Shown: positions 1 through 20,000, numbered from the stretch's first letter. The stretch: DNA of 20,000 bases from an uncultured virus (IMG/VR IMGVR_UViG_3300030101_004109) (IMGVR_UViG_3300030101_004109), one strand, 5' to 3'. The notes: generated by a model not told the origin, from the sequence alone. Made by a program: numbers and translations.

Positions 1-141
1 AGAGGGTTTCTTTCTTACTTCGACAGATCCTTCGGATGTTTCTACGATGCAAGTGTTATCTTCACACCTGTCGATTACACATTTAGGCTTAATGGTTTCT
101 GTCTTAGCTGTCAATGATGAAAACAAAAATAGTACAAACAT
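1..141 (-). CDS. Hypothetical protein, 5' part only (MFVLFLFSSLTAKTETIKPKCVIDRCEDNTCIVETSEG...), hydrophobic N-terminus
   Basis: ATG at 141 with AAGGA upstream; open frame runs off the window edge. Confidence 0.6.
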   Translation of the reverse strand, partial: MFVLFLFSSLTAKTETIKPKCVIDRCEDNTCIVETSEGSVEVRKKPS

Positions 142-161
142 TTTATTTCCTTAGAATTTAG

Positions 162-234
162 TGGGTCCAGTGGGATTCGAACCCACGACCATCGGTTTAA
201 AAGACCGGTGCTCTACCAACTGAGCTATAGACCC
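162..234 (-). tRNA. tRNA-Lys(UUU), CCA not encoded
   Basis: Cloverleaf: GGGTCTA/TGGACCC acceptor, GCTC-AGTTGGTA-GAGC D arm, CT-TTT-AA anticodon loop, GTGGG-TTCGAAT-CCCAC T arm. Confidence 0.95.
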
Positions 235-238
235 GAAG

Positions 239-321
239 TGGGCGAGGCGGGAATCGAACCCGCATGACCTACGGCCGGGAGATTTTAAGTCTCATGTGTC
301 TACCAATTCCACCACTCGCCC
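239..321 (-). tRNA. tRNA-Leu(UAA), long variable arm, CCA not encoded
   Basis: GGGCGAG/CTCGCCC acceptor, CT-TAA-AA anticodon loop, GCGGG-TTCGATT-CCCGC T arm. Confidence 0.95.
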
Positions 322-327
322 GTGGTA

Positions 328-531
328 TCAGTCGCGGTCAATCCGCTGAATGATCATAATGGTTTCGCCGTCTTCTACAATGTTGACGGGTTCCGTCCAT
401 TGTTTGTTTTCTTTTACATACTTTGTCAAGGCGGCGCCCTTTAGATCGGCTGGGACCTGTAGGATGCTGGCCCCACTCAGGTAGCCGAACGTGGTTCCGT
501 CGTCAAGGATGATTACAAAATCGCTTTCCAT
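328..531 (-). CDS. Hypothetical protein (67 aa) within the tRNA cluster
   Basis: ORF track; start moved to the ATG after TTGGAGAG. Confidence 0.75.
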   Translation of the reverse strand: MESDFVIILDDGTTFGYLSGASILQVPADLKGAALTKYVKENKQWTEPVNIVEDGETIMIIQRIDRD

Positions 532-553
532 TTTTCTCTCCAATGAAGTTAAG

Positions 554-627
554 CGCCCCGGATAGGGATCGAACCTATGACATTCGGCTTAGAAGGCCGA
601 TGCTCTATCCAACTGAGCTACCGAGGC
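554..627 (-). tRNA. tRNA-Arg(UCU), CCA not encoded
   Basis: GCCTCGG/CCGGGGC acceptor, TCGGC-CT-TCT-AA-GCCGA anticodon arm, ATAGG-TTCGATC-CCTAT T arm. Confidence 0.95.
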
Positions 628-636
628 AAAAAGGTA

Positions 637-887
637 GCACACTTTAACCGGTGTGCCAGCGATGTTCTTCCATCCACCCCGTAGAACATCACAGAGGACT
701 GAGATCGAGGGATCAGTCTTATGACAGGTATTTGACTGGCACCATTTTTCAGTCTACAGGTTAACTAAAAAACAGGGTATTACTTTTACATCATACCCCA
801 AAAGAGGGGCACACTTTAACCGGTGTGCCAGCGGCTTTGGCTGCTAACCCCCTATCCCCCAGGAGCCACCCCGCAAGGTTAGCAGCC
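637..887 (-). ncRNA. Candidate structured RNA region with two copies of a hairpin plus an identical 25-nt motif (637-661, 809-833)
   Basis: Exact repeat CGCTGGCACACCGGTTAAAGTGTGC, each copy preceded by a different-sequence hairpin whose loop contains CGGGGTGG; three more hairpins lie between the copies. Confidence 0.55.
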
Positions 888-901
888 CAATACTTTTACG
901 G

Positions 902-1279
902 TCAGTTTGTTCCTTTAAGGTATTGGTCAATACTACCCTTTGTCAATCCAAAATCTTCAGAAAGAATCTTTACAATGTGTTTTCTCGGCGTTCCCTCCTT
1001 TCGCATTTCTGCCGCTTCGAACCTAATACGGTCACGCTGTTCATAGTTTTTATCAAGCAAGCTAATCAACTTGTTTGAATTGCCCTCAAGCTCTACTCTA
1101 TATTCTCCTGTATCTACAAGTTGGTCAAACGCTTTACTTACGTAGTACCTTAGCGTAGATCGCTTTAGTTTTTGAAACGCCCGCTTGGCCGTAAGTGCCG
1201 AGATAGCTTGCGGGGTCGTAACACCTGCGTCAGACATTGACGTAGTAATAAGTTTGGCAGCTAAATCTATCTGTTTCAT
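902..1279 (-). CDS. Hypothetical basic protein, possible C-terminal HTH
   Basis: ORF track, GAGGT RBS; C-terminal IVKILSEDFGLTKGSIDQYL is HTH-like by eye. Confidence 0.75.
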   Translation of the reverse strand: MKQIDLAAKLITTSMSDAGVTTPQAISALTAKRAFQKLKRSTLRYYVSKAFDQLVDTGEYRVELEGNSNKLISLLDKNYEQRDRIRFEAAEMRKEGTPRKHIVKILSEDFGLTKGSIDQYLKGTN

Positions 1280-1375
1280 TACTACCTCAATGTATTTAGC
1301 AGTAGGAGAGGAGGATGCTACAGGCCAGTATAAAGGCTATAAAGACCTGTAGATCCTCCCAGTAGTGGTACCACT

Positions 1376-1675
1376 TCACTCAGAATCAGCGGCAGCAGCT
1401 TCATCGAGCAGCATACGGATGACTTGCCCGATGTCGGTCATACCCCCGGCATCCATGAGCTTTCGGGCGGTGTTGCCCTGGGTCTCAGTGATGGTCACAC
1501 CGTTGAGGCGAAGGTTACCCCCCGTAGCGGGAGTAATGTGCTTAGTCGTCGCAGTCTCTCCATCGCGACCAGTTTCACCATTCTTGATAAACAAGTACAT
1601 GGTAAACTCATCTTCATGGCCACTCGGAAGAGGGTTAGCGGTAAGGCGGAAACGGCTGTTGTCAGTGTTGGACAT
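1376..1675 (-). CDS. Hypothetical protein (99 aa)
   Basis: ORF track, CTGGAG RBS. Confidence 0.75.
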   Translation of the reverse strand: MSNTDNSRFRLTANPLPSGHEDEFTMYLFIKNGETGRDGETATTKHITPATGGNLRLNGVTITETQGNTARKLMDAGGMTDIGQVIRMLLDEAAAADSE

Positions 1676-1747
1676 AATGTACTCCAGTACAAGTTGTGGT
1701 TGAGTCCCGAATCAAGGTTTGGTTTGAGGCGTTCGGGCATCGCCCCT

Positions 1748-1787
1748 TCTTACAAACTACACTTAACGGATTGTGATGGACTGTCAA
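1748..1787 (-). promoter_or_regulatory. Putative promoter TTGACA-N16-TAAGTG-TAGTTTGTAAGA upstream of the tRNA-containing unit
   Basis: Perfect -35; downstream sequence shared with the promoter at 6862-6902. Confidence 0.5.
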
Positions 1788-1921
1788 GGTGAAAGTTGAA
1801 ACTTTTTCTATCGAGTCCGGCGAGGGCTGATCCCTCACCCTATGACATTGAAACAGCTTCCCAGCTACCCCAATGTCAAGGGGTGAATGTTCAGCGGCGC
1901 TTACGATAAGGGCGGTAAAAC

Positions 1922-2845
1922 TTAAAAAACATTTTCTTTGTTGTACTCCGTAATATATTTCAAGTAGTTATCTGCTGTGGCTTCCATTGATTGTGTTGGG
2001 TCATCTTCAATAAAGATTTTGTAACCCCCGTCTCGGGCAGCTCTCCAGTCTGCCAAATCTCCAGTAGCGTCTTCTTCAATCTTTGTCAATAGTGTTTCCC
2101 ATTGTTGTTTTGTGTAAGGGCCTCCAAAATCAGTGTGGATTAGTGTTGACAGGTGAGTCTCAATAAAGGCTTGAATAACTTGATGGTCGGTAGGTTCCTG
2201 ATAAGTATCTCCACCATCCCAATCAACGGCTTGACTAAGTTGGAAGTAATCGGTCTCACCGTCAATGTCCATATCATTCTTACTCAATACTTCATCCATA
2301 CGTTCGATGAAGTATTCGAAGTTTTGCTCTGATTCGACTTCCAAGTAACAATCAACGTGGTAGTCATTCATTTCATGGTAAATATGTTCTTCGCCACGAG
2401 GGTCGATCGGCTCGCCACAATGGTCACAGATAGGAGCGCACTTTGTGCATAGGGTGTCGCCGTCTACCTCATGAAACTCGGCGTCATACCGGCTCCGGCT
2501 CCAATGGTTTCGGGCGAGGGGTGTGCCGTAGGATTCACCGATAGCCTCAGTCTTTTCTGCCAGGGCGCGAGTAATCCCGTCTTTCCACTGTTGGTAAGTA
2601 AAGTCGTCAACATTAGCGGTAATCGCGACTTCACAGTGAGCGCACTTTTCAAAAACAATAGAGGCGTCGTCAATCGCGCCAGGGTCGTACCCATGGTCGG
2701 CGTCGGTCTCAGGATGATAGCCGGAGCAGGAAGGGCACCCCTTGCCGCTCAGAATGGCGCCAGCTTCGCCGGGGGATACATCCCCATGGTAGAGGCCGTA
2801 TCGGTCCCAGGGCTCATTACAGACGGTGCAGTTAATGTCAGGCAT
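1922..2845 (-). CDS. Hypothetical Cys/His-rich protein with several CxxC motifs, probable zinc binding, acidic C-terminal half
   Basis: CTVC, CPSC, CAHC, CTKC, CDHC, HVDC motifs; start after TTGGAGAGT. Confidence 0.85.
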   Translation of the reverse strand: MPDINCTVCNEPWDRYGLYHGDVSPGEAGAILSGKGCPSCSGYHPETDADHGYDPGAIDDASIVFEKCAHCEVAITANVDDFTYQQWKDGITRALAEKTEAIGESYGTPLARNHWSRSRYDAEFHEVDGDTLCTKCAPICDHCGEPIDPRGEEHIYHEMNDYHVDCYLEVESEQNFEYFIERMDEVLSKNDMDIDGETDYFQLSQAVDWDGGDTYQEPTDHQVIQAFIETHLSTLIHTDFGGPYTKQQWETLLTKIEEDATGDLADWRAARDGGYKIFIEDDPTQSMEATADNYLKYITEYNKENVF

Positions 2846-2931
2846 TGTACTCTCCAAGGTTAATGTTGATTCTCTCATTCAATGACAATCTACAATGTTT
2901 ACTCCAGATTGTCAAGGAAAAAGTTAATCAA

Positions 2932-3141
2932 TTACACGTTCCTCATTACTGTAATACAGGCTGTCTTAGAAACGGTTAGCCCAATAAGGTCGGCCAGAAG
3001 CTCCCCATGTAGATCATGAAATGCTACAGCCCCTTTCTTAATGCCATGTAGCCGCTTGCATCGACGGGCTACGTTGTAAAGGTATTCATCATTGATTACA
3101 TGTCGGGTTGCTTCGTCGTGAATCCAAGGGGTATCAGACAT
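2932..3141 (-). CDS. Hypothetical protein (69 aa)
   Basis: ORF track; start MSDTP after TTGGAGA. Confidence 0.75.
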   Translation of the reverse strand: MSDTPWIHDEATRHVINDEYLYNVARRCKRLHGIKKGAVAFHDLHGELLADLIGLTVSKTACITVMRNV

Positions 3142-3195
3142 TTTCAATCTCCAATTCTTTAATGGGCAGCCACCCCTTCCAACCATCATCGGCTT

Positions 3196-3459
3196 CTACA
3201 CCAGTGTCGGTGTGTGTCGGTGTGTGAATCAGGAACGGGGGCTCTCGGCGATGCGTCGCCAGTAGTGCCACTCAAAGGTATCCAAGTCGAATTCCTGGCA
3301 GATCCAATCGCAGTGCGGGTGCCGTTCCCCGTCGGCAAGATTGTGGATGGTTTGCACAAGTTCAGACCCTCGACTGAAACCGGAGAGGGATCGTTCGGTG
3401 CGAACGAACGTGCCAAGTGGAAGTTTGACGGAACAAGGCATGTCGGTGTCTCCACTACA
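3196..3459 (-). mobile_element. Putative small inserted cassette flanked by 5-bp direct repeats, with subterminal ACACCGACA repeats
   Basis: TGTAG duplication; ACACCGACA at 3441-3449, 3215-3223 and 3205-3213. Confidence 0.55.
3229..3441 (-). CDS. Hypothetical protein (70 aa, MPCSVKLPLG...) carried by the insertion
   Basis: GGAG RBS 8 nt before ATG; the ORF fills the insertion. Confidence 0.6.
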   Translation of the reverse strand: MPCSVKLPLGTFVRTERSLSGFSRGSELVQTIHNLADGERHPHCDWICQEFDLDTFEWHYWRRIAESPRS

Positions 3460-3570
3460 TGTAGCCACTTTTCCCCGGAAGGGTCAAAAGCGCATGGTTG
3501 GGGCGGCTTAGTTGCTACAAAGTTACTATGCTCTCTTAGCCTGTTTTTTGTTCGGCTGCAAGCAAAATGT

Positions 3571-3831
3571 TTAGCTTTTAACTCCAGTCTCATTTTCAAT
3601 CTCCTGCACAATAATAGACTGACTGAGGGTTTCTCGGTATTCTTCTACATACTGTTCTACCAAATCGTCAATCTCTTCTTCTTCGATGATACCATCGGCG
3701 GCTTGCGCCTCAAAGTAATCGACTACGTTAGCCTCTACATCAATACTTTCAAGGAACTCAACCAATAGCTCATGCAAGGTACAGGCGTCAATGACATTGT
3801 TGTCGATAGGGTCGCTTGTGATTCTAAGCAT
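3571..3831 (-). CDS. Very acidic hypothetical protein (86 aa)
   Basis: ORF track, TTGGAGAGG RBS; 24 D/E versus 3 K/R. Confidence 0.8.
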   Translation of the reverse strand: MLRITSDPIDNNVIDACTLHELLVEFLESIDVEANVVDYFEAQAADGIIEEEEIDDLVEQYVEEYRETLSQSIIVQEIENETGVKS

Positions 3832-4109
3832 TATGCCTCTCCAATGTTTTCAAATCCAAATGGCGACGGACTAAACCAGATAGCCACACCATGATTAAAA
3901 TTGTCCTGTTCAATCTGGGAAGGCTCGAAGAACCCTTCCGGCATCTTTACAATAACACGTAGTAGATTACTGTCAAGGTATTCGGCTTGGATTTCTAATC
4001 CGTGGTCGGGAAACCACGAGCAATCTTTAGCAGCCTTGACAATAGACATCAAAGCATGTCGATGGCCGCATGAATCCGGGGCAGACAGTACAGCATACAA
4101 GTCTTTCAT
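3831..4109 (-). CDS. Hypothetical protein
   Basis: ORF track, TTGGAGAG RBS, TAATG overlap with the next gene. Confidence 0.8.
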   Translation of the reverse strand: MKDLYAVLSAPDSCGHRHALMSIVKAAKDCSWFPDHGLEIQAEYLDSNLLRVIVKMPEGFFEPSQIEQDNFNHGVAIWFSPSPFGFENIGEA

Positions 4110-4192
4110 TCTCTCTCCAATGGTGAATGGTTGGCTATCTCATTCAATGCCACAATAACCGGTTACAATCATTGTGGCAAGGAAAGAGTTAA

Positions 4193-4924
4193 TCAACCGG
4201 TAAGTCGTCGGGTGTTTGATGCTCCCGATACTCCCTTGTTCAGTCTAACACGTTGACCGGCTTTGTATCCGGCAGACGAATGACTTGCCGACTTGTGCCG
4301 TGCCTTTCCAAAGGAATAGTTATCTGAAACCCACTTGTCAACCTGATTCTTACGGTTGACCATCAACGCGAACCCTTCCGGATTTTCTACGGGTTCCGTC
4401 TTCTTCATTTCTCGAAGCTTAGCCCGTAGCCCTTGTACTGCCGATTGACGGAACTCAGCGCCCAATGTTTTACCGTGCTTATGGCGGTCTTCCCAGTCGG
4501 GATTCTTACAATAACGCTTTGCGGCTTTGTCAATCTGATTGGCGACTACAGTGTAAAGATAGACTGCAATCTCACAATCTGACTTATAGCCGTAGTAGTT
4601 AAATACATTGGTACCTGTGTTTTGAGCGCCCTTGATGTCAAGGTAATAGGCGATGGAAAAGGCAAGGCCACGTTTCCATTGTTGGGTTTTCTGACCGCTG
4701 TAACGGCGCTTAGATTCGTCGATGGACAATTCATTCTTTACGAACGATACCGTCATTTTGACAAGGGGGTCCGAGGGTCGATCCGATTCGGCCAACTGCT
4801 GTTCGGTCACCGCATGTTCCGTCATAAGACGGCGAGCCATACGCATGGCTTGTTCGGATTCGTTGCCCTCGCTACCATCGGCAAGGCGCAGAAGTTTTTG
4901 GATTCGTTCAATGATCTTAGACAT
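4193..4924 (-). CDS. DUF2786-domain protein
   Basis: N-terminal KIIERIQKLLRLA...NESEQAMRMARRLMTEH matches the DUF2786 pattern; C-terminal AGYKAG...L typical of these proteins. Confidence 0.85.
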   Translation of the reverse strand: MSKIIERIQKLLRLADGSEGNESEQAMRMARRLMTEHAVTEQQLAESDRPSDPLVKMTVSFVKNELSIDESKRRYSGQKTQQWKRGLAFSIAYYLDIKGAQNTGTNVFNYYGYKSDCEIAVYLYTVVANQIDKAAKRYCKNPDWEDRHKHGKTLGAEFRQSAVQGLRAKLREMKKTEPVENPEGFALMVNRKNQVDKWVSDNYSFGKARHKSASHSSAGYKAGQRVRLNKGVSGASNTRRLTG

Positions 4925-4928
4925 AGTG

Positions 4929-5249
4929 TCACTCTCCAGTTTTAATAGCTACCCACGTAGCAAGGTATCCAAGGTTGCCGCATTTTTCGTAAGGACCATC
5001 ACTAAGGACCCATGTTCCGTCCCATACTCCATCATGGGGCTTATTCGTTTCGATGTATGTTGTCAAGTATTCTCTAAGGGCATCAATATGGTCTCCCGTA
5101 TTGACCCGCATTGTCATAAAGACATCGCCTTTGAACCCCAGAGACGGGCTTCGGTCTGCCCGCTGGACCCGATAAAAGCTGTTACCGTTTCGGTCTACCC
5201 GTAGTTTGATTGTAATGGAAGGTACGGTGCTATCTGCAATCTGAATCAT
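4929..5249 (-). CDS. Hypothetical protein
   Basis: ORF track, TTGGAGAGTGAAGCATG start; shares Y(R/K)VQRAD with 7998-8333. Confidence 0.8.
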   Translation of the reverse strand: MIQIADSTVPSITIKLRVDRNGNSFYRVQRADRSPSLGFKGDVFMTMRVNTGDHIDALREYLTTYIETNKPHDGVWDGTWVLSDGPYEKCGNLGYLATWVAIKTGE

Positions 5250-5252
5250 GCT

Positions 5253-5450
5253 TCACTCTCCAATGGTAATTATTTTCCAACCAACTTGCGCGTCGTCTTC
5301 CGCTACACTGTAGACTACATCATCCTTGTACCACACACCAAATTCTGTATGGTCAAACGATTCCCATTCACCTGAATCGTTATGCAAAAGGGTAAGACTA
5401 TGATTAGTCAGAATCTTTCTATGCCCCCTTTTCTCAAGGATTATTTTCAT
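5253..5450 (-). CDS. Hypothetical protein
   Basis: ORF track, TTGGAGAGTGAAGCATG start. Confidence 0.8.
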   Translation of the reverse strand: MKIILEKRGHRKILTNHSLTLLHNDSGEWESFDHTEFGVWYKDDVVYSVAEDDAQVGWKIITIGE

Positions 5451-5537
5451 GCTTCACTCTCCAATGTTAATGTTGACTGACTATCTCATTCACTGACACT
5501 ATAACATCCTAAGCTATAGTGTCAAGGAAAAAGTTAA

Positions 5538-5714
5538 TCAGATTAGTCCGAGGATGATTAGCCACGATGGACTACCATCGGGACCATAACCATCGGGTTC
5601 TACTGTGTAACCCGTTACGGATTCACACACCGAATCATATACCCATGCTTCGATTTCTTCCATCGACGGGGTTTCGTATTCTTCACCATTCCAAGTAACA
5701 GTAGATGGAAACAT
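5538..5714 (-). CDS. Small acidic phage hypothetical protein (VEPDG...SWLIILGLI)
   Basis: ORF track; TTGGAGT RBS. Confidence 0.8.
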   Translation of the reverse strand: MFPSTVTWNGEEYETPSMEEIEAWVYDSVCESVTGYTVEPDGYGPDGSPSWLIILGLI

Positions 5715-5733
5715 ATCATACTCCAAAGGTTAA

Positions 5734-6075
5734 TCAACCGAAAACAATCTTACCATAGCAGGCTACCTGCACAATAACATCTGCATCTTCAGCGTCAATA
5801 TCTGCGCCTTCCATTGTACGGTAAACTTCTGCCCAAAACTTTTGGCCTCGGCTGGTCTGTACCTTTCCCTCCTTTAGCTTACATAGCGCCGATGCAATAG
5901 CATCATTGTCAATCAATGTCCAGGGTTCTTCCGGGTCTTCGCAGTCACGGACCATGGCCGTAACATTGTTTTCATCGGCGTGGTTATAGTTACGGACTGA
6001 GGCCCACGGGGTACCCCCTTCAATAGCTGTAATAGTAATGCCGCTGTAAAATTGGTTTCGTTGGTTGCTACGCAT
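5734..6075 (-). CDS. Phage hypothetical protein (AIEGG...W; DIDAEDADVIVQ...GKIVFG)
   Basis: ORF track; start after TTGGAGAGTG. Confidence 0.8.
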   Translation of the reverse strand: MRSNQRNQFYSGITITAIEGGTPWASVRNYNHADENNVTAMVRDCEDPEEPWTLIDNDAIASALCKLKEGKVQTSRGQKFWAEVYRTMEGADIDAEDADVIVQVACYGKIVFG

Positions 6076-6162
6076 CTTTTCACTCTCCAAGGTTAGCGTA
6101 ATAATCTCTTCATTCATTGACACAGTAACTTACTACAACCACTGTGTCAAGGAAAAAATAGA

Positions 6163-6414
6163 TTATTCTGTTTTTACTCCTGCATCAAGTGCTTTGCTAC
6201 TCATTTTAGCCAATGCAACCTTAATCTCTTTAAGCGTTGCCCTAAGCTCAATCACTTCCGGGTGTTGGGTGTCGGAGGTATCACCGCCGGTCCAATGGGC
6301 GGAAAAACCCATACCATTAGCGAGACGGTCAGACACGGCCGTTAGAAGGGCGGACGCTCTACTAATGTCGTCCGCAACAGAAAACCATTGTTCGGTGGTA
6401 GGGTTAACTTGCAT
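6163..6414 (-). CDS. Hypothetical protein, helical or coiled-coil
   Basis: ORF track; TTGGAGAGTGATATG. Confidence 0.8.
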   Translation of the reverse strand: MQVNPTTEQWFSVADDISRASALLTAVSDRLANGMGFSAHWTGGDTSDTQHPEVIELRATLKEIKVALAKMSSKALDAGVKTE

Positions 6415-6415
6415 A

Positions 6416-6685
6416 TCACTCTCCAAAGATAATGTCACATACTTTCTGGTATTTTTCCAATGTCATATAGGGCCAACGATCAACAATGATTCTACGATTT
6501 AGAACTTTATTGGCGTTATCCATAACTCCCCCAACCGTTTCGTGCTTACTGGGAAAGCGCGTCATCCAATAAATCTCACTGATTGTCCAGCCCGACATCT
6601 GACGACGGCGTACAAAAGCTCGGACAGGATCATACCGCATAGATTGTAGAACTTCGGTTCGGTGGTCGGGGTACTTAATAGACAT
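6416..6685 (-). CDS. Hypothetical protein
   Basis: ORF track; TTGGAGAGTGATATG. Confidence 0.8.
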   Translation of the reverse strand: MSIKYPDHRTEVLQSMRYDPVRAFVRRRQMSGWTISEIYWMTRFPSKHETVGGVMDNANKVLNRRIIVDRWPYMTLEKYQKVCDIIFGE

Positions 6686-6726
6686 ATCACTCTCCAATGT
6701 CTTTGTCAAACAAGTCAACGTAATCG

Positions 6727-6829
6727 TGGGGATAGCGGGAATCGAACCCGCGCTAATGCGTGTTAGCTTTGCCGAGCTTTTCACTACTTAGCCTGCCCAA
6801 CCCCGGCAAGGGTTATGTACAATATCCCC
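6727..6829 (-). ncRNA. tRNA-like RNA (103 nt): perfect acceptor stem and T arm, no canonical D or anticodon arm
   Basis: GGGGATA/TATCCCC-A acceptor; GCGGG-TTCGATT-CCCGC T arm; GCTAA/TTAGC variable-like arm; putative promoter upstream. Confidence 0.75.
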
Positions 6830-6861
6830 GTAAATCTTTCCAATAAAGTCAATGGAAGCCA

Positions 6862-6902
6862 TCTTACACTCTACCCTTAATGGAGTGTGTTTGTATTGTC
6901 AA
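6862..6902 (-). promoter_or_regulatory. Putative promoter TTGACA-N17-TAAGGG-TAGAGTGTAAGA upstream of the tRNA-like RNA
   Basis: Perfect -35; shares motif with 1748-1787. Confidence 0.5.
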
Positions 6903-6954
6903 GGACAAAATGTAAGATGGGCTCGATTGACCCTACTAAAAGGGTCGTCAAAGA

Positions 6955-7374
6955 TTAGACTGCGATCGGGGCAGCCATACGGTCTACCAGATAACATGCG
7001 AGGGTTTTCTTATTGTTTACCTCAATCCACACACCATCATGGTCTCGGCACAAATGCCACGTACCGTCCCGGCGGTTACCTTCCAGTAGCTGTAGCAACC
7101 CCTCATAGGTTGGCGCGGTATCATAGAAGCCGCCGCTACAGACCGCCGTGTTTAGGGTGCGCTCGCTATGGCGGAGATCGTAGGCCCATCGGGTGAGCGC
7201 TCCCCGTCGATTGCACTGGGCGATGACATAGCCGGTATAGGCGATGTCATAGCGGTCCCCGGTCCATGTTGCACGGGGTTTGATTGACGCCGCGAGTAGC
7301 GTGTGATTATTATATTCAACGGTTTTGGTTAGGGACGTAAAGCATTGAACGGGGGAAGGAAAAGTAATAGGCAT
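6955..7374 (-). CDS. Hypothetical protein
   Basis: ORF track; TTGGAGTGA RBS. Confidence 0.8.
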   Translation of the reverse strand: MPITFPSPVQCFTSLTKTVEYNNHTLLAASIKPRATWTGDRYDIAYTGYVIAQCNRRGALTRWAYDLRHSERTLNTAVCSGGFYDTAPTYEGLLQLLEGNRRDGTWHLCRDHDGVWIEVNNKKTLACYLVDRMAAPIAV

Positions 7375-7392
7375 GGGTCACTCCAATGTTAA

Positions 7393-7641
7393 TCAGCTAA
7401 CAATGTTTTCGGAAAAGTCAAAGCCCTTTCTACAGATGTAACATGTTCCGTTGTTACTGTACCTTGTACAGTAGACCCGATACCACCGTTCCCGACCGTC
7501 GGCACCCGCGGCCTTTACCTTTTTGAAGGTTGGGATCTTTCGGCCGTAGCCGGATGCTGTGTAGCTTAGGCCCTTTAGCTGCCACGGCAAGGGGTCGACA
7601 ATGAATGGGACGGGGCCGGACTTCATATCAAGGTATTGCAT
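7393..7641 (-). CDS. Phage hypothetical protein (TASGYGRKIPT...RVYC...SNNGTCYI)
   Basis: ORF track; TTGGAGAGT RBS. Confidence 0.8.
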   Translation of the reverse strand: MQYLDMKSGPVPFIVDPLPWQLKGLSYTASGYGRKIPTFKKVKAAGADGRERWYRVYCTRYSNNGTCYICRKGFDFSENIVS

Positions 7642-7714
7642 GTTACTCTCCAATGGTTAACAGGTTCATTCGATGACACTATAACATTCTACACTATAGT
7701 GTCAAGGAAAGAAT

Positions 7715-7996
7715 CTATCTACATTTGTTGAGTCCCGTAACGTAACCTTTCATAAAGGCATTAATCATATAGTATAGCTCACGCTTAGAGGTAAAGCCGG
7801 TTAGCTCGTGGGTTCCTCTCGCGTCGTTGTCGATACGTTCGAGCCGCACGTTTCCGGCATTGTGCCCGATAACGTAGGTACCAATGTTGTAGTGGCGAAC
7901 GCCGTCACTCTCTCGACTGTACTCATAGGGGCTCTCCCCCGTAAGCTCGTTAAGGTTGTGTAGCTTTTGGTCCAGAATCTTTTGTGTCACTCGCAT
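7715..7996 (-). CDS. Hypothetical protein
   Basis: ORF track; TTGGAGAGTGATATG. Confidence 0.8.
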   Translation of the reverse strand: MRVTQKILDQKLHNLNELTGESPYEYSRESDGVRHYNIGTYVIGHNAGNVRLERIDNDARGTHELTGFTSKRELYYMINAFMKGYVTGLNKCR

Positions 7997-7997
7997 A

Positions 7998-8333
7998 TCA
8001 CTCTCCAATGGTTACAATTCGGGTTTCGTCGATTAGGGTAAAAACTGTAACGTCTTCACTAAGAAAGGCCCGTACCCATTGACCGAACCACGATTTGTCG
8101 ATCATACCTTCCGATACTTGGGTGAGGTACAGATACAGCGCATACTCTTTACTATCTGTAAAGGGCAACGGTTCTAACCCTTTACGCTCCCTATCGCGCT
8201 GTAGATAATGGAAAGAATCGCGCTGGATTGTGATCGGCTTCCACCGATCGGTGTCCCTTCCCCCTTTGTAGTCGGCCCGCTGGACTTTGTAGCGATCGAA
8301 CCCCTTATACTTTACTGTAATAGCACATGCCAT
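7998..8333 (-). CDS. Hypothetical protein, possible distant paralog of 4929-5249
   Basis: ORF track; TTGGAGAGTG RBS; IT(V/I)K...Y(K/R)VQRAD shared. Confidence 0.8.
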   Translation of the reverse strand: MACAITVKYKGFDRYKVQRADYKGGRDTDRWKPITIQRDSFHYLQRDRERKGLEPLPFTDSKEYALYLYLTQVSEGMIDKSWFGQWVRAFLSEDVTVFTLIDETRIVTIGE

Positions 8334-8410
8334 GTTTCACTCTCCAATGGTAATCGTTGTTTCATTCATTGACACAGTAACAGATAGTGGTCACTATGTC
8401 AAGGAAAGAA

Positions 8411-8674
8411 TCAAGGATAAATAGGACGGGGCTCTCCAATACTCAACCATTGACTGCCACATTCAGGGTCGTTAATACAATCCTGATCGAAGATACCGCC
8501 CATGTATTCAAACAAATCGTCAAGGCATTCCTGATAGCCCACCATATTGCGGGCTACGTTGACATACCATTCACGGGCCAATGGCATATAGTATTCTTTC
8601 GTTCGGTAGTCGAGCAGGAAAGGGTTTTCTTCCAGCATCTTGCTAACAGCACTAAGAAAATCGTCAAGCGACAT
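8411..8674 (-). CDS. Hypothetical protein
   Basis: ORF track; TTGGAGAGT RBS. Confidence 0.75.
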   Translation of the reverse strand: MSLDDFLSAVSKMLEENPFLLDYRTKEYYMPLAREWYVNVARNMVGYQECLDDLFEYMGGIFDQDCINDPECGSQWLSIGEPRPIYP

Positions 8675-8689
8675 TTCTACTCTCCAATA

Positions 8690-9106
8690 TCAGACGTTTA
8701 GACACAATGTCAATAGGACTACGTTACCCTTCTGGCGGGCGGCTCCCGCAAACCATTGACCCCATGCTGCTCGGTTGCGGGAATGCTCGCAATAGTCAAG
8801 CCACCCTTCCATAGCTTCCGACGCTTCCGCTTCCGTTGCATACTTAATCCAGCGGATTTTCCAGTCGCCTTCATCTTTAGAGATACCGTAATCTACGGCT
8901 TCCCAATAGTCAAGGGTTTCTTTTCGATTAGTTTGTTCGTGCTTTGCACGATCTTTCAATTCATCGGCGGCTGCTTTCTGAAAGATAGCAAAGCCAGGAC
9001 CGCTAAACCCTTCCGTGTTTCGGGTATAGTCTCTCAGCACAGATTCGTGCATACGATTTACACGAGATGACAGCTTTTCACCAAGGCACATAGACATATG
9101 TGACAT
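8690..9106 (-). CDS. Hypothetical protein
   Basis: ORF track; TTGGAGAGCG RBS. Confidence 0.8.
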   Translation of the reverse strand: MSHMSMCLGEKLSSRVNRMHESVLRDYTRNTEGFSGPGFAIFQKAAADELKDRAKHEQTNRKETLDYWEAVDYGISKDEGDWKIRWIKYATEAEASEAMEGWLDYCEHSRNRAAWGQWFAGAARQKGNVVLLTLCLNV

Positions 9107-9178
9107 AACGCTCTCCAATGGTAATTGTTTCATTCGATGACACAATAACCGTTAATGACTACTGTGTCAAGGAAAGAA

Positions 9179-9412
9179 TCAGTTAGCCTTTGTTCTAAAT
9201 ACTTCCCGTTGTTTGGTAGTCGGATGGTGACGGTGACGGAATTCGTGTAGCCATTGGAGCCCATAGCGGATGGTTCCCACGTATTGCCATATCTCGCCCG
9301 TTTCGGGGCAACGGCTAACACGATTTCCACCCAACGGGGAACGCTCCAGGGTATCCCAAAGAGCGAACCACGCTTCACGATCTTCGGGGTTAACAAAACG
9401 GATTTCAGACAT
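9179..9412 (-). CDS. Phage hypothetical protein (CPETGEIWQYVGT...HEFRHRHHP)
   Basis: ORF track; TTGGAGAGTG RBS. Confidence 0.8.
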   Translation of the reverse strand: MSEIRFVNPEDREAWFALWDTLERSPLGGNRVSRCPETGEIWQYVGTIRYGLQWLHEFRHRHHPTTKQREVFRTKAN

Positions 9413-9431
9413 AACACTCTCCAATGAAAAG

Positions 9432-9656
9432 TCAAACAATAGGCTGAAAGATATGGGCGGTACCGGTGTATTTCTTTCCACAACACTCACAATAGTGGCG
9501 ACCACCCTTGTCTTCTTCCCGAACATGAATCAAGTAACTTACAGTCTTCAACCATGCAAGGATTAAAGTGTAAGTATTTTCGCAGTCAACGGAAGACCAA
9601 TCGTCATTGACAAGGCCGACCGCACAAGTATGGCAAACATGGAATTCACTTCCCAT
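9432..9656 (-). CDS. Small putative zinc-binding protein (CHTC...CECC)
   Basis: ORF track; TTGGAGCGTG RBS. Confidence 0.8.
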   Translation of the reverse strand: MGSEFHVCHTCAVGLVNDDWSSVDCENTYTLILAWLKTVSYLIHVREEDKGGRHYCECCGKKYTGTAHIFQPIV

Positions 9657-9670
9657 CACACGCTCCAATG

Positions 9671-9958
9671 TCAAGCAAAACAGCTTGAATCTACTTCTTC
9701 AAAATCGTGGCTAAACATAAGCCATACGGCTGTCAATAGCTCGTTATCGTGCCGAGTCCCGTTCAACCACTTAACAGGCAACTCGAACGATACCCAAGTA
9801 TCGCCGGCTTCCGTTACCCATTGTTTATCAAAGGCTTTCCATACTGACCGGCTGGCCAGCCTTTCGCGGACTTCTGACGGGCAGTCGATGGGTACCGCCA
9901 CTCGAAAGGTATTGAATGGCGTAGGACTGGTAAAGAATCGCCGGTTTGAATCGGACAT
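9671..9958 (-). CDS. Hypothetical protein
   Basis: ORF track; TTGGAGTGTGATATG. Confidence 0.8.
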   Translation of the reverse strand: MSDSNRRFFTSPTPFNTFRVAVPIDCPSEVRERLASRSVWKAFDKQWVTEAGDTWVSFELPVKWLNGTRHDNELLTAVWLMFSHDFEEVDSSCFA

Positions 9959-10032
9959 ATCACACTCCAATGGTTAATGTTTCACCCTATGACATACTGA
10001 AACCAATATGTCAAGGGGAGAATCATCAAACT

Positions 10033-10401
10033 TTATGATTCCAGAAAACGCTCACCGCATTGTATCGCTGCGATAAACGCCTCTCTATAATTTGCATCGC
10101 TATCCATAAGCGCTCTAACTTTTGCGGTATCAAGCTCCAATACAGATTTACCGTGGTACCACACAAACCGACGCCCAAATTCGTCTTTCATATTCTGCCG
10201 AAAGACCTTAACGCGGGCAGCGTGTGCCGCTCGCTCACTTAGGAAGATCGGGGCATATATCGATGCTTCTTCCAGACCAACACGACGCCCGTGTGCATCA
10301 TATCGATAGTTCAGAAGATAAGCCTCCTCGCCATCAAGACAGAAGAGGCTATCATCGGGAACATCAAGGCTGTCGTCATACCATCCGGTCAATACAAACA
10401 T
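10033..10401 (-). CDS. Hypothetical protein
   Basis: ORF track; GGGGGTGA RBS. Confidence 0.75.
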   Translation of the reverse strand: MFVLTGWYDDSLDVPDDSLFCLDGEEAYLLNYRYDAHGRRVGLEEASIYAPIFLSERAAHAARVKVFRQNMKDEFGRRFVWYHGKSVLELDTAKVRALMDSDANYREAFIAAIQCGERFLES

Positions 10402-10404
10402 AGA

Positions 10405-10632
10405 TCACCCCCATTCCTGTGGCCAAACCCTAATATCATCGCCCCGACCATTACTCCAATTCGAGTCGGATAGGTCAATGCCTTGTCGGATGCAATAGGC
10501 ACGGCTAAAGACCTTGACGATATAGCCGGGCGGTAGATCCTTAGCCATTTCGATGGCGTCTTCTTTGAATTCAGCGCCGGCCAAAACGGCGTGTGTCAGA
10601 CTGTTAATGACGTAAAACGGGTATTCATCCAT
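10405..10632 (-). CDS. Hypothetical protein
   Basis: ORF track; start MDEYP after TTGGAGAGG. Confidence 0.75.
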   Translation of the reverse strand: MDEYPFYVINSLTHAVLAGAEFKEDAIEMAKDLPPGYIVKVFSRAYCIRQGIDLSDSNWSNGRGDDIRVWPQEWG

Positions 10633-10948
10633 AGCTAACCTCTCCAAGTGATTCCATGATTCGGGACAAGCCCGACCACATAATGCCAAAGGACACGCGG
10701 TCCCGTTGCTTTAGTGGAAGGGTATGAAAGCCACGAATAGCTTTCATAATTTGGGGGGTCCGATCTCCCCCGTGCCGCTGAATGGTAGCCGACAGCCGGG
10801 CACAAACGGCCAGATCATCCAGGGTAGCAGGACTACCCGTAGCGATCTCGCGGAGCCTTCGATCTCCGGCGATCGTTTGGTGAATCGTCTTCATACCACG
10901 ACGGCCAATAACCGCTGCGGCATTGTTAAGATGCTGCACTTGTCGCAT
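10625..10948 (-). CDS. Hypothetical basic protein
   Basis: ORF track; TTGGAGTGT RBS. Confidence 0.75.
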   Translation of the reverse strand: MRQVQHLNNAAAVIGRRGMKTIHQTIAGDRRLREIATGSPATLDDLAVCARLSATIQRHGGDRTPQIMKAIRGFHTLPLKQRDRVSFGIMWSGLSRIMESLGEVSYG

Positions 10949-11018
10949 AGTACACTCCAATGGTTCACCCTATGACACACTAATTATAGTATGTCAAGGG
11001 GAGAATCATCCCAGTGTT

Positions 11019-11318
11019 TCAATTGATAGGCACACCAGACGACGAAAACCGATCACCGGTTTTCATATCCACGGTAAAGTGAATACAGCCGCCCCTACAT
11101 TCATCCCACTCAGGATCGTACTCGCCTTTGTAGGTGTAGAAGGCCCACACGCCGTGATATTCGGTATACCCGTCATTGTATGACCAGTACACACTATGGG
11201 AGCCGGGTTCGGTTTCCGTGCTTTCGATTGTAAAATCTTCTACACGACCACACGACCGGGCAAATTGTTCGCAGGTGTAGGCGGTAGCTTCCGACAAAGA
11301 AGGGAAAGGAATAGGCAT
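11019..11318 (-). CDS. Hypothetical protein; N-terminus MPIPFPS resembles MPITFPS of 6955-7374
   Basis: ORF track; GGAGTGTG RBS. Confidence 0.8.
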   Translation of the reverse strand: MPIPFPSLSEATAYTCEQFARSCGRVEDFTIESTETEPGSHSVYWSYNDGYTEYHGVWAFYTYKGEYDPEWDECRGGCIHFTVDMKTGDRFSSSGVPIN

Positions 11319-11321
11319 AGC

Positions 11322-11387
11322 TCACACTCCGAAGAAAAGAAAGAAGCAGACGCAGAAGGCCACAAAGGGCCAGAACCAATCAGACAT
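11322..11387 (-). CDS. Putative 21-aa hydrophobic micropeptide MSDWFWPFVAFCVCFFLFFGV
   Basis: Full TTGGAGAGTG start motif; fills the gap; stop lies 3 nt before the next ATG. Confidence 0.6.
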   Translation of the reverse strand: MSDWFWPFVAFCVCFFLFFGV

Positions 11388-11427
11388 AGCACTCTCCAAT
11401 TGCTAACATCATAGGCCATAAGTCCGC

Positions 11428-11640
11428 TTATGGCTTTTCGATACCGCGCCTTTTCAATTCCTGCCGATAGACAGAACACTGATCGCGGTACTTCCCCGCA
11501 CGACAGCCCCGTTCCAAGGGCATAGCGCGGTCCAATTCATCCATATCGAACGCCGTAGCGATAGCGTCAGACAACGCACATTGTAGGGTGTACGTGTCCA
11601 TACGACGGGCCATATCGGCCCACACGGCCCACCGATTCAT
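11428..11640 (-). CDS. Phage hypothetical protein (...GKYRDQCSVYRQELKRR)
   Basis: ORF track; ATGA overlap with the upstream gene. Confidence 0.8.
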   Translation of the reverse strand: MNRWAVWADMARRMDTYTLQCALSDAIATAFDMDELDRAMPLERGCRAGKYRDQCSVYRQELKRRGIEKP

Positions 11641-11858
11641 GCCGCTACCGCTTCACCCTTGACGGGCTCCACGGGGTCAGACACGGCGCTCCAGTCGGCG
11701 TCAATGCGAGCCCACGCCCTACCATTGAGACGACGGGCATGGCCCACCCTTTCGCCGGTCGAGAGCAGAACGGGCCCACGACGGGGCGTAGCCCGAATTT
11801 TGGCCCGCAATTCATCAATTCGCTCGTTTGACTTTTCCAAAATTTCTTCGATAGTCAT
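11637..11858 (-). CDS. Hypothetical protein
   Basis: ORF track; TTGGAGTGA RBS. Confidence 0.75.
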   Translation of the reverse strand: MTIEEILEKSNERIDELRAKIRATPRRGPVLLSTGERVGHARRLNGRAWARIDADWSAVSDPVEPVKGEAVAA

Positions 11859-11931
11859 AACAGATCACTCCAATCGAAACCCTAATGTTTCGTCAAAAGC
11901 CACAGACATAGCTATGGCTAATGATGAATCA

Positions 11932-12126
11932 TTACGATCCAGACGGGTACACAAGCTCCATAAGAGCCAAAACCGCTTCCCGGTTTTCGGGCGTATCCTT
12001 TCCAAGGTCCCGCAATTCGAGCACTACACACGATTGCCGGTAAAAGGTATCATCGTCGGGCGTCAAGTCCCGCCCGATACCATGGACAATAAGCGTTAGA
12101 ACCAACAAGGCATCTTTCGTATCCAT
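11932..12126 (-). CDS. Hypothetical protein, first gene of the leftward array
   Basis: ORF track; TTGGAGTGTG RBS. Confidence 0.75.
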   Translation of the reverse strand: MDTKDALLVLTLIVHGIGRDLTPDDDTFYRQSCVVLELRDLGKDTPENREAVLALMELVYPSGS

Positions 12127-12154
12127 GTCACACACTCCAATTGTGATTGTATGG

Positions 12155-13229
12155 CAAAGGGCGTCGGATAACCCGTAAAACTCTCCAAACAGTGTAGAAA
12201 ATGGGGGACCCGCATACCTTATGGTCCTTCACTGCTCCCCTTTAGGCGGAGCACCATCACACACTAAAAGACTCTCCAAACTATCCGACGCCAGCGGTCA
12301 TACAACCGCAAAACGCACGTTTCAGGCTTTCATACCAACCGATCGCACCGCCAATGATTGTCCGTTTCGGCGTTAGTAAGCACATTTAAGGCATAGGGCA
12401 GTACCTACACCCCGTCCCCTCGGAACGGTTTAGCCAACGCTTTCGTTTCCTTAGTGTATGGACCCCATAGGGGTAACGTCGCCGACTACACAATGGGCAC
12501 GGTGCCTTTGTCCACATACAGCCGATCAAACTTAGCTGTATCACCTCTCCCCGATAAATCGGGGGCCACCTAACGACGTTTTAATTCATTGACGCTTCGA
12601 ATCGGTCCGAAACGCTGAGCACTCGTTACCACCGTGCGCCGCTGTCGACGCATGCCGGGTAGGTGCTTTCACCAGATCCCCCGATCACTTGCTCCGTCGA
12701 GGGCACGCTTCCCGGTCCGCTTACAAGGCTTTCAGGGTTGCGTAGCTGTAGCGCCGAATGCGCTACCAATGATGTAAAAGAGATCGTCGCTTTCGCGCCG
12801 TAGCTCCTCAGACCGCTCCTAATGAATTGTGATTTTAGCATATAGAGATCCCACTACTTCCCCGCTTGTCACGGCTATGATCTCGAAAGATCGGGGTCTG
12901 CTTTAACTCCGCTAATACCTTCCCAAGGATGCCGCGTACCATCGGTCAGGGTAGACCGATGCGCAATTTGACGTATCCGATTGACGTCCCCCGCCGCTTT
13001 CCCCGCATACACGGGTTCCACATTAGGTTTTTCGATAAGGGTGCCGGGGCACCGCTGTAGCGTTGATGGGTGGCTGTCCTACTATTACCGTCGTCCATCA
13101 ATCGCTCCCACTATCGGGGCGTCTCTCTTAGCCGTCAAGGCTTCCAAGGGTGGTTCGGGACAAGCCCGAACCGGAACACAAAACATATTCACGATTTTAA
13201 AGAGCGTCGAGATTTTCATCTCGCCCCCC
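12155..13229 (-). ncRNA. Candidate large (~1.07 kb) highly structured non-coding RNA or leader
   Basis: No credible ORF; more than 15 hairpins, GAAA and UUCG tetraloops, G-U pairs favouring the minus strand, long-range stems and a possible pseudoknot. Confidence 0.7.
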
Positions 13230-13230
13230 G

Positions 13231-13268
13231 CTACTAAGAAGTCCGGGGGTTTCCGTCAAGGGAAAAAA
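13231..13268 (-). promoter_or_regulatory. Putative sigma70-type promoter TTTTTTCCC-TTGACG-N17-TAGTAG
   Basis: Same T-tract-CC-TTGAC context as the repeat promoters; -10 imperfect. Confidence 0.5.
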
Positions 13269-14310
13269 TTCATTTTCCCTTTTCGGCCGTTTCCCTATTC
13301 GGGTCACGGGTCGTTCGGGTTTGTTCGCGTTGCGGCGTTCAGCCCTTCCGACAAATGGCAAGTAACGGATTGCGGGCGACTGTGTAGGCGAAACAAAAAT
13401 TAGTAATTAATAGTTGAGAATTCCCATGGTTAGGGTCTTCTCGGCGATCTCCCCAATTGTGTGCTAAGTGTAAAGTTTGGTGAGAATAGGCTGCTGATCG
13501 GGCTTATCGGCAAATGTCAACCAAATGTAAAGGAATCGAGAAAGGCCAAATTAAATTCTCTATTGTCGAGAATCCCCATGGATACAGGGTTTTCGTCAAT
13601 CGGTGCGGCTTGGGGCGGTCCGGGCGTGCCTGGATCGGCGGGGCTGAATCGGTGAGAATCCCCTATCCATCGACATTCTCGGCTAATTTGGGGGGCCAAT
13701 TCTTTTTTTGCCTATATAACGTGTCGGAATATTGGCGAGAATCCCCTATCCATGGGGCTTCTGGTGCTGTTTCGGCTGCTATCCGTTAGCCGCTGATATG
13801 GTGAAGATTCTTCAAAACGCTTTATTGGTGGGCATTCTCGCCGATTCTGCCGGGCTTATTCAATAAGGGGCCAATTGGATGGCACCTCCTGGTTTTCGTT
13901 GAAGATGTTTCAAAACGCTTTATTGGTGGGCATTCTCGGTTTTCCCTGCCACCTTGAAAATTCTTTTAAAACGCCCACGGTCAGGGCGTTTTGGGCCATT
14001 CTGCCACCTATGGCCAGTTTTGACCCCCTATGACCTCAGATCCTTATGGGAATTCTTCACTTTCAATTAGACCCCTCTAATTGATAAGGGGATGGTTTTC
14101 TATATGGGAGGGATTCTATAGGGTAGGGGATAAGAGAGTCTGTACATAGTTTGTTGCCCATGGTTAGGGCGTTTTGAAAGAATTACCATAATGGTTGGGG
14201 AAATTTTAAAAGTTGAGAATGCCGATGATCAGGGCGTTCTGAAAGACCTTCTATGACGTGTCAACACTTTGTGTACAGGGTTTGTCCGGGGTTTGTTCCG
14301 GCCGGCTCCC

Positions 14311-14327
14311 ATGCAATTTCCGTGCCA
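14311..14327 (-). promoter_or_regulatory. Sigma54 (RpoN) -24/-12 consensus TGGCACGGAAATTGCAT
   Basis: Exact match to TGGCACG-N4-TTGCW. Confidence 0.7.
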
Positions 14328-14381
14328 TGTCTGGGTTTTATTTCGAACGTTCGTTACGTACCGGGGGTCTCCTGGCCAGAT

Positions 14382-14412
14382 AAAAGAAAACCCCCGCCGT
14401 TAAGCGGGGGTT
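14382..14412 (-). terminator. Rho-independent terminator
   Basis: AACCCCCGC-TTAACG-GCGGGGGTT followed by TTCTTTT, just downstream of CDS 14445-14759. Confidence 0.8.
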
Positions 14413-14444
14413 AAGAGCCGAGAAGGCCCACTGTCAGGGCGTTT

Positions 14445-14759
14445 TCAGTCGCAGTCGCGGACCGGGTAGACAGTGATCGTCATATAGAGAGGGCTCTCCA
14501 CACTTGTTCCGATATGTTCAGCCGAAACACTGACAATAAGGGCTTTTTCGGCGTAGTCAATCGCCCACTTTTCCGCTTGGGCTTTCCAAGCGTCGTCGAT
14601 TGTTTCGCCCTCCCCAATTGTGTCCTTATCCACCCATACCAATTCATCGACGTCCATAGGGTGCGGCATAATGACCCCTTCACAGCCCCAATAGTCGCGC
14701 CATTCGGCGAAAGTTACGGTGTCAAGGGCATTCCGAACGGTTGTCAATTGTGGTTGCAT
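14445..14759 (-). CDS. Isolated hypothetical acidic protein (104 aa)
   Basis: ORF track; TTGGAGAGT RBS; own terminator. Confidence 0.8.
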   Translation of the reverse strand: MQPQLTTVRNALDTVTFAEWRDYWGCEGVIMPHPMDVDELVWVDKDTIGEGETIDDAWKAQAEKWAIDYAEKALIVSVSAEHIGTSVESPLYMTITVYPVRDCD

Positions 14760-14860
14760 AATACTACTCTCCAAATGGCCGGGAAGATTAAGTCGGCCGA
14801 ATGGCCGGTAATTGCTTTTAAGGCAAGGGGCAAATTTTAAATTTCCGAAATTATTTTCCT

Positions 14861-14877
14861 ATGCAATTTCCGTGCCA
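14861..14877 (-). promoter_or_regulatory. Sigma54 consensus TGGCACGGAAATTGCAT upstream of CDS 14445-14759
   Basis: 20-bp exact repeat of 14311-14330. Confidence 0.7.
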
Positions 14878-14939
14878 TGTTTCGGGCTTGTCAGGAGAAT
14901 GTCAAAACACTGTTTGAATGTTCAGTGTTTTTCTGTACC

Positions 14940-14996
14940 ATGCATGAATCGTGCCAAGGACAAAATATGTCCGTTTTGGTTGGCATGATAATTGCC
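14940..14996. promoter_or_regulatory. Back-to-back divergent sigma54-like sites: TGGCACGATTCATGCA (minus, 14941-14956) and TGGCATGATAATTGCC (plus, 14981-14996)
   Basis: Conserved GG-N10-GC spacing, near consensus. Confidence 0.55.
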
Positions 14997-15105
14997 GCAC
15001 ACTGAATACCTGTACAGGAAATTGGCGGACAGAAATTGACCGTTTCCCGTCTGACCCCCTTCTGAGGGCTTCGGAGTGGTACCGGTCGCCTGGAAGCGTC
15101 GATCG

Positions 15106-15135
15106 CTCACAGGGCCTCACAGGGCCTCACAGGGG
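15106..15135. repeat. Tandem repeat, 3 x CTCACAGGG(C/G)
   Basis: Seen directly. Confidence 0.9.
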
Positions 15136-15174
15136 GATAGTGTCGATCTTACACGAACTCCACCAATTCGGGGC

Positions 15175-15191
15175 TGGCACGGATCTTGCAT
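15175..15191 (+). promoter_or_regulatory. Sigma54 consensus TGGCACGGATCTTGCAT
   Basis: Exact match to TGGCACG-N4-TTGCW. Confidence 0.7.
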
Positions 15192-15347
15192 AGGAAACGG
15201 GCGCGCTCACATCGGCCCACACCGAACGCTTGTTATGCACCGGTGGCATAGGGGAAACCCCGTATAGGTAGAAACCCCTACCCCGGTGCATCCATAACGA
15301 TCGTTATGCGTTACACATAACAAGTGTTCTGTAACCCCCGCCCAGCC

Positions 15348-15373
15348 CCGATGGTTGTGATCACAACCATCGG
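15348..15373. repeat. Perfect 26-bp palindrome CCGATGGTTGTGA|TCACAACCATCGG
   Basis: Seen directly. Confidence 0.9.
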
Positions 15374-15508
15374 CTCACGTCAAGCCTTGAAAAATTTTTT
15401 TAGACCCCCAATGCCCCCCCAAACAAAATATTATATAATGATCACCCCCCAAAATTTACGCGCCCAATTTTTCAAATTAAAAAAGTTGAAGAAATTTCAA
15501 CATTTCCC

Positions 15509-15537
15509 TTGCCCTGCGCGACCCGATCGGCTACCTT
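15509..15537 (+). promoter_or_regulatory. Putative sigma70-like promoter TTGCCC-N17-TACCTT for the rightward operon
   Basis: Correct spacing, AT-rich upstream region. Confidence 0.4.
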
Positions 15538-15607
15538 ATTGCCGGGTGATGGGGCCCGACCGGCCACATTTTCCTGTCCTTTAATCCCTTCGAGGCCGAT
15601 AAAACCT

Positions 15608-16609
15608 ATGTCTATTCTTTCCATGCTATTTAATAGTTACCCCATGTTGACTCAATCCATGCCTGATGGGCTAACGGCGCCGGTGACGGACGGTTCCGGG
15701 CGATACATGGAAGCAGGGGTGGCGTTGAAGTGTCTTGTATATCCCATTGACGCCGATCCGGCAACGCTACATTTAGTTGGGCTGCGGCTGAACAGCGGCG
15801 GTCAGGGCGTTTCGGCCCCTCCTGCAGCACCGTCGCCCGTCCAAACCCTTCTGTTTGATGTGGATAACGCCACAATAGAAGAAGCAGCACTACCCCTAGT
15901 AACACAAGAAGCCCCTAAAATAGCGCCTCTGGAGACCCCTACCCTTACCCCTCTGGAGCCCTTAGAAGCCCCTTCAGCGGGTGACCAAAATCCCAGTTTT
16001 TCCGATGTGGCCGCTCCCGATCCAGCGCACGACGAAATCCCGGCAGTTTCGATGGAGCCTTATTTAGACCGAGCTTACGCAAAACTTGAAGAGTTGCCTT
16101 GGGTAGAGGGCCTTACTCCTGCGGATGAAGAGGGTTTGTCTCCCCTGGCAGACGCTTACGCACAAGTTAAAAACAAAAGGCTCGTGAACTTCGTGGTGCG
16201 CCTCGGAAACCCCACAACATCAAACACGGGTATTTACTCCGAGTCTCGCATGGGCGGTGCTTACCAGTGCTACGGCGCTATTGTTATCGGTTCCGACCAT
16301 CCCGACAGCAGTTTGATGCCCGATATTGCGACAGGACCGTCTCTCCGCGCCCGCTTGTTTGAGCTGGAAGACGAAACTCCTGTATTCTTCCACGTTATGC
16401 ACCGGGTTGAAGTTGTTAACGCCATCCGTTCTACCGAACTGTTCTCTTCCTTCGCCCGTAGTGTTGCCGCAGAACATCAAGATAGAGTAAACAACAGGGC
16501 CGCTGCAGCAAGAGAGAAAGAAAACGACGAGCTTGGTGCGATCCTTAGCGACCCGAAGATGGTAAAGGCGCTTTTCGCCCGTCTTATGGAAAACGCGGAG
16601 GGTAACTAA
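15608..16609 (+). CDS. Hypothetical protein with Pro/Ala-rich linker (start uncertain)
   Basis: Long ORF, TAATG-coupled to the next gene. Confidence 0.8.
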   Translation: MSILSMLFNSYPMLTQSMPDGLTAPVTDGSGRYMEAGVALKCLVYPIDADPATLHLVGLRLNSGGQGVSAPPAAPSPVQTLLFDVDNATIEEAALPLVTQEAPKIAPLETPTLTPLEPLEAPSAGDQNPSFSDVAAPDPAHDEIPAVSMEPYLDRAYAKLEELPWVEGLTPADEEGLSPLADAYAQVKNKRLVNFVVRLGNPTTSNTGIYSESRMGGAYQCYGAIVIGSDHPDSSLMPDIATGPSLRARLFELEDETPVFFHVMHRVEVVNAIRSTELFSSFARSVAAEHQDRVNNRAAAAREKENDELGAILSDPKMVKALFARLMENAEGN

Positions 16610-17022
16610 TGTATAAGCAGCCTGCCATTTTCCGCCGTATCCTAAAACGCCTAGGCGCCAAAGCTGCCCTTCAGATGATTTTCGACAAAGAGTCGGGCAT
16701 GACTAAGATGGCTATTGCGATGAAGTATCATTTGTCCCCATCTTACATGACTGAGTTTTTCCAGCACTTAGATGGCTACATGACTTACGCCATTCCCCAA
16801 GACTTTATGCTGTCTGACATGGGTGACGAAAACCTTGTCGCGTTAAACGGCAGTAAGGAACGCGCGGCGTATCTCAGGGCAAATGGGTACGCCCCAGTTG
16901 CTCCCAAAGACGCAGGTGAATACTTAGTTGACTTACCCGATGAAAAACAAGTACCATTTATACTAAACCCGACACTTAGGGCTACGGCCTATTGGGCTAG
17001 AAGGGACTTGAAAAGTTACTAA
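16609..17022 (+). CDS. Hypothetical protein, possible N-terminal HTH
   Basis: GGAGG RBS; GMTKMAIAMKYHLSPSYM is HTH-like. Confidence 0.8.
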   Translation: MYKQPAIFRRILKRLGAKAALQMIFDKESGMTKMAIAMKYHLSPSYMTEFFQHLDGYMTYAIPQDFMLSDMGDENLVALNGSKERAAYLRANGYAPVAPKDAGEYLVDLPDEKQVPFILNPTLRATAYWARRDLKSY

Positions 17023-17222
17023 TGCCTATTTATGAACAGAAATGCAAAAAGTGTTTTACCCGATTTGAGGTACTTGTATCTTTCGCAGACGCCAGAAAGC
17101 CTATTGCTTGCATTGAATGCGGCGCGGCTTCCACCGTCCGATTGATTTCAAAGTCTTCTTTCGCCCTAAAAGGTGATGGCTGGGCTAAAGATGGCTATGG
17201 TAGCTCAGGAACAAAAGAATGA
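17022..17222 (+). CDS. FmdB-family zinc-ribbon protein
   Basis: MPIYE.KCKKC...FE.L......C.ECG....RLIS...F.LKG.GW signature. Confidence 0.85.
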   Translation: MPIYEQKCKKCFTRFEVLVSFADARKPIACIECGAASTVRLISKSSFALKGDGWAKDGYGSSGTKE

Positions 17223-17602
17223 GGATTGATATGACTGCAACTATTTTGATTGTTAGCGGCGTTGCTTTACTACTTAGCGGCGGTGCTGTGGGCTGGTCTT
17301 TGCGGGGTGAGCGTACCTCAAAAGTTTTAGAAGCCCAAACCGAACTTATTGGGGAAGTACAAACAGGCCAGAACGAACTACTCGAAGCCGCACAAAAGCC
17401 CGTCGTCATTGACGCGGAAGTTAAAGCCGCGCTTGCCGATCTTCCCCCCGCCTGTATCGTAAGTGCTGGCGGCGATCCCCTGTCTCCCCAATGCGCCCTT
17501 CAATCCTGCTGGCGTTATGGCCAGTCAGCCGCACAGCGCCCTAACTGTGATGGTGTAGAAGCTGCGGCTTTGGCGGCCTATGAAGCAAAGGCAAAGAAAT
17601 GA
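17219..17602 (+). CDS. Membrane-anchored hypothetical protein with Cys-containing C-terminal domain
   Basis: N-terminal hydrophobic segment, coiled-coil-like stretch, 4 Cys; ATGA overlaps. Confidence 0.75.
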   Translation: MRIDMTATILIVSGVALLLSGGAVGWSLRGERTSKVLEAQTELIGEVQTGQNELLEAAQKPVVIDAEVKAALADLPPACIVSAGGDPLSPQCALQSCWRYGQSAAQRPNCDGVEAAALAAYEAKAKK

Positions 17603-18156
17603 CTAATCCAACTATTCGCACGCTGGGCAAAGATGATTGGATGACTCCCACATCTGTGTTTGCGCCATTACACGCAATCTTCAACTTTACAGGTGACGGT
17701 TGTGCGACAGATGAGCGGGCTTCCTGCCTCTCCCGGTTTATCTCGCCCGAAGAAGATGCTTTGTCGGTTGACTGGGATCATATAGGTCCTCGTGTTTGGC
17801 TGAATCCCCCCTACGGGCGGCAGATCAAAAAGTGGTTTGCCAAAACGGTAGCGCAGTGCGCTTTGAAAAAAGTAGATACTGTAGTTATGTTAACCTTCGG
17901 TAACACCGACACAACCTATTGGCGAGATTATGTAGCGAACGCCCCTCATTGTCACCAAGTAGTGTTTCTGCGGCCTCGCGTTAAGTTTGAGCGGCCTGAC
18001 GGGATTGGTGCTGTGGGGGCCCCGAAAGGATCTGCGGTCATAGTTTACCGATCGGAGCCAAGGCCCTACAACCATGGACAGGGGTATTGGCCGAAGCACA
18101 CTTATGCAGATTACACTAAAAAAGATTGGATAATTAGGTCGGGGATAACTTCGTGA
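17599..18156 (+). CDS. Phage-type DNA N6-adenine methyltransferase (Dam family)
   Basis: DDWMTP, D.CA, DAL..DW and VWLNPPYG motifs. Confidence 0.9.
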   Translation: MTNPTIRTLGKDDWMTPTSVFAPLHAIFNFTGDGCATDERASCLSRFISPEEDALSVDWDHIGPRVWLNPPYGRQIKKWFAKTVAQCALKKVDTVVMLTFGNTDTTYWRDYVANAPHCHQVVFLRPRVKFERPDGIGAVGAPKGSAVIVYRSEPRPYNHGQGYWPKHTYADYTKKDWIIRSGITS

Positions 18157-18719
18157 ACATTCTTTCGGTTGACTTGGACTATGCGTTTAGCCCTTCCATA
18201 TCAGCGTATGATGACTTTGTGGAAGGGGGCCGTATATCCTTAGCGGCCCAAAAAGCTATATTTGAGCGAGAAAACCTGCCGCCTCCGACAGTAAACTTGG
18301 CTAAGCTTGATTTGTTACGCCGGGTTGTCTCAGAAAAGGTTTCCGCTAATGCAGATGTTATCCTGTCGGCCAACCACCATAGTATAATGCGTTACTTGCC
18401 TTTAGGTAGCCTATTTAATGTAACTAACTTTGACCACCATCATGATATTTACTATCCTGGCTGGCACTCGTTAGACACCTTAGATGAGGGTAACTGGGTG
18501 TATTGGGCTTCTAAGCGGGGCCTTACTGAGTACGTTTGGTACAAAAACCCCGATTCTGAGGCGATAAGCCCTTCTGTACCTGCTATGCCTTTGGTTGTAG
18601 AAGAAAAGACTCGCGTAGACCTAAGCTCGTTGCCTGAGTTTAGTCTGGTTTTTGCCTGCTGGTCGCCGCATTGGACTGGCGATTGTGGCAAGTCGCTGTT
18701 ACTTGATGTTTTTCGCTAG
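18153..18719 (+). CDS. UPF0489-like / arginase-deacetylase-fold putative metallohydrolase
   Basis: LSVDLDY, NHH, NFDHHHDI, DEGNW and C.SP.W motifs; family recalled, not searched. Confidence 0.6.
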   Translation: MNILSVDLDYAFSPSISAYDDFVEGGRISLAAQKAIFERENLPPPTVNLAKLDLLRRVVSEKVSANADVILSANHHSIMRYLPLGSLFNVTNFDHHHDIYYPGWHSLDTLDEGNWVYWASKRGLTEYVWYKNPDSEAISPSVPAMPLVVEEKTRVDLSSLPEFSLVFACWSPHWTGDCGKSLLLDVFR

Positions 18720-18822
18720 CCCCTAACTGTGTTTTGCCCAACAAGGTTGCTGTTGTATGTCAGCCCAAAAAGTGTGGTTTTACGGAGACGAAGGTTTTCG
18801 GCCCAAAAAAGGAAATCATTTC

Positions 18823-19299
18823 ATGTCCCATGATATATCGTTAGTTACTAACATAGGCATAGTTTGTATGGAAAACCAAGAGGGTTGTGTAAAGCCTCGT
18901 ATGCCGTTTCAGGGTTCTGCCCAAGCTGCCGGTTGGGACATTTCCACTAACATCGCAGACCCCGTCACCCTTAAAGCTGGAGAGTGGCGCTTATTCCCCA
19001 CGGGACTAAAGCTTATGATTCCCGATGGTTATGAGATTCAAGTGCGGCCCAGATCGGGTTTGGCCTTAAAGAAAGGCTTGACTGTTTTGAACGCGCCGGG
19101 TACCATTGACAGTGACTACACTGGGGAGTTAGGGGTTATTCTGATTAACCATTCGCCTAACTCTAAGGTAGTTAATCCCTACGAGCGTATTGCTCAGATT
19201 GTGCTGAAGAAGGTAGAGCGTGTAGCATTTAGGCAAACCGCGACGATTACCAAGGATACTAAGCGCGGCTCTGGCGGTTTCGGGTCTTCTGGAGAGTAA
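18823..19299 (+). CDS. dut: Trimeric dUTPase (start may be 18757)
   Basis: AGWDI, PTGL, RPRSGLA, GTIDSDYTGE, ERIAQ and RGSGGFGSSG motifs. Confidence 0.97.
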   Translation: MSHDISLVTNIGIVCMENQEGCVKPRMPFQGSAQAAGWDISTNIADPVTLKAGEWRLFPTGLKLMIPDGYEIQVRPRSGLALKKGLTVLNAPGTIDSDYTGELGVILINHSPNSKVVNPYERIAQIVLKKVERVAFRQTATITKDTKRGSGGFGSSGE

Positions 19300-19544
19300 T
19301 GCTTTGCCCTAAATGTGACCACGCCTATTCTTCTGTGCTACACACTACAAACTCAATGCGAGACCCCTATCGTCACCCTTTATGGTTTAGGGCTTTCGCC
19401 GAACACTACCCTTCACTAATAATGCGAAAGCGTAAGTGTCTGAAGTGCGGTAATAGGTGGAAAACTTTGGAGCTTCCGTTAGAAGACTTTAAGTACATCG
19501 GCAAACCAGAACAGATAAAAGAGCTGCCGCTAAAAAATGACTAA
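19299..19544 (+). CDS. NrdR N-terminal-like zinc-ribbon protein lacking the ATP cone
   Basis: MLCPKC...S.V..T...RKRKCLKCGNRWKTLE. Confidence 0.7.
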   Translation: MLCPKCDHAYSSVLHTTNSMRDPYRHPLWFRAFAEHYPSLIMRKRKCLKCGNRWKTLELPLEDFKYIGKPEQIKELPLKND

Positions 19545-20000
19545 AAAGAAAAGACGCCGTAATGAAGTCTGTAAAGACTTACCGGGAGAGCGGTGGAAGA
19601 CGATTCCCGGCTATCCCGATGTTTATGAAGTCTCTTCTTTTGGCCGTGCGCGCACTTGGGTGGGTAAAGGGCGCTCTATGAAGCAGGGCCGAGGGAAAGT
19701 TGCTTACTTAATGAATCTGCTGCCAGATAAAGCAGGTTATCTGAGAGTTCGCATGACTATTGGCCCTAAAAACATAAAGACGCCTTTTATTCACCAGTTA
19801 GTTCTTTTGGCTTTTGTGGGGCCCCGTCCCGAGGGTTACCTAACGCGCCATTTAGACGGATGTCCTCAGAACAACGTCATATGTAACCTAGCCTGGGGTA
19901 CTTACAAGCAAAATGCAGATGATAGAAAGGTTCACGGAACGAATAAAGTCGGCGAGGATAACCCCAATAGCAAGATAACAGAAGATATAGTAAGAGAGAT
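19537..20000 (+). CDS. NUMOD4-HNH homing endonuclease (truncated by the window edge)
   Basis: ERWKTIPGYPDVYEVSSFGRAR (NUMOD4); IHQLVLLAFVGPRP...RHLDG...NN...NL.W...N (HNH). Confidence 0.9.
   Translation, partial: MTKKKRRRNEVCKDLPGERWKTIPGYPDVYEVSSFGRARTWVGKGRSMKQGRGKVAYLMNLLPDKAGYLRVRMTIGPKNIKTPFIHQLVLLAFVGPRPEGYLTRHLDGCPQNNVICNLAWGTYKQNADDRKVHGTNKVGEDNPNSKITEDIVRE

What the first reader, a model, noticed from the sequence alone, without database searches (positions are those of the whole stretch)
12155..13229. Candidate new large (~1.07 kb) ornate non-coding RNA heading the early region
Seen: in an otherwise gene-dense region, 1.07 kb behind a putative promoter (13231-13259) lacks any RBS-led ORF but is tiled with helices. 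Examples are CGAGAU-GAAA-AUCUCG (13208-13223), GGUUCGGG/CCCGAACC (13152-13172), CAUCGGUC/GACCGAUG (12940-12961), GAUCU-UUCG-AGAUC (12879-12892), CGC-GAAA-GCG (12788-12797), GUAGCGC/GCGCUAC, CCCCGA/UCGGGG, AUACAGCU/GGCUGUAU and CCGUUCC/GGGACGG. Long-range stems close multibranch domains (12821-28 with 12583-90; 12572-80 with 12475-83; 12282-92 with 12160-70), and 12510-16 with 12457-63 would form a pseudoknot. Tetraloops and G-U pairs favour the minus strand. Short motifs recur (AUCAUUGG...UGAAAGCCU twice, GCGGGGAA twice). Established: phages carry large structured RNAs of unknown function (GOLLD, ROOL) and RNA antiterminators (HK022 put). I see no hallmarks of group I/II introns, RNase P or tmRNA. 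Inference: a new large ncRNA class or a giant cis-acting leader controlling the downstream gene array.
Basis: partly seen in the sequence, partly recalled or inferred. Interest (0 to 1): 0.88.

Follow-up and report, generated by a model that had tools for sequence, protein, structure and literature searches.

The report
Conserved structured RNA leading phage early genes
An uncultured marine phage carries about 1.2 kb of protein-free DNA whose base-pairing pattern is kept in a distant relative, which points to a large folded RNA of a family not yet described, although what it does is still open.

Summary
The ORF-poor stretch is real and is not a known RNA. Rfam 15 gives nothing above chance in the window or in its one full-length homologue, metagenome locus L003. 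That homologue keeps the stretch at 72-82% nucleotide identity, while the neighbouring 366-aa protein is only 51% identical. The differences show no codon periodicity, and the indels are hairpin-sized. Base pairing is conserved far beyond chance. There are 14 double-sided compensatory changes against 4.2±2.0 expected (0 of 2000 permutations) and against 1-3 when partners are slid. Independent folds of the two sequences share 109 of 200/212 pairs on the minus strand (null 15±10) but only 39 on the plus strand. Contigs from two RNA libraries lie on the stretch. The conserved element runs 13355-12146, so the proposed promoter lies among covarying hairpins. Only a 5' module (~650 nt) and a 3' hairpin module (~160 nt) are conserved. 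The middle ~380 nt, which holds several of the listed helices and repeats, is not. The whole-region folding z-score is only -1.3. Whether it is a cis leader or a free RNA is unresolved, and the case rests on two full-length sequences.

The parts
12146..13355 (-). Whole conserved non-coding element (about 1210 nt)
   Evidence: blastn to L003: 12146-12316 at 81.9% and 12670-13355 at 72.5%. Alignment A2. Mismatches by position mod 3 are 122/109/108, and indels are 17, 14, 16, 8, 59, 7, 5, 3, 2 and 1 nt. No Rfam family.
13287..13309 (-). Hairpin P-a (7 bp, GAAUA loop)
   Evidence: 3 of its 7 pairs change on both sides and stay paired (U-A to A-U, C-G to G-C twice). It is predicted in both independent folds.
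13253..13286 (-).
   Evidence: One G-C to A-U double change and two A-U to G-U changes. Found in both independent folds.
13231..13259 (-). Promoter-like element (TTGACG, 17 nt, TAGTAG)
   Evidence: Shares TTTCCCTTGAC with nine intergenic sigma-70-like elements of the same strand. Its second hexamer ends in G, and the consensus scan did not list it. It is conserved in L003 as TTGACG, 17 nt, TAAAGG.
13225..13249 (-). Hairpin P-c (C-run/G-run stem across the -10-like hexamer)
   Evidence: Both sequences form a hairpin here with different inner pairs and a shifted register. Only 66.7% of cells pair column by column.
13208..13223 (-). Hairpin P-d, CGAGAU-GAAA-AUCUCG
   Evidence: A-U to G-C compensatory change. 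The GAAA loop is invariant.
12803..13205 (-). Closed multi-helix domain. The closing helices are 13205-13191 with 12816-12803 and 13186-13177 with 12831-12822.
   Evidence: The same nested architecture appears in independent MFE folds of the window and of L003. The core helices are sequence-invariant, and the peripheral hairpins covary or differ in length. Coordinates.
13152..13172 (-). Hairpin GGUUCGGG/CCCGAACC inside the domain
   Evidence: Two double-sided changes (G-C to U-G and G-C to A-U).
12879..12892 (-). Hairpin GAUCU-UUCG-AGAUC
   Evidence: U-A to C-G compensatory change in L003. The loop differs in L003 and in the RNA-library contig, while the stem is kept.
12788..12797 (-). Hairpin CGC-GAAA-GCG
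   Evidence: Invariant in L003. In the X15 contig, three substitutions and two 1-nt insertions give a 4-bp stem with a GCAA loop (read from tables 3 and 4).
12317..12700 (-). Variable linker, not conserved in sequence
   Evidence: Identity is near 45% with a 59-nt deletion in L003. z is -1.71 in the window and -1.67 in L003.
12146..12306 (-). 3' module: long imperfect hairpin with a three-way tip, ending 5 nt before the GGAG of the first gene
   Evidence: z is -3.92 in the window and -3.67 in L003, with 0 of 200 shuffles as good. 52 consensus pairs, 4 of them changed on both sides. 5 compensatory changes against 1.26 expected (P 0.004), and 6 broken pairs against 15.6 expected.
11932..12126 (-). 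First gene of the leftward array (64 aa from the ATG at 12126; listed from the GTG at 12135 as 67 aa)
   Evidence: ORF list. It is unrelated to the gene at the same place in L003, with no BLASTP alignment at E<=100.
13407..14446 (.). Array of 21-35-nt repeats in both orientations directly upstream of the element (context)
   Evidence: Families D1-D4 and inverted pairs I1-I4, I9 and I10. A similar array stands upstream of the element in L003.

Best explanation
Window 13355-12146 (minus strand) is a conserved, non-coding, base-paired RNA element of an uncultured marine phage. It stands at the head of the leftward array of small early-type genes.

It has three parts:
- A ~650-nt 5' module: four hairpins, then a ~400-nt multi-helix domain closed by long-range helices.
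- A ~380-nt variable linker.
- A ~160-nt long imperfect hairpin that ends 5 nt before the ribosome-binding site of the first gene.

Most likely mechanism (inferred). The element is transcribed together with the first genes as a very long structured 5' leader and acts as folded RNA. The invariant core of the 5' module would bind a partner, either RNA polymerase or a phage or host protein, as antitermination-type and decoy RNAs do. The 3' hairpin would serve as a processing or stabilising element of the double-strand-specific (RNase III) kind. Cleavage there would separate a stable ~1-kb structured RNA from the downstream message.

Shown: non-coding conservation, conserved pairing, preference for the minus strand, and presence in RNA-library contigs.

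Inferred: the transcript ends, co-transcription with the genes, any processing, and the partner.
For: Non-coding conservation:
- A relative whose neighbouring 366-aa protein is 51% identical keeps the element at 72-82% nucleotide identity.
- Mismatches fall 122/109/108 by position mod 3, and indels are mostly not multiples of 3.
- No frame open in both sequences shows a codon-position bias.

Pairing is selected:
- On a structure predicted from the window alone, L003's substitutions give 14 compensatory pairs against 4.22±1.97 expected, and 34 broken pairs against 57.6±4.6. None of 2000 permutations reaches either value.
- The reciprocal test gives 16 compensatory pairs against 4.68 expected. 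The 3' module gives 5 against 1.26.
- There are 14 double-sided changes against 1-3 with partners slid by 1-3 columns.
- The consensus energy has z -11.7 against column shuffles.
- Independent folds share 109 of 200/212 pairs, against a null of 15.1±9.6 (maximum 34 in 40 permutations).

Minus strand:
- Shared pairs are 109 on minus against 39 on plus in the 5' module, and 41 against 28 in the 3' module. MFEs are lower on minus.
- Consensus energy is -184 on minus against -157 on plus.

RNA:
- Contigs of metatranscriptome libraries from two samples lie on 13180-13352, 12685-13005 and 12284-12450. One is from a relative under 90% identical that carries the L003-type 17-nt hairpin insert.

Leader reading:
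- No terminator-like site lies on the minus strand within the element.
- The nine sigma-70-like intergenic elements of the array all lie at or below 11020. The first four genes (12126-11019) therefore have none of their own downstream of the element.
- The 3' hairpin abuts the first ribosome-binding site in both phages.
Against: - Only two full-length sequences exist, so no statistically proper covariation test (R-scape type) is possible, and many core helices never vary.
- A strand test on one-sided changes (G-U against A-C outcomes) is inconclusive: 13 against 10 with the window as reference, 15 against 25 with L003.
- In the 3' module, the single-sequence and windowed z-scores are more negative on the plus strand.
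- RNA-library contigs carry no strand, ends or level, and DNA can be present in such libraries.
- No promoter for a start near 13355 was found, and promoter-like sites in the region are at chance level (5 found, 4.2 expected).
- The first gene downstream is unrelated in the two phages. That fits an independent RNA gene at least as well as a leader.
- Four of the 22 listed differences of the X15 contig break pairs of the RNAalifold consensus.
- Nothing here tests RNase III cleavage or any binding partner.
Confidence: 0.5

Rival explanations
1. It is a stand-alone, trans-acting large structured RNA gene, the same kind of thing as GOLLD, ROOL or the ~800-nt ICP1 transcript. It would be made in quantity early in infection and act on its own, for example as an RNA-only assembly, scaffold or decoy, rather than as a leader.
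For: - Sharp conservation boundaries at 13355 and 12146, while the next gene is replaced by an unrelated one.
- An invariant multi-helix core with variable peripheral hairpins.
- Conservation higher than in neighbouring coding DNA: 72-82% against 64-70% to the right.
- Pieces of it are assembled in RNA libraries of two samples.
- Precedent: the most abundant ICP1 transcript is a ~800-nt RNA in a ~1-kb ORF-less gap (PMC7567579, passages read).
Against: - No terminator-like site at its 3' side.
- The first four genes have no promoter-like element of their own.
- The middle third is not conserved.
- Transcript ends and abundance are unknown.
Confidence: 0.3
2. It is a DNA-level element. The conserved hairpins would act in single-stranded or cruciform DNA as part of the replication origin or a packaging site, next to the repeat (iteron-like) array at 13407-14446. 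Alternatively, its transcript would serve as a structured replication primer in the manner of ColE1 RNA II.
For: - The repeat array and an A+T-rich stretch lie directly upstream in both phages.
- Watson-Crick compensation is strand-symmetric, and compensatory counts are also raised on the plus strand (13-14 against 4.6 expected).
- The one-sided-change test does not pick a strand.
Against: - 1.2 kb of nested long-range pairing is far larger than known single-strand initiation signals.
- Independent folds agree much better on one strand: 109 shared pairs against 39.
- G-U pairs sit inside the shared helices (10 cells on minus against 1 on plus).
- Pieces are found in RNA libraries.
- The direction of the gene array leads away from the repeats.
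Confidence: 0.1
3. It is not one RNA but several unrelated short elements that happen to be adjacent. These would be promoter-proximal operator palindromes (P-a to P-c), one or two small RNAs, and a stabilising hairpin for the first gene.
For: - Two conserved blocks are separated by an unconserved 380 nt.
- P-b and P-c overlap a promoter-like element.
- The RNA-library contigs are three separate short pieces.
Against: - Long-range helices join 13205-13177 to 12831-12803 in both independent folds, so at least ~400 nt act as one unit.
- P-a has three compensatory pairs, which a protein-binding palindrome does not need.
Confidence: 0.1

Closest known systems
GOLLD and ROOL RNAs (large ornate RNAs, often in phages and prophages)
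   Same: Large size, no coding capacity, phage location, many hairpins around a conserved multi-helix core, and unknown function. They form RNA-only multimers by cryo-EM (PMC12286853, abstract seen in the listings).
   Different: No sequence or structure match to any Rfam 15 model at E<=10, in the window or in the homologue. It is not next to tRNA genes; those lie about 11.5 kb away. A third of its length is unconserved. It abuts a gene array with no terminator.
The ~800-nt non-coding transcript of Vibrio phage ICP1, and the lncRNAs of phage K
   Same: An ORF-less gap of about 1 kb in a lytic phage gives a long non-coding transcript of unknown role (PMC7567579 and PMC9241854, passages read).
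   Different: Those were defined by RNA-seq abundance, and the passages read report no conserved structure. Here conserved structure is shown, but the transcript is not mapped. No DNA similarity to any GenBank phage record.
HK022 put RNAs and other leader-borne antitermination RNAs (from my own knowledge)
   Same: A structured RNA placed between an early promoter and the early genes, which could act in cis on the transcribing polymerase.
   Different: put is about 70 nt with two stem-loops. This element is about 17 times longer. No terminators to be overcome were identified in the array.
RNase III processing hairpins of phage early transcripts (T7 early region, lambda N leader; from my own knowledge)
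   Same: A long imperfect hairpin just upstream of an early gene's ribosome-binding site, like the 12306-12146 module.
   Different: The module is a ~160-nt branched hairpin. Cleavage was not tested, and the known sites have no 1-kb structured RNA upstream.
ColE1 RNA II (structured replication pre-primer; from my own knowledge)
   Same: A several-hundred-nt RNA whose folding matters, encoded beside an origin-like region.
   Different: ColE1 has no iterons, and RNA II is transcribed towards the origin. Here transcription would lead away from the repeat array.

Membership tests
Any Rfam 15 family (GOLLD, ROOL, OLE, HEARO, raiA, group I and II introns, RNase P, tmRNA, 6S and the rest of the 4227 models) | Match to the family's covariance model at or above its gathering score | tested here: not met
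   At gathering thresholds the window has only three tRNAs at 161-627. With permissive filters on 11800-13700 there are four hits at E 0.82-9.4, all 27-63 bits under their gathering scores. There are 0 hits at E<=10 on the L003 homologue and 0 at gathering thresholds on L001-L003.
Group II intron | Domain V hairpin with the catalytic triad and a bulge, plus a domain VI branch site | tested here: not met
   The only trace is a 16-bit, E 3.6 hit of a plastid D5 model on the 13208-13223 GAAA hairpin. It deletes 9 model positions of the stem. No intron-encoded protein is in the window.
Protein-coding gene in a non-standard genetic code | A long open frame once a stop codon is read as sense, with a matching suppressor tRNA | tested here: not met
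   The longest frames overlapping the stretch are 107 aa (TAG=Q), 140 aa (TGA=W) and 186 aa (TAA=Q), and each needs up to 3 read-throughs. The tRNAs are Lys-UUU, Leu-UAA and Arg-UCU. There is no codon periodicity of substitutions.
GOLLD/ROOL-like large ornate phage RNA (as a kind, not a family) | A discrete, abundant transcript of the whole element | not testable with these tools
   Only contigs of RNA libraries could be laid. They show presence of three pieces but no ends, strand or level.
GOLLD/ROOL-like large ornate phage RNA (as a kind, not a family) | Conserved secondary structure supported by covariation | tested here: met
   14 double-sided changes against 4.2 expected (0 of 2000 permutations) and against 1-3 in slid controls. 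109 pairs are shared by independent folds against a null of 15. Caveat: two sequences only.
HK022 put-type antiterminator RNA | Two-stem-loop RNA just downstream of an early promoter that makes polymerase resistant to terminators | not tested
   The position relative to a promoter-like element is compatible. The size and fold differ.
Iteron-type replication origin | Direct repeats for an initiator next to an A+T-rich unwinding region | tested here: inconclusive
   Repeats at 13407-14446 and an A+T-rich 13370-13420 exist beside the element, not inside it. No initiator gene was identified.

The most novel reading that the evidence does not exclude
This is the founding member of a new class of more than 1 kb of ornate phage RNA from marine viruses. 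It would have an invariant multi-helix core that acts on its own, as a ribozyme, an RNA-only assembly like GOLLD and ROOL, or a decoy that captures a host machine. It would be released from the early transcript by cleavage in its 3' hairpin.
Probability: 0.3. Interest if true: 0.8.

Novelty: new member of a known kind. Interest (0 to 1): 0.62.

Why it matters
Few large structured non-coding RNAs are known outside ribosomes and introns. Several of them (GOLLD, ROOL) are phage-borne, still lack a known function, and were recently found to build RNA-only cages. A further, unrelated phage RNA of about 1.2 kb with a conserved core would add a new subject for structure determination. It occurs in marine samples of several studies and turns up in metatranscriptome libraries. 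Because it sits directly in front of the early genes, it also gives a concrete hypothesis to test: control or processing of the early transcript. The present evidence rests on two full-length sequences, so the main value now is as a well-defined lead.

Tried and rejected
More homologues:
- DNA patterns from five conserved blocks found nothing in viral contigs or genome contigs.
- Protein-guided scans found nothing in viral contigs or genome contigs. One search reported 4 tblastn relatives in viral contigs but returned no locus.
- GenBank phages give no DNA match and no match for two neighbouring proteins.
- The one metagenome scan gave three loci, and only L003 reaches the element.
- No whole genome or record is held for the window or the loci.
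- Earlier findings of this scan: none.

Cover outside the element in the RNA libraries:
- On the 12 kb laid, RNA run X4 has contigs only in 12284-12450 and 13180-13352, and RNA run X15 only in 12685-13005.
- DNA run X3, from the same sample as X4, covers 26 of 30 bins.
- The runs were chosen by this very stretch, and contigs give no levels, so I do not count the empty flanks as evidence of high expression.
- The X4 contig ending at 13352, near the conservation boundary at 13355, is likewise only a coincidence to note.

Other tests that led nowhere:
- Recoding by TAG, TGA or TAA: rejected.
- Conserved small ORFs: rejected on flat codon-position counts. A 12-codon frame in the 3' module is kept in both phages, but one of its changes is compensated by a pairing partner outside the frame, and its ribosome-binding motif is lost in L003.
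- Strand call from one-sided G-U against A-C changes: inconclusive.
- Tetraloop enrichment: not significant. The window has 2 against 1.39 expected (P 0.42), and L003 has 3 against 1.29 (P 0.15).
GCGGGGAA is conserved at both sites and closes two similar small hairpins.
- The GUUUGGAGAG pair in the 3' module resembles the array's ribosome-binding block in the window, but reads GUAGAG and GUAAAG in L003, so a ribosome-site mimic is not supported.

Literature:
- Four searches found no description of this RNA. Subscription journals and supplements were not covered.

Full report
**What is there.** The window looks like part of an uncultured phage. A long leftward array of small genes of unknown function runs from about 12126 down to 1922. 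A rightward block from about 15600 includes a DNA methyltransferase, a dUTPase and an HNH endonuclease (PHROGs; Pfam). Three tRNA genes lie at 161-627. Public runs that hold the stretch are marine or viral metagenomes from 7 studies. No GenBank phage matches the stretch or two neighbouring proteins. Between the two gene blocks, about 3.4 kb is poor in ORFs. Reading TAG, TGA or TAA as sense does not open a convincing gene, and no suppressor tRNA is present.

**Is it a known RNA?** No. Rfam 15 at gathering thresholds finds only the tRNAs. With permissive filters on 11800-13700 there are four hits at E 0.82-9.4, all far under their gathering scores. One is a group II domain-5 model laid on a plain GAAA hairpin. 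The homologous stretch of a relative gives no hit at E<=10.

**Single-sequence folding.** The 1075 nt fold at -396.9 kcal/mol against -382.5±11.2 for 25 dinucleotide shuffles, giving z -1.28. The plus strand gives z -2.08. By parts on the minus strand, the 3' 171 nt reach z -3.92 with 0 of 200 shuffles as good. The 5' 655 nt reach z -2.06 with 1 of 20 as good. The middle 384 nt reach z -1.71.

**A homologue.** The 366-aa protein at 15509-16609 has six relatives in the large protein collection. A metagenome scan with their alignment returned three loci, of which only L003 reaches far enough upstream. L003 is 21 kb of an 80.8-kb contig, and its copy of the protein is 51% identical. blastn aligns window 12146-12316 to L003 6514-6682 at 81.9%, and 12670-13355 to 6970-7657 at 72.5%. 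Neighbouring coding DNA to the right aligns at 64-70%. L003 also has no ORF above 63 aa there.

**The conservation is non-coding.**
- Mismatches fall 122/109/108 by position mod 3.
- Indels are 17, 14, 16, 8, 59, 7, 5, 3, 2 and 1 nt.
- None of the frames open in both sequences (up to 67 codons) shows a third-position excess.
- Several indels are whole hairpins. L003 has an extra GUAGC-UUCG-GCUAU and an extra 17-nt insert, and it lacks the window's GUAGCGC hairpin.

The part from 12317 to 12700 is essentially unalignable.

**Is pairing conserved?** I used tests that do not let the alignment choose the structure.
- *Window-only structure.* I predicted the structure from the window alone and asked how L003's substitutions fall on it, against 2000 permutations that keep the window sequence and the substitution spectrum but move the substitutions. 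In the 5' module there are 14 double-sided changes that keep a pair against 4.22±1.97 expected, and 34 broken pairs against 57.6±4.6. No permutation reaches either value. With L003 as reference there are 16 against 4.68. In the 3' module there are 5 against 1.26 (P 0.004) and 6 broken against 15.6.
- *Slid controls.* The pair-counting tool on the same structure gives 14 double-sided changes, against 1-3 when every partner is slid by 1-3 columns, and 0 of 500 shuffles as high.
- *Independent folds.* Separate MFE folds of the two sequences share 109 of 200 and 212 pairs in alignment coordinates. Permuted versions of L003 at the same divergence share 15.1±9.6, with a maximum of 34 in 40. Ten of the shared pairs changed on both sides. 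These lie in P-a (13309-13287, three pairs), P-b, P-d, the 13152-13172 hairpin (two pairs), 12914/12836, the 12879-12892 hairpin and 12740/12708.
- *Consensus energy.* RNAalifold gives -184 kcal/mol with z -11.7 against column shuffles. That null does not keep dinucleotides.

**A third, partial sequence.** The 381-nt contig of RNA run X15 is under 90% identical and covers 12685-13005. Of its 22 listed differences, 7 keep a pair of the RNAalifold consensus of A3 (recomputed), 11 are unpaired there and 4 break one. Two of the four lie in the CGC-GAAA-GCG hairpin, which RNAalifold had paired elsewhere. Read from the tables, that hairpin becomes a 4-bp stem with a GCAA loop, which supports the local hairpin over the long-range alternative. 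Three G-to-A changes at 12807, 12813 and 12816 would turn G-U into A-U in the closing helix. The partner side lies outside that contig, though, and is assumed unchanged.

**Which strand?**
- Independent folds agree on 109 pairs on the minus strand and 39 on the plus strand in the 5' module, and 41 against 28 in the 3' module. MFEs are equal or lower on minus: L003 5' module -267.5 against -237.8, and 3' module -69 against -58 and -48.
- Against this, a strand-neutral count of one-sided changes giving G-U or A-C is inconclusive.
- Tetraloops are not enriched.
- The 3' module's z-score is more negative on the plus strand.
- I take the minus strand as favoured, not proven.

**Is it RNA?** One RNA library (X4) holds contigs on 12284-12450 and 13180-13352. 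A DNA library of the same sample was also laid. A second RNA library from another sample (X15) holds 12685-13005 from a relative. This shows that sequence of the element is present in RNA libraries. It does not show strand, ends or abundance, and DNA carry-over is possible. The 13180-13352 contig runs straight across the proposed promoter and start site.

**Anatomy (coordinates).**
- P-a: 13309-13287.
- P-b: 13286-13253. Its 3' arm contains TTGACG.
- P-c: 13249-13225. It crosses the -10-like hexamer.
- P-d: 13223-13208.
- A domain closed by 13205-13191 with 12816-12803 and by 13186-13177 with 12831-12822. It contains invariant core helices (13150-13139 with 12933-12922, 13138-13133 with 12973-12968, 13127-13116 with 12991-12979) and peripheral hairpins that covary or change length.
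- The 12797-12788 hairpin.
- The variable linker.
- A long hairpin, 12306-12146, with a three-way tip. Its 12-nt loop AUAAGGUAUGCG is identical in both phages, and its stem changes A-U to G-C.

**The promoter.** It may therefore be a real, weaker promoter. Its second hexamer ends in G, the consensus scan did not list it, and such sites are at chance level in the region. Since P-a, P-b and P-c around it keep their pairing, either the RNA starts further upstream, with no promoter recognisable there, or these hairpins belong to another function. I leave the 5' end open.

**How it may work.** No terminator-like site follows the element. The next intergenic promoter-like element is at 11020, so the first four genes seem to depend on transcription coming through the element. 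The 3' hairpin ends 5 nt before the first ribosome-binding site in both phages, although the first gene itself is unrelated between them. My best reading, at about 0.5, is a very long structured leader that acts as RNA and may be cut in the long 3' hairpin. The stand-alone reading (about 0.3) fits the sharp boundaries, the gene replacement and the invariant core. It has precedents in ICP1 and phage K (passages read). A DNA-level or primer role at an origin beside the repeat array (about 0.1) and a patchwork of small elements (about 0.1) are less likely, for the reasons given under the rival explanations.

**Verdict.** The element is real, conserved, structured and of no known family. Its bounds, unity, transcript and function remain to be shown, and the comparative case rests on two full-length sequences plus fragments.

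Noticed in passing
window 13407-14446: At least nine copies of a 21-35-nt repeat (core GCCCAYGGTYAGGGCGTTTTG, often preceded by GAGAAT) stand in both orientations, together with two 39-nt and two 32-nt repeats. A comparable array stands upstream of the element in L003, and L001 aligns to 13621-14335 at 84%. It looks like an iteron or operator array, with an A+T-rich 13370-13420 beside it.
   Followed up: partly
window 2870-2926, 4135-4191, 5486-5539, 6105-6161, 7666-7719, 8357-8413, 9125-9181, 9976-10027, 10959-11010 (minus strand): Nine intergenic elements read TTCTTTCCTTGACA, 17 nt, TAnnGT, which is a near-consensus sigma-70 promoter. In each, the -35 hexamer and the bases after the -10 form an 8-11-bp palindrome whose inner bases differ between copies but stay complementary. 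Related copies occur in L003.
   Followed up: partly
window 2843-9435 and 12123-12147 (minus strand): A conserved block around the ribosome-binding site, CATTGGAGAGTG followed by ATG, recurs before many genes of the leftward array. Repeat family D2 has nine copies and family D4 has six.
   Followed up: no
window 6726-6751: A 26-nt stretch is 85% identical to the end of the tRNA-Leu gene at 238-263. It lies inside the gene array and is not called as a tRNA by ARAGORN or Rfam. It may be a tRNA remnant or an attachment-type site.
   Followed up: no
window 14307-14335, 14857-14885, 15175-15203: A 23-29-nt motif (ATGCAATTTCCGTGCCA) occurs twice in direct orientation and once inverted. It flanks the small minus-strand gene 14445-14774, which is followed by a strong terminator-like hairpin at 14412-14389.
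   Followed up: no
window 12218-12256 (minus strand); L003 6594-6632: A 12-codon frame (MVLRLKGSS-E/N-GP) inside the 3' hairpin module is open in both phages (read). One of its changes is compensated by a pairing partner outside the frame, and the upstream GGAGAG is lost in L003, so structure explains it better than coding.
   Followed up: partly
window 627-661 and 799-833: A 35-nt direct repeat (89% identical) contains a GCACAC...GTGTGC hairpin and lies next to the tRNA-Arg gene.
   Followed up: no
window 15509-16609: The 366-aa frame probably starts at its Met34. All six relatives begin there and are 331-375 aa long. The family has no Pfam or PHROG match.
   Followed up: partly
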